Shown: positions 1 to 64,000 of the stretch, in pieces | Position numbering within the stretch: the stretch's first letter is position 1 | Layout of the letters: the number at the start of each line of letters is the position of its first letter | Virus record (IMG/VR): IMGVR_UViG_2585427970_000001 | Length of the DNA stretch: 64,000 nucleotides | Source: a virus | Taxonomy: Duplodnaviria; Heunggongvirae; Uroviricota; Caudoviricetes | Strand: one strand, 5' to 3' | Translations under genes and position numbers: made by a program | The notes under the pieces: generated by a model | The model's database searches: none | Told to the model about the DNA's origin: nothing | What the model saw: the letters and a program-made list of their open reading frames with translations, nothing else

Positions 1-309
1 GCCAGCAAATGCAAGACGAGTTTTATCTTTATCAGAGCCCTCAGATTCAGTACGGTTACCTTTAAATTCGTACTCCCACTGACCAAACCGGTTAACTGGT
101 CATTAATCTGAGTTTCCTTTGAATCCCAGACGAGCATAAGTCTTATCTCCGTCATCACTAGCTGAAGAAGAGAAGTAATGTTCTGCGTTAACTTTGCCGT
201 ACAGATCCAGTTTATTACCGTCTTTGTTGTAGATTTCAGCTGCTTGCGCAGACATTGCCATCAGGACAGATGCTGCAACCGCAGAGAGTGCCACTGTGAT
301 TTTTTTCAT
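1..309 (-). pseudogene. General porin (OmpC/OmpF/NmpC family), 5' part; reading frame interrupted near 75-105; gene continues beyond window start
   Basis: ORF 103..309 encodes signal peptide plus [17 protein letters not shown] porin N-terminus, then hits TAA at 103-105; porin-like sequence (..GQWEYEFKGNRTESEGSDKDKTRLAFAG) resumes in the same frame after a ~30 nt stretch that only reads as porin ([10 protein letters not shown]) in another frame. Confidence 0.6.
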
Positions 310-1050
310 TTTTTTTGCCCTTTAGATTGAACTTTTCAGTAGAAAAGAAGTCACTGCGGACAAATGTTTATCTTTTTTGGATTCGTGTTTCAAGTTTTGC
401 AAATAAAATCAAGGTATTTTTGTGATCAAAATCACAAATAATAGCCTTGAAAACCCAATGGACTATTAGAAAAAACTCAATTCACAGAATAAAAATTGAC
501 AAAATAGATCAAAAAACAATCAAAAATAAGCACAAAAGACAAACAATTAAATTATCACAAAAAAATAAACTGTCAAAAAATAGATAGCCTGTTAATTAAC
601 AGGGCTTTAATGGATGTAGACTTGAAATCTACTTAAAAATTAGAATCAAATTAATTACTGCCGATTGGGTATTAAATTGAATCTATATTGTGAGAGTTAA
701 AGACGATGTGTTTTAGTTATAAATGTTATTCCCTAAAATGGAGCGGTCTCATCGAATCCTGATTAATAACGAGCTAAGCTAATTCATTTTAGTATGTGTA
801 TATCTTTACCCTCTGAATATGCAATAAAGAAGAGATATTAAACAATATGTAGCTTCAGGATTGACTCTGGAAGAATTAAAAGATCGACTAAAGTGTTCAA
901 TATGTGGTGAGCGAAACGCAAAAATTAATTTTTTTTTGATCTAACATATTAGGTAACGGCTTGCTTCCATAACCTAAAGCAAGCCACTACGCGTTTACTT
1001 TAAGTACACAATTAACATATCAGAACAGATTATTTTTGCACAATCAGGGA
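310..1050. promoter_or_regulatory. Strongly AT-rich intergenic region upstream of porin gene (probable promoter region)
   Basis: No credible ORF; very low G+C by inspection; lies immediately 5' of porin start codon at 309. Confidence 0.3.
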
Positions 1051-1051
1051 G

Positions 1052-4000
1052 TTAATATACGATCTGGTCTACATGATCACCAAAATCATCATCGTCGTCG
1101 TCATCATCGCCACCATCTACTGCTGGCCAATCAACAAACCAGCCAGCGTAAAGATGCAGCGTTCGGAGAACATCACTTGCGGGAGCATCAAGGGTGTTAA
1201 CGAATCCCATATAGCTATTGGGATTTGCCCCAGCTATGGCTTCAGCGATCATGTCCTCGGTAATGTCACCGAGATAATGCTTAAACGCCCGGAAACTTCT
1301 TCATTATCATCAAATTCGATAATGGCATCTCCGCCTAATGGCGCTGCGATTTTAATCTGCATTATTTAGCTCCTTTGCCACACCTAATAACAGTTCCAGC
1401 AATCCGTCACCATTCATCAGTGATGCGGCAGCGGCCTCTTTGTCATGATACAACTGAAGAGCCATAGAGAATACTTCCGTTGCTGACGTTTTGGAAATAG
1501 TCGGTGATTTCTGCCGAATTTTCCCGGAGTTACTCACTGAGGCTGGCGGGTATACCTTCGCCATATAAATATTACTCAATCGAGATCTGAAGCACCATTC
1601 AGGCTTGCCACGCCCACCGATATTAACGAAAGATGGCTTATCCCCTTCAACATTGGCCTTCAGGAATGACCGGGCTTTCTCTAACAAACCAGGGTTACTG
1701 TACTCAAGATGATGACCCAGCTCGTGCCACAGTGCATTTGCATTTTCATCGTGCAAATCGACAGCAACAACACCATTAAGATTTGCATACGCCCTACCCT
1801 TGTGGTGAATTACCCTTGATAAGGTTGATATTTTCCCGCCGGTCAGGCGATAAATATCAGCAAGTTCCTTGCGCAGGTCTATTCCACCATTCTGTCCAGC
1901 GCGGGCTTCTTCCACTTCTTCCGTGATAAAAGAGTCGGCCCACTCAAGAGCTTTTTCTTCTGATACAGATGAGTTGGCGATCGCACTGTTCATGGCAGAT
2001 AACACTTTCTCGTAGACCGAATCCATACTTCGCTGATTCATTTGCCAGCGTGTCTGCGGGTTATATGAGAATCGCTTAAGTAGTTGGTCAAGCTGCTCAA
2101 GTTCTTCTTCACTGACATACTTTTTAGCCTCACCAATAATGCCAGGGAGAATATTGCCGTTAGGATTAAACGCTCGCGAAAGGAAGAGTTTCAGCGCCCC
2201 ATGCCCTCCGATGCTTCAATATCACCAATAACCGGTTAACAATGGCCGCACTCTTCGGATTAGCATCCGCCAACGCTCTGGCTACGATTTGCAGGACGAT
2301 ACGACCTCACGCTGCATATCAGTCCTGATCTCATCAATAAACTCTGGCGTTATGCCGTGCTCTTTAAGGATATCCCGGCCTTCCGCCGTTACCCCATCGA
2401 TATCACCGACATGTTTATTAACACGACTTTGCAATGCCTTAAATGCCTTCAGAATTCCACGGGAATCATCCGCTTTACTAACGGCCTTCCTGAATGCTGG
2501 CAAGAAGTCTGAGTTAACCTCATTTTGTTGATCGGCCCACTGAATGGAGGCTTCTTTCATCTCGTCCAGAGTCAGATCACCCAACGCGGTATGGTCTGTG
2601 AATATGAGCGACAACCTCTGAACCATTTCTGCCAATGGTGATGCCGAATGCGCCGCGCTAAGGAATGCTTTCACCCTGGTTGGGCGAATGGAAAACCAGT
2701 CAATAGCTGGTGGCATATCTCCGTTTTGTATCGCCTGCGCTATCTCATCAAAGCCATCGCGCCCAAGGGAAGATGCGTGATTTAACAATCCGCGAAGTAA
2801 CGAATTGCTGATACCGAATAATCGGCACCATTTATTCACGTCGGCAACAGGCATTCGAACAAAATGCGCAAGCACTTGTACAAGCTGTTCATCCTGGGGA
2901 TCTGTACGGGAAAGCAGCCTGATCAGATGAATAATGTCTTTGATGCCGGATGCCCGATGTAATAGCAAGCTGGTATATGGAGCAACACCGTTGTAACTAC
3001 CGCCGGAAGCTGACTCGAAAAGACCGCCGGATATCCCTTGCATACCTTCGTTTTCCAGTTCCTGAGATACCTGGCGAAGGATATCCTGTAACGACACATC
3101 GCCGCCGCCAAACATATCCCGAGCGCCTGGCCCTGATGCTGTAACTCATCATTGATACGTTGCGCCATCAATTTAAAGGCGGTGGCCATACGCTTCGCGC
3201 TACGGTTATTCGCGACGATGAACAACGCGAGTGCTTTCACTTCCGGGGCCGTTTCGCTGAACATATCCCCCCTGAGCAATAACATCGGTAATATGCTGGC
3301 CTGACTCCTTCGATTGCCTTACCAGGTCTACCGCATCTTTCAATGCCGCCAGCGCCTTTTTATCGAGGCTATCCGCTGTCTCAATGCCATCAACAATAGT
3401 TGTCACAGCCTGCTTGTGCGCTTCTCCTGATAAAGCCTGCATCTGGACAAAATCATTGGCTGCCGCATTAAGCGCCGTCAGAACATTACGCATATCCGGA
3501 TCAGGTTCTTCTGCAACCATCCTTACTAGGCGCGCATCCTTATATGCCTTGGCAAAGATCGCGTTTTGTATACGGTCTACAAGTTGCCGTGTTGGTCGCC
3601 CATCTTCAGTTACAAGGCCAGCCGCCTGTGTGGCACCAACTTGCGTCATAAATCCGCGAATAAACGCGTCATTACTGCGGCTAAGCAGATCTCCGCTTTC
3701 TGACGGATTAAACAGCGCCATCATCGCCGGTGTTATGCTGTCGGCATCAACAAAAGCCTTTTCACTGGCTGCCATTTCCTGAAGATCAGAAATATTTGAG
3801 TCCTTGGCAAACTGAACGCGGTCAACCTTCGTTAACCGGCGGCGCACCAGTACCGGAGCCGTCATTGATTCAACCTTTTCAGTACGTATGCCGAATTCGG
3901 TCGCATGTTCAATCAGGTACTCCCGATACCGATCCGCATTACCGTCCTGATAGGCTTTAATGATCCCCATGGTACGTCCATTACCTGACTCAACTGCATT

Positions 4001-4336
4001 GTCCTCACCAATTATCGGTGCGCCATGGCTGGATAATCCGGAATCGGTAAGCTGAGCAGGCCGCAAATCTTTGGATATCTGGTTAACCTGAAGAAGGCTG
4101 GATGCGCGGGTCCGGTCGCGCGGCTGAAGTTCCTGGGGATAGTCAGGATTAATTTTCCCATCCAGAGTATTGGATACCAAAATAGCTGAGGCATCGACGA
4201 TATCAAACGCTGTTTTTACCTCGTCTCCCTTCGCTGTCACCACATACGAAACCCGCCCATAATCGGGCAGGTTCTTTAGCAGCTCGATCAGCGTTTCTAT
4301 GCTGGTGGCCATTACCACCTGATCGCTTAAGCTCAT
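1052..4336 (-). pseudogene. Large DdrB-like virion-associated protein gene (about 1090 codons) broken into several reading-frame pieces
   Basis: Collinear minus-strand ORFs 3206..4336, 2282..3115, 1352..2041, 1052..1252 plus a protein-like out-of-frame bridge 3117..3285; position downstream of darA/ddrA as in P1; HELGHH motif in the 1352..2041 piece. Confidence 0.4.
1080..1106 (-). repeat. GAT/GAC trinucleotide tract encoding poly-Asp (DDDDDDDD)
   Basis: atcatcatcgtcgtcgtcatcatcgcc on plus strand; ORF 1052..1252 contains GGDDDDDDDDFGD. Confidence 0.7.
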
Positions 4337-4435
4337 CCCTGTTACGCCTTATCCAATGTGCCGCCCCCTACGCTCCTCATAGTGGGGATATAAGGCACAG
4401 TTTTCCTCCCGGCTATTTTTGCTTAAAATAGTGAC

Positions 4436-5644
4436 ATGAAACAACAGGTGTCATTCAAATTCCGGTTAAAACCAGATGGTCAACAGGAGCGTCAAATGAG
4501 GCGCTTTGCCGGAGCTTGTCGTTTCGTTTTCAACCGTGCTCTGGCGCTTCAGAATGAGAATCATGAGGCCGGTAAAAAATACATCCCTTACACGAAAATG
4601 GCTTCCTGGTTGGTTGAGTGGAAAAAAGACACTGAAACCGAATGGCTTAAAGATTCTCCCTCACAGCCATTGCAACAGTCACTGAAAGACCTTGAGCGGG
4701 CTTACAAAAACTTCTTCCGGAAGCGGGCAGCTTTTCCCCGATTCAAAAAGCGGGGACAGAATGATGCATTCCGCTACCCGCAGGGTGTTAAGCTCGATCA
4801 GGAAAACAGCCGTATTTTTCTGCCGAAACTTGGCTGGATGCGCTACCGGAATAGCCGTCAGGTCACGGGTATTGTGAAAAATGTTACTGTCAGCCAGTCC
4901 TGCGGTAAGTGGTACATCAGTATTCAGACAGAAAGAGAGGTATCCACTCCTGTTCACCCTTCAGCATCAATGGTCGGACTGGATGCTGGCGTGGCTAAAC
5001 TCGCCACGCTGTCAGATGGCACAGTCTTTGAACCTGTAAATAGTTTTCAGAAAAACCAGAAGAAGCTGGCGAGACTTCAGCGACAGTTAAGCCGCAAGGT
5101 CAAATTCAGCAACAACTGGCAGAAGCAGAAACGCAAAATACAGCGACTGCATTCCCGTATCGCAAATATCCGCAGGGACTACCTTCACAAAGTCACAACG
5201 ACCGTCAGCAAAAACCACGCAATGATTGTCATTGAGGATTTGAAGGTTAAATACATGTCAAAGTCAGCGGCGGGAACGATAAGTCATCCGGGTCGCAATG
5301 TCCGGGCAAAATCAGGTTTAAACCGTTCGATACTGGATCAGGGCTGGTATGAAATGCGCCGCCAGCTTGAGTACAAGCAGCTCTGGCGTGGCGGTCAGGT
5401 GCTTGCTGTTCCGCCAGCGTACACAAGCCAGCGTTGCGCGTGCTGTGGTCATACAGCGAAAGAAAATCGCCTGTCACAAAGTAAATTCAGATGCCAGGTA
5501 TGTGGATATACAGCGAACGCCGATGTAAACGGCGCTCGTAACATTTTAGCGGCGGGGCACGCCGTACTTGCCTGTGGAGGGATGGTGCAGTCAGGCCGCC
5601 CGTTGAAGCAGGAACCCACCGAAATGATTCAGGCGACAGCCTGA
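4436..5644 (+). CDS. tnpB: TnpB RNA-guided endonuclease (IS200/IS605 OrfB)
   Basis: 402 aa; RuvC-like motifs [22 protein letters not shown]; zinc finger CACCGH..CQVCGY; N-terminal region typical of TnpB. Confidence 0.9.
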
Positions 5645-5690
5645 ACGTAGCAGGAATCCACGCCCTTCGGGGCGTGGAGGATGTCACGCT
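5540..5690 (+). ncRNA. Putative omega-RNA (reRNA) scaffold overlapping tnpB 3' end and right end
   Basis: Perfect hairpin ccacgccc-ttcg-gggcgtgg at about 5660-5680 just 3' of tnpB stop; position as expected for TnpB guide RNA; boundaries not determinable by eye. Confidence 0.3.
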
Positions 5691-6049
5691 GCCTCTTTAA
5701 TGTTGGCGGCTATCCATGCCGCCGTGTGCTGTTTAACCTGGTCCAGGTCGATGTATGTGCCAACATATTGACTCAAGTCCTGTAACGTACCGATAAATGC
5801 ATCAGTGCTCTGATCGACGAATTTATCAGCCAGGAAATCAGCAACCAGTTTTGGCACACCATCATGTACCGAAGGTTGTTTTTCCTCGCCACTACTGCCG
5901 CCGGACGCGCCGTACCCCATCTGTTGCATGATCTGGTCAATTTCATCGCTGATATCCAGCAACTCCATGCCACTCGCGGTAGCCGCTTTGGACATCAGAG
6001 CATCCAACTTATCGCTGAGGTCCATTAACTCAATAGCTGATAGTGTCAT
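5684..6049 (-). CDS. DdrA-like small protein of dar operon
   Basis: 121 aa ORF immediately downstream of, and overlapping, the darA-like ORF; assignment by position only. Confidence 0.4.
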   Translation of the reverse strand: MTLSAIELMDLSDKLDALMSKAATASGMELLDISDEIDQIMQQMGYGASGGSSGEEKQPSVHDGVPKLVADFLADKFVDQSTDAFIGTLQDLSQYVGTYIDLDQVKQHTAAWIAANIKEAA

Positions 6050-7965
6050 GCCGCTACCCCCGCTTTCTGGATTGCTACCAGCAGATCAGCCAGGTGGCGA
6101 GCAGCACCGTTAACCAGCTCTTCGTTTTCCTCAAAACGTCCGGCAGCCTGAAGGGCAGCAATCGCTTCCCGGACATTGCCCCGGGCGTTACGGATCTCCG
6201 CCATGTCAGTGCTTTGCATATCCATCACGCTATTGAGATATTCAATGGCTTTATTAGCCTCTGCATCTGCTTCGCTAACCGTTTCATCAGGCTGTGCCGG
6301 GACCGGTTCTGGTTGAGTAATCTCACCGACTTCGGCCTGCAATGCATTGATCATGCTCTGCACCATTTTCTCGATGCCAGCGCCCCCAGGAAACGCAATA
6401 TTGGGGAAAGTTTTTTGAAACTGAGTTTTCAGCATTACGCGGAACTCGTCTGGTGAGCTGGTGGCCAGCTCCAGAGCTTTTTGTGCATATTTGCCAAACG
6501 GACCATTAGTAAGTGTCTTCGCCAGGAAGTCGAAAGAATCCTCGCGAGGCAATAACTTCAGGTCGTACTCACTCATTTGCTGATCAGAAAGCGGGGTATC
6601 GTAAGTAACAATGCCGTAGCGTGCATATTCATAATACGGGTCACCTTCATCAGGGCGCGGCAGAATTGCTTTGTTACCTTCAGGTATTGCGCCAGGGGCC
6701 GCCGGACGCATTTGCAGGGCATATCGATATGCACCTACAGAGACTTCTGGTTCAGGCAAAGAGCTACCGGTATCCTCCGCTGATTCAGGTTCGACGTTTT
6801 CCGGTTTATGTTCTTCTGGTTGGACCAGATATTCCGATACATTACCCGCTTTATAGGCTTTAAACAGCTTGCCGATCGCATCTGCCATGTCCACACCCTG
6901 TATGGATTTAGCCTTGATCATGTACACGCTGCCATCCGAATCGGTTAACTGGATATACCCTTCGCCGTCCTCAATGAATTGCTTCATTGATGCACCATTA
7001 CTGAGCGTCACTTCCCCGTTCATATGCATACGATTTTTGATACTGGCAAGGCGATCCGTCAGCGCGCGAGAGTACCCACCAGTCATCCCCGCAGGAGCAA
7101 TGGTATCGCGCCCACCAGTGCGATTGAGCTGATCAATCTCCGTCTGCAAACGCTCATTCTCTTCATAAAGAGAATCCGCTTCCGATGCAACAGCGTTAAT
7201 TTTCTGCTCCAGATCTGCCTTCTGCCCTTCTACCGCTGCCACCTGATCCGCGAGGTCGCTCATGGCATCCTCTTTCTGGTCACTGTCAGCCTGTAGTTGG
7301 GTTATTTCATCAACAAGGGCTTTTTTCTTCTTCTGCGCACGCTGGAATTTTGCCGAGTTTTTCTCTGCAAGGTTGGCAAGTTTCATGGTGACCTGCGCCA
7401 GCGTCATATCACGTCCACTCATCGGAGCAACGGTGTGAGTAACGTCTTTTTTATTCAGTAAGAACTGGAAAGCAACCAGCGTATCGCTATTGGTGATCCG
7501 GTTTTCCGCTGTCGGGCTATGAAACAGAATGCTGATAGTCTGACCATCACTGAGCGGAATAATGGCTGGCAGGACCGGCAGCCCGTTAACGTTACGTGCC
7601 CGACCAATTTCAGCGCCGCCGATCGCGCGCGCGCCGCTCTGGGCCACATCGCCCGTTTTATCACTCCCCGCAGAGATTCCGGTACCATTCAGCTTCTGGT
7701 TCAATGCCCGGACAAATGCCTGCATGGTCCGGTGTAACTGCAAACGAGTAGAACTAATCGCCTCCAGTAAATCCGTAGCACACCAGTGGATCGGCGTGTC
7801 ATAGAAGAACGTAGCCTCGATTTCCTCCAGGGTGTTGGATTCCGTCATCAGATAGCGGTCCTCACCGGCCATTAATGCGCGATATTCATCATCAGTCACT
7901 GGCGGGGGAAGCGCGTCAAGCCCAGGTTTGATCGTCACCCCTTTATTGATATTGAACTGTTCCAT
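6046..7965 (-). CDS. darA: DarA-like antirestriction / head internal protein
   Basis: 639 aa; coiled-coil central region; preceded by an ORF sharing a KNSAKFQ block (hdf-like), matching the P1 hdf-darA arrangement. Confidence 0.55.
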   Translation of the reverse strand: MEQFNINKGVTIKPGLDALPPPVTDDEYRALMAGEDRYLMTESNTLEEIEATFFYDTPIHWCATDLLEAISSTRLQLHRTMQAFVRALNQKLNGTGISAGSDKTGDVAQSGARAIGGAEIGRARNVNGLPVLPAIIPLSDGQTISILFHSPTAENRITNSDTLVAFQFLLNKKDVTHTVAPMSGRDMTLAQVTMKLANLAEKNSAKFQRAQKKKKALVDEITQLQADSDQKEDAMSDLADQVAAVEGQKADLEQKINAVASEADSLYEENERLQTEIDQLNRTGGRDTIAPAGMTGGYSRALTDRLASIKNRMHMNGEVTLSNGASMKQFIEDGEGYIQLTDSDGSVYMIKAKSIQGVDMADAIGKLFKAYKAGNVSEYLVQPEEHKPENVEPESAEDTGSSLPEPEVSVGAYRYALQMRPAAPGAIPEGNKAILPRPDEGDPYYEYARYGIVTYDTPLSDQQMSEYDLKLLPREDSFDFLAKTLTNGPFGKYAQKALELATSSPDEFRVMLKTQFQKTFPNIAFPGGAGIEKMVQSMINALQAEVGEITQPEPVPAQPDETVSEADAEANKAIEYLNSVMDMQSTDMAEIRNARGNVREAIAALQAAGRFEENEELVNGAARHLADLLVAIQKAGVAA

Positions 7966-7966
7966 G

Positions 7967-8578
7967 TTAATTTCCTGCTTTCAGTTGCTTAAGACGGCGT
8001 TTGAGTTCGCCATTTCGGGCCTTTTCGTTATTGAGTCGGCCTGTCTCCTTATCCAGCTTCGCCCGCAAATCAGTGATCTGCTGTTGATTGAAAGACACCG
8101 AGTTCTGCGCTGATTTATAAGCGGCAACCACCTGAACATTCCGCTGTTTTGCCTCTTGCAGGCGCTGAAAGTTGGATTTTACTGCCGGTTTCTTGTCTAC
8201 CGGATTGGCAACACGTTTCGCTTTGGCGATCAGTGATTTCTGGAATTTTGCGGAGTTTTTGCGGGCCGCTTGCCCCATGACGGTACCAAGCGTCTTGATA
8301 TCCGGCGACTGAGCGTTAGGAATAGCTTTTCCATTCAGCTTCACAGACGATATATCGCCAGTATCGTTTACCTGTATGGCAAGAATTTGTCCATCGTTAA
8401 GAACCAGCTTTGCGGTTTTAACTTTAACGCCATCTTTCGTTGTTGCGCGGTTGCTGGAGTCAACCTCAATTACCGTAACACCGGTTTTATTGATCGCCGC
8501 GATAAGGGATTTCAGCCCCTTTTCATTAACCTGGTCAAAATCGACCGTTGCATACTTATTTTTCGTCATCTGACACAT
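7967..8578 (-). CDS. hdf: Hdf-like protein (homolog of DarA fragment)
   Basis: 203 aa; shares sequence block (..KNSAKFQ..) with the downstream DarA-like protein. Confidence 0.5.
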   Translation of the reverse strand: MCQMTKNKYATVDFDQVNEKGLKSLIAAINKTGVTVIEVDSSNRATTKDGVKVKTAKLVLNDGQILAIQVNDTGDISSVKLNGKAIPNAQSPDIKTLGTVMGQAARKNSAKFQKSLIAKAKRVANPVDKKPAVKSNFQRLQEAKQRNVQVVAAYKSAQNSVSFNQQQITDLRAKLDKETGRLNNEKARNGELKRRLKQLKAGN

Positions 8579-8999
8579 CCTGTGCGAGATTTATTACGTA
8601 ACTTCTGCGGATTTGCTGAGTAACAGGGAAAATCCGATACAACGGGTTAATGAACGAGTCGCCATGCGTAACCATGACGTTGAAATGCCACAGTCGCTCT
8701 CCTTTACCCATATATTCAGTGGGTATGTACAACCATTCACTGTTTTCGCCCTGTTCAGCCGACGTCAAACAACGTTGTTCGCCTTCAATCACTGTCGTCG
8801 GCTTCTGAACATCGCGGATCCAATATCTGACCGTTGCGCCGCGCAAAAACGGGAATTTAGACCGGTATTTGAACGGCACCCGGATGAAACCCGGTTTAAT
8901 TTCCACATCACCAAGTTCTAAATGCGTGATGTCCTTGCGTTTTAGCAAATAGCGATCGGCTAAGGCTAACGCAAGAACGCATACACCCCAGCCAATCAT
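8556..8999 (-). CDS. Hypothetical protein with N-terminal hydrophobic segment (possible LydB-like lysis regulator)
   Basis: 147 aa ORF overlapping stop of upstream holin-like gene; assignment by position. Confidence 0.3.
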   Translation of the reverse strand: MIGWGVCVLALALADRYLLKRKDITHLELGDVEIKPGFIRVPFKYRSKFPFLRGATVRYWIRDVQKPTTVIEGEQRCLTSAEQGENSEWLYIPTEYMGKGERLWHFNVMVTHGDSFINPLYRIFPVTQQIRRSYVINLAQDVSDDEK

Positions 9000-9325
9000 T
9001 TCCCGCCTCCCTTTTTCACCAAACTTGTAAGAACATTCAGAATGCTATCGATATTCACTCGTTTCATCCCTGAAATCACCTCATGACCGTTATTGCTGGC
9101 TATCGTTACCATTAAGTACGTAATTGATAACTCCCAGCCCTCGTGTTGCCCCAATAGGTACGCCACCGCGCCAGCTGTCACTGCAACAAAGATCTCCGTA
9201 ACCAATCCCAACAAATTGCCAGACTGGCGACCGTCTCGGACATCCATCAGGAACGTGCCTATCCCACCAATTACTGAAAGCAGGAGCGCAATAGCAACTG
9301 GAGCTAATTCCTGTGTGTCAAGCAC
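8996..9325 (-). CDS. Holin-like small membrane protein (LydA-like)
   Basis: 109 aa, 2-3 predicted hydrophobic helices, charged C-terminus KKGGGK. Confidence 0.5.
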   Translation of the reverse strand: MLDTQELAPVAIALLLSVIGGIGTFLMDVRDGRQSGNLLGLVTEIFVAVTAGAVAYLLGQHEGWELSITYLMVTIASNNGHEVISGMKRVNIDSILNVLTSLVKKGGGK

Positions 9326-9392
9326 AAGTTCCCTCCTACGTTGTCAGGAGGTAATGGTATGCAAAGTAACTTCTCAACCGGTCATTTGTTGC

Positions 9393-9674
9393 TTAAGAGG
9401 CATTTCTATTGAGGTACGAATCGATAATCCTTTGTAACCGTTCAAGAATGAGCCTGTTATTGATGCTGCAAATAATAGTCACGCAAGTCTGAAGACTTTC
9501 ATCCATACCCTTATATTCCGCGAAATACATGCCTATAAAGCCTGCAAGTACGGCAGCAATACACTCGGCCAGCAATTGCCTGCATGACACTTCGTAACGT
9601 TTTTCACGAACCCCATTCAGAAACGAATGCACCCCGCCAAGGATGGAAAGGAGCATTATTGTGAAATCAAACAT
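9393..9674 (-). CDS. Holin-like small membrane protein, paralog of 8996..9325
   Basis: 93 aa, similar hydrophobic helix layout, first gene of minus-strand operon. Confidence 0.4.
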   Translation of the reverse strand: MFDFTIMLLSILGGVHSFLNGVREKRYEVSCRQLLAECIAAVLAGFIGMYFAEYKGMDESLQTCVTIICSINNRLILERLQRIIDSYLNRNAS

Positions 9675-9801
9675 AACTATTTCCTCAATAGTGAATTAAA
9701 TATCATTGGGAAACGGTATGTACTTTGTGATTTCCACACATACTGGTTTTTGTTAATTAAAATCAGCAGCTTGCTATAAATAACGATAGTGAGCAGAAAA
9801 T

Positions 9802-10362
9802 ATGCTAATAGGCTATATACGCGTATCAACAAATGAACAAAACACTGCTTTACAACGAAATGCCCTTGAAAGCGCAGGATGTGAGCTAATTTTTGAGGAC
9901 AAGGCGAGCGGCAAAAAGGCTGAGCGCCCTGGGTTAAAAAAGGTACTCCGTATGCTTTCCAGAGGTGATACCCTGGTCGTATGGAAGTTAGACCGTCTTG
10001 GGCGCAGCATGCGTCACTTAGTTGTGCTGGTGGAAGAGCTGCGTGACAGAGGCATTAACTTCCGGAGTCTCACTGACTCCATCGACACCAGTACACCAAT
10101 GGGGCGCTTTTTCTTTCACGTAATGGGGGCGCTGGCAGAAATGGAACGTGAGCTTATCGTTGAACGTACACGCGCTGGACTTGATGCAGCTCGCGCAGAA
10201 GGTCGTATAGGTGGGCGTCGACCTAAATACCAAGAAGAAACATGGCAGCAAATGCGGCGATTGCTGGAGAAGGGCATCCCCCGTAAGCAGGTTGCAATCA
10301 TCTATGATGTGGCTGTTTCCACGCTTTATAAGAAGTTTCCGGCGTCATCCTTTCAATCCTAA
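9802..10362 (+). CDS. cin: Serine recombinase DNA invertase (Cin/Gin/Pin/Hin family)
   Basis: MLIGYIRVSTNEQNTALQRNAL..DTLVVWKLDRLGRSMRHL..GRFFFHVMGALAEMERELIVERT; near-identical motif pattern to Gin/Cin. Confidence 0.9.
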   Translation: MLIGYIRVSTNEQNTALQRNALESAGCELIFEDKASGKKAERPGLKKVLRMLSRGDTLVVWKLDRLGRSMRHLVVLVEELRDRGINFRSLTDSIDTSTPMGRFFFHVMGALAEMERELIVERTRAGLDAARAEGRIGGRRPKYQEETWQQMRRLLEKGIPRKQVAIIYDVAVSTLYKKFPASSFQS

Positions 10363-10380
10363 ACCTTGGTTTAAGAGAAC
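10355..10380. promoter_or_regulatory. cix/gix-like crossover site (left), overlapping cin stop codon
   Basis: caatcctaaacc-tt-ggtttaagagaa resembles gix TTATCCAAAACC-TC-GGTTTACAGGAA; at outer edge of inverted repeat. Confidence 0.55.
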
Positions 10381-10555
10381 TCGGTACCAGCGGTGAAAAG
10401 ATCCCCCTGTTGAGTACGGCTAACACATGGAGTGCGCGCCAGACTTTCAACGGCGGGATCACCGGGGCGCTGACAGGGAACGCCGACACCGCGACGAAAT
10501 TGAAAACAGCTCGAACAATCAACGGGGTGGGATTTGATGGTTCTAAAAACATTGA
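10364..10555 (+). repeat. Left inverted repeat of invertible tail-fibre segment
   Basis: About 190 bp near-identical to reverse complement of 13553-13745. Confidence 0.75.
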
Positions 10556-11525
10556 GCTAACGGCGGAAGATTTAAATCTTGAACAAACCGTAGAATTAGC
10601 CGTAGGAGCATTACAGAAAAACCAGAACGGCGCAGATATTCCAAACAAAGATAAATTTACGCAAACAATAGGTGCTTGCCGCTCTTTTCATGGTGCTATT
10701 AGCACAGGTGCAGGAAACTGGACGACGGCACAATTGATTGAATGGCTGGATTCTCAAGGGGCATTCAATCACCCATACTGGATGTGCAAATGTTCATGGT
10801 CATACGGCAATAATAAAATTATTACCGATACTGGTTGTGGAACTATTCATCTTGCAGGTTGCGTTATTGAGGTTATGGGTAATAAAGGTGCCATGACTAT
10901 CCGTGTAACCACCCCGAGCACTTCCAGCGGTGGCGGAACTACTAATGCACAATTTACTTATATAAACCATGGCGCAGATTACGCCCCAGGCTGGCGGCGT
11001 GACTACAGCACAAAAAACCAGCAACCTGCATTTGCTTTAGGGCAAACAGGAAGCACTGTCGGAAATGATAAAGCTGTTGGCTGGAACTGGAATAGCGGGG
11101 TCTATAACGCAAATATTGGTGGCGCATCGACATTAATCCTCCACTTCAATATGAATACGGGGAGCTGTCCTGCTGTACAGTTCCGCGTGAATTACAGAAA
11201 TGGCGGAATCTTTTATCGTTCAGCTCGTGATGGTTATGGCTTTGAAGCTGACTGGTCAGAGTTTTACACCACAACCCGCAAACCCTCTGCGGGAGATGTT
11301 GGTGCATACACGCAGGCAGAATGTAACTCAAGGTTTATTACAGGTATTCGCCTTGGCGGTCTGTCATCTGTTCAGACATGGAATGGTCCCGGCTGGTCTG
11401 ACAGGTCAGGTTATGTCGTTACGGGTTCAGTTAACGGAAACCGTGATGAATTAATTGATACAACTCAGGCAAGGCCAATTCAGTATTGCATTAATGGAAC
11501 GTGGTATAACGCAGGGAGTATTTAA
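10410..11525 (+). CDS. Alternative tail-fibre variable C-terminal segment (Sv'-like), not joined to constant region in this orientation
   Basis: Starts inside the inverted repeat with [31 protein letters not shown], the same block found in the full-length fibre gene on the other strand. Confidence 0.6.
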   Translation: MSTANTWSARQTFNGGITGALTGNADTATKLKTARTINGVGFDGSKNIELTAEDLNLEQTVELAVGALQKNQNGADIPNKDKFTQTIGACRSFHGAISTGAGNWTTAQLIEWLDSQGAFNHPYWMCKCSWSYGNNKIITDTGCGTIHLAGCVIEVMGNKGAMTIRVTTPSTSSGGGTTNAQFTYINHGADYAPGWRRDYSTKNQQPAFALGQTGSTVGNDKAVGWNWNSGVYNANIGGASTLILHFNMNTGSCPAVQFRVNYRNGGIFYRSARDGYGFEADWSEFYTTTRKPSAGDVGAYTQAECNSRFITGIRLGGLSSVQTWNGPGWSDRSGYVVTGSVNGNRDELIDTTQARPIQYCINGTWYNAGSI

Positions 11526-11527
11526 TT

Positions 11528-12061
11528 ATGATGCACTTAAAAAACATTATTGCTGGCAATCCTAAAACAAAAGAGCAATACCAGCTAACAAAGCAATTTA
11601 ACATCAAATGGCTTTATTCAGATGATGGAAAAAACTGGTATGAGGAACAAAAGAATTTCCGGCCAGACACATTGAAAATGGCCTATGACCATAACGGCGT
11701 TATTATTTGTATTGAAAAGGATGTTTCAGCAATTAATCCGGAAGGCGCAAGCGTCGTTGAATTACCTGATATTACAGCAAATCGCCGGGCTGATATTTCG
11801 GGTAAATGGATGTTCAAAGATGGCGTGGTGATAAAGCGAACTTATACCGAAGAGGAACAGAGGCAGCAGGCAGAGAATGAAAAGCAAAGCCTGTTGCAAC
11901 TTGTCAGGGATAAAACCCAGCTATGGGACTCACAGCTACGGCTGGGCATCATTTCCGACGAGAATAAACAAAAATTAACCGAGTGGATGCTCTTTGCGCA
12001 GAAAGTCGAATCCACAGACACCTCCAGCCTACCAGTAACATTTCCCGAACAACCTGAATGA
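11528..12061 (+). CDS. Tail fibre assembly chaperone (U'-like) for alternative fibre
   Basis: 177 aa, MMHLKNIIAGNPKT..; paralog of 12090..12653. Confidence 0.7.
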   Translation: MMHLKNIIAGNPKTKEQYQLTKQFNIKWLYSDDGKNWYEEQKNFRPDTLKMAYDHNGVIICIEKDVSAINPEGASVVELPDITANRRADISGKWMFKDGVVIKRTYTEEEQRQQAENEKQSLLQLVRDKTQLWDSQLRLGIISDENKQKLTEWMLFAQKVESTDTSSLPVTFPEQPE

Positions 12062-12089
12062 AACAAGGCCCGATAGCGGGCCTTAATTT

Positions 12090-12653
12090 TTATTCAGGCT
12101 TTTGTGGCCATTCAGGATTTGCCGTATCCACACGGCTTACCAGAACACTGTAGCGTTCCCATGACTCCAGTCGTGCGCGTTCCTCATCCGTCGCCATATT
12201 CAGCCTGACGGCGCGTTCCAGTGGCTGAATAACGCTTTCTGCTTCGGAAAGTAACGCGGCCTTTTGTGATTCGGCCTGTTGTTGCAGTTCCTGTTCTGTA
12301 TATTCCCTCTTTACTACTTTACCATCCAGAAACATCCATTTTCCGTTATTGTCTGCGCGACGATTTGCCGTAATATCAGGAACTTCAACTATGCTTAGCC
12401 CTTCAGGATTAATAGTTGAAACGTCTTTACTGACAGCAACGATGATGTTGTTCTCATCGTAAGCAATTTTTATGGTGTCTGGCTGAAAATTCTTTTGTTC
12501 CTCATACCAGTTTTTGCCATCTTCGCAAAAGAGCCATACCACGCCCGCTTTTTTAGTTAGCTGGTATTGTTCCGGTGTTTTCGGATTCCCGGCCTTAATA
12601 TTTTTCAGGTGCATCATCTTAAACACTCCCCACGTTGTACCATATTCCCCCAA
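12090..12653 (-). CDS. Tail fibre assembly chaperone (U-like), in expressed orientation
   Basis: 187 aa, [22 protein letters not shown]..; directly downstream of fibre gene. Confidence 0.7.
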
Positions 12654-15087
12654 TCAATTTCTGAATTGGCCTTCTGGCAACAGTGTCGACAATATCATCC
12701 GCATTGCTGTTAATTGCGGCTGTTAAAACATAACCTGACGCATCGCCAAAGCCGTAGTCGCGCCATACGTTTTTATATTCAATGCTGCCAAGACGAATAT
12801 CCCGAACGACATGATTATGCAGCCATGTGCTTAACCAGTTGTTTTCCCACACTGAACCATAAATATCGCCACTAGACGCAACTTGCGCACCACTTCCCAG
12901 CGCAAATCCCCCATCTGTTTTAAAAATGAAATCACCACCACCATCTGAACCGTTATTAATATGAACACCATCACTACCGTTATCTTTCCATAAAAACATA
13001 CGAATACTTCCGTCTTCGTTGGCGAATGTAATGTGGTGGCGGTAATTACTTTTTAATCTAAAATTGCTGCCATTAGATTCAATATCTTTATAAAGATGTA
13101 ATCCTAACTCATCAATATGTCCGATGCGCGAACCATTTGAATAGAAGCTAATAATACCATCTCCATCTTGCCTAAATCCGGTGTCGTTATCTCCCAGAAC
13201 AATGGAGTTTTCACCCAGTGCGTTATCAGTAGCACCAATAGCTAGACCTCCTTCAATTTTGGCCCCGTGGCTGACAGATATAGCACCTGTTCTCAGATTT
13301 ATAGCGAATGGCCTTAATGGGCCGATATCACCGTTTTCGCCTTGTCCTTCAGCCGTCGGAATGAAATGAAGAAAATCTTCTGAACGACGGAAAATAAGAC
13401 CGAATGCTTCATCAAATATCCGAAGCGCATTCACCGTACCAATTTTCAGTTCTCCGGTCATTTTATCGCCGGAACGCTGAACGGCGTTACCAGCTTGAGA
13501 CACGATATCCGTCAAGCCAAGATTTTCAGGAGTCAGTGTAATATCTGTAGAACCATCAAATCCCACCCCGTTGATTGTTCGAGCTATTTTCAATTTCGTC
13601 GCGGTGTCGGCGTTCCCTGTCAGCGCCCCGGTGATCCCGCCGTTGAAAGTCTGGCGCGCACTCCATGTGTTAGCCGTACTCAACAGGGGGATCTTTTCAC
13701 CGCTGGTACCGAGTTCTCTTAAACCAAGGTATTGGATAACGGCCAGTGTGCTTGTTTTAGCCAGAATATCGCGACCGACTGACGTTAAATCAGTCTGAGC
13801 TACCGTATCCTTACCAGTGAAATAAGGCAGTTTGTTTGCACCAGTCGCAAGACCAGCAAGCGCGGTTAAAGTTGCATCAAGTGGCTGTTTCCCTGCCAGC
13901 GCATTTGTCATTGTTGTCGCAAAGTTCGGGTCATTGCCAAGTGCTGCGGCAAGCTCATTCAGGGTATCAAGAGCTTCTGGTGATGAACCAACCAATGCGG
14001 ATATGGCAGCTCTTACATAAGCGGTCGTAGCAATCTGCGTGTTATTCGTACCCTGTGCAGCGGTAGGCGCAGTAGGTATTCCCGTTAATGCAGGACTTGC
14101 TAAAGGCGCTTTAAGGGCCAGAGCATTGTTGATAGTTGTGCTGTAATTCGGGTCGTTATTGATCGCAGCCGCTATTTCTTTCAGCGTATCCAGTGTACCA
14201 GGCGCACCGTTGATAAGTGCAGTTATAGCTGCCTTAACAAAGGCTGTATTTGCGATCTGCGTGCTGTTTGTACCTTGCGCTGCCGTCGGCGCGGTTGGCG
14301 TTCCTGTCAGACTCGGGCTTTCTATTGGCGCTTTGGTATCAGCCAGATCTTTTATAGACTTAACAGCTTTAGGGGTAGCCGCCATTGTTTCGCTGTCGCT
14401 GTTAGTTGCGCTACTGAGCTGAACTAATCCCTTTTGCGTTGTGCTTGCATCCTGCGCCGTATACTTGCTTTTCGCCAGATCGTAGGCTTTTTTAACTGCC
14501 AGCGAACTTGCAGCAACATCACTTCTGGTACTGGTTACAGAGTCTGAAATATCAATGCCGATCGTGCGGTTGATACGCTCGGATGTATCAATCATCTCCT
14601 GGGTAATGGCAGATACACCAGCAGGGATATTCACCGTACAAACAAGCAGCTCCCCATCTCCTAACTGATATGAATCGGTATAGGTTCTGGAAACAAATTC
14701 AGCCGCATGAATATGTGACGCGGTATTCACCTGATAGGTATCTTCTCCAAGGAGGTATCTTCCCTTCAGCACAATTGCATATTTCTTGCCTGCACTAAGT
14801 GCAAGAGAAATATCCTTACGTTGCTGAATAGTTACCTGGTAGAATTCACCAATATCCACCGACGCCGCGCCTGCGGTTTTATCACCATCCACTGAGGTGA
14901 TTAACAGGTTCATCCCACCGCCAGGCTTAGGTAAGAAACCGGCATAAAATCCCGGGTCAACAATCCCCCTGAATTTTCGGTTTAGCGCGGCTGACAGATA
15001 TGGTTCGTGGTATTGCACATCAGCCACCAGAGCCAACGACTCGGGTGATGGGTAAGTAACCGATGTGACAACTGTAACGTCATTCAT
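12619..15087 (-). CDS. Tail fibre protein S (constant N-terminal part fused to variable part inside invertible segment)
   Basis: ORF 12619..15174; likely start is ATG at 15087 (MNDVTVV) with AAGGA RBS, just after R-like stop; repeated fibre motifs and shared block with Sv'. Confidence 0.7.
13553..13745 (-). repeat. Right inverted repeat of invertible tail-fibre segment
   Basis: Reverse-complement copy of 10364-10555. Confidence 0.75.
13715..13740. promoter_or_regulatory. cix/gix-like crossover site (right)
   Basis: Reverse complement reads ttatccaatacc-tt-ggtttaagagaa. Confidence 0.55.
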
Positions 15088-15098
15088 CAAGCATATCC

Positions 15099-15533
15099 TT
15101 ATGCTGTAGTCGTGTTTATGGCCATAACTGCGGTATATGTTTTGCCCACATACAGCGAGTCTTCCTGGACACAAATAATGGCGATTGGCTTGTTCTCGTT
15201 ATCCAGAACAACCAGAGTGTTGAATGGGTAGTTTTTCCCTTCCTGCAACTGGCTTTGATCAAGGTCCATTCGGACAGTAATTATCCCGCCTGAGTAGGTT
15301 GGGACGAGGTTGATGGTGCAAAATTGACTGGTCAGTTCTGCCAGATCGAAAGCCTTTGGCAGTTCTCCAATCTCATAAGTGCCATCTCCTTTCTTAGTAA
15401 CCAGTGAACTGGTACCGAAAACGGCCTTGCTGATTAAAAATCGAGAGCCTTTGTTAATGGACGATTCAGCGCGCCGCTGATAGTAATAGTCCAACAACTG
15501 ACTCTTATAGAGGTTTGTTGAGACGTCAGACAT
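15099..15533 (-). CDS. Tail fibre operon protein (R-like)
   Basis: 144 aa ORF immediately upstream of fibre gene; by position. Confidence 0.35.
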   Translation of the reverse strand: MSDVSTNLYKSQLLDYYYQRRAESSINKGSRFLISKAVFGTSSLVTKKGDGTYEIGELPKAFDLAELTSQFCTINLVPTYSGGIITVRMDLDQSQLQEGKNYPFNTLVVLDNENKPIAIICVQEDSLYVGKTYTAVMAINTTTA

Positions 15534-15583
15534 GATTTTCCCTAATCAATGTTGTGAAGCCTCATTGTAAGAGAAGTAACTTG

Positions 15584-15608
15584 TCACCCCGCCCTGCGGA
15601 CGGGGTGA
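15584..15608 (-). other. Intercistronic GC-rich stem-loop
   Basis: tcaccccg / cggggtga 8-bp stem; no T-run. Confidence 0.3.
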
Positions 15609-15611
15609 TTG

Positions 15612-16451
15612 TCAGGCGTCGCTATCCAGCAACAAATCATCTGCGCGTGTGCGATCAAACGTAGGTGTCGCTTTCACAATAGTGCCACCAGGCGTTGCGG
15701 TGATCGGGGTGCTAATCGACGTAACTCCAGTAAGCGAAGTTGTATCCGAAGTTTCAAACCAGCAGAATGCTTTTTCGGTATCAGAAATCTCGTTCAAAGT
15801 GATCATGTCGGCCTGTTCATTTACAACAACCGACAAATAGAGCGTAAGCCCATCAAACACTATATGCAGTGGCAGTAGAGGCTTTACGAACTGATTAAAC
15901 TTTCTGAGAATTTCTTCTGTAATTGCGGACTGATCTATCGTGCCAGTAATCCCCATTGTCCGGGCCAGGTCGTTTATGGGAATACTGATCATCCCTCTGG
16001 AAGTCAGAAACATCTCGCCGAATGTGCCGCCGGTAGTCTCCAGTGTGCTTTCTGGTATTAGAACCGTGCCATAGGGATGACGCTCAAGGTCCACCGGTGC
16101 ATATATCGGATCCCATAAAACAGAAATACCGTTAAATTCGCGGTAAATTGTCTGGTTTATAGGGCGTTCAGTCCCCTTAAAGTGAATCTCATCAAGACGC
16201 TGTTGTAACAACATCGGAACGGAAGATGAGTTCGACGTTCTGATAGTAAAGAACTGGCCAAGTTCATTTGTCCTGGTCTCCAGATCCTCCTTGCTCATGG
16301 AAAAAATAGACTTCCGGTTGGTAATTCGCTCCAACCATGAGTCAACAAAGGTATCCATCATTGACTGAACCAAATCAGCCAATGATTTATAGAGCAATGA
16401 CTTTTGCTTAGCTGATGTAAGCCGGTTATTAAACCAGGAACGCTGCATCAC
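15612..16451 (-). CDS. Baseplate/tail structural protein (gene 16-like)
   Basis: 279 aa, overlaps upstream baseplate gene stop; by position. Confidence 0.35.
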   Translation of the reverse strand: MMQRSWFNNRLTSAKQKSLLYKSLADLVQSMMDTFVDSWLERITNRKSIFSMSKEDLETRTNELGQFFTIRTSNSSSVPMLLQQRLDEIHFKGTERPINQTIYREFNGISVLWDPIYAPVDLERHPYGTVLIPESTLETTGGTFGEMFLTSRGMISIPINDLARTMGITGTIDQSAITEEILRKFNQFVKPLLPLHIVFDGLTLYLSVVVNEQADMITLNEISDTEKAFCWFETSDTTSLTGVTSISTPITATPGGTIVKATPTFDRTRADDLLLDSDA

Positions 16452-17881
16452 TCCTCCTCATACGAAATATTAAAGGTGGAGTTTTCTGTATCCAGATAAA
16501 CGAAATCGTAAAAGTCGTTGGACTCATTCCACTCGACAAATTCCAGATAAAAGTCGCGGAAATAACCCAGCGTTTCGATAAATGCCCAAACGTCTTTTTT
16601 CTTGATTAGGATGTACTTGCCGACACGGTTCGGATCAAAGAAAGTTGAGTCACGCCCAAATTTTGTTTCCAGTGCCGACTTCAGCTCATCAGTCACGTTC
16701 TCAATGGTCAGGCTTGCCGATATCCGCCCGGTGATGGTGATCTTAAAGGGTAGTTTTCTGACCTCTTTATACGAGAATTTCTTGTTCAACTCATTCGGCA
16801 CCTTCTTAAAGGCAGCCAGGATCATTTCTTCAAGCTCTGACTGGCTTTTGTTTGGATGCCATCCTGAAATAAATATCTTATTGATATTCCGAACATTATA
16901 AGCACCATCTAATTTCTCTTGCTGGCCTTCGCCCCATGCCTTTACCCAGGACAGTCCCGGGATGTTACGCACCAGAAAATACGTATAGTCCCCGCCCCAT
17001 ACGACCTGATCATCATAGGCAAGGTAATATTGTGCACGATTACGTGTGATCTCCGTTGTTTCGGCATCGGTACCTGCGGTTATGGGTGTCGTTGTCTTAA
17101 CTGAAATCAAATTAGCTAAATTAGCCGCAGAATCGACAGGCGTCAGGTTTTGGCCAGCAACCAGGGTTATATCGCCGTTGGTGCACCATACCTTAAGCGT
17201 AATTGTCGAACCTTCTGGCGGTATTTGCCCAATTAGCCCATCGCCGAATCGAACCCCCAACTGCTCGGATGGTTTATAAAACTCAACGTAGACCTGGCTT
17301 TTACTACCGGCTAACCGGAACATAGTGCTGGAAGACCACTGCGTGGTCTTACCATCGGTCGTCACGAATACTTCCAGCTTATAGCAGACAGCAGTGAGAG
17401 CCTTTGATAACACGACTTCCAGAAATTCTTTGGCTGCCGTAACGGTATATGTCACCTCCTGGATTTCCAACTGTGCCACTTCTACCGTACCGGTGCCGTC
17501 AACCAACCTGCATACATCCATAGTCATGTAAGGGTACTGGTCGTCAGATATTAAAGGCATGTTTTTGGGGATTACCGCTGGGGCATCTTCACTTGTGGCG
17601 GTGATCTCAATCATCCCCGATGACGGTGTTGGCTTGGTACCAACGTAACTATTCGTTTCTGCCGCTGCCAGGATAGAGGAACGCCGCGTCGCGGTCGATA
17701 TAAAGCCTTCAGCCAGCGCCGCATCGGCATACTGAAAGCACCTGTAGACAATCTGGGTAATAAACAATGTCAGCATCGAGACAAATTGAGAGCCGACAAA
17801 CTTCGACCAGAATGAATCTTTCTCGACAAGCTCTTCAAACTCTGCACGAATACTGTCTTTAGTCGGTGTTGTTTTACTCAT
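16448..17881 (-). CDS. Baseplate J-like protein (BplA-like)
   Basis: 477 aa in baseplate cluster; by size and position. Confidence 0.4.
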   Translation of the reverse strand: MSKTTPTKDSIRAEFEELVEKDSFWSKFVGSQFVSMLTLFITQIVYRCFQYADAALAEGFISTATRRSSILAAAETNSYVGTKPTPSSGMIEITATSEDAPAVIPKNMPLISDDQYPYMTMDVCRLVDGTGTVEVAQLEIQEVTYTVTAAKEFLEVVLSKALTAVCYKLEVFVTTDGKTTQWSSSTMFRLAGSKSQVYVEFYKPSEQLGVRFGDGLIGQIPPEGSTITLKVWCTNGDITLVAGQNLTPVDSAANLANLISVKTTTPITAGTDAETTEITRNRAQYYLAYDDQVVWGGDYTYFLVRNIPGLSWVKAWGEGQQEKLDGAYNVRNINKIFISGWHPNKSQSELEEMILAAFKKVPNELNKKFSYKEVRKLPFKITITGRISASLTIENVTDELKSALETKFGRDSTFFDPNRVGKYILIKKKDVWAFIETLGYFRDFYLEFVEWNESNDFYDFVYLDTENSTFNISYEEE

Positions 17882-18237
17882 AGCACCACGTCCTGTGTGA
17901 TAGTTATATCCCTGATACGAATGGATATTTTCAACTTATCAAAAGCATCTCCCTCGGCTACTGACAAGCCAGAAATCGGTATGTCAGGTAAATCTACCGT
18001 CAGTTTTTGCAACAGCATTGCCTCAACCGCAATTTGAACATGCGACAAGTTGGTCGGTTCGTGTTTAAACTGCGGTAAAACATTGCCCCATGACGGATCT
18101 CCGTATACCTCACCCTGATAAGTGTTTAGCCACTCATATAAACGAGCGCCCCAGGCCTCCTCCTGGGACTCATACGTTTTTACGCCGGATAACTCCAGCG
18201 TCAGCAAAGGATCAATTTCGTTATTGTTGGCCATCAA
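17878..18237 (-). CDS. Small baseplate/tail morphogenesis protein
   Basis: 119 aa, translationally coupled between sit-like and baseplate genes. Confidence 0.3.
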   Translation of the reverse strand: MMANNNEIDPLLTLELSGVKTYESQEEAWGARLYEWLNTYQGEVYGDPSWGNVLPQFKHEPTNLSHVQIAVEAMLLQKLTVDLPDIPISGLSVAEGDAFDKLKISIRIRDITITQDVVL

Positions 18238-21200
18238 TCAACTCTCGCGTAGTCATTCATCAACGGATCATCAATTAACAGTGGCACCGTGCGCATAACG
18301 CCCGGCTGAGGCGTGCTGACCTTTACGACAGTTCCCTGGCCTTTCGCCGAGTCTTTGGTGTGCTCTTCAATCCTGGCAAGCAATGAGGTCATCTGCGCAA
18401 ACAGCCGCTTCGTTTCACCATCAAGTGAAACGGTATTATCAGCCAACTGCATTGTCGGCTTGGCACCGGAGCCGCCAAGGTCACTAATAACCTGTCCGTC
18501 TATCTGCATACGACCGGTTGGTTGCTGCAAATCGTTGGCGGCAGTCGTCACCTGGGACGTGGAGGCTGGTTCAGGCTCATTATTTTTCCGCATCCCCGGC
18601 GAGTTGCGGAGTTTATCGAATAGTCCATCAATCCCCATTTGTGCGCCGAGCTGGTCAAAGTAACTTGAGTTGTTGGCCACCGGACGCGCCTCTTCAACTG
18701 GCATCTGGGTATCAACATACACATTGCCAGCTGCTGTTGCGGTCCCCTTCCCTCGTGCACGTTCTTCGAGCGTTCCCTGAACGACTTCCCGACGCATACC
18801 CCGGCCATTCATGAATTTGTTGACCAGATCGTTAACGCCAACAGCATTGCCGATTTTGTCTACCAGACCGCCTTTCTCAAACGGGCTATCACCAGGGGTA
18901 AACGCCAAGCCAGTAGACTGATCGATAACAGCGTTATCAGGCAGTGGTCCCCTCACTCCATATTGCGCCCCACCCTGTGCTCCTGCTCCAGGTGTATAGA
19001 TTTCACCACCTAAATAGCGAGCACGATGAGTATTGACCTTGATCGCGTACTCACGGTTTTCTTTCGATAAGTCACCTGTGCCTTTTTTCCACTTATTGAT
19101 AGTGCCAAACCCAGCGTTATATGCAGTGATGGCCTCGTTTAAGTCTCCATTGGCTTGCTTCAGATACTTGCTCATGAGAAGAGCCGCAGCTTCTGCCGAT
19201 TTTTCCGGATTAAAAGAATCTTCCCGGGATAATCCAGTTTCCTCACGAGCAACGCTCGTAAACTGGAACATTCCGAGAGCGCCACCACTTAGCTTTCCAT
19301 TTGGTGATCTTGTAAGCGTAGATTTTGCGTTAGGATCACCACCAGATTCAGTTGCAGCGATCGCGTAAAGAGTACCTTCAGGAAGGCCATATTTATTCTC
19401 TAGTTCAGCAAAATACGGAGCCAACTTATCGAGATTTGCCTTACCTTCAGCGCCAAGACTTCCGACTTTTACATCCAAGTTGCCATTATTATAGGTATCC
19501 GCAGCTTTCTGAATGTCATTCCTGGTGCCAGTGGTATTAAGCGAGGATGATGACGAGCTATTTTGACCAATAGCTTTATCAATTTTCTGCAACGCGCTAT
19601 TGCCCGTTTCTACGGCATTTGCATTGATAATCTGATTGGCAGTTTGTTTAACTGTTTTATTGCTATCTTTCGCTGTGTCCAGTGCCGCATTTATCACGCG
19701 GGTAGCAATATTACTCTGTTTGGCATCGGATTCAGTTTTAGAATCAGACGTCTCCTGGTGGCTATTAACCGGAGCTTTTAACTCTGGAGTGATTTCTTTC
19801 GCATTAGCCTCGCCGATCGGATTGGGTATTTTTGATACAATCATTGCCGCAGGGGTATTTTTAACGGCATCAACCGCTGCATCTAATGCTTTACCTGGTA
19901 AATTTTTAACCCCATCCCAAATATTACCAGCCGCCTCTTTAATGTGTTTCCCTGGGTTCTTAATGAAGTCAATTGCACTATCAATTGCATCACTGAAAAC
20001 CTGTTTCAGGTTATCGACAGTAAAGAAGTCTTTTATGGCATCCAGCTTTTCAAGCAACTTATTAGATGTATCGCTAAACCATGCTGAAACAGCATCACCA
20101 ATCTTTGCTGTGTAATCATCGAACTTGGTAGAAATGGTGTCGCCAAGGTTAGAAATATATGTTTCTAAGTTGGTAATCCCACTATCAATGGCCTGGGCAA
20201 TACTTTCCGTCGAAAATGATTGCAACATATTGCCGATATCCTCAAATCCAAGTGATTTGAGAGCCTCACCAATGGCGCTGCTAATACCAGATACCAGTCC
20301 CCCCATATCAAGAACATTAGCTAACGTATAAGCGGCTTTTTGCTGGAATGATGGATCTTGTCCTGATTTAAGCCCAAACGCTCGACGTTGCGTTTCTGTA
20401 TCATTCCAACCGGTTACCGCATCATAAATACCTCCAGCCACTGTGCCGACTAGGGGAATTGCGCGTAACGCCCCTTTACCAACTGCCTTTAATCCAAGTT
20501 TACCTGCTGCCCGGGCAGCCAAATCTCCGCCTTCATGGGCGAGAGTCTTCTTGCCACCACCGCGTAGCATTCCTACAAGTTTCTTTGCCCCCAGAGCGCC
20601 AAAAGCGAGTGCTCCAGCTTTTTTCAGCATGCCACGCCCCATTAACAACGACGCGACGCCACCGGCCCCCTTCCCTAACAGGCTAAATAGTTTGGACAGC
20701 AAGCCGCCCTTCTTTTTCCCGGTGTTTTTGGCTATCTGATCAAGGGCGCTGAGAATCTTGTCATTGCCCTCTTTAATTTCGCTGGTCTGCTCCTGAAGTT
20801 CCTGAACCGTCCGTTTTTGGGTGTTAACCTGAACGACATCGGCACTATTTTGCGATTTACGCCTAAAAAAACCTTTTCTACGGCTGTTATCGTCATTGCC
20901 ACGAATCACATCGGCAATAGACTTTCTGGCACCATTAAGCGATCCACCAACTTCTTTTGATATCCCGCCAAGCTCCTTCCCTGCTGCCCACAATGGACCA
21001 GCAACGGCATAACCTAACGCATCGACGGCACGAGTCTCTGAAGGGTTACCTATGCCTTCAGCTACTTTTGACAGTTTTTTTAATAAACCTGATTCAGCAT
21101 TTAGACGCTCATCATCCTCTTTGCGCCTGGCCTTTTCAGCACGTTCAGCACGTTCAGCACGGGCATCTTCCGCTGCGGCCTTACTCCCTGACTTTCCAAT

Positions 21201-21665
21201 AAAACGACCACGCGCATCGCGTTGGTTTTGGCTTTTTTGCGCACCGCCTTTTTGACCGAACATTTCGCGAGCGTGTTCGGCTGCTTCGGTCCGTTGCGCC
21301 TTTACATCTTCTGTTATAGCCTTCTTGCGTCGTTTTTTACCCTTTCGCGTAGTTGATTTGGCCTGCGGTTCCTGTAGAGCAACATCCTCCTGAACTACAC
21401 GAGAAACGTCCCCTAAATTAAGCCGTTTCATTGCCTCAACAATAGGGTCCACTGATGGCGCATTGGCCACAAAGTCTGGCCGGGAATTTTCGATTGTGCG
21501 ATTTAATGCCGACACACTGCGAGAGACAGGATCAACTGTAGCAACTCGCCCCCCTTTCAAATCTTCAACGGCTTCCCGAATACCTGCAAGCTCTTCCAGC
21601 TCTTTTGCGCTGGCGGTTTCAACCGTCCTTATCACATCGTCAATGTTGGCGTTTTTTCTTTCCAT
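18234..21665 (-). CDS. sit: Sit-like tape-measure/injection protein with lytic transglycosylase (SLT) domain
   Basis: 1143 aa; Lys/Gly-rich repetitive centre; SLT-like block ATESGGDP..GALGMFQF..AITAYNAGFG. Confidence 0.7.
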   Translation of the reverse strand: MERKNANIDDVIRTVETASAKELEELAGIREAVEDLKGGRVATVDPVSRSVSALNRTIENSRPDFVANAPSVDPIVEAMKRLNLGDVSRVVQEDVALQEPQAKSTTRKGKKRRKKAITEDVKAQRTEAAEHAREMFGQKGGAQKSQNQRDARGRFIGKSGSKAAAEDARAERAERAEKARRKEDDERLNAESGLLKKLSKVAEGIGNPSETRAVDALGYAVAGPLWAAGKELGGISKEVGGSLNGARKSIADVIRGNDDNSRRKGFFRRKSQNSADVVQVNTQKRTVQELQEQTSEIKEGNDKILSALDQIAKNTGKKKGGLLSKLFSLLGKGAGGVASLLMGRGMLKKAGALAFGALGAKKLVGMLRGGGKKTLAHEGGDLAARAAGKLGLKAVGKGALRAIPLVGTVAGGIYDAVTGWNDTETQRRAFGLKSGQDPSFQQKAAYTLANVLDMGGLVSGISSAIGEALKSLGFEDIGNMLQSFSTESIAQAIDSGITNLETYISNLGDTISTKFDDYTAKIGDAVSAWFSDTSNKLLEKLDAIKDFFTVDNLKQVFSDAIDSAIDFIKNPGKHIKEAAGNIWDGVKNLPGKALDAAVDAVKNTPAAMIVSKIPNPIGEANAKEITPELKAPVNSHQETSDSKTESDAKQSNIATRVINAALDTAKDSNKTVKQTANQIINANAVETGNSALQKIDKAIGQNSSSSSSLNTTGTRNDIQKAADTYNNGNLDVKVGSLGAEGKANLDKLAPYFAELENKYGLPEGTLYAIAATESGGDPNAKSTLTRSPNGKLSGGALGMFQFTSVAREETGLSREDSFNPEKSAEAAALLMSKYLKQANGDLNEAITAYNAGFGTINKWKKGTGDLSKENREYAIKVNTHRARYLGGEIYTPGAGAQGGAQYGVRGPLPDNAVIDQSTGLAFTPGDSPFEKGGLVDKIGNAVGVNDLVNKFMNGRGMRREVVQGTLEERARGKGTATAAGNVYVDTQMPVEEARPVANNSSYFDQLGAQMGIDGLFDKLRNSPGMRKNNEPEPASTSQVTTAANDLQQPTGRMQIDGQVISDLGGSGAKPTMQLADNTVSLDGETKRLFAQMTSLLARIEEHTKDSAKGQGTVVKVSTPQPGVMRTVPLLIDDPLMNDYARVD

Positions 21666-21746
21666 GATCTTATCGCCTACCGCTTCGGTTTAAGTTTTTC
21701 TTCCAGTTTCTCCAACAGGAAAAACGCATAGGATTCAGTGAGCCTT

Positions 21747-22628
21747 TCAGCGTCCTGAATCGGTATACCCCCATACAAAACCAGGTTGGACACTAAGGTC
21801 TGATAGCTTTTCAATCCCCACCTGTGGAATGAAGTCGGTAGCCCGAAAGGGCACCCACAGACGGGTATACGCACCCTCTGTGGACTCCTTTGTATCCTGG
21901 TTTGGGCATTTGTGCGGCGGGAGACGAAGACGCATTTCGCCTTTATCGATGTAGCACGGTAAACCATGTTCGAGCTTTTCATGAGCCAGCCGGATGTGTG
22001 CCGCCAGCTTCATAAATTCAGTATCAATGGCCATCCGTTTGATCGTTTCATAACGACGCTCAGCCTGCTCTTCACGAGTACCGCTAACATCGTTATAAAG
22101 TTCACACTGATAAGCGAATTCCCAAAAACGCAAATCAACGATCGCTTCTTTGAATTCCGCGTCGTCTTCAGGTGGCAATGCTGCACGGCGCATCTCCAGC
22201 ATTTCCATTGCCCAACCATCAAGCGGCACGATACGCCATTGATAAGGCACGCCCTCTACAGACACCTCAATATCGTCAATGAACGGTTCCACTTCCAGGA
22301 CCTGGATATCTTCAGCCAGAGCATTCATATCGCAATCGTAATAATGCTCTTTACCGCAATGTTTACAGGTGTAGGTGAATGTTTCGACCGGTGTTTCACG
22401 GGAGCCGGTAAATATCCACCATAACGCGGTAATCCGGTCCTGCGCCGTCCATGTCAGGGGATCATGTTTCGCGGGTTCAGCCAGCAAGGCTTTCAAATAT
22501 GCCGTTGTCTGTTGTTCTTGTTCCTCCGGTGTTATCGAGTTGAAACGCATTGCATCAGCAATATTTGGCTGACGGAACTGGATCAATTCAGTTGGCCGCG
22601 ATGGTAGCGGGAAAAGAGGTAAAAGCAT
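21747..22628 (-). CDS. Tail morphogenesis protein (PmgB-like) with Cys-rich motif
   Basis: 293 aa; CKHCGKEHYYDCD; by position. Confidence 0.3.
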   Translation of the reverse strand: MLLPLFPLPSRPTELIQFRQPNIADAMRFNSITPEEQEQQTTAYLKALLAEPAKHDPLTWTAQDRITALWWIFTGSRETPVETFTYTCKHCGKEHYYDCDMNALAEDIQVLEVEPFIDDIEVSVEGVPYQWRIVPLDGWAMEMLEMRRAALPPEDDAEFKEAIVDLRFWEFAYQCELYNDVSGTREEQAERRYETIKRMAIDTEFMKLAAHIRLAHEKLEHGLPCYIDKGEMRLRLPPHKCPNQDTKESTEGAYTRLWVPFRATDFIPQVGIEKLSDLSVQPGFVWGYTDSGR

Positions 22629-22642
22629 CCTTGCTCCTTAAT

Positions 22643-23254
22643 TCAAAGAGAAAAACTAAAGCCCAGAAGGGAAGCTAAAGAACTTGAGGATTGGTTAAAC
22701 GTGCTGTGCAATGCGAAGGTCATTGGGAATGACTTAAATTCCGTAACCTGATCCCGCGCATAGGTGACATCGCCGGTAGTGACCGGGAATACCGTCATCT
22801 CATTTTCCAGTTTGGTTAAACCGGAGGACAGCAACCGATAAATACGCACATTGAGCAAATATTTAGACGGTATATTCCCGGTACCGTCCGGATTGATCAC
22901 CCGACCTTTTGCCGTCTTAAACCAGTCCAAAACGAGGCCATCAACGGTATCCCTGACCATCATTGTTATCTGCCCAGGAGAACGCTCCGTTGGCTGAAGG
23001 ATATTCCCTCCGCCGATTTTAATCGTTTCATATTCGATGCTGTAATCGTGGTAGGTAATGTCTTTGGCAAAGAAGTCTGCCCCCTCCAGTCCATCAACTT
23101 CGACAGAGAACTGCCATCCTTGCGCGAACAGCATTTTGTTCATGATGATTGACGTCAGCTTACCAACTTCCCGCTCACCAACGCCGGAGCCAAATAATGT
23201 CGTCGTTAATGCCGAAGATACATAAGACTTTACTGAAGCAACATTAAGCCCCAT
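22643..23254 (-). CDS. Tail tube-like protein
   Basis: 203 aa; by position between morphogenesis genes. Confidence 0.35.
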   Translation of the reverse strand: MGLNVASVKSYVSSALTTTLFGSGVGEREVGKLTSIIMNKMLFAQGWQFSVEVDGLEGADFFAKDITYHDYSIEYETIKIGGGNILQPTERSPGQITMMVRDTVDGLVLDWFKTAKGRVINPDGTGNIPSKYLLNVRIYRLLSSGLTKLENEMTVFPVTTGDVTYARDQVTEFKSFPMTFALHSTFNQSSSSLASLLGFSFSL

Positions 23255-23266
23255 ATCAGCCCCCCC

Positions 23267-23874
<608 letters not shown>

Positions 23875-23913
23875 TTGTCATTTGTGACAGTATGCTCGCA
23901 ATCGTAGTGATTA

Positions 23914-24453
23914 CTACCACCAACTGCTAGCTTTCTTCTCTCTAGCTTTTCCTTCGCTTTGCAGTAAATCTTTACTTCCTGTAGAAATATTTCTATTTGC
24001 ATCAGCCTCAGACTGAATTACATCTGTCTTAGCTGCTCTCTCCTTCAACTCCTGCTCTATAAAATCGTTTTCTCGCTGGACACGAGCCGCTTTTGCTTGC
24101 AGTTCGAGTTTCATGCTTTCGAGTTGCAGCTTGCGAAGCTCATCCTCATAAGCTTGATCTCGCTTCTTGTCATTTGCTAGCTCGGCTTCTCGTTTCGCTC
24201 TACGTTCATTTTCTGCAGCAACACGCTGTTTTTCGCGTGCAGCAGCGGCAGATGCTGCTTTTTCTCTTCTAATACGTTCAGCTTGTGCTTGTTGGCGAAT
24301 AAGTTCTTTTCTGGCATCCTCAGCTTGCTGCTCTTTAGCTCGCCCTTCATTTTCCGCTTGAGCAATAGCAGCAATTTGACTTTGCAACGAGTTAGCCAAG
24401 GCAGTGCCTACACTAAACGTAGAAAAGATTAGAAATAAAATAATTTTATTCAT
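23914..24453 (-). CDS. Secreted coiled-coil protein (signal peptide, charged repeats)
   Basis: MNKIILFLIFSTFSVGTALA signal peptide; E/K/R/A-rich heptad-like region. Confidence 0.45.
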   Translation of the reverse strand: MNKIILFLIFSTFSVGTALANSLQSQIAAIAQAENEGRAKEQQAEDARKELIRQQAQAERIRREKAASAAAAREKQRVAAENERRAKREAELANDKKRDQAYEDELRKLQLESMKLELQAKAARVQRENDFIEQELKERAAKTDVIQSEADANRNISTGSKDLLQSEGKAREKKASSWW

Positions 24454-24456
24454 AAA

Positions 24457-24978
24457 TTATTTCTTTTCTGGACAAGTAGCATTTGGCTGAATTCGAGTTT
24501 CATTATCTTTAGTTGAAATAAGCACAGCAAGCCCCGTTGTAAACTGGCATGCTTTACCAACTTGAGTTGAAGTGAACACCTTAGTTCCTTCTTTATAAGT
24601 CAGTGAAACACCTTCAACAATTGTTTTATCACTAACCAAAGAACCAGCCGCTGCACCAAGAGCCGCACCACCAGTACCGCCAGCTACAGCACCCAGTGTC
24701 GATGTGCCTTTAACATTATAACCGGCAACGCCCCCAGCAACAGCTCCCAGTACCGCACCAAATGTCTGTGCCGCTTCTTTATTAGCTTTATTATCAACTT
24801 TCACTTTAGCTGGAAGCACAGAGATAATATTGACTGTCTTTGTTTCCTGCTTCGAATTCAATTGAGCGGTATCATAAACATCGGCAGCATAATCAGCACC
24901 GCTAGATTGACACCCAGAAAGAAGAATTGCAGATACAACAAGAGCGCATAAAGTATACTTTTTAGACATAAGAATCAT
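24457..24978 (-). CDS. Lipoprotein with glycine-zipper segment
   Basis: Lipobox LLSGC; GAVLGAVAGGVAGY..GAVAGGTGGAALGAAAG. Confidence 0.5.
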   Translation of the reverse strand: MILMSKKYTLCALVVSAILLSGCQSSGADYAADVYDTAQLNSKQETKTVNIISVLPAKVKVDNKANKEAAQTFGAVLGAVAGGVAGYNVKGTSTLGAVAGGTGGAALGAAAGSLVSDKTIVEGVSLTYKEGTKVFTSTQVGKACQFTTGLAVLISTKDNETRIQPNATCPEKK

Positions 24979-25259
24979 CCAAGAAAAACAAAAACCGGCG
25001 AGAAGTTACCACGAGAACGGAAAGTAAACAAGAATACTCCCATTGACTTATATCAATTAATCAACTTTTTATAAGCAACCCCTAACTTATTGTGTATAGC
25101 TGAAAAGTCAGAGACAAGTTCACCATCTGCATTATTTCTTAAGTTAATAGTTTATTGCTAACTTAATTTATGTATCGACTATTGATATCCATCTTAAAGT
25201 AACAATATCCCTCTACATTATTTTTCATCACAAATAATACTTCTATTGCACGACACTCA

Positions 25260-25276
25260 TCTGCTCTAATAAATTT
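25260..25276 (+). promoter_or_regulatory. C1-repressor-type operator upstream of immunity-I operon
   Basis: tctgctctaataaattt versus recalled P1 operator consensus ATTGCTCTAATAAATTT. Confidence 0.45.
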
Positions 25277-25459
25277 GTATTTTTAAGTCGTGAATGCTAT
25301 CTTTTCGCATCATATTGACCTTTTAATCGTTCAGGCTTATAGTTTCGCCGTCGTAGCAAATTCTGCGACCGGGTTTAGCAGCCTGAATGATTGTGCGGAC
25401 AGCCGCAGATATCCGATATTGCGGTATTTTTGTGTCCGTAAAACCGCGTTACGCCCAAA

Positions 25460-25540
25460 TTATGGTGGGGCGTGATGGGGAGGCTTCGGCCTGCTGGTTT
25501 CACAATCGCCAGTCTGCTAACCCCGTCACGTCCTGCCACC
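25460..25540 (+). ncRNA. Putative c4-type antisense immunity RNA
   Basis: Upstream of icd/ant; stem cgtgatgggg (25471-25480) pairs with ccccgtcacg (25521-25530); cctgct complementary to agcagg in icd leader; boundaries uncertain. Confidence 0.3.
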
Positions 25541-25590
25541 TGTTTAGCAGCGGGTAGCAGGTTGTTAAACCTGATTGTGAGGCCGTAACT

Positions 25591-25812
25591 ATGGTTAATG
25601 CCAATCCTTGCGCACGCCAAGAATTCATCTGGCGTTTCTATTCCTGTAAAAAACACCACTATCACTTCGTCATCGCAGCAACAGAAGACGAAGCACGCTC
25701 TCAATTGCCTGATGGCCCCTGCATTTTTACTGCCCGTTTTTCAACTAACTCGCGCAATTCACTTAGTTACTGGAACCTCCCCTTCTCTGCCGACGTTCAG
25801 GGGGATTTATGA
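25591..25812 (+). CDS. icd: Icd-like small protein
   Basis: 73 aa; stop overlaps ant start in ATGA; GAGG RBS. Confidence 0.5.
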   Translation: MVNANPCARQEFIWRFYSCKKHHYHFVIAATEDEARSQLPDGPCIFTARFSTNSRNSLSYWNLPFSADVQGDL

Positions 25813-26843
25813 AAAAACCTCTCGTCACCCGTAATGAAATAGCCGAAGCGATCGCCCTGCATACAACCTGTATGCCGACACGGGAGATCCCCGGCGCAAT
25901 TGCCAACTATTTCATGATAACCAGACGTTTTTATACCCGAACAGATAAGGCTGTGATCAACAAGCTACTGATAGCCGAGATCAGGGATTATTTGATTGAA
26001 CAAGGACGTCTACGTTACGCAACAGTGGTAGCAGAAATGAGAAAGGAGGCACACAGAGTGACCGGTAAAAATTTGAATATTGAAAAACCAGCACCTGTTA
26101 CGTCAGCTACGCCAACACCAGCCGTGAATGTCATCCCCAACATCGGAGACACAATCGACAGCCAAACATTGTTGAAGATGGTCAATGAGGCACGGAAATT
26201 ATGTAGCGAAAAACCAGTTCGCAATAATGATTTCATTGCCAGAGTTAAGGATGAACTTGAAGGAGAAACCTACGAAATTTTCGTAGGTCAAAAAAACGGC
26301 GCAGAAATAGATATTATAACAATGACCTACAAACAAGCCCTGCGAGTTGCCGCCCGCGAGTCAAAAGCGGTCCGCCGTTCGCTGATCGACAAACTGGAAG
26401 AATTACAGCAGGCAAACTCCCCTACCCCATCGATCCCCCAGACATTACCAGAAGCCCTACGCCTGGCTGCCGAGTTAGCAGAACAGAAAATGCAGTTGGA
26501 ACAACAGCTGGTGGCCGCAGCCCCTAAAGTCGATTTTGCCGACCGGGTATCAGTGGCCAATGGAATCCTGATCGGGAACTTTGCAAAGGTCGTTGGACTT
26601 AAGCAAAACGCCCTTTTCTCATGGTTGCGCCAGAACGGCATTCTCATGGCTTTTGGTGCGCGCAAAAACGTACCGCGCCAACAGTACATCAACGCCGGGT
26701 ATTTCACGGTGAAAGAAGTGGTGCTGGATGATGAAAATGGCTACCAGATACGGCTGACGCCCCAATTAACGGGTAAAGGCCAGCAGTGGTTAACTCGCAA
26801 GCTACTTGATGCTGGTTTGTTAAAACCAGTAGCAATAGGTTAA
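25809..26843 (+). CDS. ant: Antirepressor Ant (C-terminal KilA-C/ANT-type domain)
   Basis: 344 aa; C-terminal block LPEALRLAAELAEQK..GNFAKVVGL..GKGQQWL shared with the KilA-like protein. Confidence 0.65.
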   Translation: MKKPLVTRNEIAEAIALHTTCMPTREIPGAIANYFMITRRFYTRTDKAVINKLLIAEIRDYLIEQGRLRYATVVAEMRKEAHRVTGKNLNIEKPAPVTSATPTPAVNVIPNIGDTIDSQTLLKMVNEARKLCSEKPVRNNDFIARVKDELEGETYEIFVGQKNGAEIDIITMTYKQALRVAARESKAVRRSLIDKLEELQQANSPTPSIPQTLPEALRLAAELAEQKMQLEQQLVAAAPKVDFADRVSVANGILIGNFAKVVGLKQNALFSWLRQNGILMAFGARKNVPRQQYINAGYFTVKEVVLDDENGYQIRLTPQLTGKGQQWLTRKLLDAGLLKPVAIG

Positions 26844-26854
26844 CAAAAGAAAAA

Positions 26855-26880
26855 ACCTGCCAGCAAACTGGCAGGTTTCT
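26855..26880 (+). terminator. Stem-loop terminator after ant
   Basis: acctgccag-caaa-ctggcaggt followed by ttct. Confidence 0.45.
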
Positions 26881-26920
26881 GAGCAGATCGACCAACCCGA
26901 TCTGGATCGAGTTAGAAAAA

Positions 26921-26937
26921 TTTGCTCTAATAAATTT
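26921..26937 (+). promoter_or_regulatory. C1-type operator upstream of kilA-repL, next to a GATC cluster
   Basis: tttgctctaataaattt (16/17 to recalled consensus); three GATC within 26886-26909. Confidence 0.45.
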
Positions 26938-27006
26938 CGTTTTCTAAGTGCAAAGAATCACCATTTCGAGCTGGTGATTGAAGGTTGATGCAAATTTGGA
27001 GAAAAA

Positions 27007-27807
27007 ATGCAACAAACATTCAATGCGGATATGAATATATCAAACCTTCATCAAAATGTCGATCCTTCAACCACTCTTCCCGTTATTTGTGGTGTTGAAA
27101 TTACGACCGACCGCGCTGGCCGTTACAACCTTAATGCTCTACACAGAGCGAGCGGACTCGGTGCCCATAAAGCGCCAGCTCAATGGCTAAGAACGCTGTC
27201 AGCCAAACAGCTCATCGAAGAGCTTGAAAAAGAAACTATGCAGAATTGCATAGTTTCGTTCGAAGGCCGTGGCGGCGGCACTTTTGCCCATGAATTGCTC
27301 GCAGTGGAGTACGCTGGTTGGATTTCTCCCGCGTTTCGGCTGAAGGTAAACCAGACATTTATCGACTATCGAGCTGGAAGATTACAACCTGCTATTCCGA
27401 AGAGCCTCCCAGAAGCTCTCCGTTTGGCTGCCGACCTGGCAGAGCAAAAGCAACGGCTGGAGCAAAAAATGCTGATGGATGCACCTAAAGTCGAATTCGC
27501 CGAACGCGTTGCTACCGCCAGCGGGGTTCTAATCGGCAACTATGCCAAAGTGCTCGGCTTGGGCCAAAACTATCTCTTCACCTGGTTGCGTGATAACGGA
27601 ATTCTGATCGCAACCGGTGAACGCAGGAACGTCCCCAAACAAGAATACATATCCCGTGGGTATTTCACCCTTAAAGAAACCGTGATCGATACAAGCAATG
27701 GAAGCAGGATTTCTTTCACGACTCGTATAACCGGCAAAGGTCAGCAGTGGCTGATGAAGCGATTGCTTGATGCTGGTGTGCTGGTACCTGTCGCGGCAAC
27801 GCGCTAA
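27007..27807 (+). CDS. kilA: KilA-like protein (KilA-N plus KilA-C domains)
   Basis: 266 aa; immediately upstream of repL as in P1. Confidence 0.6.
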   Translation: MQQTFNADMNISNLHQNVDPSTTLPVICGVEITTDRAGRYNLNALHRASGLGAHKAPAQWLRTLSAKQLIEELEKETMQNCIVSFEGRGGGTFAHELLAVEYAGWISPAFRLKVNQTFIDYRAGRLQPAIPKSLPEALRLAADLAEQKQRLEQKMLMDAPKVEFAERVATASGVLIGNYAKVLGLGQNYLFTWLRDNGILIATGERRNVPKQEYISRGYFTLKETVIDTSNGSRISFTTRITGKGQQWLMKRLLDAGVLVPVAATR

Positions 27808-27836
27808 CAGACGTAGTAAGAACCACCAGCATTGTA

Positions 27837-28682
27837 ATGCTGGCTAAAGTCACTTTCCTGAGCTGTATAACGATGAGCGATTTTACTTTTTCTGGCTATG
27901 AATTGGCCTGCTTTGTAACACACTCCGGTCTATCCCGTAGCGCCGGGCATATCCTGTCGCAATGTGCAAATCTCGCGGCAACAACCAGTGAATACTTCAT
28001 TCACAAGCCTCACCGCCTGATCGCGGCAGAAACTGGTTATAGTCAATCAACCGTCGTTCGTGCATTCCGTGAAGCTGTAAACAAAGGAATCCTGTCTGTA
28101 GAGATTGTTATCGGCGATCACCGTGAACGCCGTGCTAACCTGTACCGATTTACACCATCATTTTTGGCCTTCGCACAACACGCTAAAAACGCGCTGATTG
28201 AAAGCAAATTAAAGATCTCTTCAGCCGCAACCAAGGTTAAAGCTGTTCTCGCTAAGTCATTGGCTTTATTTGATTTTTTATCCACACCCCCATGTCAAAA
28301 TGATACCCCCTCCCCCTGTCAGGATGACGTGGCAATAAAGAATAAGAAGTCACAAATTAAAAAAACAAAAAGATCAGTTTCCGGCGGTGCCGGAACGACC
28401 AGCCTCAAAAAACTGACTTCATGGATCGCTGAGGCAAAAGCAAAGGCTGACAATCTGCGGTTATCCAAAAAACGCGCTCAAAAACATGAGTTCAAGCAGA
28501 AAGTAGAGGCGGCAGCGCGGAAATATGCTTACCTGAAGAACAAGCGTTCTCCTGATATTGGCGGGGTATCAAACTTCGATAATCTGCCGCATTGCATGAC
28601 GGTAAACGAAGCTCTTAATGCGGTTTTAGCCAAAAATAAAGATAACGAACAATGGGGTATACCGGCAGGATTCAGAGGGTAA
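27837..28682 (+). CDS. repL: RepL-like lytic replicon initiator
   Basis: 281 aa; downstream of kilA; size and position match P1 RepL. Confidence 0.6.
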   Translation: MLAKVTFLSCITMSDFTFSGYELACFVTHSGLSRSAGHILSQCANLAATTSEYFIHKPHRLIAAETGYSQSTVVRAFREAVNKGILSVEIVIGDHRERRANLYRFTPSFLAFAQHAKNALIESKLKISSAATKVKAVLAKSLALFDFLSTPPCQNDTPSPCQDDVAIKNKKSQIKKTKRSVSGGAGTTSLKKLTSWIAEAKAKADNLRLSKKRAQKHEFKQKVEAAARKYAYLKNKRSPDIGGVSNFDNLPHCMTVNEALNAVLAKNKDNEQWGIPAGFRG

Positions 28683-28850
28683 TGAATTGTTCTAATTATA
28701 ACCATGCATACTTTCAACGCCTCTAGTTTGCCATGAGGCAAAATCATAGGCGTCCTGGTAAGAGGGCACTGTTGCCAAAACTGGACGTCCCATTATTGCA
28801 ATTAATAAACAACTAACGGACAATTCTACCTAACAATAAGTGGAGTTAAC

Positions 28851-29555
28851 ATGTTGAACCGAAGAACATTTAATGTATTCTGCGATGAATCCTGTCACCT
28901 ACTAAATGATCATAATAAAGTCATGGTATTGGGTGCGCTTTGGTGCCCTGGCACTATCACAAAAAAAATTGCTAGAGACATCAAGGAATTAAAATTAAAA
29001 CACAATCTAAAACCTGATTTCGAAATCAAGTGGACTAAAATATCTGCGTCCAAGGTTGAATTTTACTTAGATGTCGTAGATTACTTCTTCAGCAACCCAG
29101 CATTGCGCTTTAGAGGTGTTGTTGTTCCTGATAAAGAGCAACTGGACCATGCTCGATTCCATCAAGATCATAATACTTTCTATTATAAGATGTTTTTTTA
29201 TGTCTTAAAAAACATAATAGAAAGTAACAACACATACAATATCTACCTAGATATAAAAGATACTTTAGGTATTGAAAAAATTGAGAAATTAAGAGGAGTT
29301 CTTCACAATGATCGCTATGATTACAATCATGAGTCGATAAACAGAATTCAACATATACGATCTCATGAAGTGCAACAATTGCAGCTAACGGATCTTTTCA
29401 TTGGTGCGTTAGGCTACGTTCATCGAGGAATGAATAGCAACGCGGGAAAAATCCAAGTCATAAACAGGATAAAATCACATACAAACAGGGATTTACTAAA
29501 AAGCACTCTTCCAACAGAAAGTAAATTTAATATTTTCGTGTGGGAGGCTCGCTGA
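28851..29555 (+). CDS. DUF3800-like protein (cargo gene A of AT-rich island)
   Basis: 234 aa; N-terminal FNVFCDES and C-terminal QLQLTDLFIGALGY recall DUF3800 motifs; AGTGGAG RBS; AT-rich codon usage. Confidence 0.4.
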   Translation: MLNRRTFNVFCDESCHLLNDHNKVMVLGALWCPGTITKKIARDIKELKLKHNLKPDFEIKWTKISASKVEFYLDVVDYFFSNPALRFRGVVVPDKEQLDHARFHQDHNTFYYKMFFYVLKNIIESNNTYNIYLDIKDTLGIEKIEKLRGVLHNDRYDYNHESINRIQHIRSHEVQQLQLTDLFIGALGYVHRGMNSNAGKIQVINRIKSHTNRDLLKSTLPTESKFNIFVWEAR

Positions 29556-30019
29556 TGCTTCAAATGCCAGATTTATTGTACTTAAATGGAAGTTGGCAAG
29601 AGTATATAGACGATGTATATTATGTTGTCAGAGAAGACATTTTAATCTCTAATATAACGTTTAAGGGTCTCCCTGTTCGGTTACGTTATTCACCGGAATA
29701 TGATGGGAAAGAGTTCGGATTTTGGCATTTAGTATCAGAGGGAAAAATAGAAGAAGAACGAATACCTGATCTTGAACGGTGTAAGCGGATCCGCTGGATC
29801 GCGCATATGATAAGGAATTATAACCATTCCGATATATCATGTTGGTCTGAAAGACGAGGACCAACTGAAGAATGGGTAATCTGGAACGAGTGTGAAAACT
29901 ACGTTGTTGTGCTATCCGCACGTAGAGACTATTGGCTTCTTAAAACAGCCTATGTTGTAACCTATAACAGTAAAATCAGAACACTCAAACAAAGCAGAAA
30001 AAGAGCGCTTGGGACATAA
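29555..30019 (+). CDS. Hypothetical partner protein (cargo gene B), translationally coupled to gene A
   Basis: ATG at 29555 overlaps stop of gene A (TGATG) with GGGAGG RBS 8 nt upstream; 154 aa; track ORF begins at 29540. Confidence 0.4.
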   Translation: MLQMPDLLYLNGSWQEYIDDVYYVVREDILISNITFKGLPVRLRYSPEYDGKEFGFWHLVSEGKIEEERIPDLERCKRIRWIAHMIRNYNHSDISCWSERRGPTEEWVIWNECENYVVVLSARRDYWLLKTAYVVTYNSKIRTLKQSRKRALGT

Positions 30020-30027
30020 AAAAGCTG

Positions 30028-30057
30028 AACCCGACACATATTGCTATGTATCGGGTT
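30028..30057 (+). terminator. Stem-loop after cargo operon
   Basis: aacccgacacata-ttgc-tatgtatcgggtt (one mismatch). Confidence 0.35.
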
Positions 30058-30185
30058 CGATCGCTCTTTCTACACATGGTAGATGAGTAAGGCAAATTTA
30101 ACCGATCTACTTTAGCTTTTCAATAGCTAGCTATAACTTTCCGCACATATTCTTCTGATAATTCCAGTATGGCTGTTGGGTTTTC

Positions 30186-30482
30186 TTATGCTTTTCTGCG
30201 CAGAGGTGCACATTTATTCAGCAATAATAAATGTAATTCTTTGTTATTCCTAAGTATTTCGACACACCAATATCGTAACGTGTTCACTTCAAGTGTAGCC
30301 AGCACCTTATGTCGAAGTCCTCCCTCCCCTGCACATAACGATGACCGACATTCTGCTAAGGCACATAACCATGTATTGGCGTCATAGAGAATCCAATAAT
30401 GCTCCTCTGAAATAGTTTTGCATCCAATTATTTCGAATCTTCGTTCTATCGTTTCAGGAGAGTATGAAAAATCAATTTCCAT
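30186..30482 (-). CDS. Hypothetical small Cys-containing protein (cargo gene C; may be non-coding)
   Basis: 98 aa AT-rich ORF between two terminators; no clear RBS. Confidence 0.2.
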   Translation of the reverse strand: MEIDFSYSPETIERRFEIIGCKTISEEHYWILYDANTWLCALAECRSSLCAGEGGLRHKVLATLEVNTLRYWCVEILRNNKELHLLLLNKCAPLRRKA

Positions 30483-30523
30483 AATATGCTCAAAATTTCG
30501 CTATACCAGCATAATTTAAGCAC

Positions 30524-30544
30524 AAAAAAAGCTCCCGCAGGAGC
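30524..30544 (-). terminator. Rho-independent terminator for minus-strand structural operon
   Basis: gctcc-cgca-ggagc stem with A7 on plus strand (T7 on minus). Confidence 0.5.
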
Positions 30545-30566
30545 TTTAAAATACAAGGGATGACTC

Positions 30567-31076
30567 TTAATCCCACTCAATCCAGTTGTAAACGATACGA
30601 AGTGACGGGCGCACAGCGGCAGTCACATCTTCGGTACTAAAGTCGATTGCATCACTGTAGATTTTGCAGTCCAACATTTCAATTGTTGTAGCAGCTTTTG
30701 TCACAGCGTTAACCCCGGAAGATTTGGATTCAGGGGTCGCAGCCATCGTGATATCAACATAGTCCTTCGCCGCAATGCGATCTTTAATGAACTGAAGAAT
30801 ATCGCCTTCGATAGTCTCCACGCACTGGACCTGGATTTCCCCGGAGTTACGGATTGGACCGTGCTGGTTGAACTTCACACCATTCGGACCATAGTCCTCC
30901 ACATCCTCGCGGGTCATTTCAGGAATTTGCGACGTGCGAACCAGTACGCTGATATCTTCATGGCCTGCAAAAGTGAGCTGGAATTCAGAAGATACCAGTC
31001 GTTCGCCTTTGGCCGCGTTGGCAGTATAGCGGCCCTTAATAAATTTACGGTTTCCCTTAGTGTTATTGTGCCCCAT
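30567..31076 (-). CDS. Phage structural/morphogenesis protein
   Basis: 169 aa, first of three collinear genes ahead of sheath. Confidence 0.35.
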   Translation of the reverse strand: MGHNNTKGNRKFIKGRYTANAAKGERLVSSEFQLTFAGHEDISVLVRTSQIPEMTREDVEDYGPNGVKFNQHGPIRNSGEIQVQCVETIEGDILQFIKDRIAAKDYVDITMAATPESKSSGVNAVTKAATTIEMLDCKIYSDAIDFSTEDVTAAVRPSLRIVYNWIEWD

Positions 31077-31087
31077 ATAAAATCCTT

Positions 31088-31669
31088 TTACTGGAACGCC
31101 CGAACAATATCGGAGCTGTTATATATCGAAGAACCGGTCAACTGGAGGTTGACGGTGTTTTTCAGGAAATGCCCATTGCTGTCCCTGGGCGCATCGAGAT
31201 CGAAACTTATGTCCTGGATAGCGACATCAATGATGTTGATCCGGCGACCAATGTTTAGCGTCACACGCTCCGGGATTCGACCACCAATACTGGCATCTTT
31301 AAGTTCCGGGCTAATCATCGCTGACAATGCGGCGATAGCTCCTGAAACCTCCGTGAATGGGTCAAACAAAGCGATGAAAGTTACTGGCAGCGTGAAAGTC
31401 GGCGGTGTTCCCCCTTCCCAAACCATTAAGCTGTTCCAACGGGCAACCGACGTTGTTTCAGTACCAACCTGCGCAAAACCACTGAAGGCACCAGCAACAG
31501 ATCCCATGGACATACCGGTAAACGGCGCTTCCCAATTCTGGGCCATGTTCATTGCCGCTCCCTGGCTGATATATCCGGTAACCTGGTACTGAGAGTTCGT
31601 TAAAGTAACTTTCAGATATGGCGATACACCGTCAGCCTGGCTGTAAACCCCATAAGGTATAGGTGCCAT
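31088..31669 (-). CDS. Phage structural/morphogenesis protein
   Basis: 193 aa. Confidence 0.3.
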   Translation of the reverse strand: MAPIPYGVYSQADGVSPYLKVTLTNSQYQVTGYISQGAAMNMAQNWEAPFTGMSMGSVAGAFSGFAQVGTETTSVARWNSLMVWEGGTPPTFTLPVTFIALFDPFTEVSGAIAALSAMISPELKDASIGGRIPERVTLNIGRRINIIDVAIQDISFDLDAPRDSNGHFLKNTVNLQLTGSSIYNSSDIVRAFQ

Positions 31670-31704
31670 TCAAGTTAAAGGCCGGAGTTCTCCGGCCTCC
31701 TCCT

Positions 31705-32520
31705 TTAGCCGAGGCGCTTACGGCGCAGTTTCATTGACTTTTTGCGGGCCAGTTTTGCCGCGCCGGTCTGGGCTTTACGACGCGCTTTTTTCAGCGCCGA
31801 TTTTTGAGCCGCAGTCAGACGTTTTTTACGCAGGCGTTTACGGATGAGTTTGATCTCACCGTTACGAACTACCTTCTTAAATGCTTCAGTCAGCATTTCA
31901 TCAGAAGTGCCAGCAACAACAAACGCCGCTTCCAGTTCGTCACGGTCGTCGCTATCTAAACCAGCGATAGAGGCACCAACATCAGCGGCTGCGTCGTCGT
32001 CTTCATCGTCAGCCAGTGCTTCGATCAGGTCATCATCTACACCGCATGCTGCGAGGAAGTCAGCAACATTTGCCCATGCTTCGTTATAGGCATCGTCCTG
32101 TTCTTCTGTAACTTCGGAGTCGTCGTCATCAGAGATACCAGCGATAGCCTGAACGAAACCATCAAGGGAGTCGAAAGTCAGATCACCGCTATCAGCCCAG
32201 GCAAAAACGGCGTCGGCCGCATCACTCAACGCATTCTGCATAGCACTTCGATTTGCAGCTTCCAGAATCATCTGGTGCGCCTGTTCGACGGTCCATTCTT
32301 TACCGTCTTTCCCTTCCAGGATTTGCTCAGGAGCCGGGGCAGATGGAACGTTATCGTTAGTCTGTGCCGCCGGTTCCGGATTATTATTAATAACCGGATC
32401 TGTTGGCGGTTCGGCGCTTGCTCGGGCAGACTCCATCAGCTGCACAGGATCAGAGTTCAAAGCGAAACGGGACAGTCCATTCCCCAAAAATGCCCCGGAT
32501 TGAAAAAAGTTTTTGCTCAT
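31705..32520 (-). CDS. Acidic protein with strongly basic C-terminal tail
   Basis: 271 aa; Asp/Glu-rich centre; C-terminus KLIRKRLRKKRL..RKKSMKLRRKRLG. Confidence 0.35.
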   Translation of the reverse strand: MSKNFFQSGAFLGNGLSRFALNSDPVQLMESARASAEPPTDPVINNNPEPAAQTNDNVPSAPAPEQILEGKDGKEWTVEQAHQMILEAANRSAMQNALSDAADAVFAWADSGDLTFDSLDGFVQAIAGISDDDDSEVTEEQDDAYNEAWANVADFLAACGVDDDLIEALADDEDDDAAADVGASIAGLDSDDRDELEAAFVVAGTSDEMLTEAFKKVVRNGEIKLIRKRLRKKRLTAAQKSALKKARRKAQTGAAKLARKKSMKLRRKRLG

Positions 32521-32529
32521 TGTATTCCC

Positions 32530-34119
32530 TTACTTAATAAGCAGCGGTACGCCCTGGATACGACGGGCTACGCCAGTCGGGCAGCAGGCCCAGACTACTT
32601 CCCATTTATCGAATTCCGCCTGCGTAACTTTCAGCACATACGGTTCTGTACCGTCAGCATCAGGATCACGAGGAGCCACCAGAGCGCCGGAGGCGACAAA
32701 GCGATCCAAAAGTTTGGTCATCCCTTTAGTCAGACCAGCGGCAGTAATACCGTCAGGGCTATGCTTCATCTGGCGGGCTAACTGGACAAAGAAACGGCTG
32801 ATTGCATTCATCAGGGATGGGACGTGCTGGAAGTGCAGATAGTTATCCTGCGTGCAGCAAGTTAAAGCATCGTCGATGATCATCTGGCCAGAGGTGCCAA
32901 CAGATACTTTATTGAGGCGGCCCTTAACCATTGCTTCTTCGTCCGGGGTATCTTCCGGATACAGCGGTTGAATTGACGCACGAGCAATGACGGCACGTTC
33001 TTCACCAGCCGGTGAGTAATGCCAACCGCCGACATCAGAGTTTTTCTTGACGCCACGAGCTTTCGCCGCATACGCCGCGCCAGACAGACCGAAGACCACA
33101 CGGGATTGGGTCCATTTGTCTTTGCAGGAGAACGGGAAGTGATAGACAGCACAGCTTACATAATCGGTACCAAGTAAACCGGTATCTTCAACAGCAGAGA
33201 GCGCTTCCGTATACGTCAATGTCGGTTTGACATCAAAGAAGCCATCAATCAGGCGATCAGAACAGATATTACCTAACGCGGTGATCGCCGCATTGTCATA
33301 GCAACCCAGGCCGAGAACAGCGGTGTACATGTACGGCGCATTGTTCAGCACCTTAACCGCACGCAGGTAGGCTTCGGTGGAGATTTTCGACTGATCGCCG
33401 TTGGTACCGCCAGTGAACGCCAGTGATTTTTTATTTGTTACTTTCGCGGTCGAAATCAGCTCTTCATTAACAACCGCACGCAGATATTTAGAACGGGCTT
33501 CCAGAGCCGTAGGCAGATAACACAAGCGGCCCATGTCATCTTTCGCTTCTTCCGCCAAAGACACAGTGTGTGTCTCCAGGGTCGTTACCACACCGAGCGA
33601 AGTCGTCTGGGTCAGTTTCAGGAGGAAGCGTTCATTACCTGCGCTGTCCGCTGTTGCCGTTTCGATGGTTAACTCACGGGTAGGTGAAATACACGGATCA
33701 CCATCATCAACGTAGATAGCAAAGGCTTCGCCGCTATCAAGTTCAATTTCAGAACCGTATGGCAACGCACTGTAAGCCGGTTCGCCTGATTCATCGAACA
33801 TAATAATCGGGAACTTCGCATCATCCGGAACAGCACGGACAACATAACCAGACGTTTGCTGAATAGCTTCGTATACATGGCGAATTGGTTCGAACTGTGA
33901 GCCGGAAGACGGCTTCAGCGGTTCGCCGAGAACATCTTCGTAATTGGACTCAGTAACCGCAAGAACAGTAAACGGCTTGCCACGCGCAAATACGCCAATA
34001 CCAGCCCACAAGCTGCTATTTAATGCAACACCGGTAGATAACGTCGCATCGGCATTGATCGGGCTAACCGCGACGCCGGATGCATTGCCTAATGACTGTT
34101 GAATTGAATATTGAGACAT
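32530..34119 (-). CDS. Tail sheath protein (gene 22-like)
   Basis: 529 aa; position before major capsid gene and par locus as in P1. Confidence 0.5.
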   Translation of the reverse strand: MSQYSIQQSLGNASGVAVSPINADATLSTGVALNSSLWAGIGVFARGKPFTVLAVTESNYEDVLGEPLKPSSGSQFEPIRHVYEAIQQTSGYVVRAVPDDAKFPIIMFDESGEPAYSALPYGSEIELDSGEAFAIYVDDGDPCISPTRELTIETATADSAGNERFLLKLTQTTSLGVVTTLETHTVSLAEEAKDDMGRLCYLPTALEARSKYLRAVVNEELISTAKVTNKKSLAFTGGTNGDQSKISTEAYLRAVKVLNNAPYMYTAVLGLGCYDNAAITALGNICSDRLIDGFFDVKPTLTYTEALSAVEDTGLLGTDYVSCAVYHFPFSCKDKWTQSRVVFGLSGAAYAAKARGVKKNSDVGGWHYSPAGEERAVIARASIQPLYPEDTPDEEAMVKGRLNKVSVGTSGQMIIDDALTCCTQDNYLHFQHVPSLMNAISRFFVQLARQMKHSPDGITAAGLTKGMTKLLDRFVASGALVAPRDPDADGTEPYVLKVTQAEFDKWEVVWACCPTGVARRIQGVPLLIK

Positions 34120-34134
34120 AACTTTCCCTGTTAT

Positions 34135-34153
34135 GCGCCCCGCACGGGGGCGC
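34135..34153 (-). other. Intercistronic GC-rich hairpin between capsid and sheath genes
   Basis: gcgcccc-gcac-gggggcgc. Confidence 0.3.
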
Positions 34154-34179
34154 TATGTTAAACGGAGAACTTCCCCTGA

Positions 34180-35907
34180 TTACTCAGAGTCACCGGCATC
34201 AATCGTGTCGCCGCTTATGAAGTTAAGCCCGCCTTTTTTGGCCATTGTCAGCGTTACACGAGTGAAGTAATCAGCGCCGTTGCGTGGGTGCATATCGTTG
34301 ATAGCCGAACCCCACAGCGTGGTACGGTTGACCAGCGCCGGAGTGGTCGGATGCTGGAACGGGATGGCCGGGACAGCATCACCAGTCACGAAGCCTGCTT
34401 TACCCGGATTTTCATCACGGACGTAGCACAGCACATCCATCGAGCTGAACTGAATGTTCTCTGTCGTTAAGTTCTTACAAATACCAGCAGGTACTTCGTA
34501 CACTTTCACGTTACCGAACAGGGTACCGATGTAGTGAACATACGGAGTCTGGATATAGTCTTCGGCTGGCTGGAAGAAATCCTTCGGCAACTGTTTGAAG
34601 AAAGATGCTGCATCAGCACCAGCAAACATCCCCATCGCACCAGAAGATTTAACGCGCTCAATAATGTCGCGATATACAGTCTGGAATTTGCCACGAATGA
34701 TGGTTGCCCATACATCAAAGGACTGGTTAACCGGCAGAGCGATGTCAAAGGTGTCGGCCGCAAGAGTGCGCCAGATCATGATGCGAAGACGCAGCATATC
34801 CTGTTCATGAGACAGGTATTCCTTCAGGGTGCGGAACTGTAGGGAACCCAGGTCCAGACCAAATTCACGCTGTGCTTCATACGCCGCCTGTACCGTGTGC
34901 TCAGCCGCGATAACGAACTGACTTGGGAACAGGGTGTATTTCTTCATTTCGTGGTTGATCAGCGGGATCAGCTCAGGAGCGGCTTCAATATTGATTTCCG
35001 TCTCAATTGCGATCTCAGTGCCTTTATCCGGCGCTTTGGAGAACGACAGGGCAATCTGACCAATGTTGTAGTTCAGAGAGCAGGTAACAGTGATTTGCTC
35101 ACCAGCAGCATTAGTAAACGAGTGAAGTAGGCTGCCGGAACCGTTATCAACAACAGACTTAATACGGTTAACGTAGATGTTAGTGCGACCTTTTCGGATT
35201 GGTACATTCTGGCCTTCGAAGTCTTCCATCTTGAAGGTTGCGGTTTTGCTGGTGCCATCGGAGCTTGCCACCAGCACATAGCGGCGGCGTAACTGGCTGT
35301 ACACACCGACGGATTGCATGTCCAGAACATCACCAGCAGCATAAGAACCAAAAGAGGAACCTGCCACGTTAAAGACTTCATAGATGTCGGACTGGTCACG
35401 CGTAACCGGAATGAAGGTACACGCATCAGCGGTAGCTGCCCCCAACTGAACAGGCAGGATCATCGCGAGGAATAAAGGCAGACGCATAACACCGTCAGAA
35501 ACGCTCATCATCTCTGCTGCGACGGATTCCAGCATCGCTTTATTAGTGGCATCCATGCTATTGCGGGTGGACTCAATCAGGCAGTTTTCCAGCGTCTGGT
35601 GGCAGGAGGCCAGAATTTCCGGACGCGGCATAGATTTATGTGCTGCGGCGTAGTCAGCCAGTGCACTTGCCCACGCTGTAGCGATTTGAGCGGTGGCATT
35701 ATCAGAGATACCCGCAAAAACCGGATCTTTACGTGCAGCTTCAAGGATAGATGCGGCACGCGCGGCATCATCTTTAATGAATTGGTTATCAGTACCGAAC
35801 TGCGCAGTGCTTGCCCAGCCAAGCACAGCTTTAGAGCGTTTTGCGATATCTGCAATACGATTCTGGTATTCGCGTAAGTTACTCAATTTACTCTTCCTTA
35901 AACACAA
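34180..35907 (-). CDS. Major capsid protein (gene 23-like)
   Basis: 575 aa; adjacent to parS as in P1. Confidence 0.5.
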   Translation of the reverse strand: MCLRKSKLSNLREYQNRIADIAKRSKAVLGWASTAQFGTDNQFIKDDAARAASILEAARKDPVFAGISDNATAQIATAWASALADYAAAHKSMPRPEILASCHQTLENCLIESTRNSMDATNKAMLESVAAEMMSVSDGVMRLPLFLAMILPVQLGAATADACTFIPVTRDQSDIYEVFNVAGSSFGSYAAGDVLDMQSVGVYSQLRRRYVLVASSDGTSKTATFKMEDFEGQNVPIRKGRTNIYVNRIKSVVDNGSGSLLHSFTNAAGEQITVTCSLNYNIGQIALSFSKAPDKGTEIAIETEINIEAAPELIPLINHEMKKYTLFPSQFVIAAEHTVQAAYEAQREFGLDLGSLQFRTLKEYLSHEQDMLRLRIMIWRTLAADTFDIALPVNQSFDVWATIIRGKFQTVYRDIIERVKSSGAMGMFAGADAASFFKQLPKDFFQPAEDYIQTPYVHYIGTLFGNVKVYEVPAGICKNLTTENIQFSSMDVLCYVRDENPGKAGFVTGDAVPAIPFQHPTTPALVNRTTLWGSAINDMHPRNGADYFTRVTLTMAKKGGLNFISGDTIDAGDSE

Positions 35908-35939
35908 GGCACTTGTGTGAATCCCTTTTCGGAAGAGAT

Positions 35940-36120
35940 TTTATTGAAAGTCACTTGTTGACTTTCTCGCTAAAAGTAATTTTTTAAATTTTTTGTGCGG
36001 GGGAGGGGGGCAAGTAAAACAGGCGTGAAACCGTGGGAATTTCAGTCTGAAATTTTTCATGAATATCTATATATATCATATATTTATACATGAAATAGAC
36101 GCGGGGCATTTTAGACAGGG
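35940..36120. promoter_or_regulatory. parS-like centromere region
   Basis: Directly downstream of parB; heptamer-like ATTTCA/TGAAAT motifs around an AT-rich core; palindrome gaaagtca-cttgt-tgactttc. Confidence 0.35.
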
Positions 36121-36152
36121 GAGGGGGCTAAAGCCGCCTCCCACCAGCGGGA

Positions 36153-37118
36153 TTATTCCCCAGCAGACATTTTCCCAATGATTTTTTTTATTGCTTCGTC
36201 AATTTCAGTTTGCACTTCAGACGGGAGTCTGGAGAACTCGTAGGCGACAACCCGTTTTTTCGGATCGGACTTCTTTCGGGCATATTGGCGACGGTCAGAG
36301 AAGTCTCGCAGCTTCTCAACCACCACAGATTTAACCGGCGCGGGCTTCAGGCTTTTGCTTTCCGCTTTGAAGATAGCCAGTATCTTCGCTTTATCCTCTT
36401 TCGCGCCCTCAGTCTCTGCAATTCGTTCGCGCACCGTATCAACCAGCTCTTCAATCGGCACGCTTTTAGCGTTAGCATCCTCGGCGATCTGGAGCAGTAA
36501 CTGGTAATCTGGAAGGGCGAGATCGCTGGCTACGGGGAAGACAGCAATCATCTCATCCGGCACCGCGGCAGCTTGGAAAGCTCGCGTCACTTTAGCCTTT
36601 GAGATGTTCTCAGCTCGGGCGATCTCTTCTTTGGTCATATTCTTACCGTACATAACCTCGAAGCGTTTACCCAGCTCGCGCAGAGTATGTTCACGGGCTG
36701 TCTGGATATCAATGGCCAGCTGGCGGGCATCCGCCAGGCTGATCTCATCTTTCGTCACCAGAATCTCAAATTTCGTTTCATTGAAGATACACGCAGCACG
36801 GCGACGCGATCCGTCCAATACCTCAATGCGCTCCCCAACCATACGACCGATAGCCGGGAAGAACTGTTGCAATTTAATGGTGCGGGAAATATCGCTTACC
36901 GACTCAGGGGTGAGCAGAGACTGATCGCGGCCGTTAACTGCCGGGTCAACGAACGTGCGCGACTCAATCTCACCACTCAGCACGACGGTAAGCAAGAATT
37001 TAGCCTGGCGGCCAGATTTTAGGGTAAAGGTTTTGGTGCCTTCACTGCCTTCAAGCATGCGAGCAAACTCGGAGCTATTCTTGCCCAGCACTCGTCCACG
37101 GGAAACTATTTTTTTCAT
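36153..37118 (-). CDS. parB: Partition protein ParB
   Basis: 321 aa; ..GRQA.F..FVD..NGRDQ..LTP.S...I..TIK.QQF.PAIG..ILDGSRRR.. pattern matches P1 ParB. Confidence 0.85.
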   Translation of the reverse strand: MKKIVSRGRVLGKNSSEFARMLEGSEGTKTFTLKSGRQAKFLLTVVLSGEIESRTFVDPAVNGRDQSLLTPESVSDISRTIKLQQFFPAIGRMVGERIEVLDGSRRRAACIFNETKFEILVTKDEISLADARQLAIDIQTAREHTLRELGKRFEVMYGKNMTKEEIARAENISKAKVTRAFQAAAVPDEMIAVFPVASDLALPDYQLLLQIAEDANAKSVPIEELVDTVRERIAETEGAKEDKAKILAIFKAESKSLKPAPVKSVVVEKLRDFSDRRQYARKKSDPKKRVVAYEFSRLPSEVQTEIDEAIKKIIGKMSAGE

Positions 37119-38326
37119 GCCGCCTCACCCCTAACAAACTCAATTCGATCAAACACAGCCTTAGTGAAACGCTCGGCCTCGGTTCGTGCCTTCTTCAGCG
37201 CCTCTGCACTGCCTGGATACGATTGCGGGTTGGCACTGATTACGGTGTCGAAAGACTCGCCGCATCGCTCAAAGCCATCCAGACGAGGCAGAGAAGAGTC
37301 CAGAATGTTGCTGGCGTAAACCTCACGCGCAAGGCTGTGTGATGTCTCGTGATCGCGCTTGCCGGTCATCTTCGACATAAAACCAATGCTGGCGCTCAAA
37401 CGCGGTTCTACGCCTTCCTCCTCCAGTTGCTCCAGCATTTCTGGCAGACGGGTGAGATATTTCAGTGTTGAGTGGAAGTCAACCTGGGCTGGTGGGGTAG
37501 GGGTAAGCAGCAAATCGCTGGCCGCCAGACCGTTGAGCAGGAACGGATCCAGGTGTGGACCGGTATCAATAAAGATAAAGTCATAATCATCCGCAACACG
37601 ATCAATGATATTGCGTCGAAGGATTTCGTACTGATTTTGTCCGGGAAGATGCTCTTCAACCAGCTCTTTCCATTGGCTGGCAACAAAGCCATCGTCGATA
37701 GAGGCTGGAATCACGTCTACGCCAGGAACGATGGTCGGACGAATCACCTCTTTGCGTAGCGTCTCCGCGTCCAGGTCGTTCAGCATCGCCTGCGCGGCGG
37801 TTTCCAGGATGGAACCAATACTGTGAGTATGGTCGAGGAACATTGTGCTGGATGCCTGAGGGTCAAGGTCAATTACCAGAATGCGCAGATCGTGACGCAG
37901 TAAATCCTGATGCACACGCAGAGCGTGCGCCAACGTGACTGTGGAAACCGTTTTGGATACGCCACCCTTCAGGTTTACGACAAAAATAACGTAAGGCGAT
38001 TTGTGAATGTCGCGATATTTGGGGATCTTACGGTGGGCATAGATATCAATGACGTTCTGGATGGTCAGCGCGTACTGTTCAACGTTACCGACCTGTTTCT
38101 TGTTGAACTGGTACCCATCATCTTCCATCTCTTTGATGGCCTGTTCCACAATGCGGCGGCTCAGCTTCGGCAACTTTGCCACAGCGTTACGAGTGAACGT
38201 CTGATAATACTCGGTCTGATTGAACTCTTTGCGCTGATCTTCAATATCCTGACTCATGGCCTTAAGTAATGCGCTTGCACGAAGAGCTATGGTGCCGACA
38301 CCGCCGTAATCGCGTTTCATCATCAT
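37115..38326 (-). CDS. parA: Partition ATPase ParA
   Basis: 403 aa; KGGVSKTVSTV Walker A; ..DLDPQ.S.TMF..; C-terminus FDRIEF matches P1/P7 ParA. Confidence 0.85.
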   Translation of the reverse strand: MMMKRDYGGVGTIALRASALLKAMSQDIEDQRKEFNQTEYYQTFTRNAVAKLPKLSRRIVEQAIKEMEDDGYQFNKKQVGNVEQYALTIQNVIDIYAHRKIPKYRDIHKSPYVIFVVNLKGGVSKTVSTVTLAHALRVHQDLLRHDLRILVIDLDPQASSTMFLDHTHSIGSILETAAQAMLNDLDAETLRKEVIRPTIVPGVDVIPASIDDGFVASQWKELVEEHLPGQNQYEILRRNIIDRVADDYDFIFIDTGPHLDPFLLNGLAASDLLLTPTPPAQVDFHSTLKYLTRLPEMLEQLEEEGVEPRLSASIGFMSKMTGKRDHETSHSLAREVYASNILDSSLPRLDGFERCGESFDTVISANPQSYPGSAEALKKARTEAERFTKAVFDRIEFVRGEAA

Positions 38327-38435
38327 CTCCTTATCATTTCGTATGAGTGAATTGTACGTTTGATTCTGCTATGTGCAACTTTTTTTGATTCGTGCGTCAA
38401 TTATTGCACGTAAAGAAATGGCGATGAGGCTATTA

Positions 38436-38658
38436 GATGTGTGCTGGAGGGATGATGCAGGACCAGAATGTGCGATAGAGGGAAGTCGCATTGAATTATG
38501 TGCTGTGGAGGGATCGCTGGTATCAAATATGTGTGCTGGAGGGAAAGTCTGGGCAAACTGCGGGGCGTCCCCCTCCAGCGCACATCAAAAACAGGAAATT
38601 GGACAAGCCTTCCCGGCAGCACACATTTTTTTAATGCAGCTTCCCTCCAGCACACACT
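38436..38658. repeat. incA-type iterons (RepA binding repeats)
   Basis: About seven 19-bp GATGTGTGCTGGAGGGAAA-like repeats in both orientations. Confidence 0.7.
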
Positions 38659-39518
38659 TATTCTGGGAGTTTCAGCTTTGGATTGCGAGAATGGACGATT
38701 ACAAAACTTTCCCGGCCTTTCTTCTCAATTGAACAGTCGAGATAGCCGATTGTTTTAAGCTGTTCTATCGCTTTCTTAATGATACGGTTTTGCTCGCCAA
38801 CAGCTGACTGCAAAGCCAGGCGCTCACGGATTCGGGCGAAAGATAGCGGCAACGGATTCTGCGGAAGGCTTTCGATGAAAGTGTAAATGGCTTGTGCAGC
38901 TTCTTTCTTCGGAAGGGCACGCAAGGCGTGGTGTTGCAACAGAACGCGATAATCAAGCTGGAACAGCTCCCACAGCTTCGAATCAGCCTCCAGCTCTATC
39001 AGATCAAGGTCAGCATCAAAACGACCGACCTTTAGCAGACCAGTCTGATAGCCGCCTTTAGCATCTTTTCCGCGCTTAAAAGCGATACCCTTGTTACGCA
39101 AGCGTCCAAGTGATTCATGAATGGTTAAACGCAGTTTCGCATCCAGACGTTTTGAGGGGAAACCACAGGCTTTAGCGAATTCCTGAAACGATAACTGGAT
39201 GGTGTTTGAGGACAAGCCGTATTTGCTGAACGCGTAGATGACACCGATCCACGTTTTGAAATCAGTATCCATATCGAGTCGAGGACCGGTGATTTTAATA
39301 TCATCGTAACCCTCGGCTTTAGCTATCTCCAGCTGGGAAAACGCTTTGGTGGCATCAATCTCTTTACTTTCTCCTTTGCTCTTTGATGGCTTCGGAACGA
39401 ATACCCCCAAGCGCATCAGCGCTACAGGCTGCACAGTGTTGTTTGAATTAACTGTTAGTTCTTTTGCCTTACTTTCAATGTCTGCGTAAAGAATATCGGA
39501 GATAAATGATTGATTCAT
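38658..39518 (-). CDS. repA: Plasmid replication initiator RepA
   Basis: 286 aa; flanked by iteron arrays on both sides. Confidence 0.85.
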   Translation of the reverse strand: MNQSFISDILYADIESKAKELTVNSNNTVQPVALMRLGVFVPKPSKSKGESKEIDATKAFSQLEIAKAEGYDDIKITGPRLDMDTDFKTWIGVIYAFSKYGLSSNTIQLSFQEFAKACGFPSKRLDAKLRLTIHESLGRLRNKGIAFKRGKDAKGGYQTGLLKVGRFDADLDLIELEADSKLWELFQLDYRVLLQHHALRALPKKEAAQAIYTFIESLPQNPLPLSFARIRERLALQSAVGEQNRIIKKAIEQLKTIGYLDCSIEKKGRESFVIVHSRNPKLKLPE

Positions 39519-39565
39519 ATTACTTTTTCCGAATTATGTGGATAGTTTTTATAAGTGGTGATAAC

Positions 39566-39669
39566 TACCCAGGCTTTCCCGTCAGCACACATCCTATATC
39601 CCGCCAGCACACATTAGCAACCCGTCAGCACACATTTTTATCCCTCCAGCACACATCGGTTTCCCTCCA
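39566..39669. repeat. incC-type iterons (5 copies) over repA promoter
   Basis: Five tandem cccNcagcacacat repeats. Confidence 0.7.
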
Positions 39670-39699
39670 GCACACATCGCGATACACTTCTAAGCCAGA

Positions 39700-39800
39700 C
39701 GTGGCGCGGCCTGCAACGATCAGGGATCTATATGGATCTAATTGGGATCTGTATGGACCTAATTATTGGATCTACCCAGTGGATAATGTGGATAAGTGAA
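39700..39800. promoter_or_regulatory. oriR-type plasmid origin
   Basis: Five GATC-containing heptamers (39707-39766) followed by tandem DnaA-box-like agtggataa / tgtggataa. Confidence 0.6.
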
Positions 39801-39802
39801 AA

Positions 39803-39825
39803 ACCGGCCAACATAGCCGGTTGGA
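39803..39825 (-). terminator. Rho-independent terminator
   Basis: ccggcc..gccgg stem with T5 on minus strand after 39836 stop. Confidence 0.4.
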
Positions 39826-39835
39826 AGGAAGGGTA

Positions 39836-40228
39836 TTATTCTACGCTTTCGATAAGAAGACCATGTTCATAACATTTAAGCTCATCGCCTTCGTACAGGA
39901 ATTGGTATCCAATACCACCATTTTCATGGACATTAGGGAATAACTCATAACTCACTGAAGAGCAAATTACACCAATGCAGCGATCAACGCCTTCTCGTTC
40001 TTCAGTGCTGAAAAAATCCTCTTCGGTAAGGACATGAGTACATTGCTCATCAGCATAGGTCGGAAATACATGCTCGATGCAATCCGGGTGTTTTAAACCA
40101 AGCTGATCGGCAAGCTCGAAAGCATGACGGTATTGTTCAGATCCTGGCTTGCCAACAGTGATGTGCTCAATTTTGTAGATTGAAGTTGCTTTGTTGATAG
40201 TTTGCTTTACTGTTACTTTATCAGACAT
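39836..40228 (-). CDS. Hypothetical protein
   Basis: 130 aa ORF. Confidence 0.4.
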   Translation of the reverse strand: MSDKVTVKQTINKATSIYKIEHITVGKPGSEQYRHAFELADQLGLKHPDCIEHVFPTYADEQCTHVLTEEDFFSTEEREGVDRCIGVICSSVSYELFPNVHENGGIGYQFLYEGDELKCYEHGLLIESVE

Positions 40229-40239
40229 AAAAATCCCTT

Positions 40240-40572
40240 TTAGTTACCTCTGATAGCGCGGTTGTAATCATTAACGTTGCGATTCTTCCTGTTAATCCCC
40301 ATCAGCATCGTTTCTGTATCGAGGATATACGCTGGCAGATCATCAAAATATTCACTGCTAAACTCTGGCATCCTGCACATAAATGCACTTTTGGGGGCAG
40401 GGTGGTTAACCTTTGTCGGCGTCGGCGTTAAATTCGCTGATCGACTGCCGGAGCAACCGCTGAGTGTCAGCAGGAATGCGCTGGCGAACATTACCCGCCG
40501 CAACCAGTTGTTTCTGAACTTCAGCTTTTCGTTCCATTTGCCTGTCAGCATATTTGGCTTGTTCTGATTCAT
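40240..40572 (-). CDS. o-spanin-like lipoprotein overlapping the upstream gene
   Basis: Lipobox LLTLSGC; Pro/Thr-rich TPTPTKVNHPAP; probable start at internal Met (MFASAFLL) near 40491. Confidence 0.45.
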   Translation of the reverse strand: MNQNKPNMLTGKWNEKLKFRNNWLRRVMFASAFLLTLSGCSGSRSANLTPTPTKVNHPAPKSAFMCRMPEFSSEYFDDLPAYILDTETMLMGINRKNRNVNDYNRAIRGN

Positions 40573-40855
40573 TTTTCACTTCCTGGCTGTGAAAATGTTG
40601 CTCTGCTTTGTTCATCGTCTCAATGGTCTGGTTAAGATCCATTATTGACTTATCACGTTCCTTAACAGCCTGATCAAGACTGCCAATTTTCTCCATGGCT
40701 TGCTTTAGCTGATGACGTTCCCATGCAAACCCAGCACCAACAAGTGCGCAAATCAGAACAAGAACACCAGTAGCAGCAAGTTTCTCCTTCAAAGACAAAG
40801 CTGTTTTTAACGTAGAAAAGAATGACATGTCTTCCTCCTGAAGAAAAATTATCAA
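40406..40855 (-). CDS. i-spanin-like protein (N-terminal TM helix plus coiled coil)
   Basis: 149 aa; TM segment VLVLICALVGAGFAW then charged helical region; 3' end overlapped out of frame by lipoprotein gene. Confidence 0.45.
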   Translation of the reverse strand: MIIFLQEEDMSFFSTLKTALSLKEKLAATGVLVLICALVGAGFAWERHQLKQAMEKIGSLDQAVKERDKSIMDLNQTIETMNKAEQHFHSQEVKNESEQAKYADRQMERKAEVQKQLVAAGNVRQRIPADTQRLLRQSISEFNADADKG

Positions 40856-40867
40856 TGAAGTCCTTTG

Positions 40868-41404
40868 TTACTGTGCCGCTTTGTTTAATTCATCAAGAAC
40901 AGAAGCAGGAACCAAAGCGGCAACTGCGCTGGCTGTGCTGACCTTATTTGCTGATGCTTCCGCAAGCGCGGTACCGATAGCATGGTTATAAGCAGTTATG
41001 GCTACGTTGGCGCTTTCATTCGCTCGTTCATACTGCTGTTGTAACGCAGTTGTGGGCGCTGTTGTCTGGTTGAAAACAACCCCAAACTGTTCAGTTGCTA
41101 CTTTCAGAGATTCAATTTGCTCTTCTGTTAGTGCTGGTGGGGGAGTGGCAGTGCCGCCGCCTGAACCAGAGCCTGACGAGCTTCCTGAGCCAGTGTTAAG
41201 GGTCTGGTTAATCTCCCCCATAGCAGCGACTAAACTTGATGTATTAAGCGCGTTAACAGCGTCCTCAAGCGATTTAGTAATATTCACATCACCAATGGCA
41301 ATAGAGATCGGCAGTTCTGAAACTTCTCGCTCATTAGCACGGCAGTAAACATCCCAACCAATATCGAGTTGAAGCAGCATTGACAGATCTGCATAACCAG
41401 CCAA
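40868..41404 (-). CDS. Hypothetical protein; frame stays open upstream to IS boundary (possible 5' truncation)
   Basis: Track start is TTG at 41404; 21 further in-frame sense codons run to the IS629 end at 41468. Confidence 0.35.
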   Translation of the reverse strand: MAGYADLSMLLQLDIGWDVYCRANEREVSELPISIAIGDVNITKSLEDAVNALNTSSLVAAMGEINQTLNTGSGSSSGSGSGGGTATPPPALTEEQIESLKVATEQFGVVFNQTTAPTTALQQQYERANESANVAITAYNHAIGTALAEASANKVSTASAVAALVPASVLDELNKAAQ

Positions 41405-41509
41405 CAGGTCCGCGTGCTTAGTTGCCAGTTCTCCAATGTTCGTTAAGCCGGTTGTGGTTGTTCTGATTGAACCGCCCCGGGTTTCCTGGAGAGTGTTTTA
41501 TCTGTGAAC

Positions 41510-64000: not shown

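Follow-up and report, generated by a model that had tools for sequence, protein, structure and literature searches.

How a tnpB gene came to lie between ddrA and ddrB in a P1-like phage genome, and what such a gene might still do there, are the questions raised by this locus. In a preliminary description of the window (the whole 64,000-nucleotide stretch of DNA that was analysed, from the IMG/VR virus record IMGVR_UViG_2585427970_000001) positions 4337-5690 were read as a TnpB-only IS200/IS605-type element placed between minus-strand ddrA-like and ddrB-like genes, with a 402-aa TnpB ORF on the plus strand, intact RuvC-like motifs and zinc finger, a perfect hairpin at the 3' boundary and no tnpA; lying antisense in the operon, it was thought that the element may influence expression of the downstream ddrB-like gene. 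That description also suggested a comparison with P1-like genomes lacking the insertion and a search with the roughly 16 nt past the right end, and held that the reading would fail if the ORF were a core gene at this position or its catalytic residues were mutated.

Boundaries, kin and distribution of the insertion

The suggested comparison proved decisive for both ends of the element, as the empty sites of phages P1 and P7 delimit the inserted DNA as 4353..5687, a stretch of 1,335 bp. Hence, the insertion itself stands but its earlier bounds do not, with 4337-4352 being native P1 intergenic sequence outside the element. The empty site reads TTAT/GCTGCC and the occupied one TTAT[IS]GCTGCC, with no duplicated bases. 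The neighbours were correctly recognized, both ddrA and the ORF with the ddrB-ParB domain lying on the minus strand and tnpB being antisense to them; however, the position is not strictly intergenic, since the insertion point falls 3' of TTAT within the last sense codon of ddrA (Table 1). Phages RCS47 and SJ46 share these junctions and an insert length of 1,335 bp, as does every one of the nine IMG/VR contigs spanning the two ends, and the same junctions were seen in 12/12 full-length copies examined. Insertion 3' of a fixed tetra- or pentanucleotide, without terminal inverted repeats or a target-site duplication, is characteristic of the IS200/IS605 family, and together with the Pfam and NCBIfam matches detailed below and the lack of tnpA it bears out the family assignment made at the outset. 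The element is thus a 1,335-bp non-autonomous IS200/IS605 member with an IS1341-type (TnpB-only) layout, and we hold this identification and the anatomy given here to be nearly certain. Among 16 relatives with a mapped left end the left flank is TTAT in ten and TTAC in six, and TTAT has been described as a common left-end cleavage motif (PMC9956272). Deduced purely from such insertion sites, the TAM of the P1-borne TnpB would be TTAT/TTAC.

Table 1. Positions of the element's parts and of the adjoining genes in the window
Feature	Position	Strand	Remarks
ddrB 5' part, 376-aa ORF with ddrB-ParB domain	3206..4336	-	the 16 nt 5' of its start (4337-4352) are native P1
TTAT, target motif, presumptive TnpB TAM	4349..4352	+	directly 5' of left end; P1/P7 empty sites ...cgccTTAT/gctgcc..., slash at the insertion point
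Left end, 83 bp	4353..4435	+	imperfect hairpin and conserved motif GGGGATATAAGGC; runs straight into tnpB start codon
tnpB (insQ-type), 402 aa	4436..5644	+	RuvC D183, E267, D363; zinc ribbon C334, C337, C353, C356
Putative omega-RNA scaffold	5502..5687	+	minimum extent backed by covariation
Predicted scaffold stems (RNAalifold)	5502-5505/5616-5619; 5518-5522/5530-5534; 5549-5554/5560-5565	+	
Further predicted scaffold stems	5583-5586/5595-5598; 5624-5648; 5657-5665/5670-5678	+	5624-5648 spans tnpB stop codon; the last is the terminal hairpin
Right-end terminus GGAGGATGTCAC	5676..5687	+	last four bases at TnpA cleavage-motif position
Presumptive 16-nt guide GCTGCCTCTTTAATGT	5688..5703	+	first bases past right end; native ddrA 3' end, antisense
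ddrA, 121 aa	5684..6049	-	last sense codon GCG and stop TGA; in P1 GCA and TAA

The nearest kin of the P1-borne element is the E. coli insQ element, annotated as IS609-type, which occurs on chromosomes next to ydcO, yfeD and elsewhere. At the DNA level chromosomal insQ shares about 95% identity with the part from tnpB to the right end (window 4452-5686), while the left end of the P1-borne element gives no match at the megablast level. The two share the right-end scaffold and a TTAY target; however, the chromosomal copies carry a divergent, often truncated, tnpA between left end and tnpB, which the P1-borne element lacks, and they display a TCAA end and a canonical left-end hairpin, from both of which the P1-borne copy departs. 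At the ddrA site itself, RCS47 (FO818745), SJ46 (KU760857), vB_EcoM-813R1 and many P1-like plasmids match the window in site, junctions and 1,335-bp length; over a 1,421-bp query the identity is 99.9% with RCS47 and 96.2% with SJ46, and two substitutions, Q95R and N96K relative to RCS47, are private to the window.

Among P1-like genomes the insertion behaves as a presence/absence polymorphism that always occupies the same site. The uninterrupted locus is found in 390 of the 464 E. coli complete-genome records holding it, and the IMG/VR contigs divide into 15 with the insertion and 67 with the empty site, which places the share of the insertion at about 14-18% of the P1-like genomes sampled. 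Among the PLSDB matches listed 40 are full-length, on plasmids of ~92-187 kb (mostly 92-102 kb), with ddrA lying under about a quarter of these full-length matches. The left end at an identity of at least 95% is present in about 64 E. coli records, those listed being all plasmids of about 95-154 kb, and 2 of its 161 matching places in E. coli are chromosomal. The recurrence of the ORF at one position in RCS47, SJ46 and vB_EcoM-813R1 might suggest that it belongs to the conserved gene set of P1-like phages and is no insertion; however, ddrA and ddrB are contiguous, 12 nt apart, in P1, P7 and most relatives, and the TnpB protein shares 92-93% identity with the products of chromosomal insQ copies and 60-86% with TnpBs of Enterobacterales, Burkholderiales and other bacteria. 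We give the core-gene reading practically no credence, as it is refuted by the many empty sites in both E. coli records and IMG/VR contigs.

The element supplies the ddrA stop codon, a TGA formed by 5684-5686 (tca) read on the minus strand, and because its right end provides this new stop the DdrA protein sequence is unchanged with respect to P1 (…IKEAA). The distance from the ddrA stop downstream to ddrB has grown to 1,347 nt, from 12 nt in P1. The rest of ddrB in the window is disrupted by apparent single-base indels, unlike in RCS47, SJ46 and the other occupied loci; as the gene is full-length (991-995 aa) in all ten further occupied loci whose sequence sufficed for the check, ddrB has not been lost in consequence of the insertion, and we reject it as the cause of the decay seen here. 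A promoter and terminator scan of 4200-5900 returned counts no higher than in shuffled sequences and hence no promoter can be claimed for either tnpB or ddrB.

TnpB and the transposition signals

The predicted 402-aa product of the plus-strand ORF proved to be a bona fide TnpB with the following features: 1) Pfam matches above the cut-offs to HTH_OrfB_IS605 (PF12323), OrfB_IS605 (PF01385) and Cas12f1-like_TNB (PF07282), which we assign to its HTH, RuvC and zinc-ribbon domains respectively. 2) An NCBIfam guided_TnpB score of 393 bits against a cut-off of 100. 3) The motifs GLDAGV at residue 181, IEDLKV at 266, CACCG at 334, CQVCG at 353 and NADVNG at 361, which together hold the catalytic triad and the four zinc-ribbon cysteines and include the RuvC-like motifs quoted at first reading. 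4) Alignment of D183/E267/D363 with the catalytic D191/E278/D361 of ISDra2 TnpB (8h1j/8bf8, E = 2.8e-52), whose structures (8H1J, 8BF8, 8EXA) also agree in domain order and zinc ribbon. The catalytic residues are thus conserved rather than mutated, and with the RuvC triad intact a nuclease-dead regulator of the TldR type is ruled out. ISDra2 differs in having a TTGAT TAM and in carrying tnpA, whereas the P1-borne element lacks tnpA and would use the TTAT/TTAC target proposed above. In all seven haplotypes at the ddrA site the ORF is intact with its catalytic and zinc residues kept, and its pN/pS is 0.09-0.25 where synonymous differences exist, with pS reaching 0.09. As judged from these substitution patterns tnpB at the ddrA site is under purifying selection, a signal that could be imported by gene conversion from the chromosomal insQ copies, given their ~95% identity. 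The differences of SJ46 within the insertion are clustered, and the R95/K96 pair of the window TnpB is the same as in a chromosomal allele.

The reported absence of tnpA was upheld by a tblastn search of the 64-kb window with E. coli IS200/IS605 TnpA (best E = 7), and the left end leaves just 83 bp before the tnpB start. In relatives with a tnpA the motif GGGGATATAAGGC precedes tnpB by ~465 nt; here and in two further relatives (L082 and L091) the distance is ~50 nt. From sequence and fold, the left-end hairpin comprises an outer stem (4357-4362/4394-4399) and an inner one (4365-4371/4382-4387), is weak and bulged with a 10-nt loop, and does not resemble the element's own right-end hairpin; its inner part departs from the consensus of the relatives, CCCCGTCC-TTCA-GGGCGGGG. 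In IS608 of H. pylori, the model of single-strand 'peel and paste' transposition, the element inserts 3' of TTAC without duplication, and the family has subterminal hairpins and a right end closing in TCAA. The P1-borne element likewise sits 3' of a tetranucleotide without duplication but differs in that it ends in TCAC and its left and right hairpins are no longer alike. The right end is TCAA in 43/43 aligned relatives and TCAC in all copies at the ddrA site including SJ46, the terminal C being found among aligned copies only in the P1-borne ones. TCAC looks like a derived single-base change of the family motif, which argues against present mobility and not against ancestry. Both the right-end TCAC and the left-end hairpin, as signals for transposition, look decayed, and the element is probably no longer excised or moved by TnpA.

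A rival reading takes the element for a still mobile, non-autonomous transposon mobilized in trans by the TnpA of chromosomal IS200/IS605 copies of the host. In its favor, 5,015 of 5,426 E. coli genomes contain elements related to insQ, many relatives have a divergent tnpA beside tnpB, and Citrobacter and Kluyvera have tnpA-less relatives that share the layout. However, the P1-type left end is confined almost wholly to plasmids among the E. coli matches enumerated above, the 12 full-length copies do not differ in their junctions, TCAC contrasts with the TCAA of 43 relatives, the left-end hairpin fits neither the right-end one nor the family consensus, and both E. coli chromosomal tnpA genes inspected (n=2) are truncated. 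Hence, we regard continued movement in trans as very improbable.

The right end as a putative omega-RNA scaffold and guide

The hairpin described at the 3' boundary (ccacgccc-ttcg-gggcgtgg) is present at 5658-5677, where the putative omega-RNA scaffold ends; its stem extends to 9 bp, and its fold was beaten by just 1 of 200 shuffles (z = -3.4). An RNAalifold analysis of 45 relatives showed compensatory changes in 23 of the 36 predicted scaffold pairs (Table 1). The covarying pairs place a putative structured scaffold across the last part of tnpB and the right end, as expected of an omega-RNA. No Rfam family reaches its gathering score in the element, and the sub-threshold matches RAGATH-18 (5571-5614), HgcC (5577-5700) and sot0042 (5517-5678), which fall at the expected place of the scaffold, serve as supporting hints only. 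By likeness to the ISDra2 omega-RNA (reRNA), the guide RNA is expected to derive from the 3' end of the gene, the right end and ~16 nt of flank. In the relatives the element is closed by GGAGGATGTCAA or a near-identical form, beyond which the sequences diverge.

The bases past this terminus in the window, 5688-5703, would by the known mechanism of TnpB act as the guide. The 16-mer and its prefixes down to 10 nt occur at a single place in the window, 5688. The search proposed at the outset with these bases gave an exact match to the empty ddrA/ddrB junction preceded by TTAT; thus, TTAT followed by GCTGCCTCTTTAATGT is the precise junction in 56 of the 67 empty IMG/VR loci. The remaining 11 of the 67 empty alleles vary within TAM and target, which does not exceed the density of variable sites in the background, and hence no signature of escape at the target was detected among the IMG/VR empty alleles. 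Natural variants of the target include G1T, C2T and T11C.

Possible homing, persistence and competing readings

Taken together, we favor as probable overall the explanation that this is a probably immobilized TnpB-only element whose nuclease module would be directed at the empty site. TnpB would bind an omega-RNA from about 5502-5687 with the flanking 16 nt, and the complex would then recognize TTAT followed by GCTGCCTCTTTAATGT, i.e. the uninterrupted ddrA/ddrB junction of insertion-free relatives. The element's own copy would be spared, because the insertion parts the TAM from the target. With TnpA-driven movement probably lost, persistence and spread among P1-like backbones would rest on vertical inheritance and homologous recombination, and the latter may be boosted when TnpB cuts an empty allele in a co-resident or superinfecting relative, a TnpA-independent, 'non-restorative' form of homing. 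The identity of TTAT plus the 16-nt guide to the empty junction fits such homing, and published work describes how an IS605 insertion spread through a plasmid population without TnpA but in dependence on TnpB, and sets out the idea that such an element may home into a co-infecting phage or plasmid (PMC13565253). The same work recounts how the homing endonucleases encoded by free-standing and intron-borne genes of T-even phages (SegF, SegB, I-TevI) cut the allele lacking them in a co-infecting relative (PMC13565253). The P1-borne element would similarly be a selfish nuclease gene between conserved phage genes, the analogy being one of mechanism only; it differs in that its target recognition would be RNA-guided, with self and non-self told apart by the TAM-target split. 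As to the parts of this scheme, the case for a nuclease and omega-RNA that are active and target the empty site appears to us evenly balanced, and it is doubtful that homing actually adds to the spread of the element. We accordingly offer only tentatively the notion of a module that has lost all TnpA-dependent mobility and survives as an RNA-guided homing element (gene drive) in P1-like phage-plasmids; if true, the empty junction would be cut in superinfection or co-residence, and the element would then be copied in by recombination or the competitor eliminated.

From the population data, homing cannot be told apart from the ordinary recombination of a mosaic phage family. Flank diversity is equal for occupied and empty alleles at every distance from the site, the haplotypes of the flanks are common to both, and the diversity of the insertion over all copies reaches 4%, with no reduction relative to the flanks. 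An island of low diversity surrounds the insertion in one haplotype group, which was picked by insertion similarity and hence carries an ascertainment bias.

There are two further readings. The insertion could be an inert fossil, a dead hitchhiking remnant whose TnpB and omega-RNA are unmade or ineffective, with one old insertion being shuffled by recombination. The missing tnpA, the atypical right-end motif and the degenerate left-end hairpin agree with this, as do the sharing of flank haplotypes between occupied and empty alleles, the lack of enrichment of target-site variants over background, and the failure to find a convincing promoter or ribosome-binding site upstream of tnpB. However, a functionless gene is expected to show stops or frameshifts in some copies, whereas the 402-aa ORF is complete in all seven haplotypes and none has lost a catalytic or zinc residue, at a pS of up to 0.09 and a pN/pS of ~0.2, and the stems of the scaffold are kept too; we therefore consider an inert fossil unlikely. 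Alternatively, the phage may have domesticated the element, either using the nuclease to destroy or keep out rival P1-like phages and plasmids that lack the insertion or using the antisense placement to tune ddrA/ddrB. That an element which looks immobilized should nonetheless have a tnpB under apparent purifying selection would be in keeping with this, as would the restriction of the guide match to close competitors; the omega-RNA guide and any read-through would moreover be antisense to the ddrA 3' end, and competitor killing by homing endonucleases has been discussed (PMC13565253). Nevertheless, carriage by just ~14-18% of P1-like genomes is less than one would expect of a strongly beneficial trait, and the target bears no escape signature; domestication hence strikes us as distinctly improbable.

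As an annotation the insertion is of no importance, since the gene is already labelled in public records ('insQ transposase IS605' in RCS47 and 'RNA-guided endonuclease InsQ/TnpB family protein' in P1-like plasmids) and the family's mechanism has been worked out. In the literature covered, no paper turned up on this insertion, on the TAM or activity of insQ, or on TnpB in P1-like phage-plasmids. Its value as a test system is modest: it is a single-site element, naturally present or absent in P1-like phage-plasmids with a tractable host, and the combination of a guide at the empty allele of its relatives with decayed TnpA signals makes it suited to testing TnpA-independent homing or exclusion of competitors by TnpB. 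The locus also illustrates that an insertion can land in the stop-codon region of an anti-restriction operon without altering either protein.

The site of insertion and its distribution

The insertion-free phages P1 and P7, in which ddrB and ddrA are spaced by 12 nt, read …catcc(c/g)tgttacgccTTAT|gctgcctctttaatgt… at this site, versus …cgccTTAT[ccaatgtgcc … ggaggatgtcac]gctgcctcttta… in the window. This comparison defines the empty site and establishes the inserted DNA as 4353..5687, with both junctions unambiguous and zero duplicated bases. The preliminary description had placed the element between the ddrA-like and ddrB-like genes; its ends (4337-5690) need revision, and the point of insertion lies within the last sense codon of ddrA. 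The 3' end of ddrA is GCA-GCA-TAA in P1 versus GCA-GC|G-TGA in the window. The last four bases of the element, read in reverse complement, give this G-TGA; as they recreate both codon and stop, DdrA still ends in …IKEAA and still has 121 residues. Before the ddrB start codon 16 nt of native sequence remain intact, and the gene now begins 1,347 nt away from the stop of ddrA.

The window is P1-like phage-plasmid DNA. Phage RCS47, whose record labels the same ORF 'insQ, transposase IS605', is 99.9% identical to it over the insertion and its junctions (4300-5720) and 99.0% over 1054-9376. The element is real and ordinary: RCS47, SJ46 and numerous plasmid entries already label this insertion, and how the family works is known. 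What is notable are the exact ends, a last-codon insertion without effect on the DdrA protein sequence, signs that TnpA-dependent mobility has been lost beside a maintained nuclease module, and a presumptive guide that matches the empty allele in relatives of the phage.

Among 464 records from complete E. coli genomes with the ddrA/ddrB junction, the junction is uninterrupted in 390; the left end of the element was recovered at no less than 95% identity in 64 E. coli records. IMG/VR holds the occupied right junction in 15 contigs and the empty site in 67. The empty site in most of the P1-like genomes sampled rules out a core phage gene, a possibility that the preliminary description had allowed for. 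All 12 copies with both ends available, counting the window, RCS47 and SJ46, have a length of exactly 1,335 bp and identical junctions. The 40 full-length PLSDB matches listed are all on plasmids of ~92-187 kb (most 92-102 kb), with ddrA under the match in about a quarter of those listed. Taken together, these copies and the listed matches indicate that this left-end/right-end combination appears only at one site.

Features of the insertion and its surroundings (window coordinates)
Feature	Coordinates	Strand	Remarks
ORF with ddrB-ParB domain	3206-4336	-	Pfam/ORF map
Element (inserted DNA)	4353..5687	+ (tnpB strand)	1,335 bp; by comparison with P1/P7 empty sites
tnpB ORF	4436..5644	+	402 aa
Stem	5549-5554/5560-5565	+	14-19 double changes
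Stem-loop across tnpB stop codon	5624-5648	+	Consensus structure
Terminal hairpin	5657-5665/5670-5678	+	Among stems of the consensus structure with compensatory changes
ddrA	5684-6049	-	121 aa
darA, further upstream	6046-7965	-	ORF map

The TnpB nuclease and its predicted guide RNA

The reading of the plus-strand ORF between minus-strand neighbours as a 402-aa TnpB agrees with the ORF map and with Pfam matches to HTH_OrfB_IS605 (residues 1-48), OrfB_IS605 (162-277) and Cas12f1-like_TNB (304-370), all above gathering scores, and with the NCBIfam guided_TnpB family (393 bits versus a cut-off of 100). The closest natural protein of known structure is ISDra2 TnpB (8H1J, 8BF8/8EXA; E = 2.8e-52), onto whose catalytic D/E/D the window residues D183 (GLDAG), E267 (IEDLK) and D363 (NADVNG) align. 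Together with the CxxC…CxxC zinc ribbon (C334, C337, C353, C356), this bears out the earlier view that the RuvC-like residues and zinc finger are intact. TnpA-like sequence is absent from the whole 64-kb window (tblastn, lowest E-value 7), in keeping with the proposal of a non-autonomous element, and the overall interpretation as a TnpB-only IS200/IS605-type insertion is correct.

The perfect hairpin previously pointed out near the 3' boundary (ccacgccc-ttcg-gggcgtgg) is present at 5658-5677 and lengthens to a 9-bp stem; the folding of this stretch beats all but one of 200 shuffles. When the final 230 nt of 45 relatives were aligned, the consensus structure comprised 36 pairs, with compensatory changes at 23. 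Rfam matches, all below threshold, were to RAGATH-18 (5571-5614), HgcC (5577-5700) and sot0042 (5517-5678), families that overlap those today termed omega-RNAs. For the sot RNAs, the title of PMC12558985 suggests likewise. These features agree with a putative omega-RNA scaffold at the 3' end.

In TnpB systems studied, the guide is the ~16 nt after the right end and the TAM is the transposon target motif, as established for ISDra2 (PMC13565253). The presumptive guide would accordingly be GCTGCCTCTTTAATGT (5688-5703) and the TAM TTAT. Joined in this order, TTAT and the 16-mer reproduce exactly the uninterrupted junction of P1, P7 and 56 of the 67 empty IMG/VR loci, so the search with the bases beyond the right end suggested in the preliminary description leads to the empty ddrA/ddrB junction of relatives; the guide has no second match elsewhere in the window. 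One base after the presumptive guide, antisense inside ddrA, is a terminator-like hairpin (TGGCGGC…GCCGCCG then TGTGCTGTTT; 5704-5724, plus strand), which could set the 3' end of the predicted omega-RNA transcript; such sites are no commoner than in shuffles.

End signals and maintenance of tnpB

Scanning one genome per species gave 80 relatives whose TnpB is 60-93% identical; they belong mainly to the Enterobacterales and Burkholderiales. Their right end is GGAGGATGTCAA or a near-identical form, with complete divergence beyond; a TCAA terminus is seen in 43 of 43 aligned relatives and TCAC only in the P1-borne copies (window, SJ46). The left flank is TTAT in 10 and TTAC in 6 of the 16 relatives with a mapped left end. 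In TnpB-bearing elements TTAT is a common left-end and TCAA a common right-end cleavage motif (PMC9956272). The relatives' left end has the form CCnGTGCGCCGTAAAnCCCCGTCC-TTCA-GGGCGGGGATATAAGGC, a hairpin resembling their own right-end hairpin. P1-borne copies retain its outer part and the GGGGATATAAGGC motif, and have CCCC(T)AC-10 nt-GTGGGG instead of the inner hairpin, a weak stem unlike both the relatives' consensus and their own right-end hairpin. In most Enterobacterales relatives tnpB is separated from the left end by a divergent tnpA, and the motif is ~465 nt upstream. Two relatives, one from Citrobacter (L082) and one from Kluyvera (L091), have the tnpA-less layout of the window and a short leader much like its own (…TTTAAAATA(A/G)TG(G/A)C-ATG). 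Both E. coli chromosomal tnpA genes inspected are truncated. On its sequence, then, the element is one without a transposase that also bears two changes in DNA signals used by TnpA, and we infer that these right-end and left-end changes block transposition. In the SJ46-type haplotype (SJ46 4358-4377 versus window 5658-5677) the right-end hairpin loop is CGAA, the reverse complement of the TTCG in the window, and the stem has one broken pair (A·C), which looks like a loop inversion of the palindrome.

Seven distinct haplotypes occur at the ddrA/ddrB site, differing at up to 53 of 1,335 positions; in all seven the ORF is still 402 aa long and no catalytic or zinc residue is lost, with pairwise pS up to 0.09 and pN/pS of 0.09-0.25. 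The differences in the SJ46 insertion are clustered, and some of the variation among haplotypes resembles gene-conversion patches derived from other insQ alleles. Two private changes of the window at 4719 and 4723 give R95 and K96 (Q95 and N96 in RCS47 and SJ46). A chromosomal insQ copy of E. coli (L081) has this same allele, which suggests a short conversion patch between chromosomal and phage-borne copies. Given these apparent patches, part of the selection signal on tnpB may have been acquired elsewhere. Pieces of tnpB also occur in filamentous phage If1 (U02303.1/NC_001954.1; 647 nt, 95.8% identical, labelled only ORF348 or hypothetical) and in the jumbo phage record of Aeromonas phage AP1 (MT713136.1; 291 nt, 96.6%).

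Predicted homing and the state of the flanking genes

In occupied genomes the insertion would split the TAM from the target, and hence the carrier would be protected. As guide and TAM equal the empty junction, the predicted activity is cleavage of insertion-free relatives entering the same cell, whereupon the element would be copied by recombination or the competitor lost. A review names such behaviour 'transposon non-restorative homing' and reports that an IS605 insertion spread through a plasmid population in a way that depended on TnpB and not on TnpA (PMC13565253). In the present family, flank diversity is comparable in occupied and empty alleles at every distance (2.2% vs 2.3% over the first 250 bp to the right), and 400-bp right-flank haplotypes are common to both. 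Flanks of near-identical insertions (0-3 differences) begin to differ 117-703 bp from the ends. Diversity dips over the insertion in this group, which was picked by insertion similarity; across all copies, insertion diversity equals or exceeds that of the flanks. The population data do not demonstrate homing; what they reveal is a long-standing presence/absence polymorphism in a family that recombines freely, with stimulation by TnpB neither required nor excluded. TAM-plus-target variants are found in 11 of the 67 empty IMG/VR alleles (L161-L171): G1T (TTAT-T…) in 5 loci, T11C (…CTTC…) in 4, C2T in 1, and one multiple variant (TTAC plus two mismatches). G1T, T11C and C2T each alter a DdrA C-terminal residue. 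These could be escape variants; across the 67 loci they are no denser than background variation.

The insertion may, as the preliminary description proposed, affect ddrB expression. ddrB is full-length (991-995 aa) in all 10 other occupied loci that contain sufficient sequence, and likewise in 44 of 46 empty loci; the former indicate that the insertion is compatible with keeping ddrB. In the window ddrB is split into ORFs of 376, 277 and 229 aa by single-base indels. Relative to RCS47 there are six, at 1270, 2196, 2231, 2293, 3117 and 3267, with none in 3268-9376; five fall in ddrB, the rest of the region being its downstream neighbour, and short runs of C or G contain most of the six. They could reflect long-read homopolymer error or real pseudogenisation. 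Promoter- and terminator-like matches within the element and beside it do not exceed the frequency in shuffles. One promoter-like site inside the element faces ddrB (4454-4425, minus strand; ATGACA, 18 nt, TATTTT, 9/12 matches) and could in principle drive it after insertion, at a match level not above chance expectation.

Further out, a 68-aa ORF at 103-309 (minus strand), in the part not aligning with RCS47 (the alignment starts at 1054), looks like a porin gene fragment: it matches the start of OmpC, PhoE and OmpF over the signal peptide and the first strands (NCBIfam, E = 6e-23), with a score well short of the cut-off for full-length proteins. On the other side, the window has an intact ORF of 186 aa for the cin-type invertase (9802-10362, plus strand), which in RCS47 is annotated as two pseudogene parts (L001, 11514-12054).

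Follow-up and report, generated by a model that had tools for sequence, protein, structure and literature searches.

A Cin-type invertible tail-fibre segment present in both orientations in the P1-like phage-plasmid of uropathogenic Escherichia coli JA65

Genes and sites of the locus

The window analysed here, nucleotides 1-64000 of the PacBio contig JMJD01000001.1 from the uropathogenic E. coli strain JA65, contains a serine DNA invertase gene followed by a tail-fibre region, in which two opposed variable cassettes lie between inverted crossover sites (Table 1). The contig stems from a P1-like phage-plasmid of about 100.9 kb and the whole 64-kb window belongs to this element, being collinear with and 97-98% identical to P1-like elements throughout the genes for morphogenesis and replication. 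The cargo of the element includes a TnpB-type insertion and a large adhesin gene. The phage-plasmid encodes a large type V secretion protein.

Table 1. Coordinates of the features at the C-segment locus of JA65 (positions in the window)
Feature	Position	Strand	Basis or remark
cin promoter region (P2cin 9680-9706, P1cin 9731-9763)	9680..9763	+	homology to P1 annotation
cin, serine DNA invertase, 186 aa	9802..10362	+	Resolvase and HTH_7 domains
Putative recombinational enhancer (sis), inside 5' part of cin	9820..9891		homology to P1
cixL, 26-bp crossover site, core TT 10366-10367	10354..10379		identical to P1 cixL
Left arm of inverted repeat, 190 nt	10356..10545		base-by-base comparison with right arm
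Invertible C-segment, 3,360 bp	10367..13726		in-silico inversion reproduces public isomers
Sv', alternative fibre C-terminal part, 385 codons, silent now	10368..11525	+	open frame
U', tail-fibre assembly chaperone for Sv', 177 aa, outside late operon now	11528..12061	+	Caudo_TAP E=6e-36
GC-rich hairpin between convergent U' and U, terminator-like on both strands	12064..12085		consensus scan only
U, tail-fibre assembly chaperone for Sv, 175 aa	12090..12617	-	Caudo_TAP E=1e-36
S, tail-fibre gene, 822 aa (Sc 15087..13727, Sv 13726..12619)	12619..15087	-	present orientation
Right arm of inverted repeat, 190 nt	13548..13737		base-by-base comparison with left arm
cixR, 26-bp crossover site, core 13726-13727, AA on plus strand (TT on minus)	13714..13739		identical to P1 cixR
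R, first gene of late tail-fibre operon, 144 aa	15099..15533	-	position and sequence as P1 R
Late promoter LPs (-22 box 15582-15574, -10 box TACAAT 15569-15564)	15564..15582	-	homology to P1

The invertase gene, cin, encodes a protein with a Resolvase domain (PF00239, E=3e-51, residues 3-135) and an HTH_7 domain (PF02796, E=2e-18, residues 138-181), and the catalytic serine Ser9 is present within MLIGYIRVSTNEQ. The protein is identical to P1 Cin at 185 of 186 amino acids (99%), the sole change being V6I, in agreement with the Gin/Cin-like invertase gene proposed in a preliminary description of this DNA. Its size, the N-terminal catalytic serine and the C-terminal HTH place it among the Din-family serine DNA invertases (Cin, Gin, Hin and Pin). 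The cin promoter region aligns with that of P1 at 99% identity (L001:1581-1801) with all four annotated hexamers unchanged; the promoters are conserved and by homology predicted to be active. The putative enhancer has its counterpart in the P1 feature annotated as 'enhancer of Cin-mediated C-segment inversion' (L001 1721-1792), to which 70 of 72 nucleotides are identical, and both changes are synonymous.

The left crossover site, cixL, reads CAATCCTAAACC TT GGTTTAAGAGAA, and the point of crossover corresponds to P1 32224/32225. The cores of cixL and cixR match when both are read in one sense, and the sites are in inverted orientation. The 26-mer common to both, ACCTTGGTTTAAGAGAACTCGGTACC, occurs in exactly two copies in 64 kb, one per strand, compared to a chance expectation of 0.00 (100 shuffles). 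A scan of the 64 kb with a palindromised cix consensus revealed no crossover sites beyond these two, the next best sequence having 8 mismatches in 26 positions. Two imperfectly symmetric, inverted 26-bp sites with matching 2-bp cores are characteristic of Din-family systems.

Both cix sites are located at the outer ends of the inverted repeats. A repeat search returned arms at 10356-10571 and 13522-13737 that are 94% complementary; within the 190 nt the arms differ at positions 10360 and 10362 in the cix half-site and at a single mismatch, 10507, and beyond the 190 nt they diverge. The preliminary description had been right about repeats of approximately 190 bp with gix-like sites at their outer edges, which are the P1 cixL and cixR sites, and about the overlap of the left one with the cin stop codon (TAA, 10360-10362). 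However, its right arm (13553-13745) was shifted by about 8 nt and overran cixR, and the coordinates of each site were off by 1 nt.

In the present orientation LPs, R, S and U are read on the minus strand, and Sv' and U' are silent on the plus strand. Both LPs boxes, including the -22 box AAGTTACTT, are identical to the boxes annotated in P1, and a Phage_P1_tail_fiber_R domain (PF26881) was found on the identical R gene in the public contigs L005-L020. The S protein contains Phage_fiber_2 and gp37_trimer domains and exists already in NCBI with exactly these 822 aa (EFA4151757.1 and others, 18 contigs). Sv and Sv' have little in common except for the last ~66 residues, and U is 56% identical to U'. 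Both cassettes can be placed by their sequence similarity to the Mu S and S' tips, whose structures have been solved: Sv' is of the P1/Mu S' type and matches PDB 8ju3 (Mu tail fibre S/S') with E=5.5e-191.

The fusion of the constant fibre region to a variable region and a chaperone gene on the minus strand had been described before, as had the uninterrupted state of both cassettes, and both observations hold. The third statement, that the alternative cassette is promoterless, stands in part. Sv' has no start of its own and its frame differs from that of cin, but Sv' and U' are located directly 3' of cin on the same strand, and read-through from the cin promoters is possible. With the constant 5' part and the promoter outside and two opposed 3' parts with their own chaperones inside, the arrangement is that of the P1 C-segment and the Mu G-segment. 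All sequence parts of such a switch are present and intact.

Both orientations of the segment occur in JA65

Inverting the segment in silico at the cix cores joins Sv' to Sc in frame and yields an intact S' of 839 aa, showing that both fusions (822 and 839 aa) are open. The preliminary description had raised the case that only one orientation might ever be observed, which does not apply, since the exact flipped isomer is found twice in JA65 sequence. The PacBio contig of the window contains it at its redundant far end (L022, nt 108,270-115,334), where 7,065 of 7,065 positions agree with the in-silico inversion, and an independent Illumina assembly (L017) contains it with agreement at 14,520 of 14,520 positions. 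The PacBio and Illumina assemblies represent one strain (PMC4271156). Thus, the segment occurs in both orientations in one strain, as in Din-family systems, and with both orientations in JA65's own assemblies, the switch does flip.

The deposited contig contains both isomers because its redundant ends, about 20 kb, were left untrimmed. A single PacBio contig with both isomers is a free demonstration of heterogeneity within a culture; as deposited, the record also makes the plasmid appear about 20 kb too large.

The 839-aa S' protein is public as WP_072009376.1 (6 contigs listed in the protein look-up); one entry, on a contig of 121,080 bp, is the JA65 PacBio contig itself, at its redundant end. 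Among the 8 contigs read, the flipped isomer was present in five further ones from other samples (L015, L016, L018-L020), and the present isomer was found in another 18 public contigs. In complete E. coli genomes the Sv cassette adjoins cin in 4 plasmids and Sc in 5; the U and U' proteins of pL9-1 are the same as those of pLD93-1, with the genes in opposite orientation in the two plasmids.

Assemblies of short reads frequently break at the repeat (the public contigs L010-L013 and L019 end inside the left arm), and together with the terminal redundancy of the PacBio contig this might suggest that the segment is fixed as in the window and that the second orientation arose only in assembly. We consider this hardly credible, since a consensus of long reads cannot create a 3.4-kb inversion free of mismatches. 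In addition, the flipped Illumina assembly of JA65, whose 250-bp paired reads bridge the 190-nt repeat, is contiguous through both junctions, and the contigs from other samples contain each of the two isomers.

Sequence markers confine the exchange to positions 10363-10506, 144 nt in which the arms are identical and which include the cix core; the lone marker at 10507 travels with its cassette. Since this is the only internal mismatch of the repeat, the interval stays 144 nt wide, and the observed products fit a crossover at the cix core or elsewhere in it. They would also be expected if RecA-dependent homologous recombination between the 190-nt repeats made the isomers and Cin had no part in it, for instance because it is silent. 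This explanation is very improbable given that Cin shares 99% identity with P1 Cin, a functional enzyme, that its promoters, the enhancer sequence and the two cix sites are undamaged, and that a 190-nt repeat is a poor substrate for RecA compared with a dedicated site-specific system. Furthermore, it is established for P1 that cin and the cix sites are required for C inversion, as reportedly described by Iida et al. in 1982.

The proposed switch and its possible effect on host range

The locus is very probably the Cin/C-segment host-range switch of the JA65 phage-plasmid. We found nothing that contradicts this explanation, and each element of the interpretation first given in the preliminary description is supported. 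Cin and the cix sites match those of P1, the sequences of the enhancer, the cin promoters and LPs are conserved, and the fibre has a constant part with two variable parts and their Caudo_TAP chaperones. It is inferred from P1 and Mu that Cin is the catalyst, that Fis and the enhancer are needed, that LPs drives late transcription and that the two tips have different receptor specificities.

By this analogy Cin would pair cixL and cixR with the Fis-bound enhancer inside its own gene, make 2-bp staggered cuts at the TT cores, rotate the strands and religate them, which would leave the 3,360-bp segment inverted. LPs, R and Sc are located outside the segment, and thus whichever variable part abuts Sc would be translated as the receptor-binding C-terminal end of S, and the adjoining chaperone gene along with it. 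The present isomer would produce Sc-Sv (822 aa) and U, and the flipped isomer Sc-Sv' (839 aa) and U'. A population of lysogens could in this way release virions with two different fibre tips, and the two isomers would be expected to differ in host range. For P1, S' virions have been reported to transduce hosts that S virions fail to transduce, and vice versa (bioRxiv 10.1101/2022.07.24.501295).

It might also be possible that the segment flips but is a neutral remnant, on a domesticated phage-plasmid that makes no infectious particles. Lytic or fibre modules are damaged in many P1-like plasmids (PMC6906374), the relative p88_19539-2 carries an IS in U, which is the silent chaperone gene there, and the cargo of the JA65 element would suit such a history. 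In JA65, however, every gene of the fibre operon and both cassettes are intact, and the 64-kb window has kept its collinearity with P1-like elements in the morphogenesis and replication genes. Moreover, many independent isolates share identical cassettes, which fits purifying selection. A neutral remnant is therefore unlikely, and we favour a working host-range switch.

The tip encoded by Sv is not the one of P1. Among isolated phages no close relative with more than 46% identity over the full length was found, so that no characterised receptor can be transferred to this tip. About 24 of 5,426 complete E. coli genomes contain the Sv/U cassette. We tentatively suggest that the expressed cassette could encode a receptor specificity that is new for P1-like phage-plasmids, that its pairing with an S'-type tip could extend the movement of these elements, and that loss of a shaft module from the segment (see below) reflects exchange inside it. 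The S'-type tip of P1 needs O-antigen. If the suggestion is correct, the combination of Sv and S'-type tips would allow spread among smooth clinical E. coli beyond the reach of classical P1 S-fibre virions, and the loss of the 133-aa module from both arms would be a module exchange inside the segment that kept the symmetry of the repeats.

Resistance and virulence cargo is found on the P1-like phage-plasmids of clinical E. coli, and a two-state fibre switch that works and has a non-P1 tip enlarges the range of hosts that such elements might reach. The switch is hidden by annotation pipelines, which label the silent cassette either as a 'phage tail protein' of its own or as a pseudogene.

Comparison with known invertible fibre segments

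The P1-like relatives pL9-1 (NZ_CP142045), pLD93-1-90kb (NZ_CP047663) and p88_19539-2 (NZ_CP077493) share the Sv/U cassette (97-99% identity) and the 190-nt repeats with the JA65 element. Relatives with the same cassette pair occur in both orientations, and their backbones differ (95-96% identity overall). In pLD93-1 the fused fibre is longer (1,079 aa), with about 590 bp extra on the Sv' side. The annotation of these relatives is generic, such as 'tail fiber protein' and 'recombinase family protein'.

The G-segment of Mu, inverted by Gin, follows the same logic, with the constant fibre part outside and the opposed S/U and S'/U' cassettes inside. The Sv'-U'-U DNA of the window is 86-89% identical to the G segments of Mu and D108, and the Mu S' tip structure is the one matched by Sv'. 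In Mu, however, the repeats are only 34 bp long, the invertase gene is on the other side, and neither the enzyme nor the backbone is that of P1; the invertase at the JA65 locus is Cin. In the shufflon-like Min system of p15B, a P1-related plasmid, a Din-family invertase likewise rearranges the 3' ends of a tail-fibre gene. Min has six crossover sites and many isomers, whereas the 64-kb window contains two cix sites only, which rules out a Min-like multiple inversion.

The C-segment of P1 (NC_005856) has the gene order and strands of the JA65 locus. The two share Cin, the cix sites, the enhancer sequence and the LPs boxes to the extent given above, and Sc (97%, S residues 1-518), Sv' (91%), U' (95%) and U (84%) are similar. 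The JA65 segment is shorter (3,360 versus 4,256 bp), as are its inverted repeats (190 versus ~620 nt) and its S protein (822 versus 987 aa). The repeats are shorter because both arms lack a P1 module of about 400 bp (~133 aa), flanked by two copies of the TATKL..INGV.FDGS motif. For its Sv tip JA65 has another cassette than P1, with only 26% identity to P1 Sv over 280 aa. The locus thus departs from the C-segment of P1 sensu stricto, which has 4.2 kb, repeats of ~0.6 kb and the P1 Sv tip.

This mechanism has been in the textbooks since the 1980s, and its proteins as found in JA65 were already public under generic names; the JA65 switch is a working, ordinary member of the known P1 Cin type with low novelty. 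Within the P1 system it represents a variant cassette set.

Invertase, crossover sites and fibre cassettes

The invertase gene expected from the preliminary description is present, and its product Cin is identical to Cin of phage P1 at 185 of 186 residues, with V6I as the sole change. The hexamers of the promoters P1cin and P2cin are the same as in P1. Both crossover sites, cixL and cixR, are identical to the P1 sites, with the crossover mapping to P1 32224/32225 and 36480/36481 (NC_005856), and each strand of the window has exactly one copy of their common 26-mer, two in all, against none expected by chance. The repeat search returned inverted arms at 10356-10571 and 13522-13737 that are 94% complementary; base by base, 10356 to 10545 pairs with 13737 to 13548 (190 nt) and the arms diverge beyond. 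Within these 190 nt, the half-sites of cixL and cixR differ at 10360 and 10362, and a further mismatch lies at 10507. The existence of the sites and of repeats of about 190 bp had been recognised correctly, with coordinates off by 1 nt for the sites and by about 8 nt for the right arm, and the overlap of the left site with the cin stop codon (10360-10362, inside cixL) was confirmed.

Features of the C-segment, the fibre operon and the tRNA genes of the window
Feature	Coordinates	Strand	Description
cin	9802-10362	+	ORF, 186 aa; Resolvase and HTH_7 domains
Predicted recombinational enhancer	9820-9891		72 bp within cin; 70/72 identical to the annotated P1 enhancer, both changes synonymous
cixL	10354-10379		26 bp, outer end of left arm; CAATCCTAAACC-TT-GGTTTAAGAGAA
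Sv'	10368-11525	+	open frame inside the segment
U'	11528-12061	+	after Sv'; Caudo_TAP
GC-rich hairpin	12064-12085		terminator-like on both strands, between convergent U' and U
U	12617..12090	-	after S; Caudo_TAP
S	15087..12619	-	822 aa, after R
cixR	13714-13739		26 bp, outer end of right arm; minus-strand reading TTATCCAATACC-TT-GGTTTAAGAGAA
R	15533..15099	-	after LPs in the operon
LPs predicted late promoter	-22 box 15582-15574; -10 box 15569-15564	-	upstream of R; -22 box AAGTTACTT, -10 box TACAAT, both kept as in P1
tRNA-Thr(TGT)	42780-42855	+	tRNA gene
tRNA-Met(CAT)	44298-44373	+	tRNA gene

The operon LPs-R-S-U bears out the proposed minus-strand arrangement of constant region, variable region and chaperone. 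Here the constant part of the fibre, Sc, is joined to the variable part Sv, and the alternative part Sv' and its chaperone U' are silent. Inversion of 10367..13726 in silico fuses Sc and Sv' in frame to an uninterrupted protein of 839 aa, the present fusion having 822 aa, and both exact proteins are public (822 aa: EFA4151757.1 and others, 18 contigs; 839 aa: WP_072009376.1 and others, 6 contigs in one listing and 8 in another look-up). Thus, both cassettes are uninterrupted, as had been stated. U is 84% identical to P1 U and U' 95% to P1 U', and the two chaperones share 56% identity.

Sv' and U' lie on the cin strand, directly 3´ of this gene, and a scan of the stretch gave no convincing terminator that would separate them from it. 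Sv' is in a frame different from that of cin, and the first possible start codon in it is a TTG at 10410. Since U' has its own ATG, a low level of U' expression from cin read-through would be conceivable.

Inversion of the segment in JA65

Megablast searches with 9600-15300 and two 24-kb blocks of the window matched phage P1 at about 92-93% identity over the aligning 82-84%; at 97-98% identity they matched hundreds of phage-plasmids of the P1-like (IncY) type from E. coli and Salmonella. Contig JMJD01000001.1 of GCA_000714975.1 is 100.000% identical over 14.5 kb around the fibre gene, with coordinates equal to those of the window, which is therefore nt 1-64000 of this contig. It belongs to the PacBio/HGAP2 assembly of E. 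coli JA65, a uropathogenic bloodstream isolate (Dunitz et al. 2014, PMC4271156), of which an Illumina MiSeq assembly, JFFN, was made from a separate DNA preparation (PMC4271156).

The cin/C-segment region is present twice in the 121,080-bp PacBio contig, the second copy (L022, the far end of the contig) being located at 108,270-115,334. From the offset of 100,860 bp, the circular plasmid measures about 100.9 kb, not 121 kb, and about 20.2 kb of terminal redundancy was left untrimmed. Over the 7 kb compared, C-segment orientation is the sole difference between the redundant ends (window 1-20,220 and JMJD01000001.1 100,861-121,080): L022 corresponds to window 7,410-14,474 in its flipped form, with identity at 7,065 of 7,065 positions. 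The two contig ends were assembled from reads of opposite isomers. The Illumina contig JFFN01000021.1 (L017) is likewise identical to the in-silico inversion at all 14,520 of 14,520 positions including the flanks. Among complete E. coli genomes, four P1-like plasmids have the Sv cassette next to cin and five have it fused to Sc; pL9-1 and pLD93-1-90kb encode the same U and U' proteins, but with the two genes arranged the opposite way round. With the flipped isomer found in L017, L022 and relatives, the segment is therefore not confined to one orientation; a single orientation in deep reads, together with a disabled invertase, is what the preliminary description had named as speaking against a functional switch. 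The switch is active now, or was active during growth of one culture.

Five public short-read contigs (L010-L013 and L019), counted among 16 contigs shown of 26 read, each with one or the other exact fibre protein, stop within the left inverted repeat or at it (window 10384-10508), where assemblies usually break; such ends are consistent with mixed orientations but are no proof of them.

The outer half-sites of cixL and cixR differ at 10354, 10355, 10360 and 10362, and the internal repeat mismatch at 10507 travels with its cassette; together these markers bound the exchange to 10363-10506, an interval that includes the cix core (10366-67). The same interval would accommodate a RecA-mediated crossover in the identical part of the repeat, which would also yield both isomers. 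The probable attribution of the inversion to Cin rests on the near-identity of every component to its P1 counterpart and on genetic work with P1 (Iida et al. 1982, cited in PMC6906374).

Fibre tips, relatives and other genes of the plasmid

In the alignment of the variable regions to fibre tips, suggested in the preliminary description, Sv' matches PDB 8ju3 (Mu S/S') at E=5.5e-191, and Sv matches the solved Mu S and S' tips (5yvq, 8ju3) only in its last ~66 residues and in short shaft stretches. No close characterised relative of Sv was found among isolated phages, where the best full-length match is 46% (the Yersinia Mu-like phages vB_YpM_23 and vB_YpM_3); identity to SfMu and P2 gpH is 30-35%. 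Of 5,426 complete E. coli genomes examined, about 24 carry Sv and U as a complete cassette.

P1 particles equipped with the S fibre use the LPS outer core to infect hosts of the K-12 type, whereas those with S' do not infect K-12 but transduce Shigella flexneri and E. coli O3, for which O-antigen is required (bioRxiv 10.1101/2022.07.24.501295). By homology, the silent cassette should have an S'-like specificity, and we infer that the two isomers would differ in host range.

Damaged modules have been reported in many P1-like plasmids (PMC6906374). In p88_19539-2 from an O111:H11 strain (L003, NZ_CP077493.1, 6877-8742), the Sv/U cassette is silent and U is split by ISVsa5 (IS4-like); in the sister O111:H11 plasmid NZ_CP077569.1, it is in the expressed position. 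At the public locus L025 (Logan SRR26063252_40, 4067-5937), Sv is followed by a chaperone gene, annotated with 193 aa, that overlaps a fibre gene of 468 aa, and a second chaperone is lacking, which suggests that a deletion took out U' and Sv', collapsing the switch in that isolate.

Cargo at 57,000-64,000 is missing from most P1-like plasmids and was covered in megablast by pAPEC201602 only. It begins with a low-GC stretch (0.34-0.40) encoding a PapI/FaeA-like regulator (homologous with the public locus L021) and a PapB-family regulator (58056-58559). A giant ORF from an ATG at 58865 (>1,711 aa) is still open at 64000; since an ESPR signal for type V secretion (PF13018, E=1.6e-14) is encoded at its start, its product is presumably a large autotransporter adhesin. 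Two tRNA genes are present, and P1 encodes tRNAs. At 4436-5644 (+), a 402-aa TnpB-type protein with OrfB_IS605 and Cas12f1-like TNB domains is encoded between a ddrB-like gene (3206-4336) and darA (6046-7965); for two other P1-like plasmids, Venturini et al. described insertion of IS609 into a backbone stretch with antirestriction genes.

Comparison with P1 and other systems

The segment comprises 3,360 bp in the window and 4,256 bp in P1, and the repeats 190 nt compared with about 620 nt. In the 0.6-kb repeat of P1, the fibre motif TATKL..INGV.FDGS is directly duplicated, the two copies being about 400 bp apart, whereas a four-arm alignment showed one copy per arm in the window (at 10546 and 13547, compared with 2446-2850 of the P1 locus L001). 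Both fibres therefore lack a shaft module of about 133 aa. The window arms resemble what a deletion between the two motif copies would leave, or else the P1 arms resemble the result of an insertion. The change is symmetrical, being present in both window arms, and gene conversion between them may keep this symmetry.

Over residues 1-518, which cover Sc and the repeat, the fibre is 97% identical to P1 S, and Sv' is 91% identical to P1 Sv', but the expressed Sv tip shares only 26% identity with P1 Sv over 280 aa. With its shorter repeats and different Sv, the segment is not the P1 C-segment sensu stricto, and a multiple-inversion (Min-like) system was rejected since the window contains two crossover sites only. 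No description of the present cassette combination was found in the papers searched, which treat C-segment diversity in general terms; the same sequences are already in many assemblies under generic annotation. The mechanism is textbook: by all defining features that can be judged from sequence, the locus is a Din-family invertase system with a fibre switch of the P1/Mu type.

Follow-up and report, generated by a model that had tools for sequence, protein, structure and literature searches.

The rlfA-rlfB-pmgF cassette of a P1-like phage-plasmid is exchangeable cargo carrying a candidate defence pair

Introduction

What are the two coupled, AT-rich genes that lie downstream of repL in a P1-like phage-plasmid, and what do they do for the element that carries them? 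The question was raised by a sequence-only reading of a viral DNA stretch of 64,000 nucleotides (hereafter the window). It described an operon of foreign base composition in a variable phage-plasmid slot, encoding a DUF3800-like protein and a small partner of no recognisable family, and proposed the pair as candidate accessory or defence cargo, while cautioning that the genes could be homologues of P1 rlfA and rlfB. The function of these P1 genes was reportedly guessed from their position alone in the P1 annotation of 2004. Here, we describe the identity and borders of the cassette, the properties of its proteins, and the contexts in which the pair occurs elsewhere, and we weigh a defence role against other explanations.

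Results and discussion

Identity and gene layout of the cassette

Judged by its sequence, the region holds the known P1 genes rlfA, rlfB and pmgF as a cassette in a P1-like phage-plasmid. At the nucleotide level it is 96% identical to P1 51589-53447, where rlfA, rlfB and pmgF are annotated, and the full-length proteins are 99.1% (RlfA), 96.8% (RlfB) and 91.8% (PmgF) identical to those of P1. The synteny repL, rlfA, rlfB, pmgF, bplB is the same in P1 and the window in order, orientation and flanks, and the three cassette genes are known in P7 as rapA, rapB and upf52.1, respectively. The P1 and P7 cassettes show only allelic differences from the window copy, and the closest relatives of the latter (99.7%) belong to a subgroup of E. 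coli P1-like plasmids, e.g. NZ_CP027590 and NZ_AP018798. The caution that the pair could be P1 rlfA/rlfB homologues was therefore correct, and since the match to P1 RlfA and RlfB is full-length, the locus holds no new element. The genes were already known, as was the candidate family to which they belong, so that the present work is a re-identification and not a discovery.

The features of the region are listed in Table 1. Both plus-strand ORFs, their TGATG overlap and the GGGAGG site were found where they had been placed from the sequence alone, as was the third ORF on the opposite strand. The rlfA stop codon occupies 29553-29555 and the rlfB ATG 29555-29557, with six bases between GGGAGG and this ATG, and RlfB homologues begin at the same M-L-x-M-P. 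Upstream, the P1 counterpart of Orlf, ATTGCTCTAATTATAAC, is annotated as a monovalent C1-controlled operator and is named Op(rap) in P7; the window copy has one base changed relative to P1. PrlfA is a weak match (8/12) and falls under the threshold of the promoter scan. Because the terminator scan found no plus-strand terminator between repL and rlfA, it is possible that rlfA is transcribed by read-through from the kilA-repL operon.

Two hairpins had been described as bracketing the module. Both are real and better than shuffled sequences: the hairpin at 30027-30058 has a folding energy of -19.8 kcal/mol on the plus strand (z -5.3) and -28.5 kcal/mol on the minus strand (z -8.0), both beyond all shuffles, and that at 30528-30547 has -11.0 kcal/mol on the plus strand and -15.5 kcal/mol on the minus strand (z -4.6). 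The terminator scan read both as minus-strand intrinsic terminators, each with a T-run after the stem, and the first is therefore mainly the pmgF terminator and for rlfB a weak one at best. The second hairpin is the bplB terminator; it is conserved backbone, lies outside the cassette and marks its right border.

Table 1. Features of the rlfA-rlfB-pmgF region, in window coordinates
Feature	Position	Strand	Basis
Orlf, C1 repressor operator (formerly Op55), ATTGTTCTAATTATAAC	28686..28702	+	just past repL stop
Exchangeable cassette, ~1.8 kb, G+C 0.374	28700..30524		alignment with P1 and three P1-like plasmids
PrlfA, predicted sigma-70 promoter, TTGCAA-17 bases-GACAAT	28796..28824	+	transferred from P1 annotation
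Shine-Dalgarno-like GTGGAG ahead of rlfA	28838-28843	+	sequence
rlfA (P7 rapA), 234-aa DUF3800 protein, RNase H2-like fold, PADLOC PDC-M04A	28851..29555	+	
rlfB ribosome-binding site GGGAGG, within rlfA 3' end	29543..29548	+	sequence
rlfB (P7 rapB), 154-aa partner, PADLOC PDC-M04B	29555..30019	+	
Stem-loop, 14 bp, between convergent rlfB and pmgF	30027..30058		terminator scan and folding
pmgF (P7 upf52.1), 98-aa ORF	30186..30482	-	ORF and P1 match
bplB (late operon) intrinsic terminator, stem then TTTTTTT	30528..30547	-	terminator scan and folding

Exchangeable cargo between repL and bplB

When the region was aligned with P1-like plasmids that carry other cargo, the left border was located within or just past Orlf, where homology stops after ATTG(C/T)TCTAAT, and on the right homology restarts at an A-run at ~30525, before the bplB terminator. 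The G+C content is 0.33-0.40 over 28800-30600 against ~0.45-0.54 in the flanks and 0.476 in the whole window, and GC3 is 0.32-0.34 in rlfA, rlfB and pmgF against 0.44 in repL and 0.53 in bplB, which confirms the AT-rich, foreign composition. Among PLSDB records, 113 contain the cassette, 516 repL and 710 bplB-pmgG. The rlfAB cassette is carried by ~101-113 of the 516 repL-carrying plasmids (about 20%) and is missing from ~80% of plasmids whose repL is 97-98% identical. The sequence-only reading had expected its defence proposal to fall if both proteins aligned with P1 RlfA/RlfB over their full length and were universal in P1-like genomes; the alignment is indeed full-length, but universality fails. 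Other plasmids have hokD, or ParA with DUF3892, in the repL-bplB slot, so that the synteny comparison bears out its variability, and a variable region 5 of P1-like plasmids has been described (PMC9603915). These results indicate that the cassette was acquired horizontally and can be exchanged as cargo in the interval that separates the lytic replicon (repL) from the baseplate operon (bplB). No PADLOC match was found in the other slot cargo (ParA, DUF3892, a 198-aa ORF, an 81-aa ORF and HokD), and therefore the slot is not callable as a defence hotspot on that basis.

We also considered whether divergent rlfAB alleles are hidden in other P1-like plasmids, and rejected this since tblastn gave 101 records at an identity of 95% or higher, 6 below 60% and none between. 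That rlfAB is a pseudogene or relic is ruled out by dN/dS values of 0.05 for rlfA and 0.08 for rlfB; the value for pmgF is 0.23. PmgF matches phrog_7349 (E 1e-41), and its relatives among 5.8 billion proteins form two clusters, near-identical to it (88% and 96%), one of them from E. coli. Over residues 3-66 it is 42% identical to the N-terminal part of the 198-aa ORF, which occupies the corresponding place in another cassette, and CRISPRi of pmgF gave an efficiency of plating (EOP) of 1.2 (PMC10695390). PmgF was rejected as a third component of the system, because it is absent beside the pair in all non-P1 loci and is confined to P1-like elements.

The position of the cassette raises the explanation that it is an accessory of P1 lytic replication, as in the original reading of the genes as a 'replication-linked function'; RlfA would act as an RNase H on RNA primers or R-loops at oriL, with RlfB as its cofactor. 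The cassette lies immediately 3' of repL/oriL with no terminator found between them, the C1 operator points to regulation shared with early lytic genes, and RlfA has an RNase H2-like fold (see below). A P1vir infection time course grouped rlfA and rlfB with the replication genes: rlfB was named, like repL, an early lytic replication factor at 10 min, and at 20 min rlfA/B shifted together with repL (10.64898/2025.12.28.696737). RlfB is also labelled 'replication protein' in PHROG and, alternatively to 'oxidoreductase', in RefSeq; the label 'replication protein' was traced to the P1 note alone, however, and neither RefSeq label has support. We regard this explanation as very unlikely, considering that ~80% of plasmids with nearly the same repL lack the cassette, that the foreign composition and sharp borders argue for cargo, and that the pair is found in type I restriction-modification (R-M) operons and in integrase-adjacent slots of elements without repL. 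Moreover, P1 plaque formation is unaffected by knockdown of rlfA or rlfB, and with CRISPRi EOP values of 1.3 and 0.88, respectively, both genes were called non-essential (PMC10695390).

RlfA is a DUF3800 protein with an RNase H2-like fold

The first protein had been read as DUF3800-like with PF12686 as the expected profile, and the profile search confirmed it: RlfA matches PF12686 with 53.2 bits (E 7e-14, profile positions 1-148 of 149), where the Pfam gathering cutoff is 21 bits. The hit whose absence would have counted against the reading is thus present, and both blocks on which it was based, N-terminal TFNVFCDESCH and C-terminal QQLQLTDLFIGALGY, are found in the RlfA translation. DUF3800 proteins are characterised by an N-terminal DE and a C-terminal QxxD motif (PMC7736814). 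RlfA has both, its Q178 is nearly invariant, and D12, E13, D134 and D181 are all invariant. Asp12 and Glu13 end strand 1, Asp134 lies just past the strand 127-133 and Asp181 is in the helix 175-191, so that the four carboxylates are at the secondary-structure positions expected of type 2 RNase H.

The fold of RlfA is of the RNase H2 type, which it has in common with RNase HII and RNASEH2A at a sequence identity of 6-13%, while the DESCH motif and extra helices distinguish RlfA from these enzymes. DUF3800 was the sole Pfam match and no RNase HII profile was matched; the NCBIfam profiles matched none of RlfA, RlfB and PmgF, and a PDB sequence search with the RlfA family profile gave only noise, with no chain matched. 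Based on the RNase H2-type fold and the complete set of conserved carboxylates, we suggest that RlfA most likely cleaves nucleic acid as a metal-dependent nuclease. Its fold suggests RNA:DNA hybrids or ribonucleotide-containing DNA as putative substrates. When we searched 27500-31500 of the window for Rfam DUF3800-associated RNA motifs, none was found at E <= 1, and the sole Rfam match there was a sub-threshold STnc130 on the bplB terminator. The same search in 8 related loci gave nothing relevant, and therefore no companion RNA is evident.

RlfB is a fast-evolving partner

RlfB has no Pfam, NCBIfam or PDB sequence match, in agreement with the earlier remark on its lack of a recognisable family. 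It diverges faster than RlfA, with a median identity of 36.7% against 51.8% and a lower value in 79 of 79 pairs. RlfB is a small, basic, faster-evolving protein translationally coupled to RlfA. Its best structural neighbours are toxin RNases of toxin-antitoxin (TA) and colicin/CDI systems; a Foldseek comparison with the PDB gave no significant resemblance of its fold to RelE/ParE, colicin D and CdiA toxin RNases. A Pfam scan of 42 diverse family members gave scattered single matches with E > 0.008, and thus no connection with a toxin family emerged.

These neighbours bring up an addiction or toxin-antitoxin-type module that plays no part in immunity, in which a growth-arresting nuclease and its restrainer would stabilise their carrier, be it the P1 plasmid, a prophage or an R-M operon. 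The compact two-gene operon with its overlapping stop and start, kept as a unit, would suit such a module, as would the mobility and scattered phyletic distribution of the pair, and hokD, a type I toxin gene, occupies the same slot in other plasmids. RlfA, however, is large and extremely conserved with an intact active-site signature, unlike typical labile antitoxins, no DNA-binding antitoxin domain was found by Pfam, and the toxin-like fold of RlfB lacks significance. In addition, P1 already carries phd-doc. This addiction locus is among the conserved genes in PMC9603915. We consider an addiction module without immune role to be unlikely; TA and defence functions are not exclusive, and it therefore overlaps with the explanation that we prefer.

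Distribution of the pair and its defence-candidate status

RlfA relatives were found in at least 565 species genomes, and the pair occurs across many bacterial phyla and in temperate phages. In 79 of 80 species genomes and in all 78 viral contigs with room for it, RlfB is encoded directly downstream of RlfA and on the same strand, and the stop/start overlap recurs in every context read. These results indicate that the rlfAB pair is not P1-specific but a mobile two-gene unit. Of the 80 genome loci, 35 have a type I R-M gene no more than 8 kb from the pair, and 14 show the strict co-oriented order hsdM/S, pair, hsdR; in 45, no type I R-M gene was found nearby with the limited queries used. In Algoriphagus, the pair lies within a type I operon and has a reverse transcriptase and a pAgo as neighbours, in Methylomonas it lies between hsdS and hsdR, and in Oleiphilus it is appended to hsdR-M-S, adjoining a NucS-like gene, a 2001-aa helicase and an ABC/DUF4435 protein. 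In prophages of Enterobacter, of the Bifidobacterium type and others, as well as in integrative elements, it lies next to an integrase gene, and it is also found in the nin region of a lambdoid prophage. The pair in P1 and the window is flanked by repL and bplB and is not embedded in an R-M system; nesting between hsdS and hsdR is thus a property of part of the rlfAB family and not of the window copy.

The two proteins match the components of a PADLOC candidate system. RlfA matches PDC-M04A (PDLC04353; E 2.2e-95, profile positions 3-228 of 232), RlfB matches PDC-M04B (PDLC04357; E 5.1e-51, positions 6-155 of 162) and 11 further B models, and the genes are adjacent on the same strand with an overlap at 29553-29557, as the PDC-M04 definition has it. 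PDC-M04 is a 'guilt-by-embedding' candidate of PADLOC from Payne et al., whose authors call the PDC set untested (bioRxiv 10.1101/2024.01.29.577857), and PDC systems were left out as unvalidated in another study (10.1101/2025.01.08.631726). In the literature searched, including papers on DUF3800, we found no paper mentioning 'PDC-M04' and no functional test of a DUF3800 pair, and no P1 lysogen phenotype is attributed to rlfA or rlfB. Guilt by embedding may also catch R-M accessory or mobile-element functions.

The defence-cargo reading has independent support from the PDC-M04 matches and from the embedding of the pair in R-M operons and defence islands elsewhere, and we suggest that, for candidate rlfAB, a role in defence or conflict is supported best. 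Here, we need to consider the regulation of the P1 copy. The upstream C1 operator suggests that rlfAB would be expressed during lytic growth, not in the lysogen; together with the early lytic grouping described above, this would mean that rlfAB is silent in the lysogen, which is unusual for a prophage-borne defence. The same operator, early-phase expression and the phage accessory slot would fit a role in counter-defence or host takeover during lytic growth, e.g. through destruction of retron msDNA hybrids or host nucleic acids, and DUF3800 is linked elsewhere to retron RNA-DNA molecules and non-coding RNAs (PMC7736814, PMC5737381). Yet the pair is frequent in bacterial chromosomes, co-oriented within the host's own restriction operons, where anti-defence genes are not expected, and no DUF3800-associated Rfam motif accompanies it in the window or in the 8 related loci. 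Such a role is, in our view, highly improbable.

Proposed role of the pair

We give about an even chance to the explanation that rlfA-rlfB-pmgF is P1 cargo whose core is the candidate PDC-M04, a putative nuclease and its partner employed in conflict between genetic elements. RlfA would be the component that cuts nucleic acid, and RlfB, made by translational coupling, would most likely be complexed with it and supply recognition or regulation; less likely, RlfB would itself act as an additional RNase of the RelE/colicin-D-like kind. Most probably, the pair would serve to protect its carrier, be it the host or P1, against other phages or plasmids, with the sensing of an invader leading to cleavage of replication intermediates or cellular RNA.

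A bolder version, which we consider rather improbable, takes rlfAB as a mechanistically new two-protein immune module. RlfA would recognise either RNA:DNA replication intermediates of the invader or a breakdown of the type I restriction enzyme encoded next to it, and RlfB, as a cryptic RelE/colicin-D-like RNase or a specificity subunit, would join the attack, so that the invader's replication intermediates are destroyed or the cell is arrested. P1 would have captured the pair and put it under C1 control, excluding rival phages and plasmids while it replicates.

The evidence corrects the view of rlfA and rlfB as replication or morphogenesis genes: P1 rlfAB is one copy of a widespread two-gene unit whose usual place is within type I restriction operons or in cargo slots. 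P1 is genetically tractable, and a CRISPRi and deletion toolkit exists for it, and it is therefore a convenient place to probe this candidate family and the role of its DUF3800 enzyme.

Comparison with known systems

The R-M embedding that defined the PDC-M04 class was reproduced independently here in the homologues, whereas the P1 pair is free-standing, in a cargo slot of a phage-plasmid and under a C1 operator. RlfA shares its Pfam domain with the DUF3800 proteins of type VII retrons and Cas12a2-linked loci, for which RNase H-like folds have been predicted (PMC7736814, PMC10910872). The retron clade is without the Q of QxxD, which RlfA retains; in contrast to these DUF3800 proteins, RlfA has no fused reverse transcriptase or TPR domain, its locus has no associated Rfam RNA motif, and its constant partner is RlfB.

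A further comparison is with the PrrC/RloC-type latent nucleases. Work by Kaufmann and colleagues on the prr locus is said to have placed these nucleases within type I restriction operons. They take the hsdS-hsdR position, co-oriented, as does rlfAB in the 14 loci mentioned above, and the likeness may extend to a possible RNase-toxin-like fold on the RlfB side. The rlfAB pair differs from PrrC/RloC in having no sequence or domain similarity to them and no ABC ATPase, in consisting of two proteins instead of one, and in occurring also without any R-M system, as in P1. The action proposed for rlfAB would follow a logic comparable to that of other modules nested in type I restriction operons.

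Identity, borders and occupancy of the cassette

The region aligns with positions 51589-53447 of P1 at 96% DNA identity, where the P1 record annotates rlfA, rlfB, and pmgF; the P7 record names them rapA, rapB, and upf52.1. A sequence-only reading had described two plus-strand ORFs with a TGATG overlap and a GGGAGG site, together with a third ORF on the opposite strand, all of which were found in the sequence. Its caveat that the first two might be homologs of P1 rlfA and rlfB gave the correct identity, since RlfA, RlfB, and PmgF align over their full lengths with the P1 proteins at 99.1, 96.8, and 91.8% identity, respectively. The P1 names stand for no more than 'replication-linked function' and 'putative morphogenetic function' and are assigned by position. 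RefSeq records variously call RlfB 'replication protein', 'oxidoreductase', or 'hypothetical protein'; none of the profile or structural results supports the first two names, which look like propagated annotation errors.

Features of the window and alternative cargoes between repL and bplB
Feature	Record	Position	Strand	Description
Ant1-like gene	window	25809-26843	+	344 aa; upstream of repL
KilA gene	window	27007-27807	+	266 aa; upstream of repL
repL	window	27837-28682		upstream of cassette
C1 operator Orlf (formerly Op55)	window	28686-28702		monovalent; placed from P1 record, directly after repL stop
rlfA	window	28851..29555	+	234 aa
GGGAGG	window	29543-29548		upstream of second ATG (rlfB), 6-base gap
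rlfB	window	29555..30019	+	154 aa; coupled to rlfA stop via TGATG
Stem	window	30027-30058	-	pmgF terminator
pmgF	window	30186..30482	-	third ORF
Stem	window	30528-30547	-	bplB terminator
bplB	window	30567-31076	-	downstream of cassette
Slot cargo L013	NZ_CP101271.1	9186-11484		ParA-family gene, DUF3892 gene, 198-aa ORF
Slot cargo L014	NZ_CP099329.1	66661-67243		hokD, 81-aa ORF
Slot cargo L015	NZ_CP081699.1	11473-12818		hokD, IS421

The borders were mapped by aligning the window to P1 and to three P1-like plasmids with other genes between repL and bplB. Homology ends at about 28700, directly past the operator core ATTG(C/T)TCTAAT, and restarts at about 30525, at an A-run ahead of the bplB terminator, which defines an exchangeable unit of about 1.8 kb containing all three genes. 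The operator core is retained in P1-like plasmids whose slot cargo is entirely different, which assigns it to the repL side of the left border. Orlf in the window carries a C-to-T change at position 5 (ATTGTTCTAATTATAAC) compared with P1 and P7 (ATTGCTCTAATTATAAC). The block was proposed to be AT-rich, and its G+C is 0.374 against 0.476 for the entire window (0.33-0.40 within the block, about 0.45-0.54 in the flanks), with third-position values of 0.32-0.34 for its three genes, 0.44 for repL, and 0.53 for bplB.

As the sequence-only reading had supposed, the slot is variable, with sharp borders and different cargo among P1-like plasmids. In PLSDB, repL matched 516 records, bplB-pmgG 710, and the cassette 113, so that about one-fifth of P1-like plasmids bear this cargo; a full-length match to P1 RlfA and RlfB, which that reading had weighed against cargo if universal in P1-like genomes, is thus accompanied by a patchy distribution. 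In a protein-level search with RlfA, 101 records had identities of at least 95%, six fell under 60%, and the intervening range was empty. The cassette is present in 121 of 5,426 complete E. coli genomes, almost always on a plasmid. This occupancy agrees with published surveys, in which rlfA-rlfB-pmgF is listed among eight variable regions of low G+C in P1-like phage-plasmids (PMC9603915) and is replaced in pSvP1 and pTZ20_1P (PMC6906374). PADLOC models matched none of the three alternative cargoes. The ParA/DUF3892 three-gene set is uncharacterised; PmgF residues 3-66 share 42% identity with the N-terminus of its 198-aa ORF.

The dN/dS values against P1 (rlfA 0.05, rlfB 0.08, pmgF 0.23) show that the genes are under purifying selection and rule out a decaying relic. 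All three are dispensable for plaque formation, with CRISPRi EOP values of 1.3, 0.88, and 1.2, respectively (PMC10695390).

PmgF is a member of the P1 cassette outside the conserved pair, and its gene is missing from every non-P1 pair locus. A large protein search gave two clusters only, both near-identical, PHROG matches were all of unknown function, and knockdown had no effect (PMC10695390); nothing supports a morphogenetic role.

The hairpins said to bracket the operon are both real and much stabler than shuffled sequence when folded, and their assignment is refined here: both look like intrinsic terminators acting on the minus strand. The stem after rlfB reaches -28.5 kcal/mol with a T-run on the minus strand, and thus terminates pmgF; for rlfB it reaches -19.8 kcal/mol with a poor T-run and is at best a weak terminator. 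The bplB hairpin (30520-30547) has a sub-threshold match to the Rfam STnc130 3' end (28 bits, gathering score 55, E 0.28), almost certainly a mere terminator resemblance. Upstream of repL, translations of the Ant1-like and KilA genes are homologous over about 120 residues of their C-terminal halves (...LPEALRLAA-LAEQK...GKGQQWL...LLDAG-L-PVA), a KilA-C/antirepressor domain present as two copies in tandem operons.

RlfA and RlfB

RlfA matches Pfam DUF3800 with an E-value of 7e-14 (53 bits, cutoff 21), as had been anticipated. In an alignment of 31 homologues with identity down to 52%, whose sources, where named, are Proteobacteria and Bacteroidota, 43 positions are invariant, including D12, E13, S14, C15, H16, D134, K136, D137, Q167, and D181, and Q178 is nearly so. 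The structure predicted from this alignment is confident (pLDDT 88.7, pTM 0.88) and places the invariant carboxylates at the end of strand 1, at the end of an inner strand, and on the C-terminal helix, the positions expected of an RNase H-type site. The modelled fold matches RNase H-like predictions for DUF3800 proteins in type VII retrons and Cas12a2-linked loci (PMC7736814, PMC10910872), and RlfA retains the Q of QxxD, whereas the type VII retron clade lacks it. Based on these features, RlfA is very probably an active metal-dependent nuclease.

For RlfB, in which no family had been recognised by eye, searches of Pfam, NCBIfam, and PDB sequences, including those with a profile and 42 diverse family members, revealed no relatives. 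At E <= 0.001 its own family comprises 1,775 representative clusters; almost all are stand-alone proteins of 150-190 residues, and K52, F56, H58, R69, P71, R75, C76, R78, W81, and W97 are almost invariant. The predicted model is confident (pLDDT 89.4): a long N-terminal helix is followed by further helices and an antiparallel sheet of four strands, and the C-terminal helix is basic. Compared with the window proteins, homologues had a median identity of 36.7% for RlfB and 51.8% for RlfA, and RlfB was lower in 79 of 79 pairs; such faster evolution would suit a recognition or regulatory subunit beside a conserved catalytic one.

The pair in other genomes

RlfA and RlfB match the PADLOC models PDC-M04A (E 2.2e-95) and PDC-M04B (E 5.1e-51) almost end to end. 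The PDC systems are 145 candidates picked for their location inside BREX, DISARM, or type I R-M operons ('guilt by embedding') and described by their own authors as untested (bioRxiv 10.1101/2024.01.29.577857); another group left them out as unvalidated (10.1101/2025.01.08.631726).

A scan with one genome per species revealed RlfA relatives in at least 565 genomes, and the best 80 of these (about 50-74% identity) span at least a dozen phyla. An RlfB-family ORF follows immediately, in the same orientation, in 79 of the 80 loci and in all 78 viral contigs with room for one. The sole locus where none was found, in the Sulfurimonas sp. NORP9 MAG, has type I R-M genes flanking the RlfA homologue; a natural 'RlfA-only' case and a partner too diverged for detection are both possible. 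When two type I R-M systems were used as queries, an hsd gene lay within 8 kb of the pair in 35 of the 80 loci: 14 have hsdM/S, the pair, and hsdR in strict co-oriented order, and in 20 others hsd genes flank the pair on a single side, often where the contig is truncated. This survey reproduces and extends the type I R-M context of PDC-M04.

In an integrative element of Algoriphagus pacificus (JAFKCU010000003.1, 4183-15617), the pair is inside a type I R-M operon, in the order fused hsdM/S, 502-aa reverse transcriptase, pair, hsdR, 325-aa ORF, and 686-aa Piwi-domain protein (pAgo); two distinct cargoes, the reverse transcriptase and RlfAB, are thus nested in a single operon. In Methylomonas sp. 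11b the pair is between hsdS and hsdR. There the gene caller gives merely a 57-aa product after the DUF3800 gene (8699-9154) and tblastn a full-length RlfB homologue (150 aa, 53% identity, 8705-9154), and the partner gene may be miscalled or interrupted. On an Oleiphilus-type contig (9020-20708), hsdR-M-S and a 5'-nucleotidase-family gene precede the pair, and a NucS_C-like gene, a 2001-aa DUF4011/AAA_11/AAA_12/MTES_1575 helicase, and an ABC/DUF4435 protein follow it, forming a putative dense defence island.

The pair also adjoins integrases in an Enterobacter prophage, an E. coli guaA-island conjugative element, a Burkholderia island, and a high-G+C gut prophage; it occupies the nin region of a Serratia lambdoid prophage and is an isolated two-gene insertion adjoining mnmE in Biostraticola. 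Bifidobacterium phage Bbif-1 has an RlfA homologue (44% identity). No Rfam DUF3800-associated RNA motif was found in the window or in eight other pair loci.

Expression and possible function

The terminator scan showed no terminator after repL, and PrlfA, the predicted rlfA promoter, is weak (8/12 consensus positions). In P1 transcript data, rlfA and rlfB group with replication genes: rlfB, beside repL, is counted among early lytic replication factors at 10 min, and at 20 min rlfA/B shift together with repL (10.64898/2025.12.28.696737). Together with the C1 operator, these observations suggest that P1 rlfAB is expressed with early lytic genes and not in the lysogen. Such timing would be unusual for prophage-borne immunity, which keeps three other explanations in play. 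The original idea, a replication accessory, is highly doubtful, as the cassette is absent from about 80% of repL-carrying plasmids, rlfAB is dispensable, and many pair contexts are without repL. Residence within host restriction operons likewise makes a counter-defence function very improbable. A TA or addiction-type module, which we consider unlikely, draws support from the layout of the operon, from the presence of hokD in the same slot, and from toxins as structural neighbours of RlfB, a resemblance that was not significant by Foldseek.

A defence or conflict role for the pair stands at about even chances. It is based on several findings: the two genes are conserved together and translationally coupled, RlfA is RNase H2-like and keeps its active-site signature intact, and its basic partner evolves faster. 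The pair is also mobile, resides in restriction operons, defence islands, and the cargo slots of temperate elements, and is dispensable for P1 lytic growth. Any specific mechanism is much less likely than this overall role. RlfA and RlfB may form a complex in which RlfA would be the nuclease effector, with RNA:DNA hybrids or ribonucleotide-containing DNA as the substrates suggested by its fold; RlfB would take on recognition or control or, with lower probability, act as a second RNase, and the pair might be directed against competing phages or plasmids.

Comparison with known systems

Much of this is already known: the sequence is the P1 cassette, RefSeq labels the first protein DUF3800, and the pair is a PADLOC candidate. 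Added here, and not found in the literature searched, are the explicit identification of P1 rlfAB as PDC-M04, the precise cassette borders and occupancy of about 20%, the predicted-structure assignment of RlfA, the near-absolute RlfA-RlfB pairing over about 158 loci, and RlfB as a protein without any family. The pair is ordinary as a discovery and offers a cheap, well-defined experimental target in a model phage.

In the prr locus, the PrrC anticodon nuclease occupies the position between hsdS and hsdR. The pair holds this same position in some genomes, which makes the logic of a second line behind restriction attractive by analogy. However, PrrC has no homology to RlfA or RlfB, and P1 is a clear example of the pair working where no R-M system adjoins it.

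Follow-up and report, generated by a model that had tools for sequence, protein, structure and literature searches.

Overlapping ppfA and mlp, a predicted two-component spanin gene pair in a P1-like phage-plasmid

Two overlapping reading frames on the minus strand, at 40240–40855 of the window (the whole stretch of 64,000 nucleotides analysed here), raise the question of whether they encode a spanin of the overlapped Rz/Rz1 type, as the original prediction held, and whether the second of the two frames is a gene at all. The open reading frame listing of the window contains both: a frame of 149 aa with a TTG start (40855..40406) and a frame of 110 aa with an ATG start (40572..40240), the latter lying out of frame with the former and extending beyond it, just as had been proposed. 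The locus is the catalogued ppfA/mlp pair of bacteriophage P1, a two-part spanin predicted in both P1 and P7 to disrupt the outer membrane as lysis ends, and is therefore already known and not novel. Our analysis indicates that ppfA and mlp likely encode the two-component spanin of this P1-like phage, with PpfA as the predicted i-spanin and Mlp as the predicted o-spanin.

Identity and surroundings of the pair

Over the 901 nt around the pair, the window is 98.6% identical in DNA to phage P1, and 98–99% identical to P7, RCS47, SJ46 and other P1-like phages. The encoded proteins share 99% identity with P1 PpfA (YP_006532) and 97% with P1 Mlp (YP_006531), and the substitutions relative to P1 are I45M and E128Q in PpfA, and S7N, V32A and S108R in Mlp. 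In the P1 RefSeq record, ppfA (named for 'possible periplasmic function') and mlp ('membrane lipoprotein precursor', with the product 'Rz-like spanin') are placed between upfB on one side and upfA, oriR and repA on the other, and the same neighbours are found in the window. The high identity together with this syntenic position between upfB and upfA/repA identifies both genes as the P1 orthologues.

The window is a P1-like IncY-type phage-plasmid, which differs from P1 in that the upstream gene upfB is cut by an IS3-family element, with a loss of ~4.8 kb. The next gene downstream of the pair is upfA (39836..40228, minus strand; 130 aa according to the P1 annotation; PHROG 1453, function unknown). 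Just after upfA, a consensus scan finds a terminator-like hairpin with a T-run (39802..39822, minus strand), which is the probable end of the transcription unit. The gene repA (38658–39518) belongs to the plasmid replication/partition module that stands beside the pair. Holin-like genes had been reported away from the pair, at 8996–9674, and this is borne out by the PHROG holin families that match lydA (8996–9325) and lydC (9393–9674). The gene lydB is at 8556–8999. The pair of ppfA and mlp lies ~31 kb from lydA/lydB, beside the plasmid replicon and not in a lysis cassette. A motif scan of the window for the P1 endolysin Lyz, which is a weak test, found none. With respect to expression, the P1 record carries only predicted sigma-70 promoters upstream of the pair, and our own sigma-70 promoter scan upstream of ppfA on the minus strand returned none above threshold. 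Neither gene is named in the RNA-seq study of P1vir (PMC8201110).

The P1 pair is listed in SpaninDataBase (Kongari et al. 2018; PMC6139136, Additional file 2) under the architecture 'ovl', with gp064 as the i-spanin and gp063 as the o-spanin. In this entry, gp064 has 140 aa, comprising a 36-aa membrane part and a 104-aa periplasmic part without periplasmic Cys, while gp063 has 110 aa, in which a signal of 39 aa (flagged 'Too long signal sequence') precedes a mature protein of 71 aa with one periplasmic Cys, LipoP placing the cleavage site at residue 39 (PMC6139136). Bednarek et al. 2022 (PMC9025707) describe ppfA and mlp of P1 as partially overlapping and as an operon unlinked to the other lysis genes, and the passage on the pair credits its prediction, made from sequence features, to Summer et al. 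2007. The labels of i- and o-spanin are swapped for the P1 pair in Bednarek et al. 2022, which looks like a slip. The overlapped Rz/Rz1-type interpretation of the locus matches RefSeq, SpaninDataBase and Bednarek et al. 2022, and is in each case still a prediction.

Coding of the two frames

The doubly coding overlap of ppfA and mlp spans 40406..40572 (minus strand; 167 nt), in which the coordinates place mlp in the +1 frame of ppfA, and mlp extends 166 nt beyond the ppfA stop. This architecture (+1 frame, 167-nt overlap, 166-nt extension) is that of the 'overlapped' class of two-component spanin genes. For comparison we used three diverged P1-like loci in which PpfA is ~60% identical, L085 from Cronobacter, L086 from Salmonella and L087 from Klebsiella aerogenes. 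The +1 overlapped arrangement is kept in these three loci and in the more distant L089 and L092. The overlap of the gene pair is real and more than chance.

An AGGAGG Shine-Dalgarno sequence, read from the sequence, stands at 40834..40839 (minus strand), 5 nt upstream of the ppfA ATG at 40828, and SpaninDataBase gives the same site for P1 gp064. This ATG is also the start annotated in P1, and its Met is conserved in all relatives, whereas the nine preceding codons are unrelated in the diverged loci. Because ATG 40828 has the AGGAGG, the match to the P1 annotation and the conserved Met, PpfA is taken to be 140 aa and not the 149 aa first described; the ATG start is supported, and the TTG start of the 149-aa frame, which is simply the longest frame by mechanical calling, is unsupported. 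The gene ppfA accordingly occupies 40406..40828 on the minus strand.

The annotated mlp gene (40240..40572, minus strand; 110 aa) codes for the predicted o-spanin precursor. It usually escapes automated gene calling, in which PGAP and metagenome pipelines report a 46-aa C-terminal piece of mlp or nothing, which would fit a reading of the lipoprotein frame as a chance untranslated frame within and beyond ppfA. Where mlp is the sole coding frame, comparison with the diverged loci by the Nei-Gojobori method gives pN/pS values of 0.15–0.24 in the mlp frame vs 1.4–2.4 in the two other frames, and the differences are concentrated at third codon positions. The mlp frame is thus under purifying selection in this part. 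Within the overlap, nucleotide identity to the diverged relatives is 0.76–0.80, as compared with 0.60–0.61 in the ppfA-only part, and this higher DNA conservation is as expected for double coding.

Relatives at increasing distance bear on the same question. The Mlp frame is open in 80 of 80 IMG/VR P1-like loci (PpfA is intact in 79 of the 80), and L085, L086 and L087 all keep, at this position, a lipobox-bearing +1 frame that is 109 codons long. P0102 (E 1e-21) and P0107 (E 2.5e-8), more distant relatives that emerged from an exhaustive HMMER scan, each carry a +1 overlapped lipoprotein frame with a lipobox, an M-C-x-(M/L)-P motif that contains the second Cys, and the motif NxKNxxVNxYN at the C terminus. 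The +1 lipoprotein frame, its lipobox, the second Cys and NxKNxxVNxYN are kept in L085–L087 and in L089 and L092. In the window, a crude lipoprotein-signal filter passes 2 of the 515 stop-to-stop frames of at least 50 aa. With the intact frame, a conserved Shine-Dalgarno sequence, and the lipobox and second Cys in distant relatives added to the selection, translation of mlp is well supported by sequence comparison and chance is excluded; the probability that we leave to an untranslated chance frame is very small, and this reading is already refuted as far as the sequence can tell. A 65%-identical Mlp match, P0007 (L083, L084), is a decayed remnant with a truncated ppfA and a frameshifted mlp, and was left out of the selection analysis.

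The family has a narrow distribution. A tblastn search of PpfA against 50,697 phage records recovers only P1-like phages and the Cronobacter phage JK004, and a HMMER scan of 1.84 billion representatives recovers only 35 matches. Those of full length show P1-like synteny (L089–L091) or lie on a 1.2-kb contig (L092), and the others are fragments or repeats in long coiled-coil proteins. A search for PpfA relatives in the lysis cassettes of other phages, across the 50,697 phage records and 1.84 billion representatives, thus gave no independent support from gene neighbourhood. As the family is found only in P1-like elements, it offers no independent association with endolysin or holin genes.

Two starts are possible for mlp. 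A Shine-Dalgarno sequence AGGAAG, read from the sequence, stands inside ppfA at 40579..40584 (minus strand), 6 nt ahead of the ATG annotated for mlp (40572); AGGAGG stands at this position in L085, L086 and L087, and AGGA(A/G)G before the upstream ATG is conserved in all lineages. A possible alternative start is the TTG at codon 24 (40501..40503, minus strand), 16 residues before the lipidated Cys. This codon is TTG here and ATG in L085, L086 and L087, and it aligns with Met1 of P2 LysC; no clear Shine-Dalgarno sequence is found before the internal TTG. Residues 2–23 of Mlp are unconstrained, with 7 of 22 identical to the relatives of ~60% PpfA identity and a pN/pS >1 in the mlp frame, and the 23-residue N-terminal extension is always basic despite its unconstrained sequence. 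The annotated signal peptide of Mlp is unusually long (39 aa). There is a slight chance that P1-like phages make two Mlp precursors, the longer carrying the 39-aa signal and the shorter a canonical signal of 16 aa. If so, the two precursors could differ in export or processing kinetics and might thereby tune or delay spanin maturation, and such a scheme could combine with sigma-70-driven expression beside the plasmid origin instead of late-promoter control.

Predicted topology and proposed function

PpfA (140 aa) has the features of a type II inner-membrane protein, in which a transmembrane helix at the N terminus is followed by a charged periplasmic domain of helical structure. In the Kyte-Doolittle profile, the best 19-residue window is the hydrophobic stretch at residues 17–35 of the 140-aa form, LAATGVLVLICALVGAGFA, with a mean of 2.35, and no second hydrophobic stretch is seen. 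We place the single transmembrane helix at codons 17–36, LAATGVLVLICALVGAGFAW (40721..40780, minus strand). Of the remaining 104 residues, 35% are charged. Consistent with a mainly helical periplasmic domain, the AlphaFold2 model of PpfA, built on an 18-sequence alignment and of moderate confidence (pLDDT 70, pTM 0.27), consists of a continuous helix at residues 13–110, a break at 111–119 and a second helix at 120–137. The N-terminal hydrophobic helix and charged helical region of the original prediction are thereby retained. An i-spanin is expected to be a small type II inner-membrane protein whose only transmembrane helix is N-terminal and whose periplasmic domain is mainly helical, and PpfA, which has no periplasmic Cys, conforms to this description.

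In Mlp, the lipobox L-S-G-C at residues 37–40 (40453..40464, minus strand) was identified by regular expression and from the sequence. It is preceded by VMFASAFLLTL, and Cys40 is the predicted lipidated first residue of a 71-aa mature lipoprotein. Cys40 is invariant in the six-member Mlp family alignment and in 80 of 80 IMG/VR loci. The residue at +2 is Ser. By the established +2 rule, the residue at this position of a lipoprotein governs its membrane sorting, and Mlp is thus predicted to be sorted to the outer membrane. The regular expression and the sequence, together with the published LipoP site, describe a small lipoprotein with a signal peptidase II lipobox and no Asp at +2, as is expected of an o-spanin. 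The mature part had been described as rich in Pro and Thr, and this needs to be restricted: the lipobox and Cys40 stand, and Pro, Thr and Ser make up 11 of about the first 25 residues, that is, the first third, while the rest is not rich (6 Pro and 5 Thr in the 71 aa overall). One further Cys, Cys66, is invariant in the family alignment and provides the periplasmic Cys (at least one) expected for homotypic disulfides, the disulfide itself being predicted. A single-sequence AlphaFold2 model of Mlp, a hint only at its low confidence (pLDDT 58.7), has a disordered stretch at residues 38–85 and a C-terminal helix at 86–108.

PpfA matches PHROG 89 'Rz-like spanin' over residues 21–140 (E 1.1e-25), and Mlp matches two profiles with the same label, PHROG 30284 over its full length (E 1.4e-76) and phrog_456 (E 4e-5); this PHROG evidence may be partly circular, as the labels could stem in part from how P1-like genomes were annotated. 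The Pfam scans of PpfA and Mlp give no Rz, Rz1 or other meaningful match, with weak coiled-coil noise for PpfA, and neither protein reaches any Pfam or NCBIfam cut-off.

We next consider that Mlp might be an envelope lipoprotein expressed from the prophage, acting in lysogenic conversion (superinfection exclusion or envelope protection) with PpfA as its membrane partner, and not in lysis. Lambda Bor, T5 Llp and Cor are the models for such a lipoprotein. The genes lie beside the plasmid replication/partition module, the promoters predicted by the P1 annotators are of the sigma-70 and not the late type, and neither protein passes the cut-off of a curated spanin model, all of which would suit this reading. 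Yet the +1 overlap with a type II membrane protein is a spanin hallmark, and no such architecture is known for Bor, Llp or Cor. In addition, the alignment of Mlp to P2 LysC takes in the second Cys, and P2 lysC lies in a lysis cassette, while no match of Mlp to Bor-like or other lipoprotein families is found in Pfam, PHROG or NCBIfam. We therefore regard lysogenic conversion as a distinctly improbable function of the pair, and the spanin reading is retained below.

As a two-component spanin, PpfA would insert in the inner membrane via its single N-terminal helix and extend its ~104-residue helical domain into the periplasm. Mlp would be exported and lipidated at Cys40 by the lipoprotein pathway of the host, and Lol would then carry it to the outer membrane and into the inner leaflet. 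The conserved Cys66 probably joins Mlp molecules to one another in a disulfide. Taking lambda Rz/Rz1 and T4 PseT.3/PseT.2 as analogues, PpfA and Mlp may bind each other through their C-terminal parts and bridge the periplasm through the peptidoglycan meshwork. Once the holin LydA and the endolysin Lyz destroy the murein, the complexes would be free to move and to change shape, and the freed complexes could then fuse the inner and outer membranes, which would remove the last barrier to phage release. The topology signals, the selection in both frames (which points to translation of both), the conserved geometry and the probable distant homology of Mlp to P2 LysC agree with the spanin reading. 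That the two proteins form a complex, that disulfides link Mlp, that the membranes are fused and that the pair acts in lysis is inferred by analogy.

In a genome-wide CRISPRi screen, ppfA and mlp were both scored non-essential for P1 plaque formation, with an efficiency of plating of about 0.2 upon knock-down of mlp and about 1.2 upon knock-down of ppfA (PMC10695390). This result argues against strict essentiality of the pair in plaque assays. It would also be expected if the pair, while spanin-like, were dispensable or redundant in P1, the outer membrane being breached mainly by shear in shaken cultures or by another P1 product. The same reading draws on Bednarek et al. 2022, according to whom lysis of laboratory cultures under shaking does not require spanins and the P1 pair is a prediction (PMC9025707), and on the fact that ppfA and mlp are unlinked to the late lysis operons. 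However, both genes are under strong purifying selection, and the overlapped pair is conserved across P1-like elements to very low PpfA identity; selection and conservation argue for a maintained function. Furthermore, neither plaque assays nor knock-downs are sensitive to the loss of spanin function. The phenotype of lambda Rz/Rz1 is reportedly conditional as well, as described by Summer et al. 2007 and Berry et al. 2012. We consider it unlikely that the pair is dispensable or redundant, and favour a working spanin.

With regard to annotation, the automated pipelines that miss or truncate mlp in P1-like plasmids leave the spanin under-reported in thousands of enterobacterial phage-plasmids. 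Beyond correct annotation, the locus is of little importance, as it is a catalogued, predicted spanin of a classic model phage.

Comparison with the spanins of P2, lambda and T4

Our comparison reveals that ppfA/mlp and P2 lysB/lysC adopt the same geometry, in which the o-spanin gene, read in the +1 frame, begins within the i-spanin gene and runs past its end, with an overlap and extension of 146 and 145 nt in P2 vs 167 and 166 nt in ppfA/mlp. One difference between the two systems is in their location: P2 lysB/lysC come directly after the holin, endolysin and lysA genes, whereas the P1 pair does not stand in a lysis cassette. Mlp and P2 LysC align by BLASTP with E 4e-8 and 37% identity over 68 aa (single-pair statistics), and the Mlp family profile aligns with P2 LysC by hhalign with a probability of 87% and E 3.7e-6 over 64 columns, scores that are partly raised by low-complexity and signal-peptide composition. 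The two lipoproteins share the signal peptide/lipobox region, a Pro-rich segment and a second Cys in C-x-M-P, while Mlp carries a 23-residue N-terminal extension that P2 LysC lacks. Among NCBIfam models, the best for Mlp is NF038368 (P2_Rz1), at 14.3 bits and thus below its 27-bit cut-off, and the same model is the best family for five of the six Mlp family members, with a best E of 0.001 and all scores below the cut-off. Mlp is probably a distant homologue of P2 LysC, the o-spanin of a lysis cassette.

By comparison, the partner proteins show no significant similarity (BLASTP E 61 and hhalign probability 1.4% for PpfA vs P2 LysB), and TIGR03495 (P2 LysB), the best NCBIfam model for PpfA, reaches 19.5 bits against a cut-off of 92.75. 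PpfA may be either a partner that has diverged beyond recognition or a protein unrelated to P2 LysB.

The likeness to lambda Rz/Rz1 is one of plan: in both systems, the inner-membrane partner is a type II protein whose periplasmic domain is helical, and the outer-membrane partner is a small, Pro-rich lipoprotein read from the +1 frame of the same DNA. BLASTP against the lambda proteins gives E 0.37 for Rz and E 0.006 for Rz1, where the aligned region is confined to the signal peptide and the Pro-rich stretch, and there is no real similarity; PF03245 (Rz) and PF06085 (Rz1) give no match even at E up to 1. The arrangements also differ. Lambda Rz1 is fully embedded in Rz, whereas mlp overlaps ppfA and extends beyond it, and Rz/Rz1 form the last part of the lysis cassette while the P1 pair is found elsewhere. 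Furthermore, PpfA has no periplasmic Cys and Mlp has one, as compared with two in lambda Rz and one in Rz1.

T4 PseT.3/PseT.2 differs from ppfA/mlp in two features: the T4 spanin genes do not overlap, and the T4 o-spanin has two essential Cys vs one in Mlp. T4 also provides a tested precedent for a spanin unlinked to the other lysis genes. Its spanin genes stand away from the holin and endolysin genes, and its o-spanin is larger, with a predicted C-terminal helix, as is Mlp with the low-confidence helix at residues 86–108. At least one periplasmic Cys is present in 507 of 528 spanin systems, and the combination of a Cys-free i-spanin with a Cys-bearing o-spanin is common among them (Kongari et al. 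2018). The division of cysteines between PpfA and Mlp follows this combination, of which T4, with an i-spanin that has no periplasmic Cys and with its cysteines in the o-spanin, is a tested example.

Insertion sequence and altered copies of the predicted spanin pair

Beside the predicted spanin genes, the window carries an insertion sequence of the IS3 family (41467-42779). It is 1313 bp long and has terminal inverted repeats of 27 nt, and its orfA (42397-42723) and orfB (41510-42400) are both encoded on the minus strand. Copies that are 100% identical to this element are common in E. coli. The flanks considered were 40868-41467 and 42780-42855, the latter being occupied by a tRNA-Thr gene that directly adjoins the element. 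The upstream neighbour of the pair, upfB, is interrupted by the element, and 178 of its 281 codons remain. Comparison with plasmid NZ_CP122909 reveals that approximately 4.8 kb of P1-like backbone is absent beside the element, comprising the 5' part of upfB, upfC, uhr, hrdC/rdgC and the dmt methyltransferase gene.

Altered copies of the pair also occur elsewhere. In two E. coli contigs that carry a 65%-identical Mlp match, P0007, the ppfA/mlp pair is decayed (L083 3994-4330, and L084): only the last ~50 codons of ppfA are left, and mlp carries a frameshift beyond residue ~60. The decayed pair adjoins a different Rep/ParA/ParB module, and the upstream position of upfB is taken by regulatory genes. 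Among the P1-like IMG/VR loci (L003-L082), one encodes a 118-aa Mlp in which the final residues give way to other sequence (10 letters), similar to what read-through into the end of an IS like the one in the window would produce, and another has ppfA truncated at codon 66.

Lysis region and a second lipoprotein-like gene

As expected, the window contains the lysis and inversion region of P1 (8556-10362), with lydB (8556-8999), the holin gene lydA (8996-9325), the holin-like lydC (9393-9674) and the cin invertase gene (9802-10362), followed by a tail-fibre gene. Besides mlp, the only window ORF passing a lipoprotein-signal filter is located at 24457-24978 on the minus strand and encodes a 173-aa Gly/Ala-rich lipoprotein with the signal MILMSKKYTLCALVVSAILLSGC. 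It is directly followed on the same strand by a gene for a 179-aa secreted protein, helical and highly charged (23914-24453). The 173-aa lipoprotein matches PHROG 1277, whose label, 'DNA methyltransferase', looks wrong.

Annotation, labels and start codon of mlp

Automated callers, including PGAP on RefSeq plasmids, reduce mlp to a C-terminal fragment of 46 to 52 aa with an internal Met start, as annotated in NZ_CP122909 (L088, 4304-4444) and three further P1-like loci (L085, 3449-3589; L086, 3431-3589; L090, 4467-4607), or leave it without any annotation, as in the Klebsiella aerogenes locus L087; the o-spanin is therefore systematically mis-annotated in P1-like plasmids. PHROG 15803 ('lipoprotein', 46 aa) is composed of such fragments. 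The Introduction of PMC9025707 names ppfA as the o-spanin and mlp as the i-spanin. These labels are swapped, because the lipobox resides in Mlp and the transmembrane helix in PpfA, in line with the SpaninDataBase assignment.

Judged from sequence, the true mlp start is ambiguous within window 40501-40572 (Mlp codons 1-24). A conserved Shine-Dalgarno site precedes only the upstream ATG. The 23-residue N-terminal extension of Mlp is unconstrained in sequence, and codon 24, which is TTG in the window and ATG in diverged relatives, aligns to Met1 of the o-spanin LysC of phage P2.
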